64,000 nucleotides of DNA, from positions 55,430,001 to 55,494,000 of the forward strand of contig NC_086097.1 of the NCBI RefSeq assembly GCF_963921235.1, written 5' to 3'. A model generated the notes under the pieces. That model saw nothing but the letters and a program-made list of their open reading frames with translations. It was not told where the DNA came from and searched no databases. Made by a program: the position numbers and the translations under genes. Of the stretch, positions 1 to 64,000 are shown piece by piece; the first letter of the stretch is position 1; each line of letters opens with the position of its first letter. This stretch comes from Mobula hypostoma. Its lineage: Eukaryota.

Positions 1-124
1 GGTTTGTCTTTTTTATACCTTTTTAAGTATTTCCATGAAACTTCAGCAAATTTGAGCAGCTGCTTAATTAGGTCAAAATATACTAGTCTCGATGTGATGT
101 GCCCCAGTTAACTGGAATCCACTG
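1..124. mobile_element. Right end of a Tigger/pogo-like DNA transposon remnant
   Basis: Ends ...CCAGTTAACTGGAATCCACTG followed by TA; a similar terminus occurs near 4890-4910. Confidence 0.4.
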
Positions 125-640
125 TATGAGACCAGGAAGTTGTACCAGAGAGGAATACAATACTAGCTGTATAGCTAGTATCTCTGGTCATTTCTGCAGG
201 GGAGATGTGGTTGCACAGGGTTGGTGCAGAAGAGATTTACAAGGGTGATACCGGATTGGTTAGGTTGGAATTGTTTTGTCTGGAATAGAAGCTGAGGGGA
301 GACTGAATTTAGGTGAATTAAAATATGAAATACCTAGTGAGAGTAAATGGAAGGGTAATTAATATTCCCTAGCCCAGGGGTCAAAATTAGAAAGTATTCA
401 TCCAATATAATTGGTAGGAGGATTAGAGGGAGAATGAAGAATCATGCAGGACACTTGACCAAATTCTGGAAGACAGTAATAGGGCTGGATAGCTTATGTT
501 GGGTTAAATGCTTTCCATGTTTTAACTTTATATGAATCTGTGTTGGATATTTATTGGCAGAATTGTAAGATATTTATGTTGAAAACTAAGCATCTTATGT
601 CTAAATTTACACCCTGTTGTAAGATTGTTCCTGAGACATA

Positions 641-2225
641 TAGTGGCTATAAAAAGTATTCACCTCCCCCCCACCCGAAGTTTTCATGTTTTATTGTTTT
701 ACAACGTTGAATCACAGTGGATTTAATTTGGCCTTTTTGACACTGATCAACAGAAAAAGTCTCTTTCATGTCAAAGTGAAAATAGATCTCTACAAAGTGA
801 TCTAAATTAATTATAAATATAAAACCAAAATAATTGATTGCATAAATATTCGCCCCCCCCCCTTTAATATGACACACCAAATAATCACTGGTGCAGGCAA
901 CTGGTTTTAGAACTCACATAATTAGTTAAATGGAGATTTGTTCTTAGAGACCTATGTGCAGTCAAGGTGTTTCAATTGATTGTAGTAAAAATACACCTGT
1001 ATCTGGAAAGACCAACTGCTGGTGAGTCAGTATGCTGGCAATAACCATGAAAACAAAAGAACACTCAGTGCAACTCTGCGAAAAGGTTATTGAAAAGTAT
1101 AAGTCTGGAGATGGATACAAGAAAATTTCCAAGTCACCGACTATCCTTTTGAATACAGTTAAGTCAGCCATCAAGAAATGGAAAGAATGTGGCACAGCTG
1201 TAAATTTGTTTAGAACAGGCTATCCTCAAAAACTGAGTGACCATGCAAGAAGGGGACTAGTGAGGGTGGTCACCAAGTTACGTGTGCCAACTCTGGAAGA
1301 GTTACAAGCCTGAGTGGCTGATACGTGAGAGACTGTGCATACAACTGTTGCTCGGGCGCTTCACCAGTCGCAGTCTTATGGGAGAGTGGCAAAGGGAAAG
1401 CCATTGTTGAAAAAACTCACATGAATTCTCAGCTAGAGTTTGTCAAGAAGGCATGTGGGAGACTCTGAAGTCAGCTGGAAGAAAGTTCTTTAGTCTGATG
1501 AAACCAAAATCAAGCTTTTTGGCCATCAGACTGAATGCGTAAGCTAAATACCACACATCATCAAAAACTCACCATTCCTTCCGTGAAGTATGGTGGTGGC
1601 TGCATCATGCTGTGAGGATGCCTCACTGCAGCAGGCTGTGGAAGGCTTGTAAAGGTAGAGGCTAAAATAAATGCAGCAAAATACAGGAAAATGCTGGAGG
1701 AAAACCTGATGTAGTCTGCAAGGGAACTGTGATTTGGGAGATTTGTTTTCCAGCAAGACAATGACCACAAGCTTAAAGCCGAGATATGCAAGAATAGCTT
1801 ATAAACAACAAAGTTAATGTCCTGGAGTGGCCAAGTCAGAGCCCAGACCTCAATCCAATTGAGAATTTGTGGCTGGACTTGAAAAGAAGTGTTCACTCAT
1901 GATCCCCATACATCTGACTTGAATAGCTTGAACAGTTTTACAAATAAGAATGTGGAAAATTGCAATGCCCAGATGTGCAAAGTTGATGGAGACTTATCCA
2001 CGCTGTTATTGGTGCCGAAAGTGCATCTCCTAATTACTGACTCGAAGGGGGTGAATACTTATGCAATCAATTATTTTGCATTTTATATTGTAATTAATCT
2101 GTTTTCACTTTGACACAAAATAATGTTTTTCTGTTGATTAGTGTAAAAAAAAACCCAAATTAAATCCACTAGAACAACAAAACATGGAAACTTCCGGGGG
2201 GTTGGGGGTGTATAAAGAGCCATAC
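641..2225 (+). mobile_element. Tc1-family transposon (long IR/DR-type ends) with decayed transposase at ~1047-2040
   Basis: ~200-bp terminal inverted repeats with AAGTATTCACC / GGTGAATACTT repeats. MKTKEHS...GYKKISK N-terminus; SDETK, FQQDND and [15 protein letters not shown] catalytic motifs, broken by stops and frameshifts. Confidence 0.92.
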
Positions 2226-2280
2226 AGTGCATAACAGATTAGTTCCCTTGAGATGTCCGGGGCTGATGTAGAGATGTTTT

Positions 2281-2360
2281 ACTGTTTACTGCAATTAATC
2301 ATGCAGTAATTAATTATTAATTAATCATTAACTAATGCATGATTAATTGCAGTAAACAGT
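2281..2360. repeat. 80-bp near-perfect loopless palindrome
   Basis: 2281-2305 is the exact reverse complement of 2336-2360; the inner 15+15 nt have 3 mismatches. Confidence 0.95.
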
Positions 2361-5300
2361 GAGATGACTTTGCATTAGCTGTGGCAACAGTAGTTTTCTT
2401 CTAAGATCTTCATATGATAATCAAGTTGTTAAGCAAAGAGTAACATGAAGGACTGACATTGTAGAGCTGTTGATTAGCTGCTAATTTTAATCCTTTGCAC
2501 ACACACTTAAATACTTATTTCAAAGGATTGGCAAATGTTACTTTACATCACAAATCTAATAACTCTAGCCCTTTAATGAAGCAAACAACTTCTCCTTGAT
2601 TAGGGATAGTTACTGTATATTTCTTATATCTGGCTTCCCTCAAGGGCCCTGTTTAGCTAATTATTTAAGATAAGCCTGTATTAACTATCAACCTAACCAA
2701 CTCAACTGTATTGACAGCAGAGTCTGTCTTTCCCTTATCTGCATCCAAGCTAGTGTGACAAGTTCCTTAATTTCTGAGTAAAATATCATCTGGCTTTGTC
2801 TGGATACCAGATATTGCATTTGGAGATGTAAACTCATTTGTTGAAGCTTATGAGGAATGCTAATTCCTTTGCTTGTATATTACGTCCTTCTCTGTCCACA
2901 GTGTCTTGAATATTATTAAAATATTATGGAATTGATATTTTCATACCGTGAATATCCTATTTTATCTAACGGTTGTTGTACCAACTAACACACAGCTTAA
3001 TTTTCAATACATAATAATGAATTGAAAACTTTAACTTAGATGCCCTAACGTTTGATAGAAAAATCTGTACCGCAAGATTACAATTGAGCTGAATATAGAT
3101 GGGTCTGTTGGGAGTTGGAAGAGATTATGGAGGAGGGAGAGAGAGTGAAATTGTATTGGTTGTAATAGATTTTGGTGGTCTGGTCCATTAATGGTAGGGA
3201 GGTTGACAGATTAGTGAGAGGCTTCAAAGCAACCAAATATTCCTACTAAGAGTGTTATTGAACTAACAAAAATTGTGAAACCAGGATTATATTTAGTGGC
3301 ATTAAATAGGAATAGAGGCTGTTTATAAAATTAAATTTCTGGATCTGTTAGTTACTGGAAATGTCAGTGCAATAAACACTGGTAAATTTGGTAAATTGGT
3401 AAATTTGAGCCATCTTCTTGTAACACCTTGAAGACATCTTCAAGTCATGTTGCAGCTGTATAAAGCCATCATCAGGCCACATTTGGAGTATAGTGTTCAT
3501 TTCTGATTACCACATTACAGGAAGGATGTGGACATTTTGGAGAGGGTTCTGATGAGACTCACCAAATTGCTGCTTGTACTAGAGAGTATTGGTACTCATT
3601 TAATCTGGTAAATGAGACCTTGAATGCACAAGAATGCATGAAGCTGCAGAGTAGTGTACTCAGCCCAGTATATCACAACATATCCCTCCCTACCATCGAT
3701 AAAAAACTACATGAGGCACTGACTCAAGAAAGTGGCATCTATTATCAAAAATCTCCACCATACCATCTTATTGCAGATCAAGCAGCATTTGTGGAGGCAA
3801 AGGGATAGTCAATATTTTGGGCTGTAACACTGTATCAGGACTCTAACTCAATCATTGGAGCAGTGCATTTTGTTACTGCTACACAGAATAGACACTGGTG
3901 CAGAAAATGAATGTGTGGGGTCAAGGCCAGTCATGTGACCTAATTTGTCTTTAATGATGTTGACTGTCCTTAGAGATTTGGTTCTGCACCCATACAGCCA
4001 AGTGGAAAGGTTCCATTATCCTTTTGACTTGTGCCTTGTAGATGGCAGAGAGGCCATGGGCTGTAAGGAGGTGAGTCACTTGCTGCAGAATACTGAGTTT
4101 CTGACCATTATAACCACAATATTTGTATAGTTGGTCTGATTGGATTTCTGGTCAGTGGTAATCCTCACATACTAATAATAGGGCAACTCAGCGATGGTAA
4201 TCCATTGAATGTCAAGAATAGATTGTTCATCATTGTCTTGCACTGTTGTACTGAGAATGCCATTGGCCACTTCTTAGCCTATACCCAACATTTTACCTCA
4301 TGGAGGTATGAGCTGCTTCATACGTTAAGGGATTGTGAATAGAATTGCCATTAGCCACAGATGAAAAGTCAGAAAGATTTTCCTGAATCCTTGCCTTTTT
4401 GGTTAACTTCCATGCCTAGTTATTTATAACACAGGTGATTAGCTGATCCAGCTGGCTCAAAATCAGCTTTTTACTCCAGGTAAAAACACACTGTCCTCTT
4501 GGTAGTGGTTGTGATACAAAATTATTTTTAGGTCCTTCTAATAGTGCAGTTTGAAACAACGAATGTGTCAAACTGTTGACAAATGCATTATTAATTATTG
4601 TGCCATTTTGAACCCAATGCTGTTTTAATGTGAACATAATCTCCAGAGGGACACTGAAGCTAGTTTTATTCAACAAAAATCAGCAGCAGGCATCATATTG
4701 AAACCCTTTTGGAGGAAGACGCTTGTTCAATCAATACTACATGACGTTTTACATGCTGAAGATCAAAGAAAAATTCTATATTTACAATGTATCTACGATG
4801 CTTCCCTTGGATTACATATAATTTTTACTCCTCCTTCATCATCCCATACTCTAAATACCCAAGATGAATGTTAATCAGCAGTCTGGTTTTCAATTAACTG
4901 GAGTCCACAGTTTAAGGAAACTATTGTCCAATCTTGCATTTTAAATTTAATCTACAATTCACATTCAGGTCTAAAGATTGGTTGCTGAAGTTAATCTTTT
5001 GCTGTTATCTTAATTCTAGAATACGTCCTAACACATGTTAAAACTTTGTATCTTGGAAAAAGAAGACTGTATTGATGCTAATCAATTTTTTTTGCAATAT
5101 CCTTGAAACTTTAGGTTCTATGATATGTCATCTGAGTGCTACTGGACTGGAGATATAGCAGGCTGTGGGTAAATCAATACAAGGGGAGAAATCTATGTGA
5201 AATCTATTCAGAACTGTTTTGCCTGAAGTAACCAATACACAACCCTTGTGATGGTCGAGTGCTGTCATCATATGACGACATCTCTTTTTGCATTACCTTA

Positions 5301-6043
5301 TGTTATCTTGCCAAAAGGATAGATTCAGATCTAATCTAGCATCTTAAATTTGCACATAAATGAGCTGCAGTAAACAATGCTCTAAATCTATTTCACTGCC
5401 TGATACATTCCACATTCTGCTGCAAAAGGGAAACCAATACTTTTTCAGTAAGTTGATCATCCATGGAACACATTTGAAGTACCTGTAAATGAGATGCTAT
5501 CCCAGTAAGGCTACAGTACAGGAGTACGTGCATACTGAGCAGCACACTGTGTGTAGAGCCGTTGATCCAGTGGATCAGATTAAAGTTCTGCAGTTCAGGC
5601 AGGTCATGAAGACCGGTGGTAACTAAATAGCTAACGTGAAGGGACGGTTTCATAGATATATTATTAATGATATGACTAACCTGTCTAACCATCTTCAGGC
5701 AAAAGATAAAGCATTTCATCCTCCTGTTGAGGCTCACTATTCACAGCTGCAAGTCTTCAGTCAATTTAAGTCATTCAATTATATAACAAGAAACAGTACA
5801 TGTATTTAAGTAAATGTAAGATTCAGCTGTTTTACAATACCTTGCAAATACAGCTTTTAGTATTATAATGCTAATGTGAAGAGGGTATTCTTTAGAGTAT
5901 TCTATTACATTTCAGTGGCATGAATTGTACCTGACCAATTGTAACAAACTTATGAAGTACAAGTCTTTCCAATTGTACAGTTGGTTAAGTTTTGGCAAAT
6001 GTAATAAATGGTAGTTTATATGTAACACCTGTTTCATTCACAG

Positions 6044-6173
6044 ATACAACGGTTCTCTTCCAAATGGAGACAGGGGCCGCAGGAAAAGCAGATTTGCACT
6101 TTTTAAACGATCAAGAGCTAATGGAGTCAAGCCCAGTACAGTGCATGTTATTTCCACTCCCCAGGCTTCTAAG
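6044..6173 (+). CDS. PELI2: Pellino-2 E3 ubiquitin ligase, coding exon (130 nt; N-terminal FHA region)
   Basis: ttcacag|ATAC...TCTAAG|gtatgt. Translates (G)YNGSLPNGDRGRRKSRFALFKRSRANGVKPSTVHVISTPQASK; VISTPQASK is PELI2-like rather than PELI1-like. Confidence 0.96.
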
Positions 6174-6779
6174 GTATGTGGTTAGGTGGATTGGTTGAAA
6201 TATACTGTAGTTATTTAAAATGTAGTAGTAGGCTGCATTTTAATTACTAACTTATTTCTTCCCCCCTAAATTATATTTCCTTCTGCTGACTTAAACATTT
6301 TTCAGATACTAGAAATTAGTTTGTGAAGCATTGCATTTTTTGAATGCTGAATTATATGAGTTTTGGTCCTGATGCTGGGGTTTAACCTGAAACACCAACG
6401 ATTCCTTTCCTTTGACAGATGCTACTTAACTGAACAGTTCTTTCAGCAGATTGTTTGTTGCTCTACATTCCATTATTTGCAATCTCATATCTCTCATTTG
6501 AACTACTATGTTTTTAAAAATGTTAGTCATAGGAACATTGTTATTCTGTTCATGTTGGAAACAGTAGCCAGGAATCCATCAGATGATGATTGTATGTTCT
6601 TAGATCCTATCTTTCAAAGCATGCAGGGAACAACTTTCTTACCTCTAGCTTTTGGAAAATCAATATAATTAAAAGTTAGGTCTTTCCTATGTTAGTGGCT
6701 ATAGAAATCTGCATCGGTGCCTAGATTGTCTCCTAATATAGGTCATGGTCACTGTCATAATGAACTTTCTAGCCTTTAG

Positions 6780-7270
6780 GTAATTTTAAACTGAATGACT
6801 AGTCTCAGCTAAGTATCATAGTTGGATGCACTCTGCTGCATTGAAGAGGCAACTGAAGCTGATTGTTCACTTTCCCTCGAGCAGAGACTTATTTCTGGTG
6901 CCACGTGCTAGTGAATATAGGAAAAGGGCAAGTGCCTGGTTGAAGAGATGGTGCAGAAGGAAGGTCTTTAGAATTCTGGATCACTGTTACCATTCGTAGG
7001 GAAGTTGGAACCTGTAAAAGCCAGATTATATATGAACTGCATTTGGTCCAACATCCTTGCGGTTTTAGGGGTGGGGGGTTTCATAGTGTTGTTGGGGAGG
7101 CTTTAAAATAATGTGGCAGGGATTGATATACAGAGTACGAGTGTATTTTGGGATGAGACAAATATAGAAAGAAAAATAATTCAATTTAGTAGGCACACGA
7201 GAGGAATGTGAGGCTGGGCCGTATCCATTTCAACACAAGGAGCCTAACAAGTATGACAGATGAATTGTTC
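6780..7270 (+). mobile_element. Old CR1-like LINE fragment (ORF1 esterase-like region)
   Basis: Degenerate WLKRWCRRK...RILDH-like coding near 6935-6985. Confidence 0.45.
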
Positions 7271-7655
7271 CTAAGCTCCACCTGTATGGCTTCTTGCTTC
7301 AGTAGTGTGTGACATGGATAGCAATCCTGTGATCACCACCCTGGTCTTTTAATTAAACACCTCACTCCCTAAACTCACTTTGCAGGAGCTCATTATTCCT
7401 ACTACTAGATATAAAACATATTTGTATGCTATAGAGGACACCATATGACTGCCACTTTATGGTGTTCTCTGTTGTAAGTTGGAGGAAGTCCATTTTAACC
7501 TGGAAAATCTGTATGGGTCCCTGGAAAATGAAAGGGTATTTGTCATAGAGCAATGCAGCACAAAAGAAGGCCCATCAGTCCAATGTAGCCATGCCGATCA
7601 AGATGCCCATTAAGCTGGTTCCATTTGCCTGCATTTGGCCAATGTTCTTCTAAAC

Positions 7656-10600
7656 CAATGATTCCCAAACTTTTTTGGGTTTCTGCCCTCTTGGCTCCCA
7701 GACCATTTCCCCAGCATCCCCCTTTCCTTTTCTGGCCATTACATAAAAACGGTAAAGAATTTTGATTTGCAGTACACAGTGAAAGAAAATAGTGACTGAA
7801 AATTCAAAGCAATGACAAATAATTGCAAATATTATTCAAACATATTTAAATCTACAAATACATTTATTTATTTTATTTAATTACAGTAAAGACAATTTTC
7901 ATTAACGATTCTAGAGTATCCATTAGTAGTTCAACTATTTACTGCTGCATTGCTTTTACACCTTTGAATGAGATGGATGGGTTTGGTGCAGTGGTATCAG
8001 CCTCTCAGCATTAGGCTGAATGTCACTCAGAAGGAGTCTTAGATCCTCACGTTCAGTGATTTGCAGTTTGTTTCATTGCTTTGAAAGAAGTTGGGCGACT
8101 GCACTGAAGCTGTACTCCACTAAATATGATGTTGAAAAGGCAATGAAGTACACCTAGACCCTTTTCAGTGCAGTCACAGGGTAGCGTTCAAAGATTTTCT
8201 TTCTGTAAGCAAAAGTCTTGATATGATTTTTTCGATCTGTGGCTTTAGCTCAAAGTAATTTTGTAGCGAGATCAATTCTTCCATTCTCCTGTTAATTCCT
8301 TATTTATAAGTGTTCAGGAATGGATTTATTACCCATTCTCGAATTTGGATCAAGAGAAGATCCTGAAATCTCTTTGACATGTCTTTATGCACCACACCCA
8401 GGTGGGCACAATATACTCGAAGATTGTCATCTGGTATTCTTTTTTCACTTCCAACTCAGGCTGGAAATTGGAAAAGATCATGTTGGCCAATGTTGCACTT
8501 AAATAGGATTAACATGGACAGAAATGTGGAGATGACTGATTTGACTTTGATAAGTATCTCACCATTTCCTTGCAAATGAAAATTGATTTAATTAAACCTT
8601 GAATAATTCTGACAAATAAGCAATATCATGCTTGATGTTCTTAAGTTGATTACTGAATGAAGCAGTTGAGTCTTCAAAGAATTTTAAAGCGTCTCAGGCT
8701 GTTTCATTTTGAGAGCGATCTGATTTCTGATTTTATTTACTGCTGTGATAACAGAATTTAATCATTTGTGCAGCCAATCACTTTGGTCTTTTACAACAAG
8801 ATGTCTGTGAACTACACAGTTAGGTACAGGTTTTTTTCAAGAAAGTAATGAGTCCATGGTGGCACCTTGTCATTGATGGTGCCCCATCTGTTGCACCAGC
8901 AAGAATCTTGGTGAGTGAAATGTAAGTCTCTTTGAAAAATTGTTCAACAACCCAAAATATTGATTTAGTATTTATTTATAGTCCCCTTGAAATAAGTCTT
9001 GAACCATGCTTTCATCTGTTATGAAGTGAACATAACTAAGAAGCAAAGATTTGTTCCTCGGCAAAGTTGATTCATCCAATTGCAGAACAAATTCTTTTGT
9101 CCTAAATACAGGTGTCCCCCGCTTTTTGAACGTTCGCTTTACGAAACCTCACTGTTACGAAAGACCTACATTAGTACCCTGTTTTCGCTTTCAGAAGGTG
9201 TTTTCACTGTTACGAAAAAAAATTCAGCGCGCGATAAAAGGCAGCATGCCCCGAGCAGCCGCTCTCCCCCAGATTCGGAACTGCTTTGCTTTAACATGTG
9301 CCTGTGAGCAGCCGTTTGCAAGATGAGTTCTATGGTATCGGAAAAGCCTGAAAGAGCTCGTAAGGGTGTTACACTTACGGTAAAACTAGACATAATTAAG
9401 CGTTTTGATCGTGGTGAACGAAGTAAGGACAACGTGAGTTTGGCTTGTGGAAGCTGACGAACATGATATTGAAGAGGTTTTGGCATCCCATCACCAAGAA
9501 CTGACAGACGAAGAGCTGATGCAATTGGAAGAGAAAAGGATAACAATCGAAACCGAATGAGTAATGATAAAGTACGACTTTAATCTTGAAAGGGTACGTT
9601 GGTTTAGGGGATATTTGCAGGATGGTTTGAGTCCTTATTAAAGAACTGTGTCATAGAAAAATGCGCGAGGCTCAGCAGTCAAGCAAGCCTTCCACATCAG
9701 CCACAGCAGACGATGAACCTCGACCTTCGACATCGAGGCGAGCAGAGATAGAAGAAGAGCTGCCTGCTCTAATGGAAACAGGCGACGAGATGACACCCCA
9801 GTGTCCCACCACCCCAACCCCCAGGCCACAGACAGATACCGATTCGCGGAGAATGCAAAGGTAGCCGGGAGGCACACAGCACATCTTTAAGAAAAAAGCC
9901 GAAATAAACATGCTAATTAACTAGGAGCCGCTGACACATAATTGTCGACCCAGATCAGAGACGACGCAATCGGAAATCGGCACTGATCTGGGCCGACAAT
10001 TACGGGTGACACCTAATTAATTAGCCTGTTTGTTTCGGCTTTTTTCTTAAAGATGTGCTGTGTACCTCCTGGCTACCGCTGGACCCCTGCGTTCTTCACG
10101 GCAATGTATCGCTCAGCGGCCCGGAGGGTGGGGGGCCACTGCACCACCCCAGCCTGCGACAAGTCTAACACACCATCATCAGTGTGCTCGGTGCTGTCTT
10201 CCCGATTCCCGTAAGTGATACTACACTGTACATACATTATTTCTACTTTATATAGGCTGTGTATTTTTACGTGTTATTTGGTATGATTTGGCAGCTTCAT
10301 AGCTTAAAGATTACTGGAGAGCGCTTGCGCGTGTTTCTGCCGAGAGCGCTTGCATGAGATTTTCTGCTAACGGCGCTTGCGTGCGATTTTCGCTACAGAG
10401 AGCAGTGCAGTAATGATTGTGGAAAAGTATTTCTACTTTATATAGGCTGTGTATTTATCATATCATTCCTGCTTTTACTATATGTTACTGTTATTTTAGT
10501 TTTTATGTGTTGTTTGGCATGATTTGGTAGGTTATTTTTGGGTCTGCGAATGCTCACAAAATTTTCCCACATAAATAAATGGTAATTGCTTCTTCGCTTT

Positions 10601-11149
10601 ATGACATTTCAGCTTATGAACCATTTCACAGGAACGCTTTACCTTTGGATGGCGGGGGAAACCTGTACACTGTACGATGTGCCTTCTACATTCTCAGACA
10701 TTTCATCTATTCACCTTTGAACAGAATTGTCATTGAGTGGAATCATTTTAATTATTTGGTCTGGTGACTTGTGCAAAACTGTACTCAGAACTTCTACTGG
10801 CAGAATCAGTTCTTCTCCAATTGTACAGGGCTTTCTGGATTTAACAAAGAGCAATGAAATGTATAAAGCATGTAAACCATTACTGTTTTGTTGTGTAGTG
10901 CTGGCAAAGCAGAGTCTTAGAGAACAGTGGGTTAACAAGAGGTGAAGTGATTATGAAATCATTGTAATTAATTATGAGGCACTGAGATTAAATGCTTATA
11001 ATAAGTGATTCATTTCTTAAATTAAGACTGTAATCCCTCAGCTACTACCCCTTGCTACCAAGCACCCCCCACTGCTCTCTTTATCTTTTTCATCCACTTA
11101 GAAGCTTTCACTGCCCGGGGGGTATTATCACCCATGTGGGGAACCACCT
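7656..11149 (-). mobile_element. hAT (Buster/Charlie-like) transposon with decayed transposase, interrupted by a Tigger-like element
   Basis: Ends CAATGATTCCCA... / ...GGGAACCACCT; 8-bp TSD TTCTAAAC (7648-7655) / TTCTAAGC (11150-11157). Minus-strand remnants KPCTIGEELILP, LQLDESTLP and C-terminal HQTHPSH. Confidence 0.88.
9109..10665 (+). mobile_element. Non-autonomous Tigger/pogo-like element, copy 1
   Basis: TA-flanked; TIR CAGGTGTCCCCCGC / GCGGGGGAAACCTG. CENP-B-like N-terminus (ARKGVTLTVKLDIIKRFDRGE) joined to a C-terminal remnant (EVLASHHQELTDEELMQL); DDE region absent; internal hairpin. Confidence 0.92.
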
Positions 11150-11589
11150 TTCTAAGCGTTTCCAATCCATGTACCTGACCATGTGTCTTTTAAATGTCGT
11201 TATACTATGGTTACAATGAGGGCTAATATGAGAAAGGGAACAAATAGAGAGTGAAGGGAGAAAATGGATGCCAAGGAAAGAATAGTTTTTTAAAAATTCT
11301 AAAATATGAGTAAGGTGGGGAGGTGTTGTTGAGGGGAAGATGTGCCTGGTAATAGCATGTTAGTGAAAGTTCCAGAAATTATGGTGGATGATCTGGTGAA
11401 TATAGAGGCGGACATGGGGGAATATGTGGACAAAGAGAACTTTCTCCTTGTTCAGTTTGGGGAGAGAGGAGATGAGTGCAGATATATAGGAAATGGAACA
11501 GGCATGGTTATAAGCCTCGTCGGCTATGAGGGACAACAAATGGTAGTTAAGGAAAACCTGTCAAACGCACTAATGGAATCAGGTTTATT

Positions 11590-12420
11590 ATCAGTGATAT
11601 CGATCAATAAAACTCAGTAATATTTATTTTCTTATTCTCAGCATTATTCATTTATTTTTGTATTTGCACAGTTTCGTGTTCTTTTGCATGTTGCTCATTT
11701 GTCAGTCTTTGTTTATGTGTAGTTTTTCTTTGATTCTATTATGTTTGTTCAACTGTGAATGCCTGCAAGAAAATGAATTCATGCACCCAGAGTAGAGGTA
11801 ACACCTGGCCTCATTGAGGCAAAAGATGAACAGCTTCAGGTGTCTGGGCATCAACATCTCGGAGGATCTATCTTTGGCACAATACTTTGAAGCAATCATG
11901 AAGAAGGCATGTCAGCACTTCTACTTCATTAGGAGTGTGAGAAGATTTGACATGTCACCGAAGGCTTGTTAATATCATAGACGTACACTGGAAAGCATTC
12001 TGACAGGTTGAATCAATGTGTGGCATCAAGGGTCCAATGCACAGGCTGAAGAGAGACTGCAGAGCATTGTAGGCTCAGCCAACTCCATCACAAATTCAAC
12101 CCTCCCAGCATCAAGTAGCTAGTATCCATCATTAAAGACCCACACCATCTGGAATATATCCTCTTCTGTTGACCATCAGAGAGGAGATACTAAGCCAGAG
12201 GGCCCACACTTAATTCTCACCTTTTCCTTCAATGAGGACCAGTATGTTTTCTCTTCACCTCCTCTTCCTGTAGTCCACAGTCAATTCCTTGGTCTTGCTG
12301 ATGTTGAGTGTGAGGCTGTTGTGACGCAACTCAGTCATCCAATCTATCTCACTCCTGTTTGCCTCCTTGTCACCATCTAGATTTTGTCAACAGCAATGAT
12401 GTCATCATCATGATTGTGTC
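11590..12420. mobile_element. Rex1/Babar-like LINE 3' fragments in both orientations
   Basis: FRCLGINISEDL-type coding and CATTCTGACAGG motifs shared with 55500-56180 and 58900-59635. Confidence 0.6.
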
Positions 12421-12994
12421 ACGGTGGCATTGTCAGAATTGGTATGGTGGAGACTGGAAGAATAGAATGAAGCCCTTAGAAGCAGCAGAGTGAGAGGGAG
12501 TGTAGTCAGGATAGCTATAGGACTCAAGGGGTTTGCAGTAAATGAAGGTAGTTCCTGGGTTATAAAGATTTTGTTCTTGAAAACGGATTCTTTCATAAGT
12601 CAGAAACAAATAATTTCATGAGAGTTGATTAACATGGATGTCGTTACCTATTGCCTTCCTCTGTGTGATTACATGGTACTGAATCAGAATGTCCCATATC
12701 CAATGGCAAGTTTCAAAGGTCTTAAAGTATCAACGGGTGTTGCGTTAGTTTGAGTGAAGTATTTTACAAGTGTCGATAGAAGAGAGAGAATACATTGTCA
12801 GTTTCTAAGTCATATTTCTTCAATGGTCCTCTTAAGGATGCAATCTGATTACTGTAGGGGTGTTACATGATATCATTTTTCGAAGACTGGTTGTGTTTTG
12901 AATTAAATAACTGCTACTCTTATTTCATAGTCTGTGAAGCTTTTCTGTAACTAACTTTCCTATCTTGAAAAGTTGTTTCAATGAGATTTACAGG

Positions 12995-13572
12995 AAGATG
13001 TTGTTTCCAGCTTGGCACTGCTGCCTGTCACACCTCCAACAGTGCCCTTAGGTCAGCTACAGGGTCATCAGCAGCTAGGGACCACCGCTCATTGATGCTT
13101 CACTCCTCTAACCGTGGTACATCTCCTGGTAGTGGAGCAGCAGCAGGTACGTCTCCCTGCCACCCCTGCACGTTTTCAAAGGGGTTAGTCGGTCCCCCAG
13201 TTTCTGTCCTTCTGCCTTAGCCACAGCCAAAAGCTGCCCTTTTCTGCCTCTTCAGCCACTTTCTGGTGGCCCTCCTGAGCCTCACTGCCATATCCTAGAA
13301 TAACTTTGTCGTTGATGCACCGATGAAGCCGTGGTATCCTACCTGATGGTCCTCCAGCCAGTTTCCTTACTCTCAGCTGCCAGGTCTGAGTACTTCAACC
13401 TCTTCTGCTTGTGGGCAACCTCCACTCCTTCCTCCCATGGGTTAGTTAACTCGATGAGGACGACTAACTTTGTGTCCATGTGTCACAGTACTCTCTCCAG
13501 GTGAAGAGATGTGGTGGCGATTTCCGTGGGAAAATGTAGCTCTCTGCTGAGATCTGTCCTCTTGTTCCACTC
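12995..13572 (-). mobile_element. HERO-like (restriction-like endonuclease) non-LTR retrotransposon 3' fragment, subfamily C
   Basis: Minus strand FPTEIATTSL...LIELTNPWEEGVEVAHKQKRLKYSDLAAE, followed by a structured 3' UTR. Confidence 0.8.
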
Positions 13573-14254
13573 ATTTAAAAAAATTATGGGAGAATTTGGG
13601 TAAAGGCAGATTTCCGTGAGCTTCATCTTCCATTACTTAGGAGGTCCTGTTTGCTAAGCTATTCCCCAAAATATTAATCAAAACTTGTGAAAGAAAAGGG
13701 AAAAGTTGGATCACGTGAAAGTGAAAGGAAAGTGGAAATTAATAGCAATGATGATGAAACCTTAAAATATTGTTTGGGAGCAAAATGCAGCATGTAAACA
13801 ATCATCTGTGTATTGGAAAATGATGTGAGGAGGTTTCTGACAAGTTTTGAAACAAAGAATGATCCATACTGTCTCTACCTTTCCTGCCTTTCTGTGTAAC
13901 TTTGTGCTGTTTTATTCTGATATTTACCGGTTTCGATAACTTGAAAGATAAAATTTGTTTCTTCAGAGATATTGTCTGCCTTGCTAAATATTTCCAGCAT
14001 TTTCTGTTTTATCTTGGTAATTATATCCCAATATGCCAACGCGTGTAACATTGTGTTTATAACATTTTCAGTAGCTTTTACAGAGAATGTAGAGAATAAA
14101 ATGTTAACAGTCATATCATGTAGATTCTGTGTACTGTTTGGCCAAGAAAAGATGTTGGTATCTAGTTTAATAGGAATTATTGATAGTTACTAACTATCAA
14201 TAGGGACTATTGGTAGTTCCTTGAGAACTGCTAGGTGCATTCAGCATGATTTCA

Positions 14255-14760
14255 GATTCAGAATTACTTATCACATGTACATCAAAACATACAGTGAAAT
14301 GTATATGTTAACTACACACCCAAGGTAGTGCTGGGGACATTCTAGCACCAACATAGCATGCCCACAGTGTTCAGCAGAACAACACAAGCAGCTATAACGA
14401 CACCAACAAAGCAAGCCCATTTATCCCACACACCCACGCAGACAGACCTCCAACCACAGGACAGGACATCTCTATGCCTCCAGTTTTTGGCCTGGGACTC
14501 TTAAACTCACAGATGTTGAGCCTCCAACTTTGGACTTTGCTGATCGCTGGGTGCACCCAGCCCTCCAAACCCCTGGTGACCTGGGGGATCATCGATCCTC
14601 ATGACCCTTTTGGGCTTGCTGGCTTCGGTCTTTGACTTTCAGGCTGCTTCTTCTGGACTCTGCCAACATCTGTGTATCGACCCTAGGACTCACCCATCAT
14701 GATGTTCAGGCCTCAACTTCCAGACTCATTTAGACCTCTAGTTCCAGTAGTTTGGCCTAT
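14255..14760 (-). repeat. SINE-like / non-autonomous retroposon
   Basis: Minus-strand tail ...TAATTCTGAATCTGA like the Rex1-type tails in this window; GC-richer non-coding body. Confidence 0.4.
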
Positions 14761-15287
14761 TATCAGTCAACTTAATTGCTTCATGTATGACAGCTACAAA
14801 AAGTTCTTGGATCATTTCCTCTACAAAGGCAGTATTTGTTACAAACAGAAATTGCCCACTCAGCATATCAGGCAGCAGCTTGGAAAATGAAACAGAGTTA
14901 ACTTTTATTGTCAAAATTCCTACATAAGTTTCATTAAAAAGATAAATTCCATATTGCAGTGAGGTCTGCTTCAGATTTAGTCTCATTATGAGCAGTTGCT
15001 GTTTAATAGCTCATAAAGAACACTAGGCTAGTGTTCTAATCTGTTGTCTCAAAGTTTCTGCTGGCATTCTTAATGTCATATTTACTCCAAGGTGAAGTTG
15101 CATTTTGTTGTAGTTTTCCATCACATAGAACTATCGTTAACTGCAATGTTTTCCTTCCAAAAGACTGTTCTTTTGTTACAATACATTTTCCCCTTCACTT
15201 TATGCTGTATTCGCTCTTTCCGGTTGCCACTGACTTGTATCTTTCTTGTCCCATTCCAGTAATGGCCCTGTTCTAATAATAGCAGTA

Positions 15288-16934
15288 CAGGTTTCCCCCG
15301 CTATCCGAAGGTAGAGCGTTCCAATGAAACGGTTCGTAAGCTGGAATGTCATAAAGTGAAGAAGCAATTACCATTTAATTATGTGGGAAAAATTTGTGAG
15401 CGTTCGCAGACCCAAAAAATAACCTACCAAATCATGCCAAATAGCACATTAAACCTAAAATAACAGTTACATATAGTAAAAGCAGGAATGATATAAATGC
15501 ACAGCCTATATAAAGTAGAAATACATTTCTATAATCATTGCTGCACTGTCCACTGTAGCGAAAATCTCATGCAAGCGCTCTCGGCAGAAACACACTTTCC
15601 AGCAACCTTAAAGCTATGAAGCTGCCAAATCATACCAAATAACACATAAAAATACACAGTCTATATAACGTAGAAATAATGTATGTACAGTGTAGTATCA
15701 CTTACTGAAATCGGGAAGGCAGCGCTAAGCACACTGATGATGGTGTGTTAGGCTGAGTCGTCGGAGGTTGGGGTGGTGCAGTGGTCCCCAACTTCCAGGC
15801 CGCGGACCAATACTGATCTGCGAAGCATGCAGGGGTGCAACGGTAGCTGGGAGGCACCCAGCACATCTTTAAGAAAAAAGCCGAAATAAACAAGCCAATT
15901 AATTAGGTGCCACCCGGCACGTAAATGTCGGCCCAGATCAGAGGCGACGCAATCGGCAATTGCCCCTGACCTGGGCCGACATTTATGTGCTGGGTGGCAC
16001 ATAATAAATTAGCTTGTTTATTTTGCCTTTTTTCTTAAAGATGTGCTGCGTGCGTCCCGGCCACCGCTGCACCATTGCGTGCTTCACGGCACTGTATTGG
16101 TCCGCGGGAGGTTGGGGTGGTGGGACACTAGGGTGTCATCTCATTGTCGACTGTTTCCATCAGGGCAGGCAGGTCATCTTCTTCTATGTCTGCCTGCCTC
16201 AATGTCGAAGGTCAAGGTCCGTCGTCTGCTGTGGCTGATGTGGAAGGCTTGAAAAACGACGTATGCTTGACTGCTTAGCCTTGCGCATTTTTCTATCATA
16301 CAGTTCTTTGTAAGCACTCAAACCATCCTGCAAATATGCCCTAAACGTATGTACCCTTTCAAAGTTAAAGTCGTACTTTTCTGCAATCATTGCAGCTAAA
16401 ATCTCACGCAGTTGCTTCACGTTCAGTTCCTGGACGACTTCACTTTCAGTCCGTTCGCTACTGCATTCGGTTTCAATTGTTATCCTTTTCTCTTCCAATT
16501 GCATCAGCTCTTCATCTATCAGTTCTTGGTCATGGGATGCCAAAACCTCTTCAACATCATCTTCGTCAGCTTCCACAAGCCAAACTGACTTCGTCCTTAC
16601 TTCATTCACCACGATCACAATGCTTAATTATGTCTAGTTTTCTGCTAAGTGTAACACCCTTACGAGCTCTTTTGGGCTTTTCCGATACCGGAGAACTCAC
16701 CTTGCTAATGGATGCTCAAAATAAATCAACATAAAGCACAGATGCTCACAGGCACATGTTTAAGCAATGCCAGCTAGAATGCAGTTCTGGGGGAGGAGCT
16801 TTGCTGCTTGGGGCGCGCTGCCTTTTTTCGTAACAGTGAAAACACCTTCTGTTAGCGAAAACAGGTAACTAATGTAGGTCTTTCTTAACAGCAAGGTGTC
16901 GTAAAGCGAACGTTCGAAAAGCGGGGGACACCTG
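15288..16934 (-). mobile_element. Non-autonomous Tigger/pogo-like element, copy 2 (inverted relative to copy 1)
   Basis: TA-flanked, same TIRs as copy 1. ORF 16199-16618 (-) contains EVLASHDQELIDEELMQL; internal hairpin at ~15785-16117. Confidence 0.92.
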
Positions 16935-17079
16935 TAATACTAACAAGGGGAAAGAGATGCCATTTAATACATTAGAGATAGATTCTGATAGTTATTTTAA
17001 AAGGGAATTGGAGACTTGAAAAGAAAACAATTACAGGTCTTGAGAAAAAACAGGCAAGTGAGACAATTGAACTGGTCTT

Positions 17080-17620
17080 TCAAAGTTAAACGTATATATA
17101 TGTCACCATATATAGTCCTGAGATTCATTTCTTGTGGGCAATCCCAGTAAATCCAAGGATCTTAATAGAATCAATGAAAGACAGCACCCAAAAGGGCAGA
17201 CAAACAACAAATGAGCAAAAAACAACAAACTATGCAAATATAAAAGAGCAAAAAATTAATAATAAATATTAAGCAATAGATAGCAAGAACATGAGATGAA
17301 GAGTCCTTGAAAGTGAGTCCATAAGTTTTAGGAAAAGTTCAGTGATGGGCCAAGTGAAGTTGAATGAAGTTATTTCCACTGGCTCAACAGCCATGTTGGT
17401 TAAGGGTAATAACTGTTTCTGAACTTGGTAGTGTGAATCCAAAGGCTCCTGTACCTTCTTCCAGATGGCAGCAGCAAGAAGCGAGCATGACCTGGGTGGT
17501 GTGGGTCCCTGATGATGGATGCTGCTTTCCTGCAACAGCGCTTCATGTAGTTGTGCTCAATGGAAGGGTGGGCTTTACTCGTGATGGACTGGGATGTGTG
17601 TACTACTATTTTAAGGAATT
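17080..17620 (-). mobile_element. Rex1/Babar-like LINE 3' fragment
   Basis: KAASIIRDPHHPGHARFLLLPSGRRYRSL C-terminal motif followed by a 3' tail. Confidence 0.75.
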
Positions 17621-17833
17621 TCCATTCAAGCACCTTGGAGAATTCGTTCATACTTCCATTCAAGCAACAGGCTGCATCACCATCTGGTATTGGGGGTGGG
17701 GAGAGCTACTGCATATTATCAAAGTAAACTGCAGAGAGTTGTACAATCTGCCAGCTCCATCATGGGCCCTAGCTTGATAGTATCCAAGACATCTTCAAGG
17801 AGTAATGCCTCAAAAAGGCAGTGTCCATCATTA

Positions 17834-18745
17834 GTAGGTTCAATAGGTACATTTAATGTCAGAGAAATGTATACCATATATGTCCTGAAATTCTTTTTCT
17901 TCACAAACATCTACGAAAACAGAGGAGTGCCCCAAAGAATGAATGACAGTTAAATGTTAGAACCCCAAAGCCCCCGCCCCAGCTCCCCCCTCAAATGCAC
18001 AAGGCAATGACTGTTCCTCCCCCACCAGCAAAAAAGCATTGGTGTCCTTCACCGAGCACTCAAGCGTGCAGCAAAGCATCAATAAAGACACACACTTGCA
18101 GGACCCCAGAGACTACTCATTCACCTAGTAATTAGACATAGTACAGGCACTCTCTCTCATTAATAAGGGAAAAAGAGATGTCCCTGTTTCGCAGCAAGAG
18201 GGGAGATAAAACAAACAACTGGCTGATCTATGGTGTTAAAAGTCTGTTATGTTGCTTTTTCCGAGCCCTGCACCCAGAGAATCGACCCCGGAAAGACTCA
18301 GGTCTCTGGACACACAGCCAGCAGCTAGCCCGTTGCTCCTGAAGTTCCATGTTCCCTCGTGAGGCCTCAGTCAGTCTCCAGAGCCACGAAAATCTAGCAC
18401 CCTGAAGGTGCGCTGGTCTTCCAGGCCGTGTCCTTGGGGTATCAAAAAGTGGCCGGTCATGAGGCCCTGAGAGCGGGTCCCATTCCTGCAAAGAACTGAA
18501 GTCAGAGAGTAACTCCAGGTCAGGGTCTTGAAAAGAACCTTAAAAAGGAAAAAAAGAGATATCAAAGATAGAAATAGAGCTGCTTCGAAGATGCAAGTGA
18601 AGGAGTTCCCGTTTAGCACCATCCTGATGGTAACAATGAGAAGAGAACATGTCCAGGATGGTGGGGGTCTTAAACATTAGACCCCCAAAGCCCCCTTTCC
18701 ATCCATCTCCCCCCTCCCACGCACAAACAGCAGCAAGGCAACGAC
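17834..18745 (-). repeat. Non-coding retroposon (same family as 57535-57880) inserted in a Rex1-like 3' fragment
   Basis: Reverse complement of the 57535-57880 sequence; TCATTA duplicated at 17828-17833 and 18746-18751. Confidence 0.7.
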
Positions 18746-18831
18746 TCATTAAGGACACCCCACCACCCTGGACATGCCTTCTTTTCATTGTTACCATTAG
18801 GAAGGAGGTACAGAAGCCTGAATGCACACAC

Positions 18832-21013
18832 AAACATCTCTCAGTGGGAGAGTATTTTGGAGATAGTGATCACAATTTTATCTCCTTTACCATAGCATTG
18901 GAGAGGGATAGGAACAGACAAGTTGAGAAAGCGTTTAATTGGAGTAAGGAGAAATACGAAGCTATCAGGCAGGAACTTGGAAGCATAAATTGGGAACAGA
19001 TGTTCTCAGGGAAATGTATGGCAGAAATTTGGCAAACGTTCAGGGGATATTTGCGTGGTGTTCTGCATAGGTACGTTGCAATGAGACAGGGAAAGGATGG
19101 TAGGGTACAGGAACCATGGTTTACAAAGGCTATTGAAAATCTAGTCAAGAAGAAAAGAAGAGCTTACGAAAGGTTCAAAAACTAGGTAACGATAGAGATC
19201 TAGAAGATTATAAGGCCAGCAGGAAGGAATTTAAGAATGAAATTAGGAGAGCCAGAAGGGGCCATGGGAAGACCTTGGTGGGCAAGGTTAAGGAAAACTC
19301 CAAGGCATTCTACAAGTATGTGAAGAGCAAGAGGATAAGATGTGAGAGAATTGGACCAATCAAGTGTGACAGTGGAAAAGTGTGCATGGAACCGGAGGAG
19401 ATAGCAGAGATACATAATGAATGCTTTGCTTCAGTATTCACTACGGAAAAGGATCTTGGCGATTGCAGGGATGGCTTACAGCAGATTGAAAAGCTTGAGC
19501 ATATAGACATTAAGAAAGAGGATCAAGAAAACATCAAGTTGGATAAGTCTCCGGGACTGGATGAGATGTACCCCAGGCTACTGTAGGAGGTGAGGGAGGA
19601 GATTGCTAAGCCTCTGGCAATGACCTTTGCATCATCAATGAGGACGGGAGAAGTTCTGGAGGATTGGAGGGTTGCAGATGTAACCTTATTCAAGAAAGGG
19701 AGTAGAGATAGCCCAGGAAATTATAGTCCAGTGAGTCTTACTTCAATGGTTGGTAAGTTGATGGAAAAGATCCTGAGAGGCAGGATTTATGAACGTTTGG
19801 AGAGGCATAATATGATTAGGAATAATCGGCATGGCTTTGTCAAAGGCAGGTCATGCCTTACGAGCCTGATTGAATTTTTTGAGGATGTGACTAAACACGA
19901 AGTTAGAGCAGTAGATGTAGTGTTCATGGATTTCAGCAAGACATTTGATAAGGTACCCCATGCAAGGCTTATTGTGAAAATGAGGAGGCATGGGATCCAA
20001 GGGGACATTGCTTTGTGGATCCAGAATTGGCTTGCTCACAGAAGGCAAAGAGTGATTGTAGACAGGTCATATTCTGCATGGGGGTCAGTGACCAGTGGTG
20101 TGCCTCAGGGATCTGTTTTGGAACCCCTTCTCTTCATGATTTTTACAAATGACCTGGATGAGGAACTGGAGGGATGGGTTAGTAAATTTGCTGATGACAC
20201 AAAGGTTGGGGTTGTTGTGGGTAGTGTGGAGGGCTGTCGGAGGTTACAGCGCGACATCAATAGGATGCAAAACTGGGCTGAGAAGTGGCAGATGGAGTTC
20301 AACCCAGGTAAGTGTGAGGTGGTTCATTTTGTTAGATCAACTATGCTGGGAGAGTGTAGTATTAATGGTAAGACTCTTGGCAGTGTGGAGGATTAGAGGG
20401 ATCTTGGGGTCCGAGTCATCTGTGGGATTGAGTTTAAGAGCCGAGAGATAATGTTACAGCTATATAGGACCCTGGTCAGACCCCACTTGGAGTACTGTGC
20501 TCAGTTCTGGTCACCTCACTACAGGTAGAAACTATAGAAAGGGTGCAGAGGAGATTTACGAAGATGTTGCCTGGATTGGGGAGCATGCCTTATGAGAATA
20601 GATTGAGTAAACTTGGGCTTTTCTCCTTGGAGCAGGGGAGGATGAGAGGTGACCTGATTGAGGTGTAGAAGATAATGAGAGGCTTTGATCATGTTGATAG
20701 TCAGAGGCTTTCCCAGGGCTAAAATGGCTAACATGAGAGGGCACAGTTTTAAGGTGCTTGGAAGTAGGTACAGAGGAAATGTCAGAGGTAGGTTTTTTTA
20801 TGCAGAGAGTGGTGAGTGCGTTGAATAGCCTGCCAGAAATGGTGGTGGAGTCAGATATGATAGGGTCTTTTAAGAGATTCCTGGATGAGTACATGGGGTT
20901 TAGGAAAATAGAGGGCTATGGGTAACCCTAGGTAATTTCTTAGTAAGTACATGTTCGGTACAGCATTGTGGGCTGAGGGGCCTGTATTGTGCTGTAAGTT
21001 TTCTATGTTTCTA
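18832..21013 (+). mobile_element. CR1 LINE, 5'-truncated ORF2 (end of endonuclease plus RT) and 3' UTR
   Basis: GDSDHN, KSPGLD, DFSKTFDKVPH, SGVPQGSVL, KFADDTK; tail TTCTATGTTTCTA; few stops or frameshifts. Confidence 0.93.
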
Positions 21014-21109
21014 CACCCAACGATTCTAGATTCTCCTCTGCCATCTGATTTCTGAATGGACATTGAACACATGAACACCACCTCACTACTTTTTAAGTTA
21101 AATTATTTA

Positions 21110-21460
21110 TTCTGATTCAAGGGCATTGGTGTTTCCATACCAAGCTGTCATGCAACCAGTCAATATATTCTCCTCCACATATCTATAGAAGTTTGTCAAA
21201 GTATTAAATATCATGCTGAATCTTCACAAACTGATAAGGAAGTAAAGGTGCTGCTGTGCTTTCTTCGTAATTGCACTTAAATGCTGGGCCCAGGATATGT
21301 TTTCTGAAATGATAACACCGAGGAATTTAAAATTACTGACCCTCTCCATATTTGATTCCCCTGATGAGCACTGCGTCATGGACCTCCAGTTTCCTCCTCC
21401 TGAAATCAATGATCAGCCCCTTGGTCCTGCTGACATTGAGAGGTGCTTCTTGTTGTGACA
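21110..21460 (-). mobile_element. Rex1/Babar-like RT fragment
   Basis: MERVSNFKFLGVIISENISW...KKAQQHLYFL. Confidence 0.75.
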
Positions 21461-21478
21461 CCACTTTGGCCAAACTTA

Positions 21479-22173
21479 TGTAGCCCCCCGGCCAGCCTCA
21501 GGGTCGCTCGGCTCGCTGTCGTCAAGGGAAACAGCCCTCGGCCCCGGCAAGCTGGGTACATTAGTTTGTGTGGATGCTATGTGATGTACCGCCCAAATAA
21601 CAGACAATACACCAGATACGATTAAATGATTTACAGTTTATAGATATTACTGGAACTCTATAATTAATAGAGAATAAAATATAAAAGGAAAATCAAAGGT
21701 GCCACATTTATCAAAGTTCAATCTCTTCGTGCACGAACAGTTGGAGCTCAGCTCAGGACCCTTCCTCTTCACCTTGAGACCCCTCGGACCACCTCGACCG
21801 GCCACCTGGGACCAACAACGGTGGTCGACCAGACGCTCCACACAAGTCTGTCTCCATCTCCTCTCCTTGCCGAACGCCCCGCTCGGGGTCCGACCCCGTT
21901 AGTGTACTCACAGCACCTGGTCCATCCTCTGTCCCTCTCTCCCGCCTTCTCCCCAAAACCCCACGCATACAATATCTTACAGATACACCAAAAACGTAAC
22001 AACTATCGCAATTGGTTCATAACATTTTCTTATCAGTAACGTGATTCAACAAACTGCTAGCGGGAGGACTTTCTAAGCATTTAACATAACAAAGAAGCAT
22101 TCCCAAGTATAACATAACAAAGAAGCCATTTTAATTAGCCTACGCAGTCCATAAGAGACGAAACCCCCTTACA
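21479..22173. mobile_element. Solo LTR (695 bp)
   Basis: TGTAG...TTACA termini; 4-bp TSD CTTA (21475-21478 / 22174-22177). Confidence 0.85.
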
Positions 22174-22438
22174 CTTAAATATGACATTGGAGATGTGCTT
22201 AGCCACACAGCTGGCATACAGGATGGATCAATGGCCTGTGGTGTGTCATAATTATGTGGTTCTTGATGAGATAGGGCATTACTGCTGATATGGCATTTTT
22301 TCACCTATTTTTCTCATTGCAATCTTTTACAGTACTGCTTTTGCACATCTTTTTCTGGCATTCTAAATTTGAGTAATAAGGACACTCAGTTGGTTCATAG
22401 GCTGGTAAAGATAGTGGATTTTAATGCTATAAAGTATA

Positions 22439-22592
22439 CAGGTCGACCTTCACTAATCCGACTACCTGTAATCCGGTTCCTTCGATAATCCGGCACTGAT
22501 TATGCTTAATGTGATCCTTCTGTAATTGGGTTTTTTCAGTAATTCGGCACTCCTCAGGTCCCAGTGGTGCCAGATTAGTGAAGTTCGACCTG
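22439..22592. mobile_element. 154-bp pogo/Tigger-type MITE
   Basis: TA-flanked; TIR CAGGTCGACCTTCACTAATC / GATTAGTGAAGTTCGACCTG; internal repeated TAATCCG motifs. Confidence 0.9.
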
Positions 22593-25500
22593 TACTTCCT
22601 ATAAAAAGTACACCTACTTTACAAATAACAAAACTACTGGTGGATCTCATTTTAAATGTTGCCAGCTTGTATATATTTGATTATAAATACTCATTTTTAA
22701 CAAGAGAGCTATTTCCCACATACATACTCAATCCTTTTATAGCATGTATGAAATGTCCCTGCTCAATACCATGTAATGATTTTTTTCACAAAAGGAAAGT
22801 ATGTTGGAGACCATATAACAATTTAGAGTCTTGAAGTTAATGCTTGGGGATTTTTCATAAAGAAAACACATTTGTTGATTTGCAGCAATATTGCTCCTTT
22901 AGTATCAAACGTTGTCACATTTGCCTCAGGAGTTCTTAAACATTGTTATTGGCCAGAGGGGTTCTACAGGGCTCAACACGTGCATATTTACTGATACTGA
23001 TGCTTGACTGTGTGGTTAAAATTGCCTCTCTCAGTGGACCATTTTATAACTTTAATATGAAAATGATCCATCAGATTAAATCGATAATTTCCAAAGAGTG
23101 CAAACTGTTGTGCGAATTCCCACCTCATTATAATTCTCATGTTGCTTGCCGGTGGATAATTTACATGATTAGATTCCCTTGCTGATTTAGGAAAATGATT
23201 TGCTACTCTATTATGCATTCAGTGATTGTAACTTTTGAAATAGAAAGGCTCAAAACAGATGTGTATCTCCCTTACACCACAATTCCCCAGGTAGGAAGGA
23301 AATATGTAGCAACATTGTCTTCGTTTATCCTTATTCTGCTTTTCAAATATATCAAATAAAGTGTCTGCATAGTTTATCATTAATCATACTGTACAACATT
23401 GTTATTGATCCTTTGGGTTGTATTGCCTGATACATACAAAAAGTTTAAGTGTCTCGGCACTGGGTAAATTAAGTCTTTAGTTGAAGTAAGTAGCATTTCT
23501 GCACCTTGGCTCTATATTATTCTTCCCCTTTTTACTGCTTGTCACTCAGACTTCATTAATGTGAGGCTCTGTACTCTTCCTTTAAGGCTTGAGTTCAAAA
23601 TCAACTGCTTGTCAGGCCTTTACCAAGACTGTACATTTTTACATCATTGCGTCAATTTTTTTAAGGTCTTATTAAAGTTTTCCACTGTTCTGTCCTTGTT
23701 GCTTACCTAACACATCCATAATTGAATAATTGACCTGATGGAAAGTGAAAAATAATTCTATGATTGCCTGGAGTTATAATGCAGGTGCTCCAACTAAATG
23801 TGAATTAGTATATAAAAATAGTTTAACACCTGAGCTTGTGTCTTGAAAACTTGGAAGAAAGATCCCATGGTACTTATTTGAGAAACTCACAAAGCTGACA
23901 ACCTGGAAGAAATCCAGGTGGACAAAGTGCTTACAGTTGGTCTTGCTTGAATTGATAAGTTATTAACATTGAGAAATAATTATTTACATTCTGCACTATA
24001 AATGGTGAAGCAAATATTGCAGAAAATGGCCATATAGTTGGTCGAGACATAATTAACTAAGAAAACTAATGGTTTATTAGACAAAATTGTAGAGGGAGAG
24101 AACAGAACAAAGGGAGAAGCAACATATTTTATTTTCAGTGATATGAAAACTGAAAATAAACTATGTTGCTAGTTACGTGATATGATACAATAGCCACCAA
24201 TGACACTGAGGGTTATGAGAGCTATGGGTGTATAGAGATGTGCATTGAAGTGGACGTTTTCAGAATCTTTTCTCACAGAATCATTATGTAGAAAAAGGAA
24301 AGCAATTTACCCTATCAAACACTTAAATAATCTATCAACACCAGTTCTGTTCCTGTGGCCCAGCAGATTATTTCCAGGAAATGTCCATCCAGTTATTTTA
24401 TGACAGCTTTGATTGACTCTATTCTATCAGTGTTAGTTCCAAATCGTTTTTCTTCATTTATTCTAATATAACATTGTAGCTAAAATCCCTCATCCCTATA
24501 ACCATTGCAGTAAATCTCTAATGTACCCTGTCTAAGACTTTCATGTCCTTCTGAACAACTGGTGAGCGTAACTGGATTCAATGTGACCTCTGTACCTTTG
24601 TACTCCACACCTATTATGAGTCCCAGAACTCCTTGTGCTTTAGTAATCGCTTTTTCAACATTTCCTGGTATTTTCAATTATTAATTTTACTTGTACTCCA
24701 AGTTCCAGTATTGCTGCACAGCCTTTAGAACTGTGCTGTTTTACAAATAGTCCCTTCTTATTTTTTGTGGTAAAATGTGGAATTTTATGTATTTAAAAAA
24801 TGTAATTGCTGTCACTAGAGTTATAAATACCTGACTTTTGGACATCCCATACATACGAACAAGCATTTGGGAGACTGGTAGGATAGATGGGGATGGATTT
24901 TCTGTCTTCTCCATAGCTGCAGGCATCTTTGGCTGGGTGGGAATAAGGTATTTCTGTCTGCTTAGAGCTGGGAGCACCGAGCTGACCCATGTTTTCTCAC
25001 TATGTCGGTGAGCCTGTCTGGGGGGCATTCTTCCCATATCCCTCACTCTCTCATCATAGGTTCTGTGATCCTCTTCCACACACTGTTTTTGTTCACTACC
25101 AACTTCATGGTAGTCCATGTTATGAACTATTCACTGGAATGGAACCTGTTGTGACCTGGGAACTTCCTCTATCTACAATGTAGGAAACTTAAGTAATATT
25201 CTTGAGACACAAAGGATGCTTCATTATGTTTGGCATGGACTAGATGGGCCAAAGGGCCTGTTTTTGTGCTATAGTGCTCTATGACTTTAAGTGATCAATG
25301 GTTTCACTTATAAGGAGCTGTTGGGAAAGGTAGGACTGATTTCTGTGGTGCATGGTTCACCTAGGTGATGAGGGCATCTGATAGGTAGAGAAATTAGAGG
25401 AGCAGATGAAGAAAATCATCCCCTCAGATAAGTAGATCAATAACTAGATATCATGCTGAAGATCTTTTTTATTCCCATTTATATTCACCAAGATCCTTTC

Positions 25501-26088
25501 ATCCTTGAAAAATGATAGAATCTGATTTCATAAGTAACTTTACGAAGGAATTACAAAGGCTTACAAATAACCTGAGGATGCTCAACAAAAAGCATAATGA
25601 ATCCAAAGTTTCCCTTTCAAAGAGCTAGCATGGGCAATCAAGTTATTAAATCTATCACTTCCCACAAAACTACACTAGCTTATTAAAATATGCAAAGTTG
25701 TCAAGTGACTTATCTGTGCTTTGAAAAGGAAGAAAATAAATGTACAAGAAATAGTGTTGAAACAAGGTAATAAGGAAAGTATAATGTAATTTCAAGCCTT
25801 TAAGATCTGTATTAGTTAAAATCTCTGTCCTTCTTGATCTGTTGTATTTGAACATTAAACATTTTTAAACATTTTTCATGGGAGTTTTTATGTATTGAAA
25901 GTACATTTTGTTTAACATGCCCTTTTCATTTTGCAATTTAAGCCATTTAAAATTGTTTAGTTTCTGCTCATGATGGGGATTTACAAAAGTAATGTGTATG
26001 ATGGCTTATTACTATTACAGTACCCACACTGCTGCAAGCCGGTGGCAAGTTCAGTGATAATCCTTTTTATGTGTTTACTGTTTTACAG

Positions 26089-26190
26089 GTAATCAATTGT
26101 AAAGGGCAACATAGCATCTCATATACATTATCCAGAAACCAAACCGTGGTGGTAGAATATACCCATGACAAAGATATGGACATGTTTCAG
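26089..26190 (+). CDS. PELI2: Pellino-2 coding exon (102 nt)
   Basis: ttttacag|GTAATC...TTTCAG|gtgaga. Translates VINCKGQHSISYTLSRNQTVVVEYTHDKDMDMFQ; phase 0 on both sides, in frame with neighbours. Confidence 0.96.
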
Positions 26191-27114
26191 GTGAGATTAC
26201 ATATTGTGGTAAGATAATCTACATGATCAGTAGATTCCTAAAAGCAAATTGATGGAAACTTTATGTTGTAACCCAACAGAGGGAAAATTCTCTTCAGTTT
26301 ATTTTGGTGAATTCATCTGCACTTGAGTTGATGTGCAACTTCTATCAAATAGTTAAGTGTTACTATTATCTTTCTTGTATGCAAATTAGTCTTTCACCTC
26401 CCTTGTCAAATAAAATATTAGGAACAGTGATTGTAAATCTGTTAATATGTAACTCTCCCATATCAGCCTAGTTGGCATCATTATAGTATATATACTTAAG
26501 TTTCAGGAAGTTGTCTCCCTAGGTTAAGCTTCTGATCAAAAAGCTGTCCACTAGGTAAACCAGGAAGACCAGGTGGGTAATGCAGGCATATTAGGGGGGA
26601 TGATCATTTAACCTGGATGTATCATAGGGTTATACAGCGTGGAATCAGGACCTTTGCCTCAACACATCCTTGCTGACCAAGTTGTCTACTCGAACTGGTC
26701 CCATTTGCCTGAATTAGGCCCATGTCCCTCTAAATCATTCCTATTCATGCTTTTTAAATATTGTAAATGTACCTGAGTCTAGCACTTCACATGCGCACCA
26801 CTCTCTATGTGAAATTGTTTCTCACCTGTCCCCTTTAAGTTGTTCCTCTCTCATATTATACACCTATACCTTTTAATTTCAGATTCCCCCACCTTGGGAT
26901 AAAGACTGTGTCCATTCACTGTATCTATGCCCCCCCCAAATTATTTTATAAACCTATGTGAAGTTATGTCAACTGTTATATCCATAATTCATGTCCTCCA
27001 GACCAGGTGATATTCTTGTGAATCTTTGATGCACCATTTCCAATATTAAGTGGATGTAATTCATGAATCATATGTTGTCTCATTGGTGCCAGAATGAAAG
27101 ATGTCATTGAATGG

Positions 27115-27865
27115 TTATACTGTGTATGTACATCTATTGGTGCTTCTGGACACATCTTCAGTGATGTCCCTGGAATCATTGGGTGTTTCGGGTCTTTCAA
27201 CATCATACAACGTCCTCCAGGTGACCCAGCTGGGGCTCATCAGACCCCAGCTTGTGTCCAGATGGCTCAGCTACTTATGATGGTCTTCAGGACCTGATCA
27301 TACCTCCACCTGTACTGTCCCTCACCAAGTGCCCTTGCACAGCCGCTGAGGATGTGCTCCAGGGTTCCTCGCTTGGAGCACAGTGGGCACGCAGATGACT
27401 CTGCCTTGCCCCATGTGTGCAGGTTTGATGGGCTTGGAAGCACATCGTACACTGCCTGGATGAGAAATTGGATGCGGTGCGGTTCAGCTTTCCAAAAGAT
27501 CAGCCCAGGTCACTTTCCTCTCAACCACATTCTCCCATCTTGTCCAAGCTCCCTGTTGCTTCATTCCCACTGCCTTGCAGGCTCTCATCTCCTCCACTAC
27601 TGCTTTCACCTCCTCCTGAACTAGACGACGCTTTTCCTTCCCCCTGGTGTCCATTTTGGGAGTTGGAAAGGATCCTAGCCCAGCTTGGCCTTGTGTGACC
27701 ACTCCCACCAGCCTCCTGTGACGGAGCCTCGCCTCTGCCTCCTGAACAGCTTCCTCTGCCCTCCACTTCCTGCCAGTACTTACTTGGATCCCTGCTCTAG
27801 CCACCTTCGGGTCACTTGAGTCCCTATACTGTAGCACTTCTCTGGCTCTTGTTACCTTGAATTCT
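27115..27865 (-). mobile_element. HERO-like non-LTR retrotransposon fragment, subfamily A (endonuclease deleted)
   Basis: TGRKWRAEEAV...QGAWTRWE, YDVLPSPSNLHTWG, zinc knuckle CPLC...HILSGC and YRWRYDQVL, followed directly by the 3' UTR. Confidence 0.88.
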
Positions 27866-27884
27866 TAGATTATGCTAACAGAAC

Positions 27885-29520
27885 AATAAATAGAACATAG
27901 AACATTATCGCACAGTCCAAGCCCTTTGGCCCATGATGATGTGCTGACCTTTTAACCTACTTTATGATGAATCTAATTCTTCCCTTGTACAGAGTCCTAC
28001 ATTTTTCTATCATCCATGTGCCTATCTAAGAGTTTAGTGAATTACCCTGGCTCTACCACTATTCCTGGCAGGGCGTTCCACCCACTCTACCATCTCTGTG
28101 TAAAAGACTTACCTCTGACATTCCCCCTATATTCCAATCATCTTAAAATTATGTCTCCTCGTATTAGCCTGCTCTGCCCTGGGAAAATTTCTCTGGCTCA
28201 ATGCCTCTTAACATCGTTGTACACCTCTATCAAGTCACCCCTCATCCTTCTTCACTCCAAAGAGAAAAGCTGTAGCTCAGTCAATCTATCCTCATGCTGC
28301 CTGGACTAGCTCTCTAGGCAGTGTTGAGGTAAACCTGCTCTCCACCCTCTCAAAAGCTTCCACGTTCTTTCTATAATGGGGTAACCACAATATTCCAAGT
28401 ATGGTGTAACCAGGGGTTTTATAGAGTTGCAACATTACCTCGCTGCTCTTGAACTCAGTTCCCCCAATTAATGAAGGCCAACAAACCATACATTTTCTTA
28501 ACCACCCAATCAACTTGCACCCAATATTTTAGGAATTAGTTCTTCTTTGCCATCAGATTTCTGAACGAACAATGAACCAACCCATGAACACTACCTCACT
28601 ATTTTTGGGCTCTTTTTTGCACTACTTATGTAAGTTAACTTGATTGTAATTTATAGTTTATAGATATATATTGCACTCCACTGCTGGCACAAAACAACAA
28701 ATTTCATGACATATGTCAGTGATATTAATTCTGATTCTGATCAGTTTCAACCTTCAAAACTGAATCATTTTACACTTCTGGATTAAACCTCATCTGCCAC
28801 CTTTCAACCAGCTCTGCAGCCTGTCAATATCCCACTATAACTTTCGACAACCTTCTATATTATCCAAACTCCACTAACCTTCGTGTCGTCTGCAAACTTA
28901 CTGAGCCACCCTGCCACTTTTCATGTTTTAAAAATCATGAAGAGTGGAGTCCCAGAACAGACTCCTGCAGAACACCACTAGTCATCGACATCCGGGCAGA
29001 ATGCACTCCATCTACTACCACCCTTTGCTTTCTATAGCCAAGCCAACTCAGAATCCACACAATCAAGTTTTCCTGGATTTTGTGCTTCCTGACTTTCTAA
29101 ATGAGGTTCTAGCATGGAGAACCTTGTGGAACACCTTACTAAAATTCACGTACACAACATCCACGGCTTTGCCTTCATCAATTTGTTTTGTCACATCCTC
29201 GAAAAGGTCAATTAGTCTTGTGAGGCACTAGCTACCTCTCACAAAGTTGTGCTGACTCTCCTTTATTAGACTATGCTTCTGCAAATGCTTGTAAACTCTT
29301 TCTCTGAAAATCATCTCCACTAGTTTGACCACCGCTGCTGTATGACTCACTGGTCTATAATTCCGAGGATTATTCTTATTAATTTTCTTGAACAAAGAAA
29401 TAACATTTGCCATCATCCAATTTTCTGGTACTACTCCTGTGGTCAATGAAGATACAAGGATCATCGGCAGCGGTGCACCAATCTTTTTCCTTGCTTCCTG
29501 TAGTAACCTGGGATATATTG
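27885..29520 (-). mobile_element. CR1 LINE fragments (RT and 3' end) with a Rex1-type tail inserted at ~28540-28740
   Basis: VPENWMMANVISLFKK...NYRPVS, KESQHNFVRG and VMLQLYKT motifs. Confidence 0.8.
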
Positions 29521-29589
29521 CTATTTCTGAAATACACCCTAAAGTTGGGCAAGAATGTTAGCTCAGCATTTACAGGGTTTTCAGAGTGA

Positions 29590-31500
29590 TTAAAGGGTAA
29601 GAGTTATAGCAGTATATTTGTGAACAGGGTAATGAGCTTGAAGGTCAACATCATATAGGTTGAACTGAGGAACCATTTATGATGCTGATAACCCCAAACT
29701 GTTAGCCCCAAACAATCAGATAGAGAAATATAAGAAAATTAATGATAGCTTTCTGTGAACTGCAAATTTCAACTCCTAATGTGAACTGAGGTAGTAGCAG
29801 TACAAGATTTAGAAGGTGTAGAGTTGGTCTTAAAATCCATCGAGGAAACCTTTTTTTTTATCAATATGAAGCATGCTTAGATTTGTGGAGTTGGAGGGTG
29901 GTAAAGGGGTATAATAATTTAATTTTAAGGAATGAACCTGGGCAATTACAAAGGTATCAGGAGGAGAGTGTTTTGTAGACAATGGTCATAATTGAATTAG
30001 ATTAGCAGAGTTTGTGATTAAGATAAAGGTGGACTGTGAGCCAAAGTTTTAATTTAGCACAAACCTAATTTACATAATATTAGATTTAGCAAAACGAATA
30101 AAAGAGTGACTTAAAAGTAAATCAAGGCACCACACACAAAATGCTGGAGGAACTCAGCTGGCTAGGCAGCATCTGTGGAAAAGAATAAACTATCGACGTT
30201 TCAGACCAAGACCCTTCATCAGGACTGATGTGTGTGTATGTGTGTTGTTTGGATTTCCAGCATCTGCAGATTTTCTCAAAAAGCAAATCAGTGTTAGGCG
30301 AAGGTGATTTTAAGGGTTTAGAACAAATAAGTTATCAATAGAATGGATATATCCCAGGCTCGATAAGTTCCTATTTAAAGAAGAGTGCTCCAAAACATAA
30401 ACCTTATTGATGTCAGGGAACAAACAGAATAGGATAAGATATATTAAAAAAGGAAAGCTCATGACAAATATCAAAAGATAAGCACTATAGAAAACCTAGA
30501 GTATTATAAAGAGTGCAGAAGTGAGCTAAGAAGAAAATTAGCAAGGCAAAGTGGTGCATGGAAAAAAAACATTGGCGGATTAAATCAAGACAATACTAAG
30601 TTTTTAATAAATACTTTGAAAATGGCTAACAATTGAAATAGTAGTTGCAGTTAGATATCAAAGTGGGAAATTGTACTTGTCTTCATGGGAGAGGAATTAA
30701 GAGAAAGAATATAAAGTATTGGAAAAGAACAGAGAGAGAGAGAGAGAAACATGTTAGGTAGAAAAGTGCCGAGTTCTTAAAAGAAATGATAGAGAAAATA
30801 GCACAGCTTTTAATTATCATTTTCCATTCCTCTTTAGTTATATGATGGAAGTCTGGAAGATGGCTTAAATGGTACAGTTGTTTCATAAGGGAGAAAGGAA
30901 GTAATTATAGGCCAGTCAGCCCAACATTGTTAAGACAAATTCTTAGAAACATTTCTCAGAAACAATATAAATGAGCAGTTAGAGAGGCACACCTTAAAAA
31001 AAGGACAGTAAACTTGGAATTATTAAGTAATGGTTACGTTTGACTAATAACAGAATATTTTGAGGTAGAGAGGAAGATGAATAGCAAAGTGCAACTGATA
31101 GTTAGTATGAATTTTAGGAAGATATTTGACAAAGTCTCCAATGCTGGAGTGATCCAGAGAAGTCCAGGGGATGAAAAGGAAATGATCAAATTTGATTAAC
31201 AATGAGCACAGTAGAAGAAAGCAAAGGATAACAGTAATAGGGAGTTTAGCGATTTATAGCGTTAGCATTGGGATTCTGAAGTGTATGGTATTTGGTTCCT
31301 TGTGTTTGTGATATAATAATGACTTTAACTTAAAATGGGGATTGCGATGAAGAAGTATCAATGATACTAAAATTAATATAGTGGTTGCTAGTTCTGTTTA
31401 AAAGACGATAGCATGACTGGTTAGGTGGCCGCAAAGAATGAAATATAATTTAGTATGGAGAAGTGATAAATAATGCACTTAGAAAGGCCGAGCTTGATGG
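29590..31500 (+). mobile_element. Old, heavily decayed CR1 ORF2
   Basis: Residual NYRPVS (AATTATAGGCCAGTCAGC) and FDKV (TTTGACAAAGTC) motifs. Confidence 0.6.
30130..30280 (-). repeat. Penelope-derived short repeat with a minimal hammerhead
   Basis: Minus strand GTC-CTGATGA-AGGGTCTTGGTCT-GAAAC-GTC-GAT; flanks match the 3' end of 59973-61890. Confidence 0.8.
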
Positions 31501-31639
31501 GTAGAAGAGCAGAGGAATTGTAGAATGAGGATCCTGTAGACTCTGCCTCAGGTGTAGCAGGATTTACTTGACGTTGTATGCAGATGGGTAATTAAAGGAA
31601 TAATCCGTTCGTTCTATTTGTGACAGATGGACTCAATAG

Positions 31640-33230
31640 ATGCCATGCTGAATGTCCTTTGCCATTTTGAGCAGTCATGTAGTTATGAGGCTGTGATTTT
31701 GACATGTTGTTGGGCTTATTATACTTTTCTAAGGAGGCTTTGAGAATCTCTTCCTCGATCTCCTTGGTGATTCCTTGCAGTGATGATGCTCAGAATACAA
31801 TGCTTGTTTCAGGAGTCTGTTATTAGGAATGAAAACAGCATGGCCAGTCTATCAATGCAATTAGGACCTTAGCACAGGGAAAGGAAATGAATGGTCGTTC
31901 TTTTATCCTGTCAATAAATCTAGAGGAATGTGTGGATGATACCTTTCCACTGCTTTAAAGTGCCTGATAGAGGTAGTCCATGTCTAAAAATCATATATGA
32001 GGGCCGGGAATCCCACTTTCCAGATGGATCATGAGTTTTGTGCCAAATTTGAGGTCCTGATCTTCAAATATTCTTCGTCAGATGGCCAAAGTGTGTATCA
32101 ATGCAAGAGGTAGTTCACAATTTATTGTAATGTTTTCCAAGGTCTTGTTGTGGATCTTTATTGTTGAAGGCAGATTGGTAGATGATCTTGATTTTACAGA
32201 TGTTTGGTACAAGGCCCATTCTTTCAAATTTTTCAATGAATGACTTGAAAACTATTTGGAACTTAGCCTCTAAACAATCACAAATTTAAATATCATCTGT
32301 GAGCTACAGCTCAGTGGCTGAAGTTAGGATGACCTTGATTGTGGACTAGTTTGAGCAGTTTCCTATCTGTTCTCTAGGTTAGCTTTGCTCCAGTGGTAAA
32401 TCTATCCAGTGAAAAAGAAAAATGTTGGGCGATGATACAATCTTGTTTGACTGTCACCTACTTGATGTGGCTTATTTGATTAAGAGGGTGTCTTGTATGC
32501 CATTGTGAAGCAAATATAGGATGAACATGAATTTCAATTGATAGCCCTATTTTAGAAGCATGCTGCAGACTCTCTCTCTATGGATAGATTTTAAGGCTTC
32601 TATGAGGTCAATATAGCCCTTTGTATAGGGTAATGTCACTGCCAACATTTCTCTTGGAGTTGATGTGCTATTAAAATTATGTCTGTAATACTTCTAGACT
32701 GACAGAATTAACATTGTGGTTAAGAGAGTACCTCTTTGTCTGTTGGGAGGAGGTAGTTAAAGAGAATCCAGGCAATATTTTCCTTGTGACAAACAAGTAG
32801 ATATTACAATATGATTTGTCTCCTTTCTTGAAAATAGTCACAAATCTAGCATCTCTGCAGTTCTGTAACATGCACATTTTACTCTCAGGCACAGGAATTG
32901 AGACTGTGAATTAGTGACTGATATTCTTCTCCCGAAAGTTTTAAAATTTCAGTAATGATGCCATCTGCTTTCAAGACTTTTTGTGTTTTAGTTTGCTTAT
33001 AGCCTATTCACATTTGTCAGTCAGGGATGTCAGCATGCTTGATCAGGGGAGCCAGATGGATTTGAACTTGGGACCTTTTGTCCCAAAGTCTGACGCTGAT
33101 GCCACTATGCCACCAGCCGATCTTAAAACACTGAAAAAATTTACACAGGTTACATTTATCTGTGAGTGGCTGGAATCCACCATTTATTATTTCCATTGGA
33201 CTTTGATCTTAGAGCTTCATGGTATGATGG
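31640..33230 (-). mobile_element. Old RTE-like LINE fragment
   Basis: Minus strand DARFVTIFKKGDKSYCN and a VKQDCIIAQHF-like RT motif; highly decayed. Confidence 0.55.
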
Positions 33231-33289
33231 AGCTTTCAACCCAAGGAAGCCTTTTGTTTCAAATTTAATTGTTCTTGGATTTCCTGGTC

Positions 33290-34550
33290 TGGAGACACAA
33301 GAGACTGCAAATGTTGGAACTCACAAAATGCTGGAGGAAGCTAGTGATGGAGGTAAATGGACAGTCAATGGTTCCGGTCAAGAGCCTTCACTCGACTGGA
33401 AAGAAAGAAGAGAGATAACTGGTATAAGGTGGTGAGAAGGGATGCAGCAAGAGCTGGCAGATAATGGGTCAATCTGGATGAACTGGGAATGGTAGGTAAT
33501 TAAGGGGGGGAGTATGGGAATGATGTAAGAAGCTGGAAGTTGGTAGCTGGAAATGACAAAGGGCTGTAAGAGATGGGAGCTAATCGGAAAGGACAGTGGG
33601 TTATGGAGTAAAGGGAAGGAGATGAGGAGGGGAACCGGTGGGAAGAATGTGTTGGTGATGGGCAGCTCACTGTCTTTATGACTCCCTTGTCCATTCGTTC
33701 TGCCACTGATCCCCCCCTCTAAGCACTTATCCCTGAAATACACTAAGTATTACACTTACCCCTACATCTCCTGCCTCAACAGTCCTTTCAGATGAGGCAA
33801 TACTTCACATTTGAATCCATTAATGTCATTGCACCGGGTGCAATCTCTTCCACATCAGTGAGAATTGATACAGGTTAGGGGAATGCTTCACCCAGCACCT
33901 TCTCTCCATCCACTGTAACAGCTAGGATTTCCTGGTGGCCAGCCATTTTAATTTCACTTTGTATTCCCATGTCTACATGTCTGTTTACGTCCTACTTTAC
34001 TGCAAAGTTGAGGCTCGACACAGATTAGAGGAATAGCACTTCTGTCATATTCCGCCTTAGTCGTCTCCCTTATGATGGCATGAACATCGATTTCTCTAAC
34101 TTTCTCTAACTACTTTCCTTTGTCCTTTCTTTCCTTGTCCTTGGGCCCCATCAGTCCTTCTGTTTTCCCTTGCCCTATTCTCTCGATTGGCCCATCACCC
34201 ACATATTCCTCTCTCCAGTTCCCCTCTTCACAACCCAACTTTATTCCATAATCCTCCATCTTCTCCTATCAGAATCCATCTTCTTCAGCCATTTGTCACT
34301 TCCACCTATCACCTCCCAGCTTCTTGCATCTTTTCACACTCCCGCTCACTCACCTGCCTATCATCCCCATCTGACCTGCATCTACTTATCATTGCCAGCT
34401 CTTGTTCTACTCTGAACTTCTTGCACTAGTTTACTCTCCTCTTTTTTTCTTTCTTTCTTTGGGCCTTGATCCAAATCATTGAATGTCCATTTTCCTCCAT
34501 AGAAGCTGCCTGACCCACTGAGTTCCTTCAGCATTTTGTCTGTTTCCCCT
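33290..34550. mobile_element. Penelope-like fragments: inverted 3' end (33290-33670, -) next to GIY-YIG region plus 3' end (33680-34550, +)
   Basis: Similarity to 61030-61890 (TCCTTTCAGATGAGGCAATACTTCAC, GTGGCCAGCCATTTTAAT, GATGGCATGAACATCGATTTCTCTAAC). Confidence 0.75.
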
Positions 34551-35506
34551 GTTCTTTTCCAGTAGAGATGCTAAGAAAACTAATCTCTTCATATTTGCAA
34601 ATTATTGTGGATTTCAGAGTAGTCCAGAAACCATGTGGACACTGTAGTTCCTGATGTTTGAGGGTTGCAAATTATCCGTGATCAACAGTGTATACAGTAT
34701 TTTTGTTGCCAAACTACAAGAGGGGCTATAGTAGTACTAGAAATAGTTCTGAGAAAACTAGAAGAGATAGAAGAGGAGTTTTTTCTGACTGGAGAAATTA
34801 AAGTTTTGTCGGAAGAATGAGTAGGATGAATTGTTTCTTTGGAACAAGAGAAGCTGAGAGAATATGAATTGAGGTGTATGAAATCTTGAAGACTAGATGA
34901 TGTAGATGAAGGACCTATTTTGCTTGTTTGAGAAGTTTATAACTTGTGGAAAACAGGTGACAGTTAACTGGCAAAAGGCAGTGGAAAGATGTTGAAAAGT
35001 GTTTCAACAAAAAACAGTGGGAGTCTGGAAGGAACTGAGGAAGGATGATGGGGGCAGAAATCATTGAGATATGACTGAATAAGCATTTAAAGACAGTAAC
35101 ACTGAAGTTGGAATAACTAATAATTTAGTTTTATGCTATCATTGGTAAGATGTCATAGTTTTGTATGATTTTATACATTTGTAGAAAAAATGGATAATCA
35201 GAGTAAATTTGTATTTTATAATGAGAGAAATTACTGTTGGAATACACTTATATTGCATTTTTTGAAAATGTGTCCACGTAACAGATAACATTTATTGAAT
35301 AGAATGACTTTGAGTTAAAATTTACTCATAGTTCTTCTATTTAATAATCCCTTTTCATTTAAATTTTCATTAATACATAATACTGTATGCTAAATGGAGA
35401 AATTATATTTAATTTTCTGAAAATCCTTGTGTATATGTAGCAATGATTTCTCTTTGCATAACCAGCAATGCCATAGTTGTATTATTTGTATTTGCTTTCT
35501 TCACAG

Positions 35507-35704
35507 ATTGGAAGATCTACAGAGAACCCCATTGACTTTGTGGTGACAGACACTGTTTCTGGTTGTCAGAGTAATGATGAGACACAAATCACTCAGAGCA
35601 CCATCTCCAGATTTGCGTGTAGAATAGTTTGTGATAGAAGTGCACCATTTACTGCTAGGATTTATGCTGCTGGATTTGATTCATCGAAAAACATATTTCT
35701 TGGT
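35507..35704 (+). CDS. PELI2: Pellino-2 coding exon (198 nt; FHA core)
   Basis: tcacag|ATTGGA...CTTGGT|gtaagt. IGRSTENPIDFVVTDT...QSTISRFACRIVCDR...AAGFDSSKNIFLG. Confidence 0.97.
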
Positions 35705-36443
35705 GTAAGTACATATGTTGCAAATTTTGTTAAATCTAAAAGCAGGTTAAAAGCTCTAAGAGCAAGTTTAGTACGTTAAATAATTTGGAGGTGTAATTTG
35801 AGTATTATTATATCTTGTTTAGCAATCAAAAGCACAATGAACCAAAAGTGGGAGTCACCAGTTAGACTTGTTGCTTGCTATTTTGACAAACTTACCTTCC
35901 CCAGATTCAATAGTTGTAGTTGCTGGCTCAAATAGTCCTGGAGATGAATCCCTGAGTAGTAGTAAGGATTGGAACAAATTGATCAGGTGGCATGGGTGGG
36001 CCAAAACAGCCCTGCCAACACTCACTGAATTCTTTTGAAAATCACAGTGATAGATTTGCCAAGAAGGCAAAAACTGATATACATATGATAAGATGCTTTA
36101 CAGTGTTGAGCATTAGAGAAATCTTAGGGTACATGACTGCATAGTCTTGTAGGTAGTTGATACAGCCCAGTCCATCATGGGTAAAACCCTCCATACCATT
36201 GAGTATATCTACATGGACACAGTCACAGGAAAGCAGCATCCATTATCAAGGACTCCCACCATCCAGACCACCCTCTTTTCTCGCTGCTGCCATCTGAAAC
36301 AGGAGCCTCAGGATAAATCTGGTCCAATCTTTTCAAATGATTGTATTTTCAGTACAGCAAACAAATTTATCTTGTAGCCAAATTGTTTTAAAGAGTGTAT
36401 ATTGTACATCTTTATTCTTTGAATCTGTTCTTAACCTCAATAG

Positions 36444-36632
36444 GAGAAAGCTGCTAAATGGAAAAATCCTGATGGCCATATGGATGGGTTAACAACCAAT
36501 GGAGTATTAGTAATGCATCCTAGGGGAGGATTTACAGAAGAATCTAGCCCTGGAATATGGCGGGAAATTTCTGTTTGTGGGGATGTCTATACACTAAGGG
36601 AAACAAGATCTGCACAGCAAAGAGGAAAATTG
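36444..36632 (+). CDS. PELI2: Pellino-2 coding exon (189 nt)
   Basis: caatag|GAGAAA...AAATTG|gtaggt. EKAAKWKNPDGHMDGLTTNGVLVMHPRGGF...RETRSAQQRGKL. Confidence 0.97.
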
Positions 36633-37429
36633 GTAGGTAAACATGGTCTTTCAATTTTAGAAAGCATGCTCACTTACTAAGCATGGTGTACTTAAAGATT
36701 TCCGATAAATGCAAACAATATTCAAATTATGAACTTTATACATACATTGGAAATACTTGGCAAATTAAATAAAAAGAAAGGTTTTGTTTAGAATCGTACA
36801 CACAACATTGGAGTCGAGGATGGCATGTATTCAGGAAGCCACTACCGTATTTGGAAGTTCTTTAAAAATTCCTTTAAACTATTCTGTAATGAGCATATGG
36901 AAGATTTCAAGCCTCAGACTTAATTAAGCTTTATGTAGGTTTTGTGTCTGACAGAAGGGAATACAATTTTTTTCAGTATCATGCAGTGGACATAACAATT
37001 AAACATAATAAAGTTTCTGTTTTTGGAGAATACATATATGAATAATGGCCTCTTTTAACATTATGTGCCTGGGAAATGTGTGACATGCTGTGTATAACAG
37101 TTGTCATCCCTTTTCTGTTAAGAGTTCTCAACCAGCACCTTAAAAGGCTATCTCTAAAAACTATAACTTCAAGAAGATTTATTGAAATCTCAGAGGACTC
37201 TTTCTTGTAGCTGCATTAAATTAGGTTTGCTTTGAAATTACTGCAGCAATTTCACCAGAATTCAGTACTTAATCTGGTCCTTAATCAGACAATTTACTCT
37301 CTTCAAGCCTTATTAAAATATTTTTGTGAGCTTAGTTTGTTGTCATGAAAACTTAGCAACTAAAAGGAATCTATTAACTCAGAGTTGGAGGTTCATTGTT
37401 CAAAGTGTTTCTTCACTGCTCACACAGTG

Positions 37430-37985
37430 GTGGTGATGGTTGGCATCCATCTGTCTCCCTAAGGAATGGAGGTATGGAGATCCTGAGATTCCCAGTTGTC
37501 AACAACCCTCTCTCGGCCTCTCCAGTGTGGTCCAAAGGAAAGCTTATGAAGCAATACGCTTGGCACCAGCTTGGCTGCAGGAGCTGCCGGATGGATGTTC
37601 AATTACATCCAGTTGCTTAGGGACTGCACTCTGGATTTATTGTCTAGGTTTTTTCATGGGGCAGCCCACAAGGCAGTTGTGCTATTTAGCCATAGCTGGG
37701 GATCTGGTTAATGAGCAGCAGGGCATGCCCACTCGCCAGTGGGCCTGCCTGCTCCGTGTGCAGGGGCCAGACTTCCTCCCCATCCTCTGTAGTTCAGCCT
37801 GAGTTCAAAAAGAGTTCCGTTTCCGCGTGTCACCGGCGAGGAGGCACTACAAGAGACTTGATGTTGGAGAAGCTATGTAGTGGCAGGGAGAGACCTACAT
37901 ACTCAGCTCTCCTTTTCGTGAGACTGCTAAAAGTGAGAGCGACAAGCACTACCCACTACTAGACGTGTCACAACTACCATTTTGA
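37430..37985. repeat. GC-richer interspersed repeat, possibly an RTE-type UTR fragment
   Basis: Composition shift; GTTGGCATCCATCTGTCTC resembles RTE termini (from recall, unverified). Confidence 0.3.
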
Positions 37986-38514
37986 TACCACTCACACAGT
38001 AGCAGGAATGTTAAAAGCTCCATGATAAGCTCCTGTATTTCTTTGGCAGTTGCTTTTTAGATGATTAAAAAACACTTTAATAGATGATGCATGCCAGTGC
38101 TACTGCAATTCATTGAATTTAACTTAGTGCAACTAATTAGACTAGCTGTGCAGTGTTTGGTCAGTTAGTGTGGTGGCTAAGGTTTCTTCCTTTTTAAAAT
38201 CATCCCCATTTAACCACTGCCTTAGTTTCCATATGGAACAGAAAGAAAAGATTATGCTGATTGAATTTTCATCCTTTGGAGGTAAAGATGCATCAATAAT
38301 CCATATGAAATTTACAATATAGATGAGGCATAAGAGGATTAAAAATAGTTAATTTTTAAAATTTCTACACAATGAAAACTAATCATAATGAGCTAAAGAG
38401 GGGTTCTGCCCATGTTAAATGGAAGGCAAGTATTCAAAACTTTATGTCAGCAAAGCCAGCATCTAAGTAGGAGGTAAACAGAGTCCAGATCAAGTATATT
38501 CCAATAGTAGGAAA

Positions 38515-40800
38515 TAGAATAGAATAGAATTTATTTAAATCTCATATGCATCCCACAACATGAGGGAGTAAAGACCTTTGCATTATGACTCTGTTGCATT
38601 GTACAGACGTGTGAATTTAAAAGTCTAATGGTTTGTAGAAAGAAGCTGTCCCATAGCCTGTCGGTCGAGGCTTTAATGCTACGGTAGAGCTTTCCAGACA
38701 GAAGCAGCTGAAACAGTTTATGGTTGGGGTGACTGGTGTTCCCAATGATCTTCCAGGCCTTTCTGCACCTGTTGCTATAAATGGCCTTAATGGAGAGGAG
38801 TTCACATCTACAGGTGCACTGGACTGCCATACCACTCTCTGCAGTGCTCAGCAATCAAAGTCGGTGTAGTTCTCATACCAAGCAGTGATACAGCCAGTCA
38901 GTATGCTCTCAGTGGTGACCCTATAGAAGTTCTTGGGGGATCGGGAGCCCATGCCAAAATTCTTCAGTTGCCTGAGGTGGAAGAGATGCTGTTGTGCTTT
39001 TTTTGCCACAAAACCAATGTACACAGTTCAGGTGAGATCATTGGTGATGTGTATGCTAACTACTCATCCTCTCAACTGCAGACCCATTGATGTTGATCAG
39101 GCCGAGCCTGTCTTTGTACCTTCTGTAATCCACAATCAGCTCTTTTGTTTTTTGGACATTGAGGGAGAGGTTGTTATTCTGGAACCACTGTGTCAGGGTG
39201 TCAACCTCTCCTCTGTAGGCTGCCTTATTACCACTAGAAATAGGGCCAATCAAAGTCGTGTTATCTGCAAATTTGATCAGCAGATTGGAGCTGTGTGTGA
39301 CAGTACAGTCGTGGGTGTAAAGAGAGTAGAGAAAGGGACTGAGAACACAACCCTGGGGGGCACCTATGTTGAGGTCAGAGGGACAGAGGTGAGGGAGCCC
39401 ATCCTTACCACCTGTCAGCAATCCGATAGGAAGTCTAGGATCCAGCTGCACAAGGTGGGATGCAGGCTGAGATCTCTGAGCTTCCTGTCAAGTCTGGAGG
39501 GAATTGTGGTGTTGAATGTTGAACTGTAGTCTTAAGAATAGCATTCTAAAGTATGCATCCCTCCTCTCTAGGTGATTGAGGGCAGTGTGTAGTGCTATGG
39601 CTATGGCGTCATCGCTGGACTGGTTCTGTCAGTACCCAGGTTGTAGAGGGTCCAGTGTGGGTGGTAGCATACTGCAGATGTAGTCTTTAAACCAGCCCCT
39701 CAAAGCATTTGCTTATAATTGAGGTGAGACCGCCAATTGTTCAGGCATGCTACCTTGGTTTTCTTATTACAGGGACAATGATGGATGATTTGAAACAGGA
39801 GAGAACTACACACTGGGAGAGGGAGAGATTAAAAATGTCTGTAAACACACCAGCCAGCTGTTCAGCAGACACTTTAAGGACGTGCCCTGGGATGCCGTCC
39901 GGCCCCGCTGCCTTGCGGCTGTTGACACGTTGGAATGTCAGCCTTGGAGATAACAAGGTGCAGCTCTGGTTGGCGGCTATCCTTGGGGGTTCAGTCCTAT
40001 TAACCTTGAATCGAGCATAAAAAAACATTTAGCTTGACCGGGAGCGAGGCAGCAATGCTGGGTGTACCGCTGCATTTCATCTTGAAATCCGCAATGGTGT
40101 GCAGTCCCTGCCATACACTGCATGTGTCATTGTTGCAGGGTTGTGACTGGATTTTGTCCCTGTGTTGCCGTTTTGTCAGCTTGATGGCTCTATGTAAATC
40201 ATTCTGGCATCTCTTGAGCTCTTGTTGGTCTCCGGCTTTATCCCTTGCACTGAAAGCAAGACGCATTGAACTTCTGGTTTGGGTAGACCCGGATCGATTT
40301 TTGGGGAGCAATGTCTTCAATGCACTTCTGAATTAAGCTTGTGACCACCTCCGTGTATTCGGAGATGCTTTCAGCTTGAAGTACCTCGCAGGTGACGCTA
40401 TCGAAGCAGTCTTGTAACATTGAGTCTGATTGGTTGGACCAGCAGTAGATAGTTTTCATTATGGCCCGTTCCTGCAACAATTTCTGCCTGTAGGTGGGCA
40501 GGAGCAAGATAGAGGAATGGTCAGCAGAGTGTGGAGAAGAGCTTTTTAGGCATTGCGGAAGGGAGAGTAGCAGTGGTTGAGTGTGCTTCCTCCCTGTGTG
40601 CTCACCTCGATGTGTTGGCAGAACTTTGGGTAAGCTCTGGTTAATGACGCTTGGTTAAAGTCTCCGGCAATGATGAAAGCAGCCTCTGGGTGTGTGATTT
40701 CATGGATATTGATGGCTTCACAAAGTTCATTTGGTATTGGCCTGTGGTGAGATGTACACAGTTGTAATAATAACAGATGTGAATTCTCTAGGCAACCAGT
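38515..40800 (-). mobile_element. Rex1/Babar-like LINE (end of endonuclease plus RT), tail (ATTCT)n
   Basis: [43 protein letters not shown]. Confidence 0.9.
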
Positions 40801-40970
40801 GTGTATAAAAGGCTACATTGCACATTTATTATACTAAATTTATTCACACATTTGTGTCAAGGCTGACGTTTGAAGTAGGTAGTACTTCACCAACATGGTG
40901 AAGTTCTTCAACCATTCTATATGTAAGGGGTGCCGGGATTTTGATTTAATCATAAGCATATAACAATAGG

Positions 40971-42170
40971 CTCTCAATGGCCACTTTATTGGAGACACCT
41001 GTACACCTGCTCGTTAATGCAAGTATCTAATCAGCCAATCATCTGGCGGCAACTCAATGCATATGTAGCGACTATGCCCTACTTGACTTCTGTTCGTCTA
41101 GGGTAAACTGGCGTTGACCCTGCCAACTCTGTAATTGTGTTGGTGTGGATACTGTGTGATTGCACCCTGGTACAAGCCCAAGACATAAAGTATCAGATGA
41201 CAATAGGCAAGTAAATGATTACACTTTATAATTATTTCTCGGTGATGGGTTGGTAGAAACAAATAAAATAAAGGTGCCAAATCAATAAATTTTATCAGTT
41301 CTGTGCACAAATAATCCGTTGGAGCTCACAAAATTCTGTATCTGTTCCTCCCCTCGATCTCCTCCGAACTCTGTCGACCTAACAGAGCGCTGGACTCACG
41401 TCCAATGTCTTCTCTTCTCCTCCATCAAAAACCCGCGCTTCTCCTCTGGTTCCCACACATACAAATAGAATAACATGACTTCCATTGGCTAGCAAATGAA
41501 TACAAGTCCCGTTATTACTAATTATAACCAAAACATGCTGCTACAGAGAACCTCTTACTCAGCAGTTAACAGTACAGAGAAGCCATTTTGTCAGCCTTAA
41601 CAATTAACATTATAATGAGTATTACTGAGAACCCTACGCATGAAAACATGCAGACATGATTAAGAGTCTCAGCTGTTGTTTAAATCAAATAGCAGAATGG
41701 GGAAGAAATGTGATCTAACTAATGTTGACTATGGTATGATTGTTGGTGCCAGGCGGGGTGGTTCAAGTATCTCAGAAACCGCTGATCCCCTGAGATTTTC
41801 ACGCACAGTAGTCTCTAGAGCTTAAAGAGAATGGTGTGAAAAACAAAAAAAAACTTCCTGTGAGTGGCAGTTCTGAGGGTGAAAATGCCTTGTTAATAAG
41901 AGAGGTGTTTTCACCCATAGAACTGCCACTTGCTGGATGTTTTTTGTTAACAAGAGAGGTACAGGAGAATGGCCAGACTGTTTTAAGCTGACAGGAAGGT
42001 GACTGTAACTCAAATAACCACACGTTACAACAGTGGTGTGCAGAAGAGCATCTCTGAATGCACATGTCAAACCTTAAAGTGGATGAGCTGCAACAGCAGA
42101 AGACCATGGATGTGCCCTCAGTGGCCACTTAATCAGGTAAAGGAGGTGCTGAATAAAGTGTCCACTTTTG
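40971..42170 (+). mobile_element. Non-autonomous Tc1-like element (transposase N-terminus only) interrupted by a solo LTR
   Basis: Ends TGGCCACTTTATT / AATAAAGTGTCCA; MGKKCDL...GMIVGARRGGSSISETAD remnant at ~41697-41830. Confidence 0.8.
41064..41638. mobile_element. Solo LTR related to 21479-22173
   Basis: TGTAG...CTACG termini; imperfect TSD CATA/CATG; shares GTTGGAGCTCA and AGAAGCCATTTT blocks; host Tc1 sequence resumes across it. Confidence 0.7.
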
Positions 42171-42171
42171 G

Positions 42172-42992
42172 TATATCCCAAGTTGGTATGATACATAACT
42201 TATCTCATGCCCCATGCTGCACAGAACATCGTATATCGTTTGTGAAAGAAGGCTCCAAGTCAAGGATGTACAGCGCAGGCCCACGATCAAGCATACTTTC
42301 TTCAGCCAATGATTGGTGTGTCAAGGCCGACCTGATGGGAAAGGCAGTTTCCCGGAGCTAATAGCTTTCACCACATTGCGTCCAGATATAATCGTATGGT
42401 CTGACACCAGTAGAGAAGTGGTTATTGGTGAACTCACAGCCCCCTGGGAAGACAACATCGATGAAGCCCATGAGCGCAAGTTAAACAAGTATGCAGAATT
42501 AAGGTCAGAGTGCAGAGACAGAGGGTGGAAGGTCTCATGCTATCCATTTGAAGTAGGCTGCCGTGGGTTTATTGTGTTCACTTTCCAGAAGTGGCTGTGT
42601 GACCTTGGCTTCACTAGAAGAGAGATCAAGTCAAGCAGCAGGGCTGTAGCTGAGGCAGCAGAGACAGGATCAGCATGGGTGTGGACTAAGTATGTCCAGA
42701 GGGGCAGATAGTCGGACAGTGTATACATATTTTGCAAACCCTTCAGTAGTTGCATAGGCACCTGAAGAGTAGACTATCTGTTGGATAGGAGCGACCAACA
42801 ACTCTGATAGAGGCAGATGCTGAGTTTTTAAGCTCACCAGTGGGAGGTGGTGCTTTAGCACCGCTGGCCCACCACCTCGAGGGAGTCTTGATCAGGAGTG
42901 GGCTGAAACTCCTGAAGACAGGTGGCAGATCAACTGATGATCCCACTGGTGATAGCACAGGACAGTTAACATCTTAGTCCATGTGTATTTTC
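42172..42992 (+). mobile_element. HERO-like non-LTR retrotransposon 3' fragment, subfamily B (endonuclease domain open to stop at 42711)
   Basis: TTLRPDIIVWS...GELTAPWEDNIDEAHERKLNKYAEL...PFEVGCRGF (PD-(D/E)xK-type restriction-like endonuclease), followed by a structured 3' UTR. Confidence 0.9.
42834..42952 (+). ncRNA. Candidate permuted, pseudoknotted hammerhead-like RNA with K-turn in a HERO-like 3' UTR
   Basis: GTC 42885-42887, GAAAC 42905-42909, CTGATGA 42934-42940. All flanking helices pair and covary with the copies at 27145-27262 and 13058-13170. Confidence 0.6.
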
Positions 42993-45102
42993 AATTCTTG
43001 GAGGAGAACATGGAGTTGGTGGTCCCACGTGCCTACAGTTCTTGTTTTTCTAGGCGAAGTGGGTTGTGAATTTGAGAGATGATGATGAAGAAGCCTTGAT
43101 GAGTTGCTGCAATGCTTTTGATATGTACTGCAGTCATAGTACATCTATGGTAAATGAAGAGATTGTTTACATGGAGAATAGGGTGGCTCAGTCCTGGATG
43201 TTGTAAAGCATCTTTGAATATAGTTAGAACGGCACTATCCCACCGTTGTCTGTAAGGAGTTTGTTCATTCTCCCCATGACTGCATGGGTTTCCTCCTGAA
43301 ACCCATTCCAAAGATGCATAGGTTAGTAGGTTAATTGGTTACCTGGGTGTAATTGGGTGGCACAGGCTTGCTGAGTTGGAAAGGCCTTAACCATGCTATA
43401 TCTCTACATTAAAAGATAAAGTAACAAGTATTTTATCGTACTCCTCCTTTGTACCTTAAAGATGGACTTGGAAGGCAGGAATGAGTGACACCCATCCCAA
43501 TTCCCACCCATAGGATGCCAAGTTCTTACATGCTTTTAAATTATCAAGCTTGATCAGGTTAATTTTTCAATAACCATACTTCCAGAATCATAATGTGATA
43601 AAGCCATTACCTCTCCTCTTGGAGATTGTCATTGTCCAGTAGGAGTGTGTTGTGACTGTTACTTTCCACTTATCAGCCCAAACCTGAATCTTATACAGGT
43701 CTTGTTTGCACTATCAGTGTTGCTCATTTTCTGATGAATTGTGAATAAAAACCAAACTCTATGCAATCATTACAGGCATTTCAATCTTGACTGACCTTAT
43801 GATGGAAGGTGGATTATAATTGAAGCAGTAGGAGATGAACCCTGCAGTAATATCTTGGGGCTGAGATGATTGGCCTCCACCAATTACATTTATCTATCTT
43901 TGGGATAGCTGTGAATTTAGGCAGCAGAAAGTTTTCCTCCTGGTAACCATTAATTACAGTTTTACAAGAATTCATTATTGCACAGTAGGTCAAATAAAGC
44001 AGTAATATCAAGGACAGTTACTCTTGCCTCCACTTGAAAATTTATCTCTTTGGTTCATGTGTGGGTAATGGCTTTATTGTTTGAATGCCTGATAGTCCTG
44101 GTGGAACCCAGACAGTGCATTTTGAATGTTATTAGTGACTATCTGGCACTTAATAACATAGCTGACAATCTATTCAATCATTTTGATAATTAAAAGCATA
44201 TTGATGGGTGTGAAATAAAATTTTTAAATACTGGAACTATGGATCAGGTTGGGCAGCACCTGTAGGTGCAAACCAGAGTGAACTTCTTAGTCAGTCAGTG
44301 ATTAAGGAAAATACGAAAACAAGTATGTTTTAAATTGCACAGAAAGTGGAACACGGAAAGAACAAGGGCAATGTCAATACTGGGAGGGACCAGAGTTTTC
44401 CAGTAAATCACCATGCCTGGACTTTTTGTCACAAATATTCCTGTTGTTCTCTCAACCTTTCACTTTTCTGCAACAAGAATTCTGTGGTGAAGCAGGGGCT
44501 AAATTACCAATCTAGTAATCCTGAGACTTGTGTGAACATTTTGAGGCCTGGACGATACTTGAAGGATATTTGAATGAGTATGTGGATAGGAAAGGTTTAG
44601 AGGGATATGGGCTACTCTCCGGTAAATGGGACTAGCTCAGTTAGGCAACTTGGTCAGCACAGGTAAGTTGGGCTAAAAGGCCTGTGACTCTATGTAACAC
44701 TACAAAGACTTAAAAGTTTAAATCTCAGTTTGGCAATTCGGGTAGTAATTTAGAATTTGGAAAAAAATGACAACTAATTTTGCTATGATGATCACAGAAA
44801 TTAGGATTATTGTAAAATTCATCTGGTTCATCGAAGTTTCTTGGAGTGAAGGGGGGAGCAATCTACCATCCTTATGTACTGTGGCCTATATTTGCCTTCA
44901 GGCCCACTGCATGTACACTCTGAAATGATCCACCCGACCATTAATATTAATACCCCATTAATACTACTTTCAAACAGAAAATTTGAAGGGTAGCAGCAGT
45001 TTAAGAAAGAAGTTCATTCATCACCATTTATTTCTTGGTGGTATGTAATGATGGGTAGTAAAATACTGACTTGCCCAATCAAGGTAAAAGATAAAATCTT
45101 GA

Positions 45103-45939
45103 TTTCAGTCAAGATGGCGCCAGTGAATGTGACCAACAGCGGTGTCCTGCTGACAGTTCATGAAACTATTTCTTTTAATTCTTTCAAATATGATTCTTCT
45201 ACAAAGCTGCATCCGAGTGGAACCTGTGATTTACATTTTGATAGTGTATTTTGGGGTTGATTGAACAATCTAGCGCTTTGCTGTCTTGGAGGGAGTTCAG
45301 TGAGGTTTGGTTCAGAGTAAGTGGCCTGGAGACAGGGTGCGAGCCCATGATTGACTCCATTGCTTCTCTCCAATTGAGGTATTGAGCAAGGTTGAAGTCG
45401 ATACAGACGAGAGCGGAGGACGGGTGGTTGTCTGGTGCCGTCTGCCTGTGATTCACTGGTCTTCCTCTCCCTTGCTGCTGTTGGAGCAAAGTGCAGAGTC
45501 TTGAGATCCACATTACCAAGAGTGATCGACGAGGCTGTGGACTCATTTTGGGGGAACCTTGAGGTTCATGCTGCATGTGTTCCTGGAATCAGGTTACCTT
45601 TTTTCTTTGTTGTTTTTGAGCGGTTTGAATGGGGCAATCAGTGCAGACTGGGGTGCATTGATGAAGAATGGCACTGCATTGGCTAGCGGGATGGTGCTGA
45701 ACTGAAGTATATACTGAACCCCAGTGGACTCCTGGTTTGATGGTTGATATTCTATGTGTTGTTTGCTCACTTTTTGCCGTTTGCACAATTTGTTATTTTT
45801 TTCACGCTATGGGTGTTTGATTTTTTTGAACGGGTTCCATGGTGTTTCTTTGTTTCGTAGCTGCTTGTAGGAGGATGAGACTCAGAATTGTATTTCTTCC
45901 CCGTATATACTTCGATAATAAATGTACTTTGGATCTTTG
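45103..45939 (+). repeat. Apparently full-length ~840-bp non-coding retroposon
   Basis: Starts TTTCAGTCAAGATGGCG, ends AATAAATGTACTTTGGATCTTTG; flanked by AATCTTGA (45095-45102 / 45940-45947). Confidence 0.65.
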
Positions 45940-46459
45940 AATCTTGAAAAATGAAGAAAACTTTGAAAATCATATTGGTTTTCTAATTTTTCTAGTTCTG
46001 GTCATTAAGCTGAAACATTAACTATTTTTCTTTCTGCCGAAGTTGTTGAGTATCAATAGCATGTTGTCTTTATATTTAAATTTTCCAATAACTGTGTTTT
46101 CCTGCTTTTCAATTACTGATGATTTTTAATTGGCCAGAATAATTTTTGCTTGCTTTTTTGAATAAGATATCCCTCAGGAGGATGAGCAAAAATATTGCTA
46201 AATTGTGGGGTAATTAAATCTAAGATTTGGTTTCAGTCACAAACACTGTTCCCTTAATTGCTGATGTTTTGACCTTTACATCTTTTTACTATTTGTATAA
46301 ACAGCTCTTTTTGGTCTTCCTGTCTCTAAATTGATAGAGGTAGCACACTATGAGTATATTTTAATTAAAACATTGAGTAGTATATTTAATGTATTTCATG
46401 TAGGAATATGACAAAGTTGCAAGCATCATTGGCTGCTCCCAAAGTTACTTTGACTCATC

Positions 46460-47065
46460 ACACTTCCCCCATTGGTTCCACGTACCCATCATCTCTTCCT
46501 TATCTGGTTCCACCGATCACCTACCAGCCTCTGTCTCAACACTCCCTCTCCCCCACCTGGCTTCATCTACCCAACACCTCCCTCCCCCACTACCTTACAC
46601 TTGGTTCCACCTATTGCTTACCAAACTCATTTTCATCCCTCCTGCTGACTCTGGTGTACTGACTGTTTCTGGTCGCGCTCAGTTTGATGCAGGGTTCTGT
46701 CCCAAAACATTGACCAAAATTTTGCCTCCACAGATGCTGCAAAATATTTTTTTTATCTGCAGTCATTTGTGTATCCTTTACTAGCTTCAGTTTTCCCCTC
46801 TGATCACTTTGGTTTTCTCATTAAAAATCAAAAGAAAACACCTGAAAGTTCAAAATAAAAGCAAAAGGTCAAATGTTGCAAGTGCCCAACTAGTTAGACA
46901 GTCTTGGATGTAACAAAGTTAACATCTTGTGTCTTGAAGAAGGGTCTCAGCCCTCAACGTCGTCTTGTTTATTCATTTCCATAGATGCTGCCTGGCCTGC
47001 TGAGTTCCTTCAGCATTTTGTGTGTTTTGCTTTGGATTTCCAACACCTGCAGACTTTCCCGTGTT
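46460..47065 (+). repeat. Two Penelope-derived 3'-end repeats with degenerate hammerheads
   Basis: TGATGCAGGG...CAAAACATTGAC (~46685-46713) and TGAAGAAGGGTCTC...AACGTC plus GATGCTGCCTGGCCTGCTG (~46935-47002). Confidence 0.7.
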
Positions 47066-47895
47066 TATATCTTAGGTTGATGACCTTTTGTTGCTATTCT
47101 CTCCTGTAAGATTAACTCTGCTTCTCTGTACAAAGATGACACCTGGTCATTTGAGTATTTCATTAATGTTCTATTCTTTGTTTTTTTAAAAATTCTTTTC
47201 ATGGAGGAATTGATTCCAGCCTTCAATATCTCATTCATTTGCCATTTTGCTTGTCTCCTGCAGATGGTCCATTGTGGTGAACTCATTTGACGTCAGTGGA
47301 ATCAAAGTCACTGTAATCTGTCCCACATAAAAGCACAATCTACTACTTATGGGGACAGGATTAAGTAAATTATCCCCTTGAGCCTATTCAATCATTCACT
47401 AAAGTTATAGTTGATTTGTGGCCAAACTCTATTTCTCTCATTATTTCCAAGGCCTAAGTGAAAATCCTGGTGTAAACCTAGTTAGAGCAGACATCTTACT
47501 CTGTCATCAGAGCTTGACAGCTTCACCTAAGTTTTGTCATGTTTTGACATTCATAAATGCTTTCTACTGAGTGTCATTTCATAGTGATAAGCAGTAACAT
47601 ATTCTCTAATTTTTGATTTTGCTGAAGTACTGAAACCAATAATAACTTGGTGTCACTTTGAAGCTTTGAACATAGACTTGCTCAGTATCACTTGGTCATT
47701 CTTGAATCTTACTGGGCTGGTGTTGAGTTCCACACTTGAAATCTACAAGATTGAAATTGACCTTAGAAAGTCATAAAACAAGACCATGTATTTATCTTTC
47801 TCTGTTGATCATCGGGTATACTGTATATAAGATATTAATGTGAAATAATAATGAATGAATTTCTGATGTATACTGCATTTTAATAATTTTCCTAG

Positions 47896-48462
47896 GTGGA
47901 GACTGAAACCAATGTTCTTCAAGATGGCTCGCTTGTTGATCTTTGTGGAGCAACACTTCTGTGGAGAACAGCTGATGGCCTGTTCCATACTCCTACCCAA
48001 AAACACATTGAGGCTCTTCGACAGGAGATAAATGCCGCTAGACCTCAGTGCCCAGTTGGTCTTAATACCTTAGCATTTCCCAGCATTAATCGTAAGGACA
48101 TTGTGGAAGAGAAACAGCCTTGGGCTTATCTCAGCTGTGGACATGTCCATGGTTACCACAACTGGGGACATCGCAGTGATACAGAAGCCAATGAGCGGGA
48201 ATGTCCCATGTGCAGAACTGTGGGTCCATACGTACCCCTTTGGCTAGGTTGTGAAGCAGGATTTTATGTGGATGCTGGTCCTCCGACACATACATTTAGC
48301 CCATGTGGACATGTGTGCTCTGAAAAAACAGCAAAATATTGGTCACAAATTCCATTGCCACACGGTACTCATGCATTCCATGCAGCGTGTCCTTTCTGTG
48401 CTATTCAACTGAATGGAGAACAAGGCATCATTAAACTCATTTTCCAGGGACCAATTGACTGA
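47896..48462 (+). CDS. PELI2: Pellino-2 last coding exon (end of FHA region plus RING-like domain, stop TGA)
   Basis: ttcctag|GTGGAG; VETETNVLQDGSLVDLCGATLLWR...CGHVHG...CPMC...CGHVC...CPFC...KLIFQGPID*. Confidence 0.98.
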   Translation: METETNVLQDGSLVDLCGATLLWRTADGLFHTPTQKHIEALRQEINAARPQCPVGLNTLAFPSINRKDIVEEKQPWAYLSCGHVHGYHNWGHRSDTEANERECPMCRTVGPYVPLWLGCEAGFYVDAGPPTHTFSPCGHVCSEKTAKYWSQIPLPHGTHAFHAACPFCAIQLNGEQGIIKLIFQGPID

Positions 48463-51150
48463 TGAACAATTGAAAGAGGACAAGCAGGACATTTTGGAAA
48501 ATACTGTGAAAAATAATCCATTGTGGCTGTATCTCCACTATTCCTGGTTAATCTTTGAAAAGGTTTGGGGGAGGAGTGGGAGGGCAATGATCAAATTGGT
48601 GGGGAAATACAAGTTTCAGCATTGCAGATGGTGATTAATAATTGTTTTTTGGGTGCAGGTTTTAGAGGTGCCATTCAGAAAAGCCACAACTAAAGAGAAA
48701 AGTTATCCTATTATTCTAACCTATTTTGCTACAATTTGACCTTTGTATAGTTTTATAAGTTATATGGTTTTAATATATTGCATTATATGCTTGAATGGCC
48801 TGTCAAGATAAAGCTGTAAATCATTTTATGGCTATTGTGTAACCTTAGCAGTAAAGTATTATTTCAAAATGTTTTTCTTTTGGTAGGAATGTTTAGTAAT
48901 GACCTTCTCAGTCACTGTAATTTGGTTTAAATTCTCAGGTGTATAAGTAAATATTGAGAAGCTGAATTCTGCACAGAGATTAACAGCAAGGTGGATTTGT
49001 GTTTTCTACCTACTAGAGTACTCTTTACAAGCTTTAAAAATCCTTTAGAAAACTATTGCTGAAATTCTTTGCAATATTATGCTATGAAATTACTCTCATT
49101 TTTGAATGAAGGGATCAGCTGTGAAGTCTTACTCCAGTTTAAGGTACACAGGGAAATATTGTGACAATTTAACTGAAACAATTAAGAATTTTTTTTACCA
49201 GTTACCTTTTATGATTTGTAGTAATATCTTTAATGTGACATCAAATACTATTTATAGTACTAATAATTGCTGGTGTTCAAGTTACTTAAATTGCCCATGT
49301 TCTATTTTATATCTATTTTAAATATAGCAAACTGCAAATACCTGCGTAAGTATCTGTATCGATGACAGAATTTTTAATTAAAAGTACAATTGAGCAGCAT
49401 GATTATGAACAGGATCTTAGCTACGAGCATGCCTTGATGGCAGGTTATAATATTCCAAAATCTTTCCAACTTCTGTAAAGCAAAGGTTATCCCGAATTTA
49501 AAATAGTACAACAGCTGAATCACAATTAAATTATTTATTTATAATGCAAATGTAGCATTTTAAGCCACTCATTGAAATGTTTGCTAATATTTCTCCAGGG
49601 TTATTTTGCTATTCTTGTGGGGAAAACACATAGTCTAGTATGTATGAAAATTGAGATGTAACTTGGTAAATATTACATTTACCATAGTAAATAGCCAAGG
49701 TCATTGATTCAGGATTCAAATACAGGCATTTTTTTCTTCTTTGACTGTTTACTTTGATGTGTTTTTGATAGATCTATACAAGATACTATTATCTTCAAAA
49801 TATGCTTTTGAAGCAAAACTAAACAAAAATCTCTCATGACAGATTGGAAACCTATCTTGATTTACAGTACTGTGCAAAAGTCTTAGGCACCCTAGATTTT
49901 TTATGTGGCTTCAGCGAAAGTCTGTAGAAGAACTGCAGCAAGTTTTCCAAATGCTTGGAACATCCTACCAGCCTCTTTTCTTATAAAATTGCAGGACAGT
50001 GTACCTAAGAGAACTGATGCAGTTTTGAGGCAAAGGATGGTCACACCAAATATTGATTTGATTTAGTTTTTTACTTTTTACTGTTCTTTATAGTCATTGT
50101 TTTGGTATTTAGAAACTTTTCATTTTTTTTTTACATGTGCCTAAGATGTTGCACGGTACTGTATAAAACTTTGTTTTGGTCTGTATTATGCTTGCGATAC
50201 TTCCTAGCGGTTAAGAAACAAATTTGCATATCTGGCCATTATGGATTTCTTGTTGATACAAACTGATATAATTTTTTAGTTTGCTTATTATGTACAGAAT
50301 AATTTGGAGACTTGAGTATTAACATGTCCTTCTAAATGTGGCATTATTATTGCCATTTTCCTTATCTTAGTTTGGACTAAAGGTCAAGTAACAAGATTTT
50401 ACCCTTTTAAGAACTTGTGCTTTAATCTTCAACTATCATTGGTACTTTCCACTAATGGTGGAAAATATGTTCATGGAAATTCAGTAAAGATTAATATATT
50501 TACTCTCCATTTTTTAACATTACTGATTGTATGTAATTTAACTGTTACAACATGTTAAATAGAAGTACATAAGGGATTATTGGGCTTGACCTTTATTTAA
50601 TTACACTAAGCATATAGAAAGATTAACCCCTGAATGTCTAGGTATTATAGTGAAATATTGAGCACTCAGCAATACCATTATAAATCTTGCAGAGGAAGTA
50701 TTACAAAATAATCGATTCTTGCAAAATTGTTGAAAAAGTTCATGTAGAAATTGTCAGTATTCAACATAAATGTTAATCTTGTCACATGAACTGCAACAAA
50801 TCCTACTTGTAAGAACAATACAAATTTTAAAATTGCAATTGTCAGTGAAAGGATCACCTTTTGATTATTTTTATCAATTGTCACATCAATGTTAATTTAT
50901 GAAGAGCTTTCTGATTAAAATTTCAGGATATTGCTTCTTAAAGTATCCACTATTGAAAATTCCCTAGTTAAAATATAAATAAGTAAAGCTTGGTTTGGTA
51001 AAATTCTTGCTGGTGCCTCAGTTGCTAACTGATTTATTGTGATGTATCACATGCTAATAAAGGCATTTTCTGAGATACTTGTGAATTGCATACATTTTAT
51101 TTTAATTTGGGTTACTGTGTTGCATTATTGTGTTTATACTTAGCAATAAA
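48463..51150 (+). promoter_or_regulatory. Probable PELI2 3' UTR with candidate poly(A) signals
   Basis: AT-rich, nearly repeat-free stretch after the stop codon. AATAAA at 51056-51061 and 51145-51150; overlapping ATTTA motifs at 49531-49543. The end point is inferred. Confidence 0.55.
49865..50161 (+). mobile_element. 297-bp Tc1-derived MITE in the probable 3' UTR
   Basis: TA-flanked; TIR CAGTACTGTGCAAAAGTCTTAGGCAC / GTGCCTAAGATGTTGCACGGTACTG; remnant of a Tc1 C-terminus (...KDGHTKY*). Confidence 0.88.
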
Positions 51151-51999
51151 CAAGATGCAGGTTGTAAGAGCTATTGAGATTTCAACATATTTAAAAACTT
51201 CATGCTATTCACAGCTGTAGGGAATATGATATTCCTTAAATAGTGAGAAGGGATAACTTTGAAAATATTATGTCTGAAAACATTACTTTTGCCAACACAG
51301 TGGCAAAATTGACAAACCTTTCCCTATCTTTGATCATCAAAGGTAAAATGTGAAAGTAATTTTAAGTTTCAGTTAAAGCCTCAAGAAAACAATAATTGAG
51401 CAGCCATGATTTTTTTAATCTCATGTTTGTTTATTTCACAGGGTAAGATTTTTGGTGACTGATTTGATTGTTAAATGTTTTACAGCACCATCAAAAGTTA
51501 AAATTGACCCTTTGAAAATATCAACTTTGGTTTGTACATATACCATTCTTAAAAATGAAAATCTATCCATAGCTATCTTAGATCAAACGTATTCCTCATG
51601 CTATTTAATTTGAATCAAAGTGAATTGTATTATCTGTCTCTTGGTTCTTCTATGTATTACTAAAGCTAAAAAATTCACTCCCATAATTCAATATTTTGTA
51701 CTTTTCTGATGGGATCTCTTTGAGCACTGTCCTCTGCATCTGAAATCTTCATTTCGTTTAAATTAATCTATTTGTCTAATTGCAAAATTATTTTAGTATT
51801 TTTGAAAACATTTTGGTTATTCAAAGTTTTATATGTTATTATCCTGCTGATAATTTTGCTCAACACCAAGAACAATTCAAATATTCTGAGATGATCCTTG
51901 TGAAACTTAGGCATTTATATATGCTATAGATATGCTGAGAGAAAAGTATTTTGAATACAGTCAGAAATAGGGGAACTTGTGTGGGAGCAAAGTAATGGA

Positions 52000-53540
52000 A
52001 GACTAAATACATCATGCAGAAGAACATAAATAATCTCCCAGGCATGCAGAAATCACAGTGAGAGGGAGGAGCCGTATGAAATCAGTATTTGGAGGGTAAT
52101 AGTGTAAGGAAAATTCGACAATTAAAGACGAATAAATCATCAGGGTTCAATAGTCTTTGTCCCAGGATATTTAAAGAAATAGCCCAAATATCCACCAATA
52201 TATACATCGGTGGGTATTTCTATCATTCCTCAGACCCTGGAACTACTCCAATGGACTGGAAGGAAACTAATATAACTCCAATATTTAAAAAAATGGAAGT
52301 AAAGTGAAAACAGGGAACTGTGGACCAGTTAGCAACATTAGTTATAGGGAAATACTAGAGTCAATTATAAAATATGTCGAAGTGGAACACTGAGAGAAGA
52401 ATGACGGTCCAGACAATGTCAACATAGATTTGTGAAATGGAAATCATGAAGGATATATCTTCTGGAATGTTTTAGGGTATAACTTGCAGAAAAGATGAGA
52501 CAGAATCAGTAAATGTGGCATACATATTTGGACTTAATGAAAGATTTTTATGGCATCCTACTTAAGAGATCAACATACAAAATTAAAGTACAAAGGTGCT
52601 AATATGGATAGAAAATTGGTAAGATACAAATAGAAAGAATAATGAGTCATTTTTGAATGGCAGGTAGTTATAGTGAGGTAACATTGGGATCAGTTTTGAG
52701 ATCTCAGCTATCTGTGATACTTATCAATGGTTTGGATTAGGGAATTTATTTATGATTTGGATGAAGATTGTGAAATACCTTCAAGTTAGTAGATGATGCA
52801 AAGCTGGGTGGAAGCTGACCCTTGAGAAGGATTGAATGAATTCCATGGTTGATTTGGACAAGTTGAGGCAATGAGCAAACTTGACATGCAGTATAATAAA
52901 TATGAGGAAGGCAGATTATTATCTGAATGGTGGTAGTTTGGGAAGAGGAGTGGTGTCCTTGTGCACATGTTGCTGATGGTAAACATCTTGCTGCTGCAGG
53001 CAATTAAGAGTGTGTTATGTGCTGGGCTTCATAGCAAGAGATTTCAAGTATAAGAACAAGAATGTCTTGCTGCAATTATATGTGACCTTAGTGAGACTGC
53101 ACCATGACTATTATGTGCATCCTTGATTTTCTAATGGAAGGGTGTCTTTACTATGGTTCACCTTGTCTGGTGTGTTTACTATGAATTAAGTTTCACCAGA
53201 CTGTTTCCTGGAAGGCAGCACTAAAATACGAGGAGAGATTGGGTTGATTGGGATTATTTTCACTAGAGTTGTAAAGAATGAAAGGGGATTTCAGACACCT
53301 GCAAGATTCTAATGGGACTGCACAGATGCAGGAAAAACGTTCCTATTGGCCAGTGTGTTCAGAACCAAGGATGACAATCTACAGATAAGGAGGTAAGACA
53401 TAGGACTGAGATAAGAAGATACTTCATAGCAAAGAATGGTAAACCTGTGAAATTCTCCACCACAGAAAGCAGTTGAAGACAATTATTTAAATATATTCAA
53501 GAAGAAGTTAGATATTTTTCTTAGGGCTGGATGCATCAGG
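52000..53540 (+). mobile_element. Old CR1 ORF2 and 3' fragment
   Basis: PMDWKETNITPIFKK, decayed DDAKLGG and VLLQLYVTLVRL motifs. Confidence 0.75.
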
Positions 53541-54539
53541 GTAGGCATCATTTGTAGGTAAGCATAATAATTACCAGATCCTCCTCCATTTTTAGAAATG
53601 AATCACTTATATGGTTTGATAACAAAAGTGTGAAAAAGATGTCATTTTAAAAAATATATATTTTTGGATATGACATCACTGACAACACTAGCATTAATTG
53701 TCTCTTAATTGACCTTGCGAAGATGTTGTTGAGCTATCTTTTTGTATTACTGCAGTCTTTCGGGGGAAAATATTTTTGCAATGTCATGGGAACTGAGTAT
53801 TGCAGGTTTGGGAGATATTGTTGGAATAAACTAGCTGTGTAAATGCATTGCAAAATCTTATATGTTTTGTGTATCTTATTATTCTAAACTTTAGACATCA
53901 TCTTTCCTCACTGGTCAAATCCTTCATCCCAGAAATCAGTCAAGTAAACCTTTCTGCACCACTTCAAAAGTAAGTCTATCCCTCCTTAAATAAGAAAGCT
54001 AAAATTGTGTAAAATACTCCAGATGTGCGCACACTTAGTATAACTGTAGCAAGATTTTTTATTCTTGTACTTCATTTCTCTTATAGATGATAACTTGCTA
54101 TACTTGAATACAAACTTATGGTGTTTCTTGTCTCTCTGAATATCAATGTGTAATATCTTCATACCATTTAATTAATATTTAAATTTTTAATCTTTTATCC
54201 ACTAAAGTGATGACCACTCTCCTGTTAGACTGTTTGTGGTTAACTTATTTCTTATTCTTTCTACTTCCCTTCTAATATTTATATCTGTGCACTTGTAATG
54301 CTACTGTGACACTGATTTCCTTTGAGGTCAATAAAGTATCTATCTATCTAACCTCAAACTTCTTCATACTGTACAATATCTGCCATTTTTGTACTCACTC
54401 ACTAAACCTGTTCATATCCCTTTGCTGATTTGTGTTCTTCACAGTTTATCATTTATTTTTGTGTTACAAGCAAACCTGATGCATTAAATTCCATTCCTCC
54501 ATTTAAGTCATTAATATGGACTATAAATATGCAATTTTA

Positions 54540-56183
54540 CCAGTGCCTAAGAAGAGTTGTAAGTTGTCTTAATGACAATCGTCCAGTAGCACACACATCT
54601 ACAGTGATGAAATGCTTTGAGAGGTTGGTCATGGCTAGAATGAACTGCCTCAGCAAAGAACTGGACTCACTGCAATTTGCCTATCACCACAATAGGTCTA
54701 CTGCAGATGCAATTTCAATGGCTCTTCACATGGTCTTAGATTACCTGAACAGTTCAAACACCTATGTCAGGATGCTGTTCACTGACTATAGCTCGGGATT
54801 TAACACCATCATTCTCACAGTCCTGTTCGATAAGCTACAGAACCTGGGCCTCTGTACCTCCCTCTGCAATTGGATCCTCGACTTCCTAATTGGAAAAACA
54901 CAATCTATGTGGATTGGTGATAATATCTCCTCCTCGCTGACAGTCAACACTGGCACACCTCAGGGGTGTGTGCTTAGCCCACTGCTCTACTCCCTCTATA
55001 CCCGTGACTGTGTGGCTAAGTATAGCTCAAATGCTATCTATAAATTTGCTGAAGATGCAACTATTGTTGGTAGGTGTAGAAGCCTGAAGGCACACACTCA
55101 GTGACTCAGGAACAGCTTCTTCCCTTCTGCCATCCGATTCCTAAATGGACATTGAATCTTTGGACACTACCTCACTTTTTGTAATATACAGTATTTCTGT
55201 TTTTGCATGTTTTAAAAAATCTATTCAATATATGTAATTGATTTACTTGTTTATTTATTATTTAAAAAAATTTATTACATTTTTTCCTCTCTGCTCGATT
55301 GCATTGAGCTGCTGCTGCTAAGTTAACAATTTCAAGTCACATGCCGGTGATAATAAACCTGATTCTGATAGAATCTCAGATTGAGTTGAGAGTGCATGCA
55401 AGAGCGAGATATACTGGCTAGTTGAGTAGTATTGCAGCAACAACCACGCACTCAGTAAGGTGAAAGAGCTGATTGTGGACTTCAGGGAGGATAAGATGAT
55501 GGAACACGAACCAATCCTCAGAGGGATCAGAAGTGGAGAGAGTGAGCAATTTCACGTTCCTGGGTGTCAAGATCTCTGAGGATCTATCCTGGTCCCAACG
55601 TATCAATGCAGCTATAAAGAAGGCAAGACAGTGGCTAGATTTCATTAGGAGTTTGAAGAAGTTTGGTTTGTCACCTAAAAACACTCAAAATCTTCTATAG
55701 ATGTACCATGGACAGCATTCTGACAGGCTGCATCACTGTCTGGTATGGGGGGAGAGACTACTGCACAGGACCAAAAGAAGCTACAGAAAGTTGTAAAATT
55801 AGTCAGCTCCATCTTGGATACTGGCCTCTGTAGTATCCAAGATGTAGTGCCTCAGAAAGGTGGTGTCTATTATTAAGGACCCCTATCACCCACTTTTATT
55901 ATTGTTACCATTAGGAAGGAGGTACAGAAGCCTGAAGGCACACACACAATGATTCAGGAACAGCTTCTTCCCCTCTGCAATATGATTTCTAAATGGGCAT
56001 TGAACCCATGAACACTACCTCACTTTTTAAAATATATATTATAACTATATATCTATATGTATGTATTTACTGCAATTGATTTACTTATTTTTTTCTATGT
56101 TGTTATGTATTGCATTGTACTGATGCTGCTGTTAACAAATTTCATGACAAATGCTGGTGATAATAAACTTGATTCTGATTCTG
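54540..56183 (+). mobile_element. Rex1/Babar-like RT fragment with a nested 3' end of the same family (~55074-55368)
   Basis: [35 protein letters not shown]; tails AATAAAC(C/T)TGATTCTGA. Confidence 0.9.
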
Positions 56184-56267
56184 AAAGAGTTGAAGTCTCT
56201 GCACTGATCCCTAATGCATTCACTAGCTAATTGCTTGTTGATCTGTAAATTATCCTTTTATTGCTAC

Positions 56268-56950
56268 TGTGAGGGGATCCAGGAGTGCCCCTATTAATTG
56301 TTTGAAGAGAGACAGAGAGAGACATTTATCATTGATGGTTTGTTTGGAAAGGAGAGAGAGACAGAGTTATTTACCACTGATATGTTGCTTTTGAAAAGAG
56401 AGAGAGTAATGAAGATTAATGGTTGGACTGTCACTTTAAGGCATTGGAAGTAACTTTGGATTTCTACTGAGTCTGGAGTTGGAGACAGCACCGAGCAGCT
56501 CGAAGGTTGCTATGATGACCAAAGGCTGGTTGTTGATGTTACTTCCAAGGACTGGTTGCCTGCTTGCGCACTCCTTTACAGACAAAGGAAGGAGGGACTC
56601 TTTGAGTGACAGGTGATGCTTAGCCTGGTGAAATAAATGGGAGGTCAGATGATACAGACCTCAGGACACATGATCTGGACACTGAAGGAGCATTGTGTGC
56701 CCGCAGAGAAAGTGGGTTTTGGAGGATCGATCAGGCGGTTCGATCCAACTTGCTATTCCAGTTTGAGGAGAAGGGGTTGACTGGTGGGGAGTTGTCTGTG
56801 TGTCCACCCTCGCCTGGGTGATAGCTCCACCACAGAAGACCGGTCTCCCTGGTTAAAGTCACAGTCGATGACTTGTAAAGGACTTTGGAGGACGACGAGA
56901 AGATCGACGGCATCAGCTCACCTGAAAACTCAACTAACTAACTAACTCTC

Positions 56951-56999
<49 letters not shown>

Positions 57000-57281
57000 C
57001 CCCCCCAACTAATTACCACGAACTGAACTGAACTGAACTTTACTCAACATCGTAAGACTGTATCTTTTTACCCCTAGACTTAAAGAAGCTTGGTTTTTCA
57101 TACATATATAGATTCCACACTTACTTATATATATAATCATTACTAACCTGTTTGATTTATCTACATTTATGTTACTGTATTGCGTAGTTACTAATAAATA
57201 TTATTAGTTTATAGCAATACAAGACTCCAAAGTGGTTTCTATTTCTGCTGGTTCTTTATTCCCGTCACGGAGTACGTGACA
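56268..57281 (+). mobile_element. Solo LTR (1014 bp) containing a (CT)n tract
   Basis: TGTGA...TGACA termini; 4-bp TSD CTAC (56264-56267 / 57282-57285); AATAAA near 57193. Confidence 0.85.
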
Positions 57282-57534
57282 CTACCATTACTGAAACCTT
57301 TGCATGTTCCCATTTATTCATTTCAACTTCATGAATCTTTAGCATGTAACCTTATGTGGCTCCTTGTTAATACGGTCTAGAAATCCAAGTACTCTCTATC
57401 TTTTCTCTAACTTTTATCTGACCTGCTGCTTATTTCCTGAAATAACTTTAGGATTTTTGATAAGGCATGATTTCCCTTCCATAATACAGTATTACTTTGT
57501 TTAATATATGAAACAGAGACACCTCTTTCTCCCT

Positions 57535-57880
57535 TATTAGGGAGAGAAAGAGCCTGTGGTATATTGAATACCAGGTGAATGAGTAGTTTTTGGGGTACTG
57601 CAAGTCTGTGTCTTTGCTGCACGCTTGAGTGCTCGGTGGTGGGTGCCAATGCTTTTTTTTTGCTGGTGGGGGGAGTGGGGATCATTGCTTGCTGCCGCTT
57701 CCTTGTGGGAGGGAGGGGAGCTGGGGGGACTTTGGGGTTCTAACATTTAACTGTCATTCATTCTTTGGGGGCACTCCTCTGTTTTCGTGGATGGTTGTGA
57801 AGAAAAAGCATTTCAGGATGTATATTGTATACATCTCTCTGACATTAAATGTACCTTTGAAAAACTTTGAACTTTGAATA
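57535..57880 (+). repeat. 3' part of the non-coding retroposon family also seen at 17834-18745
   Basis: Direct sequence match in reverse complement; tail ACTTTGAACTTTGAA. Confidence 0.75.
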
Positions 57881-58069
57881 TTTTCTTAAGTGAGTTACCA
57901 CGTATTTAATAATTAATTCTAACCTTATATGAACAAGTGTTATTTGACTAACTGACCTGAAATATCTTGTTTTCTTTCAGCTTTCCTTTCTGAATAGTGA
58001 AGTTAAATTTGTTCTTTTCTAATCTTCTGGGGTCTGTCTGGAACATAATTATACAATTATGTTCCAGAA

Positions 58070-59635
58070 CGAAGGCAATAATTATACCAGTGCCTAAGAA
58101 GAATAACATGGGCTTCCTTAATTTCTATCGCCCGGTAGCACTCACATCGACAGTGATGAAATGTTTTGAGAGGTTGGTCATGACTAGACTGAACTCCTGT
58201 CTCAGCAAGGACCTGGACCCACTGCAATTTGCCTATCGCCACAAAAAGTCAATGGAAGATGCAATCTCAATGGCTCTCCACATGGCTTTAGACCACCAGG
58301 ACACCACAAACACCCATGTCAGGATGTTGTTCATCGACTATAGCTCAGCATTTAACCCCATTATTCCCACAATCCTGATTTGAGAAGTTGCAGAACATGG
58401 GCCTCTGTACCTCCCTCTGCAATTGGATCCTTAACTTCCTAACCATAAGACCACAATTTGTGCGGATTGGTGAGTCACAGAATACACGTGGACTAAGATG
58501 TTAACTGTCCTGTGCTATCACCAGTGGGATCATCAGTTGATCTGCCACCTGCCTTCAGGAGTTTCGGCCCACTTATGATCAAGACTCCCTCAAGGTGGTG
58601 ATAACATATCCTCCTTGCTGACGATCAAAACTGGCGCACCTCAGGGGTGTGTGCTTAGCCCACTGCTCGACTCTATAAACACACGACTGTGTGGCTAGGC
58701 ATAGCACAAATACCATCCATAAATTTGCTGACAATACAGCCATTGTTGGTAGAATCTCAGGTGGTGATGGGAGGGTGTACAGGAGTGAGATATGCCAACT
58801 AGTGGAGTGGTGTTGCAGCAACAACCTGGCACTCAACGTCAGTAAGACGAAAGAGCTGATTGTGGACTTCAGGAAGGGTAAGACGAAGGAACACATACCA
58901 ATCCTCATAGAGGGATCAGAAGTGGAGAGAGTGAGCGGTTTCAAGTTTCTGGGTGTCAAGATCTCTGAGGATCTGGCTTTTACCTACATATTGATGTAGA
59001 TATAAAGAAGGCAATATAGCAGCTATACTTTATTAGTAGTTTGAAGAGATTTGGTATCTCTTCGAAACCTTCTTCTATAGTTGTACCGTGGAGAGCATTC
59101 TGACAGGCTGCATCACTGTCTGGTATGGAGGGGCTACTGTACAGGACTGAAACAAGCTGCAGAAGGTTTTAAATCTAGTCAGCTCCATTTTGGGTACTAG
59201 CCTACAAAGTACTCAGAACATCTTCAGGGAGCGGTGTCTCAGAAAGGCAGCTTCCATTATTAAGGACCTCCAGCACCCAGGGCATGCCCTTTTCTCACTG
59301 TTACCATCAGGTAGGAGGTACAGAAGCCTGAAGGCAAAAACTCAGTGATTCAAGAACAGCTTCTTCCCCTCTGCCATCCGATTCCTAAATGGACATTGAA
59401 TCTTTGGACTTTACCTCGCTTTTTTAAAATATACAGTATTTCTGTTTTTGCATGTGTTTTTAATCTATTCAATATATATATACAGTAATTGATTTACTTA
59501 TTTTTAAAAAAATTTTATTTATTACTATATTTTTCTCTGCTAGTTTATGTATTGCATTGAACTGCTGCTGCTAAGTTAACAAATTTCACATCACATTCTA
59601 GTGATAATGAACCTGAATCTGATTCTGATTCTGAT
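58070..59635 (+). mobile_element. Rex1/Babar-like LINE 3' half
   Basis: [49 protein letters not shown]; tail (GATTCT)n. Confidence 0.92.
58474..58595 (-). mobile_element. 122-bp HERO-like (subfamily B) 3'-end insertion inside the Rex1 RT
   Basis: Reverse complement of ~42875-42992; TGGTGA duplicated at 58468-58473 and 58596-58601. Confidence 0.88.
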
Positions 59636-59972
59636 TAACTTTGGAAGATGGTAAATGTTCTCTGCATCCCCCTCCTTAATAACTCATGAAGATACAAGGT
59701 ATTTATGAGCCCTGGCCCTGTTAGAGAAAGTATATTAGGCAAACTACGCTTTCAACTTCCTCACTCTGTTGCCCCTCAGCTATCAACTGTTTTTACTACA
59801 CTTATAACAAATACAACGTGTATACATCTTTTTAACTATTTCATTATTCACTATATTAATCTCCTCGGCTCAGCTTTCATAGAAGAAGCATTAACTTTGC
59901 TGCATGCTTTACTCCAGAAGCACCTACAATCTATTTTTGTATTCAGAACATAGAACAGTCTCTCACAGGAAC

Positions 59973-61890
59973 TCCTGCCCCACCGAACTCGTTTCTGCAT
60001 ACCTCGACAGGGTTTTATCCCCCCTTGATCAATCCCTTCCTACCTATGTTCGTGACACTTCTCACACTCTTAAACTTTTCGATGATTTTAAGTTCCCTGG
60101 CCCCCACCGCTTTATTTTCACCATGGATGTCCAGTCCCTATATACTTCCATCCCCCATCAGGAAGGTCTCAAAGCTCTGCACTTCTTTTTGGATTCCAGA
60201 CCTAATCAGTTCCCCTCTACCACCACTCTGCTCAGTCTAGCGGAATTAGTCCTTACTCTTAATAATTTCTCTTTTGGCTCCTCCCACTTCCTCCAAACTA
60301 AAGGTGTAGCTATGGGCACCCGTATGGGTTCCAGCTATGCCTGCCTTTTTGTTGGCTTTGTGGAACAATCTATGTTCCGTGCCTATTCTGGTATCTGTCC
60401 CCCACTTTTCCTTCGCTACATCGACGACTGCATTGGCGCTGCTTCCTACACGCATGCAGAGCTCGTTGACTTTATTAACTTTGCTTCCAACTTTCACCCT
60501 GCCCTCAAATTTACCAGGTCCATTTCCGACACCTCCCTCCCCTTTCTAGATCTTTCTGTCTCTGTCTCTGGAGACAGCTTATCCACTGATGTCTACTATA
60601 AGCCTACTGACTCTCACAGCTATCTGGACTATTCCTCTTCTCACCCTGTCTCTTGCAAAAACGCCATCCCCTTCTCGCAATTCCTCCATCTCCGCCGCAT
60701 CTGCTCTCAGGATGAGGCTTTTCATTCTAGGACGAGGGAGATGTCTTCCTTTTTTAAAGAAAGGGGCTTCCCTTCCTCCACTATCAATTCTGCTCTTAAA
60801 CGCACCTCCCCCATTTCACGTACATCTGCTGTCACTCCATCCTCCCGCCACCCCACTAGGAATAGGGTTCCCCTGGTCCTCACCTACCACCCCACCAGCC
60901 TCCGGGTCCAATATATTATTCTCCGTAACTTCCGCCACCTCCAACAGGATCCCACCACTAAGCACATCTTCCCCCCCCCCCGCATTCTGCAGGGATCGCT
61001 CCCTACGCGACTCCCTTGTCCATTCGTCCCTCCCATCCCTCCCCACTGATCTACCTCCTGGCACGTATCCGTGTAAGCGGAACAAGTGCTACATATGCCC
61101 TTACACTTCCTCCCTTACCACCATTCAGGGCCCCAAACAGTCCTTCCAGGTGAGGCAACACTTCACCTGTGAGTCGACTGGGGTGATATACTGCGTCCAG
61201 TGCTCCTGATGTGGCCTTTTATATATTGGCAAGACCCAACGCAGACTGGGAGACCGCTTCGCTGAACACCTATGCTCTGTCTGCCAGAGAAAGCAGGATC
61301 TCCCAGTGGCCACACATTTTAATTCCACATCCCATTCCCATTCTGACATGTCTATCCACGGCCTCCTCTACTGTAAAGATGAAGCCACACTCAGGTTGGA
61401 GGAACAATACCTTATATTCCGTCTGGGTAGCCTCCAACCTGATGGCATGAACATCAACTTCTCTAACTTCCACTAATGCCCCACCTCCACCTCGTACCCC
61501 ATCTGTTACTTATTTTTATACACACGTTCTTTCTCTCACTCTCCTTTTTCTCCCTCTGTCCCTCTGAATATACTGCTTGCCCATCCTCTGGGTCCCCTCC
61601 CCCCCGTCTTCCCATGATCCTCTCGTATCCCTTTTGCCTATCACCTGTCCAGCTCTTGGCTCCATCCCTCCCCCTCCTGTCTTCTCCTATCATTTTGGAT
61701 CTCCCCCTCCCCCTCCAACTTTCAAATCTCTTACTCACTCTTCCTTCAGTTAGTCCTGACGAAGGGTCTCGGCCTGAAACGTCGACTGCACCTCTTCCTA
61801 GAGATGCTGCCTGGCCTGCTGCGTTCACCAGCAACTTTTATGTGTGTTGCTTGAATTTCCAGCATCTGCAGAATTCCTGTTGTTTGCATT
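59973..61890 (+). mobile_element. Young 5'-truncated Penelope-like element (RT, Cys-rich linker, GIY-YIG endonuclease; Neptune-like)
   Basis: TMDVQSLYTSIP, GVAMGTRMG, RYIDD, LPFLD, CKRNKCYIC, GVIYC...LYIGKT...RFAEH; 10-bp TSD TCACAGGAAC (59963-59972 / 61891-61900). Confidence 0.94.
61751..61788 (+). ncRNA. Minimal type I hammerhead ribozyme of the Penelope-like element
   Basis: TAGTC-CTGACGA-AGGGTCTCGGCCT-GAAAC-GTC^GACTG; stem III reduced to palindromic ACGT. Confidence 0.85.
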
Positions 61891-62959
61891 TCACAGGAAC
61901 ATGCACTTTTGCCCATGATGTTGTGCCAAACAAATTAAACTAATGGCGCTTAATCCCTACCTCTTCTACATGGTCTGTATCCCTACATTCTCTGCAAATT
62001 CATGTGCCTATCTGAGAGCCTCTTAAATCTTTCTATCATATTTCTTGCTGATTTCTTGTCATAATCTATTTCCTCTATGATTCTTTAATTAAACTTGTTT
62101 CTAAAGATTTCCTAATCCTCAGGATCACCAACTCTGGGAGCATATTTTTCACTCTCATGCCATCCTTAAATTCTTGGATGAATCACTTTTTCAACAGAGC
62201 TTTATTTCTCAGTGAAATACATTTTCATTGAGAACCAGGAAATTACTTTAAACCTCTGCCATATTTTTAACTAACTTCTTGATTTATCTTGTCTCTAATT
62301 CCTTTATTTAAGCTTAAGATTTCTAAGTTTTGAACTTAATATTTCACATCTATTTTGGGACAGATTATCATATTATCAACATTCTTTCTTTGAGGATCCT
62401 TCATATAGATTATTAAATAATCTTGCATAATTACACATGACTAAATCTAAAATAAGCTTTTTCTTATTTGGGTCCACTGCATTTTGTTCCATTTATTTCA
62501 TTTCCAAAACTTGTTGCTTATTTTGATGAGGATATAAATTTATCACTTAATTATTTCCAATAATGCATTTCTTTGCATTTCAAAATAGTGGTTCAGAGGA
62601 TAGAACGTATACTGGAAAAAGGGCAAAAATTGTCTTAATTTATTGTGAAGTTCTCCACTTATTCAGTGTTATTTTACAATGACAAATATAGAGATGCATT
62701 TTCTACAATTAACTAATGAATTATGAAATTCATTATTGTCATTTTATTGCTCTGGAACTAACAAGGTATTCAAAAGTTCCCTTTTTTAAGCATTTTTGAA
62801 ATTTACAATACTGAAGTAATCCGGGCAAATGCTGGATAATCTTCTGAATCTTTGTTCGTAGTAGAAAATCTTCCTTGCTAGCAGTGTATTTGAAAATTTT
62901 AGGCACGCTATATACTGTTGCTCAATTGCTAAAATCAGTAGTCTAATACTTACAACAAA

Positions 62960-63200
62960 GCATGTGTGAGCAAAGAATAGTCTGCTGGAGGAACAGCATC
63001 TGTGCAAGAAGCATCCGTGGGAGGAAAGGAACTACCAATGTTTCAGGCTGAAATCCTGCATCAGGATAGAGTGAAGAGGCAAAATGGACAGTATAAAGCG
63101 AAAGAAGGGAGTGATGAGAAAACCCAAGGTGCTTTGTGGACTGAGGTGATACTGGGAGCTGGAGTTGTAGGACTCGGTCTGGGATACAGTGGCAGCTGAA
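62960..63200 (-). repeat. Penelope-derived 3'-end repeat
   Basis: Minus strand CCTGATGCAGGATTTCAGCCTGAAACATTG (degenerate hammerhead). Confidence 0.6.
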
Positions 63201-63496
63201 TTAGAGGTGGACGCAAAGAGAGAGAGGGGAAAAATGTTGAGAGGCAGATGGAGCAAGGTAGAGGGATGTGAGTGTTAAGGTCAGGTATTACTGCAGGAAC
63301 AAAACAGGGCTACTCAGCACTGGACTCTGATAAGTAAAGGAGGTGAAAATGGGAACCGTTAGGGAAGAGGTATGGAACCAGAATGAGATTGGAGAGGAGG
63401 CAGAGCAGAGATGACGGGGGGGCTGCTGGGGGGAGGGGGGGGGGATCAAGAGCCACTTGACGCCATTTTTGACAACATGACTTTCCTGAAATACTA

Positions 63497-63826
63497 TACT
63501 CAGTGGCCACTTTATTAGGTACTTCCTATACCTAGTAAATAGGCCACTGAATATATGTTCATGGTCTTCTGCTGCTGTAACCCAGCCACTTCAAGGTTTG
63601 ACATTTTGTGCATTCGGTGGTGCTCTTCTGCGGAACACTGTTGTAATATGTGGTTATTTGAGTTATTGTTGCCTTCCTGTCAACAAGAACTAGTCTCGCC
63701 ATCCTCTTCTGACCTCTCATCAAAACAAGGCATTTTTGCCTACAGAACTGCTGTTCACTTTTTCGTTTCTGACATGTTTCTCTGTAGACTCTGGAGTGTG
63801 TGAATATCCCAGGTGATCAGCAGTTT
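63497..63826 (-). mobile_element. Fragment of the Tc1-like family at 40971-42170
   Basis: Terminal mini-palindrome CTCAGTGGCCACTTTATTAGG...GGCCACTGA and reverse-complement match to ~41780-42110. Confidence 0.75.
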
Positions 63827-64000
63827 TTCATCGTGGCTGATCCATTTTCCCTCTTAGCCCCGATCTCCTGCCTTCTCCCCGTATCTCTTCATGCCCTGAC
63901 CAACCAAGAATCTATCATCCTCTGCCTTAAATATACCCAATGTCTTGGCCTTCAAAGCCGCCTATGATAACCAATTCCACAGATTCAACACTCACTAGCT

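Follow-up and report, generated by a model that had tools for sequence, protein, structure and literature searches.

The 64,000-nucleotide window analysed here, from contig NC_086097.1 of Mobula hypostoma, contains on its minus strand (27145-27262) a compact series of helices next to a retrotransposon reading frame, and the question it raises is whether these are the traces of a functional RNA and what such an RNA would do for the element. A sequence-only reading had described this stretch as a divergent relative of a hammerhead-like fold found elsewhere in the window. We conclude that it belongs to the 3' tail of an R2-like LINE that carries a conserved, multiply knotted fold and that, to judge from comparative sequence data, is probably a working hammerhead ribozyme of an unreported layout; the self-cutting RNA would likely trim, and possibly circularise, the element's own transcript.

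The remnant containing the fold (family A; Table 1) is 94-96% identical to a full-length genomic copy, L097. Proteins of the family carry a reverse transcriptase domain (RVT_1), their closest solved relatives are the R2 proteins (E 3e-27), and their relatives are single ORFs of 1,100-1,200 codons with a CCHC knuckle, which is also present in the reading frame upstream of the fold. Motifs of nuclease type were read by eye at the C-terminus of the family protein, and we take these to be of the restriction-like nuclease type. The host element is thus an RLE-clade (R2-like) non-LTR retrotransposon, presumably of the family named HERO. A Penelope-like element was considered and rejected: the expected GIY-YIG nuclease and telomerase-like reverse transcriptase are absent, the domain being RVT_1 with R2 proteins closest. 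Homologues are present in fish, amphioxus and molluscs, which fit the host groups named for HERO members in PMC7650587.

Table 1. Features of the two element copies and the tail fragment in the 64-kb window; assignments to hammerhead parts are predictions.
Feature	Position	Strand	Details
R2-like (presumably HERO-type) non-LTR retrotransposon remnant, family A	27120..27866	-	5'-truncated, internally deleted
Internal deletion in family A remnant	27279/27280		about 530 nt, including the endonuclease region, lost before the tail
Outer helix, 5' arm	27253..27262	-	pairs with 27154-27145, 10 bp; would close the four-way junction
Hairpin	27228..27252	-	8 bp; second added arm of the putative four-way junction; directly 3' of the outer helix 5' arm and directly 5' of G10.1
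Stem II, 5' strand	27223..27227	-	27227 is G10.1; partner 27194-27190
Interaction (distal) helix, 5' strand	27216..27221	-	position as helix 'I' of type-SGC hammerheads (PMC10085705)
Stem III 3' strand (hammerhead scheme) and GUA triplet	27206..27212	-	GTA at 27208-27206
Predicted cut	between 27206 and 27205	-	
Stem I, strand 3' of the predicted cut	27200..27205	-	partner 27167-27162
Block G	27181..27194	-	stem II partner 27194-27190, G12-A13-A14 27189-27187, stem III partner 27186-27181
GAAAC	begins 27189	-	
Interaction helix, 3' strand	27169..27174	-	
Stem I partner and CUGAAGA core	27155..27167	-	stem I partner 27167-27162, C3-A9 27161-27155
Outer helix, 3' arm	27145..27154	-	directly 3' of A9
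Element end	27120..27144	-	no poly(A); family A ends about 86 nt past the predicted cut
Same fold, family B	42834..42952	+	element remnant 42194-42991; triplet GUC, H17 at 42887
Third copy, family B tail fragment	58481..58600	-	120 nt, 98% identical

Read 5' to 3', the RNA begins with the 5' arm of the outer helix, the hairpin, the 5' strand of stem II, the interaction helix, the stem III strand, the NUH triplet and stem I; after a short linker come the stem II partner, GAAA, the partners of stem III, of the interaction helix and of stem I, then CUGAnGA and the 3' arm of the outer helix. The order of blocks (S, G, C) with a short linker between stems I and II is a feature of type-SGC hammerheads, and the interaction helix is formed with 4-10 bp in all 27 non-redundant tails compared. 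CUGAnGA is separated from the 5' strand of stem II, which sits upstream, and in 41 of 44 parses the path from A9 through the outer helix and the hairpin to G10.1 contains no unpaired base. Judging by this gapless arrangement, the outer helix probably stacks with the hairpin in a four-way junction that takes the place of the backbone step from A9 to G10.1, such that a normal catalytic core can form; the A9-G10.1 step would then become the crossover of the junction.

The fold is real and old. The 27145-27262 stretch is more stable than expected (z = -4.3), and not one of 200 shuffles reached its stability. A whole-fold descriptor was run over both strands of the window, over metagenome loci, and over shuffled and reverse-strand sequences. 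Within the window it matched only the 27145-27262 copy and the copy at 42.8 kb; it matched none of 4,400 dinucleotide shuffles and nowhere in 60,111 nt of reverse strands, and in 389,630 nt of upstream sequence gave two matches, both genuine tails. Among 79 metagenome loci chosen by protein similarity alone, blind to the tail, the descriptor finds the fold downstream of the ORF in 42; many of the other 37 have little sequence after the ORF, and 12 have a worn form, a label assigned by eye. In a quick, midpoint-rooted protein tree, from which 6 of 81 rows shorter than 250 aa were left out, the fold is limited to one branch (SH-aLRT 97) of 65 rows, 43 of them with the full fold, 11 worn, 6 too short and 5 without it, and it is absent from the 10 remaining rows. 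The core letters do not change between lineages in which protein identity to the query is only about 31-47%.

Covariation was assessed in the 27 non-redundant tails (less than 80% identity, mean identity 54%), which are related, such that counts are not those of independent events. All helices covary; for each of five helices, 24-27 of the 27 tails form the first five pairs, mostly with three to six pair types. When strands were swapped between families, pairing in the first five positions of each helix fell from 4.8-4.9 to 2.3-3.6, and in a sequence-only MAFFT alignment the ten strongest covarying column pairs all belong to the model. The sequence-only reading had named the helices and core motifs of the minus strand and had proposed that selection acts on their structure; the helices and motifs are all present at their positions, and the covariation bears out the proposal.

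The assignment of stems I, II and III as well as of the core, also proposed earlier, holds in a search in which no letters were imposed. For this we scanned 71 tails using only six helices and spacings of hammerhead geometry, and 41 scored at least 27, a limit chosen after seeing 24 reverse-strand controls, the best of which scored 26.6. CUGAnGA, GAAA and UH lie at the predicted places in 37 of these 41; of the other four, two have a single G12A change, one has a core slipped by a base and one is unrelated. In 37 of the 41 top parses C3-U4-G5-A6-N7-G8-A9 adjoins stem I and G12-A13-A14-A15.1 lies between stems II and III. Because the core was found without imposed letters it is not an artefact of the search. 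Within the 37 tails G16.2, U16.1, C15.2 and G10.1 are invariant, the closing pair G10.1-Y11.1 has C or U at 11.1 throughout, and the NUH triplet is always GUH. Position 7 takes all four bases (T20 A10 C4 G3), and position 17 is never G (C17 T11 A9). A fixed core with freedom at positions 7 and 17, and no G at 17, is the known hammerhead fingerprint, and judged from these patterns catalysis by the tail RNA is likely. The GUU triplet cuts more slowly than others, and the U at position 17 in 11 of the 37 tails suggests slow cutting. The two tails with the G12A change (L216 and L244) have perfect helix scores and the change from G12 to A lies in a CpG context; it is likely decay of single dead copies.

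Stem III is the one helix in which this copy is clearly weakened. Four of its six pairs are formed, in line with the partial decay described earlier, and the copy is a dead relic; the three core-proximal pairs are intact, as they are in most family A copies. The sequence-only reading had further predicted that the subfamily consensus would restore a perfect stem, GGGTGT/ACACCC. This was correct for the outer G, restored in 27 of 29 family A copies, and incorrect for the fourth pair, which is mismatched in the majority: among 29 copies picked by their ORF, blind to the tail, GGTTGT occurs in 22 and GGGTGT in one. Most family A copies have a T at 27210, giving a U-C mismatch and five of six pairs. 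Exact matches across the genome number 1,679 for the mismatched form and 238 for the perfect form, a 12% minority. The sister families L178, L191 and L177 have stem III fully paired with other letters and the fourth pair is formed in 25 of the 27 non-redundant tails. The paired state is therefore old, the mismatch having arisen late, within the most widely spread branch in this genome.

Insight into how the tail might be used comes from the ends of genomic copies. When full-length copies are selected by their 5' start, a stub of the element's own tail precedes 27 of 30 family A and 29 of 30 family B copies. These stubs are joined at a fixed point and vary in length from 14 nt to at least 1.5 kb, although only one of the 60 stubs reaches 1.5 kb. 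The whole fold is held by 18 of 30 family A and 14 of 30 family B stubs, so that read-through transcripts with two ribozymes are expected. Stubs are shorter than ordinary truncated copies (median 266 versus 586 nt among those of at least 86 nt, p = 3e-5, with the stub of L317 dropped from the body set and L136 counted as stubless). At the other end, 35 of 57 copies reach one base or more into the head sequence, often one to three bases, which fits either an internal start or a target preference. The tandem layout puts the fold a short way upstream of the ORF. In families A and B we looked for an accumulation of copy ends at the predicted cut and found none: no copy among 30 picked by a 3' piece starts there, each family has just one stub in 30 that comes within 3 nt of it, and 20 of 30 (A) and 16 of 30 (B) stubs run past it with no break. 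As copies cross the site without a mark, the RNA that is copied is either uncut or resealed.

In distant lineages the head of the element has a conserved motif, beginning with CAGTGAC and followed by CCAGGAA and CTGG, partly repeated, about 100-140 nt past the predicted cut in tail-to-head junctions (L171:223, L177:128, L179:2302, L180:1595, L187:2505 and L190:1430, and the heads of L097 and L091). It may be where the element's protein binds, downstream of an internal start like that of Penelope, or else a promoter within the element. Among 46 longer metagenome loci, 13 start with sequence that recurs further down, and two of these (L235 and L241) are outside the fold-bearing branch. Together with L227 and L243 these two are metagenome relatives outside that branch; L235 and L241 gave no Rfam match and have no hammerhead core downstream of the ORF, and the tails of the four may hold another ribozyme.

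The reading that we prefer is one in which a read-through transcript would hold two ribozymes, and cutting at both would free a unit-length RNA that could be closed to a circle, or kept by its fold as a nicked circle. Copying of this RNA would begin internally, about 86 nt past the cut, and an enzyme running past one full round would remake the stub in each generation. Such a cycle would explain why catalysis has been kept and how the stub is remade, and the shorter stubs fit it, as if copying stalls soon after one round. For the circle role itself, with its double cut, closure and copying past one round, we regard the odds as about even. The broader proposal, that the whole clade may replicate through circular RNA by cutting and resealing a seventh hammerhead layout, with the reverse transcriptase rolling past one round, is put forward tentatively and falls a little short of even. 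Several observations sit poorly with the ribozyme and circle reading. Copies neither begin nor end at the predicted cut, the most successful family A branch has the stem III mismatch, and U is common at position 17. Four helices tie both products together, so release would not be ready. L235 and L241 repeat their start without the fold, and the tandem layout may thus not need it. Moreover, the hammerhead of one Penelope element cuts and yet is not needed for copying in vitro (PMC11167929).

The strongest alternative retains an active ribozyme and dispenses with the circle: uncut tandem RNA would be the template, copied from an internal start as in Penelope, and the cut would serve another step, candidates being the formation of a message 5' end for cap-independent translation or a switch from template to message. 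The scarless crossing of the cut site by copies is what this predicts, the Penelope element PAc behaves in this way in vitro (PMC11167929), in fungal viruses cleavage by a hammerhead is enough to bring about cap-independent translation (PMC13725137), and in the tandem layout the fold is located just ahead of the ORF. However, a linear-only cycle would lose the junction or shorten the stub in each round, and with long upstream copies so rare something would have to remake the stub; in addition, stubs stop sooner than body truncations. We consider this alternative somewhat less probable than the circle, a possibility to be taken seriously rather than the expected outcome.

A non-catalytic structure that docks the reverse transcriptase, with hammerhead-like letters kept for folding or protein binding, appears improbable. 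It would account for a fold at the 3' end, where LINE proteins bind, for the missing genomic trace of cutting and for the stem III mismatch in the dominant branch, and predicted minimum-energy folds lack joint stems I-III, although the program used cannot form pseudoknots. A binding site, however, need not keep every hammerhead core position while freeing just 7 and 17 and barring G at 17. Nor do the helices conflict with a hammerhead, other than for the stem II of canonical type SGC, whose pairing when offsets are allowed stays at background (3.0 bp versus 2.65 bp between families), whereas the upstream stem II pairs over 5.3 bp versus 3.3 bp between families.

That same pairing decides how the RNA is classified. 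A canonical type-SGC hammerhead, in which stem II would be built from the bases after CUGAnGA while the outer helix served as an off switch, is very improbable: the S-G-C order agrees with it and the stretch following the core in family B could make 6 bp, with an offset, with the strand before GAAA, but in-register pairing of five out of five occurs in none of the 27 tails (mostly two or three pairs) against 22 of 27 for the upstream strand. As block C is broken and the stem II strand is not directly 3' of CUGAnGA, we do not file the RNA as type SGC; it is a split-core relative, SGC-like in working and not SGC by definition. Rfam models gave no hammerhead or other fitting family in the 64-kb window or in 17 loci, seven of them with the fold, and hence no match to the nested three-way junction of hammerhead types I, II and III.

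Type-SGC hammerheads, with S-G-C blocks and a helix that links stems I and II on their far sides, self-cleave, and they have and need this interaction helix (Eckert et al. 2023, PMC10085705). The tails described here share with HRIMA-1 and its variants, as presented in that text, the S-G-C order, the short stem I-II linker, the joining helix and all core letters; they differ in that block C is split, the 5' strand of stem II lies upstream and two extra helices intervene between A9 and G10.1. The same authors state that insertions longer than one or two bases are not known at the joints of CUGAnGA with its stems. The literature searched contained no report of a ribozyme in HERO tails or of a hammerhead split at A9/G10.1; passages of PMC8782182, PMC10162972 and PMC3088659 hold nothing on a split-core layout, and PMC13725137 cites Weinberg 2015 among reports of hammerheads with additional helices or other permutations.

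Three groups of mobile elements offer parallels. Penelope-like elements share partial tandems with a hammerhead in the repeated end (pseudo-LTRs), an internal reverse transcription start and copies that ignore the cut site (PMC11167929; PMC6765202), and the hammerhead of the element PAc cuts with protein help while uncut RNA is copied from an internal start (PMC11167929). Theirs, however, is a GIY-YIG and telomerase-like reverse transcriptase combination with a hammerhead of ordinary layout, in contrast to the R2-like reverse transcriptase, CCHC knuckle and presumed restriction-like nuclease found here. R2 elements with 5' HDV-like ribozymes have the closest solved proteins, and their ribozyme frees the element from co-transcripts (PMC6765202, PMC7650587), whereas the ribozyme predicted here is a hammerhead, is located in the 3' tail and does not coincide with the ends that genomic copies have. 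Retrozymes have two hammerheads in repeats flanking the unit and are thought to replicate via circles (PMC6765202), but are non-coding and borrow the proteins of LTR elements, while this element encodes its own protein.

If correct, the interpretation would break the published rule that the three blocks of a hammerhead cannot be interrupted, and would add a layout missed by Rfam models. It would also place a non-circularly permuted ribozyme, of a kind until now known nearly exclusively from environmental contigs, at high copy number in animal genomes, the clade of R2-like LINEs having thousands of copies in this one, and would have these LINEs converge on the Penelope and retrozyme way of life. 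It further provides a testable account of why they lack poly(A) and are preceded by a stub of their own tail.

The window has other elements of interest. Its two fold copies (27145-27262 in family A, 42834-42952 in family B) are 52% identical over the motif, and the third, fragmentary copy is without the outer helix, hairpin and upstream stem II strand, its start lying some 9 nt ahead of the predicted cut. Searching the same genome by protein for further families gave 30 loci at 51-52% identity to the query, several of which are known family B places. The last coding exon of a Pellino gene (the end of Pellino_FHA plus Pellino_RING) is at 47896-48462 on the plus strand; the family B element, in the same orientation some 5 kb upstream, possibly lies within an intron, from where, if active, it would cleave the pre-mRNA. 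A frameshifted element with a weak RVT_1 match lies at 59895-61209 (+), presumably Penelope-like by its C-terminal Cys motifs, and further LINE reverse transcriptase fragments (RVT_1) are at 18640-20396 and 54406-55104 (+). Long inverted repeats at 41855-41937, 63492-63558, 2282-2360 and 15905-16002 have weak microRNA-model scores, below the gathering scores, and are likely MITE-type or other repeats.

What the first reader, a model, noticed from the sequence alone, without database searches (positions are those of the whole stretch)
42834..42952. Strand-permuted, pseudoknotted hammerhead-like RNA in the 3' UTR of a HERO-like retrotransposon
Seen in sequence: all hammerhead core elements are present and correctly paired. 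Stem III GGGAGT(42881-86)/ACTCCT(42908-13) flanks GTC(42885-87) and GAAAC(42905-09). Stem I TTGATC(42888-93)/GATCAA(42928-33) directly precedes CTGATGA(42934-40). Stem II GGCCCA(42866-71)/TGGGCT(42899-904) supplies the G10.1-Y11.1 pair. The linear order is GUH -> GAAA -> CUGAUGA, the reverse of the cyclic order shared by type I, II and III hammerheads (established), so stems I, II and III cross each other. The RNA ends enter through a 12-bp helix (42834-45/42941-52) plus a hairpin (42846-65) placed between A9 and G10.1, where single extra nucleotides are known in natural hammerheads. Inference: a new hammerhead topology that standard descriptor searches would miss. It could cleave/ligate the transcript or be a scaffold for 3'-end recognition by the retrotransposon protein. 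Insertions retain sequence on both sides of the GUH, so the reverse-transcribed template was uncut or religated. I know of no description of this fold but cannot exclude one.
Basis: partly seen in the sequence, partly recalled or inferred. Interest (0 to 1): 0.92.

Follow-up and report, generated by a model that had tools for sequence, protein, structure and literature searches.

The report
Rearranged hammerhead ribozyme in retrotransposon tail
The tail of a jumping gene (a HERO-like retrotransposon) carries a conserved, strongly rearranged version of the hammerhead self-cutting RNA, a strand order first described in 2023 but here in a new split form and in a new home, animal genomes.

Summary
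The fold is conserved far beyond this copy. In 80 metagenome contigs encoding relatives of the element's protein (35-53% identity), 40 of 43 that cover the ORF end plus at least 300 nt downstream carry the same motif. The hammerhead core (CUGANGA, GAAA, U16.1-H17, G10.1-C11.1) is nearly invariant. N7 is free and position 17 is G in 1 of 60 rows. All six helices covary, including the two pseudoknotted stems I and II.

The claim of a new topology is only partly right. The order site, GAAA, CUGANGA is the "type-SGC" non-circular permutation of Eckert et al. 2023, which cleaves in vitro. Three things differ here. Block C is split: the stem II 5' strand lies upstream, and the RNA enters and leaves through a P1/P2 pair inserted between A9 and G10.1, a zero-linker four-way junction. 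A kink-turn-like loop joins stem III to the tethering helix Px. The setting is the 3' UTR of an autonomous RLE-type retrotransposon with over 1,100 copies in this 3.5-Gb genome.

Self-cleavage after C42887 is likely but unshown. Genomic copies show no pile-up of ends at the site. The biological role is inferred.

The parts
42194..43000 (+). 5'-truncated copy (about 807 nt) of the retrotransposon: end of the ORF, 3' UTR and tail
   Evidence: blastn to longer sister copies L031 and L115, 93-95% identity. The 3' boundary at 42991-43000 comes from the alignment of 30 sister loci.
42313..42711 (+). Open remnant of the C-terminal restriction-like endonuclease domain (RPD...E...K)
   Evidence: the ORF listing; tblastn to P0001 residues 1046-1157. 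Pfam gave no hit for this fragment.
42834..42845 (+). P1 5' strand (closing helix; the RNA enters here)
   Evidence: Pairs with 42941-52. 11 of 11 pairs show changes on both sides across 62 rows, 82% paired.
42846..42865 (+). P2 hairpin, directly between P1 and G10.1
   Evidence: 8 of 8 pairs covary, 84% paired.
42866..42870 (+). Stem II 5' strand (G10.1 = 42866), detached from CUGAUGA
   Evidence: Pairs with 42900-04. 4 of 5 pairs covary. The 10.1-11.1 pair is GC 47, GU 4, other 8.
42872..42877 (+). Px 5' strand (helix tying the distal ends of stems I and II)
   Evidence: Pairs with 42920-25. 6 of 6 pairs covary, 93.9% paired.
42878..42880 (+). CGA: short strand of the kink-turn-like internal loop between Px and stem III
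   Evidence: The NGA / NNNGAN pattern holds in 27 of 51 aligned rows. The k-turn consensus is recalled, not tested.
42881..42886 (+). Stem III 3' strand ending in U16.1 (42886)
   Evidence: Pairs with 42908-13. 5 of 6 pairs covary. U16.1-A15.1 is UA in 57 rows and UG in 1.
42887..42888 (+). Predicted scissile bond: C17 (42887) / U1.1 (42888)
   Evidence: By analogy with hammerheads. Position 17 is C 22, A 22, U 15, G 1 in 60 rows. Cleavage itself was not tested.
42888..42893 (+). Stem I 3' strand
   Evidence: Pairs with 42928-33. 6 of 6 pairs covary, 86.2% paired, and these pairs were not in the search model.
42894..42898 (+). Linker from the distal end of stem I to the distal end of stem II
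   Evidence: 1-8 nt in all but one weakly parsed instance (L094, 25 nt), often A-rich. The same feature is described for type-SGC.
42900..42908 (+). Stem II 3' strand (42900-04) followed by G12 A13 A14 A15.1 (42905-08)
   Evidence: GAAA is invariant in the 35-sequence MAFFT alignment. G12 58 of 60, A13 60 of 60, A14 59 of 60, A15.1 59 of 60.
42908..42913 (+). Stem III 5' strand
42914..42919 (+). GAAGAC: long strand of the kink-turn-like loop (3-nt bulge, GA, N)
42920..42925 (+). Px 3' strand
42928..42933 (+). Stem I 5' strand
42934..42940 (+). C3 U4 G5 A6 U7 G8 A9
   Evidence: C3 56 of 60, U4 60 of 60, G5 59 of 60, A6 58 of 59, G8 57 of 60, A9 60 of 60. N7 is U 31, A 17, C 8, G 3.
42941..42952 (+). 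P1 3' strand, starting directly after A9 (the RNA leaves here)
42953..43000 (+). Tail to the 3' end of the element. The last bases vary between copies (CAATTC / TAACTC / GTAACTC, then T).
   Evidence: Alignment of 30 sister loci with flanks.
27137..27272 (-). Same ribozyme fold from a second, divergent family in the window
   Evidence: cmsearch 85.4 bits, E 7.6e-22. RT/RLE fragments lie next to it on the minus strand.
58472..58628 (-). Short 5'-truncated copy of the same family as the finding. Homology to sister copies spans 58472-58600 and starts inside the ribozyme at Px.
   Evidence: cmsearch 58.8 bits at 58512-58628; blastn.
13050..13179 (-). Decayed copy of the fold from a third family
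   Evidence: cmsearch 25.1 bits, E 1.2e-4. Core changes at A15.1 and A6. RLE fragments at 13197-13575 on the minus strand.

Best explanation
Window 42834-42952 is a fossil copy of a true hammerhead ribozyme domain. It sits in the 3' UTR of an autonomous non-LTR retrotransposon of the restriction-like-endonuclease group (HERO-like).

The fold (shown). Its three conserved strands come in the order cleavage site, GAAA, CUGANGA. This is the non-circularly permuted 'type-SGC' order, so stems I and II are pseudoknots over the stem III hairpin. It differs from published type-SGC RNAs in that the strand carrying CUGANGA is split. After A9 the chain leaves through helix P1. It re-enters through P1 and hairpin P2 and runs straight into G10.1. 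P1, P2, stem II and the core helix therefore meet in a four-way junction without linkers. A further helix, Px, follows the stem II 5' strand and precedes the stem I 5' strand. It ties stems I and II side by side and is joined to stem III by a kink-turn-like loop.

Strength of each step:
- The fold, its conservation and its link to this retrotransposon group are shown by comparative data.
- Inferred, about 0.65: the intact RNA cleaves itself between C42887 and U42888. About 29 intermolecular pairs (P1, II, Px, III) hold the two products together, so it can probably re-ligate.
- Inferred, about 0.4: the folded domain is the 3' handle that the element's own reverse transcriptase recognises for target-primed reverse transcription. 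On this reading self-cleavage is a switch that disables or processes RNAs not held in the RNP. That would explain why all genomic copies derive from uncut or religated templates.

The window copy itself is a dead, 5'-truncated insertion with a G-U at 10.1/11.1.
For: Distribution:
- 40 of 43 related loci that hold the ORF end and at least 300 nt after it carry the motif, 0-1564 nt past the end of the ORF match.
- All 60 cmsearch hits in metagenome loci lie on the ORF strand.

Core:
- In a structure-blind MAFFT alignment of 35 motifs (mean column identity 45%), the invariant columns are exactly GAAA and CTGA.GA.
- Over 62 distinct rows the core positions are 93-100% conserved. N7 is free. Position 17 is G once in 60.

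Helices:
- 85.9% of 2,358 cells are paired, against 55.4% in shuffles (0 of 500 reach it) and 38.6-43.1% when slid.
- 41 of 43 pairs show changes on both sides.
- Stems I and II were not in the covariance model, yet are 86% and 87% paired.
- 10.1-11.1 never changes on both sides (GC 47, GU 4), as in hammerheads.

Split block C: pairing of the bases after A9 with the stem II 3' strand equals chance, and the 10.1/11.1 equivalent is paired in 1 of 58 rows.

Precedent: type-SGC RNAs of the same strand order cleave at the predicted site in vitro, and each of their four helices is needed (PMC10085705, sections read). [quoted passage not shown]

Templates intact: 1,153 genomic pattern matches span the site.

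One junction (L090:1241-1245) ends an upstream copy at GUC(C) and continues with a 5'-truncated copy. This is what a template jump onto a cleaved RNA would give.
Against: - No cleavage was observed. Only assembled contigs of public runs were available, and these cannot show RNA ends.
- In this genome, ends at the predicted site are not enriched. One copy starts at nucleotide 1.1 (L112). None truly ends at C17 (L113 is a 2-nt deletion). This is against 1,153 matches across the site.
- None of 7 full-length or near-full-length copies starts at nucleotide 1.1.
- Conservation of the core shows selection for the native fold. It cannot by itself separate catalysis from protein recognition.
- An insertion of two helices between A9 and G10.1 is untested in any hammerhead. 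It could slow or prevent catalysis.
- In the analogous Penelope-like element, hammerhead cleavage was not needed for reverse transcription in vitro, and no reads ended at the site (PMC11167929, passages).
- 12 complete rows of the 62 carry a core change, probably decayed copies. In 4 further rows the core is cut off or missing.
Confidence: 0.7

Rival explanations
1. 5'-end processing. The ribozyme works for the element downstream of it. In head-to-tail tandems or read-through transcripts it cuts the upstream copy's 3' UTR and so releases the 5' end of the next unit. It may also help translate the uncapped RNA. The analogues are the HDV-like ribozyme of R2 and the hammerhead in the pseudo-LTR of Penelope-like elements.
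For: - A complete ribozyme lies 230-1130 nt upstream of the ORF start in 10 of 15 full-length metagenome copies with enough upstream sequence.
- In 4 of 7 full-length or near-full-length copies of this genome, a complete ribozyme lies about 115-145 nt before the estimated ORF start.
- Penelope-like elements have the same tandem layout (PMC11167929).
Against: - The upstream partial copies in this genome are 182-289 nt long and start at varying points 5' of the ribozyme, not at nucleotide 1.1.
- Genome-wide, only 1 copy starts at 1.1 among about 1,153.
- Three full-length copies lack any upstream partial copy. Their 5' ends fall within tens of bases of the tail/5'-end junction seen in the tandem copies, which suggests a fixed transcript start.
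Confidence: 0.2
2. Pure scaffold. The RNA keeps a hammerhead-like fold only as a shape recognised by the reverse transcriptase. Cleavage is absent or negligible in the cell because the P1/P2 insertion or bound protein keeps the core inactive.
For: - It lies in the 3' UTR, close behind the ORF, in nearly all families examined.
- Both halves are kept in all copies.
- No ends pile up at the site.
- R2 proteins bind a pseudoknotted 3' UTR RNA (PMC12222951, abstract in the listing).
Against: - The pattern of variation is that of active hammerheads down to N7 and H17.
- RNAs with the same strand order cleave (PMC10085705).
- An RNA that adopts the native core with a 2'-OH at position 17 is expected to cut. 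This rests on established hammerhead chemistry and is recalled.
Confidence: 0.25
3. Unit-length circular RNA. Tandem arrays are transcribed, cut at each ribozyme and ligated into circles that serve as templates, as in retrozymes.
For: - Tandem copies occur.
- P1 and the other helices would hold the two ends of a monomer together.
- Retrozymes do this (PMC7229834, abstract in the listing).
Against: - Most copies in this genome are single, 5'-truncated, and end at one defined tail. This points to a linear template.
- No joined form was seen in the laid contigs, which is weak evidence.
Confidence: 0.05
4. Chance resemblance in a structured UTR.
For: A 64-kb window read by eye with a flexible topology offers many chances. 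One low-scoring descriptor hit with G at position 17 does occur by chance at about 13966 on the minus strand.
Against: Descriptor controls; core invariance and covariation across proteins only 35-53% identical.
Confidence: 0.01

Closest known systems
Type-SGC non-circularly permuted hammerhead ribozymes (HRIMA-1 motif and variants; Eckert, Friedrich, Weinberg and Weinberg, NAR 2023, PMC10085705)
   Same: - Order site block, GAAA block, CUGAnGA.
- Stems I-III cross as pseudoknots.
- A short linker runs from the stem I 3' strand to the stem II 3' strand.
- An extra helix joins the other sides of stems I and II (Px here).
- The same conserved core.
   Different: - There, CUGAnGA is followed directly by the stem II 5' strand, and the authors assume blocks cannot be interrupted. 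Here the stem II 5' strand lies 5' of the site block, and P1 plus P2 are inserted between A9 and G10.1. The RNA is in effect a circular permutation of type-SGC opened inside block C.
- A kink-turn-like loop sits between Px and stem III.
- They were found in environmental contigs that also hold hairpin ribozymes (metatranscriptome, metagenome and RefSeq searches), which the authors ascribe to circular-RNA agents. No retrotransposon link appears in the text or in the one supplementary file held. Here the setting is an animal retrotransposon.
- No Rfam 15 family matched.
Hammerheads of Penelope-like elements (in the pseudo-LTR) and of retrozymes
   Same: A hammerhead carried by a retroelement that is often found in tandem or partial tandem. 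The function is still unclear, and cleavage was not needed for TPRT in vitro (PMC11167929, passages).
   Different: Those are classical type I (or minimal, dimeric) hammerheads. The elements have a GIY-YIG endonuclease or none. The motif lies at the ORF start rather than just behind the ORF end.
R2 retrotransposon RNA elements: 5' HDV-like ribozyme and protein-binding 3' UTR
   Same: Same superclade of RLE-type non-LTR elements. A ribozyme serves the element's RNA and a structured 3' UTR serves RT recognition (PMC12222951, abstract in a listing; the R2 ribozyme is recalled).
   Different: R2's ribozyme is HDV-like and sits at the 5' end. Its 3' UTR is not a ribozyme. Here a hammerhead sits in the 3' UTR.
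Classical type I, II and III hammerheads (Rfam Hammerhead_1, _II, _3, HH9, HH10)
   Same: Core nucleotides, the A15.1-U16.1 and G10.1-C11.1 pairs, the H17 rule, three stems.
   Different: No three-way junction. None of the stems is closed by its own loop. Not detected by any Rfam model at E <= 10 in the window or E <= 1 in ten related loci.

Membership tests
Hammerhead ribozyme (catalytic core) | C3 U4 G5 A6 N7 G8 A9 conserved, N7 free | tested here: met
   56-60 of 59-60 rows at each fixed position. N7 is U 31, A 17, C 8, G 3.
Hammerhead ribozyme (catalytic core) | G12 A13 A14, and an invariant A15.1-U16.1 pair | tested here: met
   58, 60 and 59 of 60. The pair is UA in 57 rows and UG in 1.
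Hammerhead ribozyme (catalytic core) | Position 17 is any base but G | tested here: met
   C 22, A 22, U 15, G 1. 0 of 39 descriptor hits have G, and the descriptor did not ask for this.
Hammerhead ribozyme (catalytic core) | Stems I, II and III flank the core, with G10.1-C11.1 | tested here: met
   Covariation in 6 of 6, 4 of 5 and 5 of 6 pairs. 10.1-11.1 is GC 47, GU 4, other 8.
Hammerhead ribozyme (catalytic core) | Site-specific self-cleavage giving 2',3'-cyclic phosphate and 5'-OH | not testable with these tools
   Public runs were available only as contigs.
Classical hammerhead types I-III | Unknotted three-way junction; strand order CUGANGA, GAAA, site (cyclic) | tested here: not met
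   The order is site, GAAA, CUGANGA in every instance. No Rfam hit.
Type-SGC permuted hammerhead (Eckert et al. 2023) | Block order S, G, C | tested here: met
Type-SGC permuted hammerhead (Eckert et al. 2023) | Block C uninterrupted: stem II 5' strand directly after CUGAnGA | tested here: not met
   40.2% paired against 40.0% shuffled. The first pair forms in 1 of 58 rows. The upstream partner is 86.6% paired.
Type-SGC permuted hammerhead (Eckert et al. 2023) | Helix joining the far sides of stems I and II; short I-to-II linker | tested here: met
   Px is 93.9% paired and 6 of 6 pairs covary. The linker is 1-8 nt in all but one weakly parsed instance.
Hero clade of non-LTR retrotransposons | Single ORF with reverse transcriptase, CCHC motif and C-terminal restriction-like endonuclease | tested here: met
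   618-aa open frame in L031 with CX2C...H...C and RPD..E..K. Relatives of 1,083-1,422 aa carry PF00078.
Hero clade of non-LTR retrotransposons | RT phylogeny groups it with reference Hero elements rather than R2, R4, NeSL or CRE | not tested
   No reference Hero sequence was at hand. Relatives occur in fishes, lamprey, lancelets and scallops, and include a Tetraodon 'polyprotein'. This fits the spread reported for Hero (PMC9004415, passages).
Kink-turn | Helix, 3-nt bulge, tandem G-A / A-G pairs, second helix | tested here: inconclusive
   The sequence signature is present in 27 of 51 rows by strict columns. Some other rows appear to fit after a one-column shift (by eye). The consensus is recalled, and there are no structural data.

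The most novel reading that the evidence does not exclude
HERO-like retrotransposons of many animals use an active hammerhead of a hitherto undescribed architecture. It has a permuted S-G-C strand order and a core embedded in a four-way junction, braced by a kink-turn strut. The RNA serves both as the reverse transcriptase's 3' recognition domain and as a cleavage/ligation switch. In many lineages a palindromic P2 loop (UGAUCA, UGGCCA, UGUACA) pairs two element RNAs. That would favour the template jumps that create the frequent head-to-tail partial tandems.
Probability: 0.2. Interest if true: 0.9.

Novelty: new variant of a known kind. Interest (0 to 1): 0.75.

Why it matters
- Non-circular permutations of a ribozyme were reported only in 2023, from environmental contigs of unknown hosts, mostly metatranscriptomes. 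Here the same strand order appears in a defined biological system: an autonomous retrotransposon family with over a thousand copies in one animal genome and relatives in fishes, lamprey, lancelets and molluscs.
- It shows that a conserved hammerhead block can be interrupted by helices. Current descriptor searches rule this out, so further hidden hammerheads may exist.
- It adds the Hero-like group to the retroelements that carry ribozymes (R2, RTE and L1Tc with HDV-like; Penelope and retrozymes with hammerheads). That makes the open question of what such ribozymes do testable in a second, independent system.
- The compact, multiply braced fold may also be useful for RNA engineering.

Tried and rejected
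- Rfam 15 scans found no hammerhead or other explaining family: window 40000-46000 at E <= 10, and ten related loci at E <= 1.
- Pfam on the two ORF remnants of the window gave nothing. The protein was identified through a longer sister copy instead.
- Public runs: all 24 runs were held as Logan contigs. Laying four of them showed no places where molecules begin or end. A rise in summed contig depth from about 42908 in X1 and X2 cannot be interpreted. By the tool's own warning contig depth cannot rank parts of a gene, and the variable bases at 42895-42904 may break contigs (my reading). Genome copy number does not jump there: 1,429 against 1,153 pattern matches.
- Pile-up of insertion ends at the cleavage site in the own genome: not found.
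- tRNA-like look of the spacer between ORF and ribozyme in L059, L089, L094, L100 and L102: ARAGORN found none in the 12 loci scanned, and Rfam found none in the 10 scanned. Idea dropped.
- The search of earlier findings gave nothing, by words or by sequence.
- Contig ends: L080 stops exactly at C17 and L044 starts at nucleotide 1.2, but L039, L072 and L082 end elsewhere inside the motif. Too few to count.
- A descriptor hit on the window's minus strand near 13966 has G at position 17 and 4-bp stems. Taken as chance.
- Literature: six full-text searches found no paper linking a permuted hammerhead to Hero or R2-like elements. Subscription journals and bioRxiv supplements are outside the library.
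Full report
**1. What is in the window.**

- P1: 42834-45 / 42941-52, 12 perfect pairs.
- Hairpin P2: 42846-53 / 42858-65.
- Stem II: 42866-70(71) / 42900(899)-04.
- Stem III: 42881-86 / 42908-13, ending in U16.1.
- C17 at 42887.
- Stem I: 42888-93 / 42928-33.
- GAAA at 42905-08 and CUGAUGA at 42934-40.

The minimum-free-energy fold of 42825-42960 contains the four nested helices P1, P2, Px and III. It is far more stable than shuffles (-61.1 against -42.96 +/- 4.14 kcal/mol, z -4.38, 0 of 200 shuffles as stable). Stems I and II cross stem III, so a nested fold cannot show them. Rfam 15 finds nothing here even at E <= 10.

**2. The host element.**

The motif lies 122 nt behind the end of an open frame (42313-42711) that carries the RPD...E...K signature of a restriction-like endonuclease. 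The window copy is a 5'-truncated insertion spanning 42194-43000.

The window's genome has 3.48 Gb in 200 contigs. It holds at least 1,689 candidate matches to this stretch, and the 40 scored are 94-96% identical. A 35-nt pattern across the predicted cleavage site matches 1,153 times with at most one mismatch.

A longer sister copy (L031) has a 618-aa open frame with the end of a reverse transcriptase, a CCHC motif and the endonuclease. A search of longer proteins gave 154 relatives with E <= 0.001, of which the best 120 are listed. These are 38-49% identical and 1,083-1,422 aa long. All carry Pfam PF00078. They come from fishes, a lamprey, lancelets and scallops, and include a Tetraodon 'polyprotein'.

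This is an RLE-type, R2-superclade non-LTR retrotransposon. The spread fits what is written about the Hero clade: sea urchin, lancelet and fish, with a restriction-like endonuclease (PMC9004415, passages). I did not place it on a tree, so 'HERO-like' remains plausible but untested.

**3. Conservation far beyond this family.**

An alignment of 14 of these proteins was used to fetch DNA from metagenome contigs. 231 stretches encode relatives and 80 loci were kept, at 34-79% identity in the best segment (35-53% for nearly all). The contigs presumably come from eukaryotic DNA in the samples.

A CTGANGA lies shortly behind the ORF in most of them. A simple descriptor asked for the permuted order, stems I >= 3, II >= 4 and III >= 4 bp, GAAA and a U before the site. 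It found 38 instances on the ORF strand of 295,667 nt. It found none on the other strand, one on the reversed sequence, and two in total in 20 block-shuffled replicates.

A covariance model was built only from the nested helices P1, P2, Px and III. It found 64 matches at E < 0.01 in the window plus the 80 loci. All 60 matches in metagenome loci lie on the ORF strand. The window holds three more copies on its minus strand: 27137-27272, 58512-58628 and 13050-13179. By sequence and neighbouring protein fragments, the four window copies belong to three families.

43 loci reach the ORF end and hold at least 300 nt after it. Of these, 40 have the motif, starting 0-1564 nt after the end of the ORF match. 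In half of them this distance is 41 nt or less, so in many families P1 abuts or overlaps the end of the ORF. L033 and L096 lack a hit. The third, L056, is a twin of L057, whose motif lies 1,564 nt after the ORF, beyond the end of L056's contig.

**4. It is a hammerhead core.**

In a structure-blind MAFFT alignment of 35 motifs with a mean column identity of 45%, the invariant columns are exactly G12 A13 A14 A15.1 and C3 U4 G5 A6. G8 A9.

Over the 62 distinct rows of the model-based alignment:

| Position | Count |
|---|---|
| C3 | 56 of 60 |
| U4 | 60 of 60 |
| G5 | 59 of 60 |
| A6 | 58 of 59 |
| N7 | U 31, A 17, C 8, G 3 |
| G8 | 57 of 60 |
| A9 | 60 of 60 |
| G12 | 58 of 60 |
| A13 | 60 of 60 |
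| A14 | 59 of 60 |
| A15.1 | 59 of 60 |
| U16.1 | 59 of 60 |
| Position 17 | C 22, A 22, U 15, G 1 |

The sixteen deviating rows include truncated hits and copies with one or two core changes. I take the latter for decayed insertions. This pattern, down to the free N7 and the ban on G17, is the textbook signature of hammerheads (the textbook rule is recalled).

In the window's own family, 22 of 30 copies have C at 11.1. The window has T at a CpG, so its G-U wobble is decay.

**5. All helices covary.**

- Of 2,358 cells, 85.9% form standard pairs. Shuffles give 55.4% (0 of 500 reach the observed value). Sliding the partners by 1-3 columns gives 38.6-43.1%.
- 41 of 43 pairs show changes on both sides.

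| Helix | Pairs with changes on both sides | Cells paired |
|---|---|---|
| P1 | 11 of 11 | 82% |
| P2 | 8 of 8 | 84% |
| Stem II | 4 of 5 | 86.6% |
| Px | 6 of 6 | 93.9% |
| Stem III | 5 of 6 | 92.5% |
| Stem I | 6 of 6 | 86.2% |

Stems I and II were not part of the model that made the alignment, so their counts do not lean on it. The two pairs that never covary are the ones a hammerhead fixes: 10.1-11.1 (GC 47, GU 4, other 8) and 16.1-15.1 (UA 57, UG 1).

The MAFFT alignment gives the same picture, 80.3% against 55.7%. A caveat applies: its 35 sequences were picked by my descriptor, which demanded short stems I-III.

**6. Comparison with what is known.**

The order site, GAAA, CUGANGA is not new. 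Eckert, Friedrich, Weinberg and Weinberg (NAR 2023, PMC10085705; I read the outline, sections 13, 14, 15 and 18, term passages, and term searches in the one supplementary file held) divide the hammerhead into blocks S, G and C. They report natural 'type-SGC' ribozymes: 583 sequences, with cleavage in vitro at the predicted site, mutation of each of the four helices abolishing cleavage, and compensatory changes restoring it. They also report weaker type-CSG and type-GCS cases. Their type-SGC has a short linker from stem I to stem II and a helix joining the other sides of stems I and II.

Both features are present here. The I-to-II linker is 1-8 nt in all but one weakly parsed instance. Px follows the stem II 5' strand and precedes the stem I 5' strand.

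The authors state the assumption that blocks cannot be interrupted. Here block C is interrupted. The bases directly after A9 do not pair with the stem II 3' strand (40.2% paired, shuffles 40.0%, first pair 1 of 58), while the upstream partner does. After A9 the chain goes straight into the P1 3' strand. P1 5' runs straight into P2, and P2 runs straight into G10.1. The alignment has no insert columns at these three joints.

So P1, P2, stem II and the G-A helix of the core meet in a four-way junction without linkers. If it stacks like other such junctions (inference), stem II can stay stacked on the core while P1 stacks on P2. This would leave the core geometry intact.

In effect the RNA is a circular permutation of type-SGC. 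The old 3' end (after Px) is joined to the old 5' end (before stem III) by 2-3 nt. New ends are opened inside block C.

The paper's text has no link to retrotransposons. 'Retrotranspos' occurs only in the reference list, and the same holds for the supplement. Six full-text searches found no paper that links permuted hammerheads with Hero or R2-like elements. The library lacks most subscription journals.

**7. A kink-turn-like strut.**

Between Px and stem III the short strand reads NGA. The long strand reads NNN-GA-N, that is a three-base bulge and then GA on both strands. In the window these are CGA 42878-80 and GAAGAC 42914-19. By strict columns, 27 of 51 rows show this. By eye, some other rows fit after a one-column shift, and a few lineages have other loops.

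This is the sequence signature of a kink-turn (consensus recalled). A sharp kink there would let Px run back along the stem III/II stack to reach the far ends of stems I and II, which its connectivity demands. This is an inference from sequence only.

**8. Does it cut, and what for?**

No tool here can show cleavage. All 24 public runs found were held as assembled contigs. Laying four of them showed no molecule ends and nothing that may be interpreted.

Genomic copies argue that the templates of retrotransposition were intact across the site. There are 1,153 matches across it. Only one copy starts exactly at nucleotide 1.1 (L112, a 111-nt insertion). None truly ends at C17, since L113 is a 2-nt deletion.

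One junction in a metagenome contig (L090) does end an upstream copy at GUC(C) and continues with a copy truncated inside the RT. A jump of the reverse transcriptase onto a cleaved RNA would give this. It is a single case.

After a cut, about 29 pairs (P1, II, Px, III) would still hold the two products together, so re-ligation or continued association is plausible (inference).

Full-length copies are often preceded by a partial copy:
- In 10 of 15 metagenome cases, a ribozyme lies 230-1130 nt before the ORF start.
- In 4 of 7 full-length or near-full-length copies of this genome (L114, L115, L118, L124), partial copies of 182-289 nt directly abut the 5' end of the next copy.

Their variable starts fit either template jumping or repeated insertion at the tail. 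They do not fit 5' ends made by the ribozyme.

The nearest analogue is the hammerhead of Penelope-like elements. It also lies in tandem units. In one study its cleavage was not needed for reverse transcription in vitro, occurred only with protein present, and left no read ends in RNA-seq (PMC11167929, passages).

My best reading is therefore:
- The domain is a native hammerhead that very probably can cut (about 0.65).
- Its selected role is tied to the 3' end of the RNA, most likely as the fold the element's own reverse transcriptase grips, with cleavage acting as a switch on RNAs outside the RNP (about 0.4).
- Processing of tandem or read-through transcripts for the downstream unit is the main rival (0.2). 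A purely structural role is next (0.25).

**9. Verdict.**

The topology class is already known, so this is not a categorically new fold. It is a new variant of it: a split C block in a four-way junction, with a kink-turn-like brace. It is in a new and tractable biological setting, the 3' UTR of an autonomous animal retrotransposon.

Noticed in passing
Related loci, apical loop of P2 (e.g. L038:3430-3565, L041:2332-2464, L046:3025-3158); not in the window copy (42854-57): The P2 loop holds a 6-nt self-complementary word in 31 of 56 rows, against a mean of 9.4 and a maximum of 18 in 1,000 shuffles. It is mostly UGAUCA, also UGGCCA and UGUACA: the middle two bases change while the palindrome is kept. 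This looks like a kissing-loop dimerisation site.
   Followed up: partly
Own-genome loci L114, L115, L118, L124; metagenome loci L034, L039, L040, L044, L049, L056, L082, L087, L109, L110: Full-length copies are often preceded head-to-tail by a partial or whole copy. A complete ribozyme then also lies upstream of the ORF. In L110 two different subfamily copies stand in tandem. This may come from template jumping or from insertion into the tail of older copies.
   Followed up: partly
L090:1180-1250: An upstream copy stops at the predicted cleavage site (GUC, plus one C). It is joined to a copy that starts inside the RT domain.
   Followed up: partly
L080:1214-1279 and L044:1-61: Contig L080 ends exactly at C17 of the motif. 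Contig L044 begins at nucleotide 1.2. Other contigs end elsewhere in the motif.
   Followed up: no
Downstream of the ribozyme in L041, L042, L046, L061, L067, L069, L110 (e.g. L046:3200-3330): A conserved run of short hairpin-like repeats (CCAGGAAAGACTGG, CCTGGAGAGACAGG and the like) follows the ribozyme in several divergent families. It may be the leader of the next unit.
   Followed up: no
Between ORF end and ribozyme in L059, L089, L094, L100, L102: Stretches that look like tRNA box A and box B (…AGTGGTTAGAG… …GGTTCAAATCC…). ARAGORN and Rfam find no tRNA.
   Followed up: yes
window 42844-42852 with 42870-42878: In this family GAGGTGGTG can pair with CACCACCTC. This competes with P2 and Px and is a possible inactive conformer. 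It was seen in the sequence only and is not evident in other families.
   Followed up: no
window 42908-42990 in runs X1 and X2: Summed contig depth is 20-30 times higher over the last ~85 nt of the element than upstream in X2, and a few-fold higher in X1. The genome's copy number does not jump there. Not interpretable from contigs.
   Followed up: partly
window 41855-41937 (+): Long hairpin with a weak match to the mir-550 precursor model (39.4 bits; gathering score 81; E 5.9e-6). It lies just upstream of the element and was not examined.
   Followed up: no
window 42991-43000 and sister loci: The last bases of the element vary between copies...GTGTATTTT followed by CAATTC, CAATTCAATTC, TAACTC or GTAACTC, then T.
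   Followed up: no
window 39056-40812 (-): Open-frame fragments of another reverse transcriptase (…YTHDCT…, …ISLLNVE…-like) on the minus strand. This is a different LINE, unrelated to the finding.
   Followed up: no

Follow-up and report, generated by a model that had tools for sequence, protein, structure and literature searches.

A kink-turn conserved in the stem III extension of a hammerhead-like RNA from a REL retrotransposon

In a family of non-LTR retrotransposons with REL-type endonucleases, the 3' untranslated region (UTR) contains a hammerhead-like RNA whose stem III is predicted from sequence to be extended through a kink-turn (k-turn). The motif is kept in most of the lineages compared, and we consider it probable, from comparative evidence and a coarse geometric model, that it acts there as a protein-independent structural elbow. 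The k-turn itself is textbook, and what is new is its setting in a hammerhead-like retrotransposon RNA. One copy lies in the window (the whole stretch of DNA that was analysed, 64,000 nucleotides), and its features are collected in Table 1 together with those of related copies nearby.

Table 1. Positions in the window of the retrotransposon copy, its predicted RNA elements and related k-turns
Feature	Position	Strand	Details
RT + CCHC + REL-endonuclease non-LTR retrotransposon copy, subfamily A	42196-42999	+	5'-truncated, frameshifted
C-terminal ORF segment	42328-42711	+	REL endonuclease motifs (PD..E..K); stop 42709-11
Helix Y, upstream strand	42834-42845	+	pairs with 42941-42952
Hairpin H, four-way-junction arm	42846-42865	+	predicted
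Helix X, upstream strand	42866-42871	+	pairs with 42899-42904, directly 5' of GAAA
k-turn non-bulged strand	42872-42880	+	NC helix 42872-77 (6 bp), 3n C42878, G2n 42879 (opposite A2b 42918), A1n 42880 (opposite G1b 42917); from sequence
Stem III / C helix strand	42881-42886	+	U16.1 = 42886, then C17 = 42887; from sequence
Stem I strand	42888-42893	+	pairs with 42928-42933
Helix X downstream strand and core GAAA	42899-42908	+	GAAA = G12-A15.1, 42905-08
k-turn bulged strand, proximal	42908-42916	+	C helix 42908-13; L1-L3 = GAA 42914-16
k-turn bulged strand, distal	42917-42925	+	G1b/A2b 42917-18, 3b C42919, NC helix 42920-25
Linker, stem I strand, core, helix Y strand	42926-42952	+	2-nt linker; stem I 42928-33; CUGAUGA 42934-40; helix Y 42941-52
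Second subfamily-A copy	58545-58598	-	truncated at NC helix; decayed k-turn, with G at A2b and U for C at 3n
Subfamily-B k-turn	13082-13135	-	5-bp C helix, AAU bulge, 3b:3n G:G, 4b C or U against A
Subfamily-C k-turn	27169-27221	-	6-bp C helix mismatched in window copy, AAU bulge, 3b:3n U:G

The element and its copy in the window

A first look at the 3.5-Gb genome gave 1543 candidates for the subfamily-A repeat. Long copies measure about 3.87 kb and encode a reverse transcriptase (RVT_1, E 3.9e-16), a CCHC knuckle and a C-terminal PD..E..K endonuclease (REL domain), which are the features of the R2 superfamily (REL); zf-RVT stayed below the cut-off when profiles were matched to the element protein. 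The motif is situated about 160 nt 3' of the REL ORF stop codon. A search for related loci found no relatives in viral contigs or genome contigs. The element is putatively a HERO-like non-LTR retrotransposon, HERO being a clade named in PMC7650587.

The first-pass annotation had placed a k-turn at 42872-42925, and on re-reading the sequence every letter of it was found there. The pattern is the standard one, with a 6-bp C helix, a GAA bulge, tandem G.A/A.G pairs and C:C at 3b:3n; the -1b:-1n pair is U:G. Two strings that had been quoted from other subfamilies were also located, at 27186(-) and 13098(-), each with a GA opposite (27214-13 and 13125-24). In the window copies of these subfamilies, B and C, the C or NC helix contains mismatches, and a strict k-turn descriptor passes over these copies. 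Rfam returned no match across the window at the gathering threshold.

Taken by itself, the window copy carries little weight. The strict descriptor matches the window once (42872-42925) and 20 shuffled versions 1.05 times on average, so that the single match is at chance level, and it is the conservation across lineages that stands above chance. This copy is also dead and truncated, and is predicted to misfold. Its changes at 42895-96 (where G is found in 4/30 and 3/30 copies) perfect an inverted repeat with 42908-15 and create a competing hairpin, which replaces the C helix in the predicted minimum-energy fold (-24.1 kcal/mol). The majority-type copy L025, unlike the window copy, is predicted to fold the C helix; both predictions are nested folds that take no account of pseudoknots, but the window copy would make a poor substrate for tests. 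The changes within 42893-42915 resemble a template-switch (quasi-palindrome) correction, and few copies share them, one of these lying about 650 kb off (C1:54824746). As a separate observation, the A2b of subfamily A falls within a DRACH context (42916-42920), DRACH being the m6A motif, and methylation to m6A within the core of the k-turn is thus conceivable in principle.

Conservation across lineages

Copies within one subfamily only echo their master, and for this reason independent lineages were gathered by protein, namely 80 metagenome loci and further subfamilies of this genome. The RNA descriptor then applied contained no k-turn term. In its strict form it was positive in 29 of the 80 metagenome loci, many of the others stopping before the UTR, and a looser form contributed degraded copies, three of which (L118, L123 and L126) were left unscored. 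An unrooted tree of 49 REL-domain rows over 138 columns was split by eye into 29 lineages. Five loci were dropped as another motif (L037, L038, L180, L209, L211) and three had too short a protein for the tree (L040, L045, L200); L196 was left out of it, and L135, with a long branch and a doubtful motif, was retained among the 29 as a miss.

A complete k-turn is found in 22 of the 29 lineages, against a null mean of 0.73 and a maximum of 5 (20,000 draws, in which the nine loop letters were redrawn from the composition of the motif's unpaired bases). The pattern noted earlier in other subfamilies is thus conserved far beyond this genome, but not universally, as seven lineages lack it. Where present, it has the 3-nt bulge, G1b and A2b opposite A1n and G2n, a Watson-Crick C helix and an NC helix beyond, and it lies at a fixed 5-6 bp from the hammerhead core. 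When the register is set by pairing alone, GA faces GA in 32 of 37 k-turn-class rows, and the other five are off by one base. These five account for the 4-5 parsimony changes at positions 1b, 2b, 1n and 2n, compared with 11-16 at L1-L3, 3b and 3n. In a MAFFT alignment made from sequence only, using 16 rows chosen for their 6-bp C helix, G15, A16, G53 and A54 are invariant.

Both flanking helices covary. RNAalifold independently predicts a 6x3 loop with both helices flanking it and double changes in 8/12 pairs, and both sides have changed in 11 of 16 named pairs. Cells are paired in 92.9% of cases versus 73.6% after shuffling and 38-47% after sliding, controls that are not probabilities as the rows are related. 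The conserved k-turn is real on the strength of these covarying helices and the 22 lineages, despite the chance-level match in the window. One could still argue for a chance match within a decayed repeat, as shuffles yield one strict match per 64-kb window just as the real sequence does and the copy there is a dead one with a predicted misfold; at the level of the family this is refuted by the distance of 22 lineages from the null maximum and by the covariation, and it is scarcely credible.

Four of the seven lineages without a k-turn have instead a bulge of 4-7 nt on the opposite strand (L104, L078, the L074 group and the L071 group, nine rows together). These keep the two helices, have no G.A pairs, and show a spacing of 17-22 nt from GAAA to CUGA. 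The possibility that they contain a k-turn in reversed orientation was rejected on inspection by eye. Of the other misses, the 3-nt bulge of L076 lacks GA, the motif of L106 seems degenerate, and L135 is the doubtful one. The window subfamily groups among the bulge-class rows on unstarred branches, and the distribution of the k-turn needs three changes on the unrooted tree. The conserved feature is an interruption of stem III, roughly half a helical turn away from the core, to which the k-turn is the commonest solution. There are precedents for such replacement, since in RNase P and the lysine riboswitch a different hinge takes the place of the k-turn in some lineages (PMC5061560). As in RNase P, with its k-turn and pk-turn, and in the lysine riboswitch, some lineages of the element have a substitute without G.A pairs, which may be kinked; here it is the 4-7 nt bulge on the opposite strand. 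The 29 lineages provide natural material for testing Lilley's folding rules, including a natural swap between k-turn and opposite-strand bulge.

A hammerhead-like RNA around the k-turn

The C helix of the k-turn is stem III of a hammerhead-like fold whose other parts are recognisable in the sequence around it. The blocks follow the S-G-C order of the type-SGC hammerheads, with CUGAnGA, GAAA, UH and stems I and III. A canonical stem II, formed between the C block and the G block, was looked for and rejected, there being no contiguous pairs in 25 of the 29 lineages and at most two in any. Helix Y joins the strand 3' of CUGAnGA to an upstream partner, and helix X joins the strand 5' of GAAA to another upstream segment. 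Hairpin H lies between Y and X, and in the least decayed lineages at most a few unpaired bases separate the helices. A four-way junction of Y, H and X thus appears to stand in place of stem II.

With the hammerhead core as model for a cut 3' of C17 (PMC10085705), the predicted site of cleavage and ligation is 3' of 42887. The core letters are near-invariant over the tree, the descriptor having selected for those letters. Lacking the canonical stem II, this hammerhead-like core may not cleave. An alternative reading is that the tandem G.A loop lends stability or flexibility to a scaffold that has no catalytic function, such as a recognition signal for the reverse transcriptase, with neither a tight k-turn nor a ribozyme. 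Besides the missing stem II, it has in its favour that a plain bulge of 4-7 nt is enough in four lineages and that L076 manages with three bulged nucleotides and no GA. A generic joint would not need the finer rules that are obeyed here, however (a 3-nt bulge, a purine at L2, no G:C at -1, a non-Watson-Crick 3b:3n), and a scaffold without catalysis sits poorly with the near-invariant core, even allowing for how that core was selected. We regard this reading as improbable, and prefer a tight k-turn serving as an elbow.

Hairpin H often carries a conserved UGAUC-like sequence in its loop, above a variable stem (L084, L088, L089, L217, L085, L087, L109, L188). This sequence may take part in a tertiary contact or be bound by a protein; in subfamily A the loop is one of 4 nt.

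Geometry of the elbow

In a hammerhead, stem III points away from stems I and II, yet in this RNA the strand leaving stem III would have to enter stem I directly through a short linker (2 nt in the window copy). A kink of about 50 degrees would return the NC helix to stem I and helix X, so as to form an outer three-way junction. The 3' strand of the NC helix reaches stem I across the 2-nt linker, and helix X passes into the 5' strand of the NC helix across 0-1 nt. In all 22 k-turn lineages the C helix has 5 or 6 bp, and 23-25 nt separate GAAA from CUGAnGA. In an axis model, coarse in that it uses stem angles of 110-140 degrees for the hammerhead and no atomic coordinates, the NC helix would lie 58-65 Å from the end of stem I if stem III ran straight, 13-25 Å if kinked in phase, and 40-42 Å if kinked out of phase. 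The linker reaches 31-38 Å in the same model, which a straight extension exceeds. Such a constraint on phase is consistent with the fixed length of the C helix and the 23-25 nt spacing.

The first-pass annotation had proposed that the kink folds stem III back so that the distal ends of stems I to III meet. The fold-back fits the fixed spacing and the axis model, but the partner at the outer junction is helix X and not stem II. Eckert et al. (2023, PMC10085705) noted the distance that separates distal stem III from the stem I/II side in the crystal structure, and left unexplained how the gap is bridged in some SGC hammerheads. A conserved k-turn at fixed phase would be, for this family, a concrete answer to their stem III geometry problem.

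Folding in ions or with a protein

Whether a k-turn folds in Mg2+ alone depends on its 3b:3n pair. Those with C at 3b or G at 3n do so, and Watson-Crick and G.U pairs do not (PMC4382518; the rules are also given in PMC5061560). SAM-I k-turns use ion-folding pairs, and those of U4, which await 15.5K, are non-folding in 97% (PMC4382518). In the element, ion-folding pairs occur in 18 of the 22 k-turn lineages, as against 6 of the 16 possible pairs (binomial figure 2.7e-5, which overstates independence as the lineages are related and were delimited by eye). The other four have poorly folding or unfavoured pairs (A:U, U:A, U:U, A:C). The bias towards non-folding pairs that goes with dependence on 15.5K or L7Ae is thus not found. 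A G:C pair at -1b:-1n blocks folding (PMC8191799), and it is absent from the 22 lineages, which have C:G (17), U:G (4) or U:A (1). The folding test in that paper covers the four Watson-Crick pairs at -1, and the U:G of the window subfamily is not among them. Going by these letters, the k-turn is predicted to need only Mg2+, and no dedicated protein, in order to fold. An architectural role is favoured because of the ion-folding 3b:3n pairs, the lack of a blocking G:C at -1, and the lineages that do without the motif.

It has been suggested for slow SGC ribozymes that helper proteins assist them (Eckert et al., PMC10085705), and the k-turn might mainly be a protein site or switch, to which SNU13/15.5K, L30, SBP2 or the protein of the element's own ORF must bind in order to fold, protect or regulate the RNA. 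L7Ae-family proteins recognise G1b and G2n, both fixed in 22/22 k-turn lineages, and the GAA loop of the window subfamily is the loop of Kt-7 (PMC3884654). The loop letters point the same way in part, with a purine at L2 in 22/22 lineages (and at L1 in 18/22) and U at L3 in 16/22. A U at L3 could reflect a protein pocket, as in 15.5K/U4; the window subfamily has A. On the other side, protein-dependent k-turns such as U4 favour non-folding 3b:3n pairs (PMC4382518), which the 18 ion-folding lineages do not, and the four lineages with a bulge but no G.A pairs at the same place imply that no single k-turn-binding protein is essential family-wide. A mainly protein-directed role therefore seems unlikely to us. 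Recruitment of SNU13/15.5K had first been suggested as a possibility for this site; an obligatory 15.5K/L7Ae partner is disfavoured by the 3b:3n distribution and by the lineages without a k-turn. Binding in vitro is probably to be expected from L7Ae-family proteins, as for most k-turns, but they are probably not required. The elbow reading is retained below.

The predicted cut and the ends of copies

The strands of the k-turn flank the predicted cut (42872-86 and 42908-25). Together with helices X and Y, the kinked helix would clasp both ends of the cut transcript and so favour re-ligation, and, more tentatively, the re-ligated circular RNA might then be reverse-transcribed. Twenty loci of the element were examined for signs of a circular template. 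In each of the six that extend as far as the 5' UTR, the sequence runs on upstream across one constant junction and into the element's own tail, for roughly 14 to 280 nt. The extensions in L223 and L224 pass upstream of C17, and so could not have been templated by a linear RNA starting at the cut. The head-to-tail junctions fit a circular template; they also fit read-through of a tandem array or self-targeted insertion.

No scar is seen at the predicted cut: when the first 100 of 836 exact-match copies were judged by eye, not one started at 42888. About 89 of these 100 read through the cut, a pattern that also suits the non-catalytic scaffold considered above, and about 11 have their 5' junction within 42860-42904. 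It follows that the templates were unbroken at C17, whether through re-ligation, as in a circle, or because no cut had been made. It is possible, though we hold it only tentatively, that the replication of this autonomous animal retrotransposon passes through a circular RNA, which a knotted hammerhead with a split core would close. In this reading the k-turn elbow would enable the non-circular wiring and clasp the cut ends for ligation, and some lineages would have exchanged it for an undescribed kink module, the opposite-strand bulge of 4-7 nt.

Assembled contigs from four runs show a rise in depth near 42900-42915 in two, with loose ends at 42909 and not at the predicted cut, in a type of data that cannot show RNA ends. 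In two runs guessed to be RNA, contig depth is high over the last 80 nt (42909-42990) and the sequence ahead of 42909 is foreign, which suggests that a chimeric transcript is abundant or that a short element has the same tail; similar short tails occur at L229, L235 and L236. Five of the approximately 11 truncated copies among the first 100 of 836 begin within 42875-42880, in the non-bulged strand of the k-turn, as do 58600(-), L163 and L216. These starts coincide with a 6-bp palindrome, which makes microhomology as likely a cause as a structural stall. In one copy (G000:C2:18772687-18772763) the 42872-42895 segment is inverted ahead of the rest, as in a twin-priming inversion.

Relation to known systems

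The k-turns of SAM-I, Kt-7 and Actinomyces-1 (PMC5061560, PMC4382518, PMC8191799) share with that of the element the 3-nt bulge, the G1b.A1n and A2b.G2n pairs and the Watson-Crick C helix; the window k-turn also has the C:C at 3b:3n of the ion-folding Actinomyces-1 (N1 class). As with SAM-I-type k-turns, the family is biased to ion-folding pairs and its role would be architectural. Unlike SAM-I and Kt-7, the k-turn predicted here sits in a retrotransposon fold resembling a small nucleolytic ribozyme, with its strands on both sides of the predicted scissile bond, and in the window subfamily it has U:G at -1. The U4 snRNA and box C/D k-turns (15.5K/SNU13) have the same core letters, often with U at L3, but need protein and do not fold in ions.

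The type-SGC hammerhead HRIMA-1 (PMC10085705) has the same S-G-C order and core letters, and likewise a short linker that connects stem I with the strand preceding GAAA. In contrast to the SGC hammerheads of that paper, the C and G blocks of the element are unpaired with each other and stem III is extended through the k-turn; those ribozymes come from metatranscriptome RNAs, and the host of the element's RNA is an animal retrotransposon. A keyword search of the paper and its supplement for "kink" and "k-turn" gave 0 occurrences. Retrozymes and Penelope-like elements use circularly permuted hammerheads. These are further cases of hammerheads in retroelements, with circular RNA intermediates in retrozymes (PMC4918200, PMC5680766), from which the present element differs by being autonomous (RT/REL) and by its knotted core and k-turn. 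No open-access paper on a k-turn in a natural hammerhead, or on a hammerhead in HERO tails, was found in a search mostly of titles and the beginnings of abstracts.

If the elbow is as proposed, this would be a natural k-turn within a small nucleolytic ribozyme. A working ribozyme would point to circular-RNA replication in a REL retrotransposon, and would offer a scaffold with a built-in L7Ae handle, in an element related to the R2 elements now used in genome engineering.

Other repeats in the window

An abundant and different repeat, in which CUGAnGA is followed by a short stem and GAAAC, lies at 30198-30222(-) and 61756-61780(+), as well as in L209, L211 and many rows of further subfamilies. 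This is the conventional order of a minimal hammerhead, with two matches in the window and none in 100 shuffles, and in L211 the repeat lies inside an inverted repeat. A long inverted duplication (9107-10668 and 15285-16936, 82-93% complementary) encloses the subfamily-B copy. Decayed copies of another LINE-like repeat are found at 54400-59630, 11800-12150 and 17400-18830, and the subfamily-A fragment near 58 kb sits inside one such copy.
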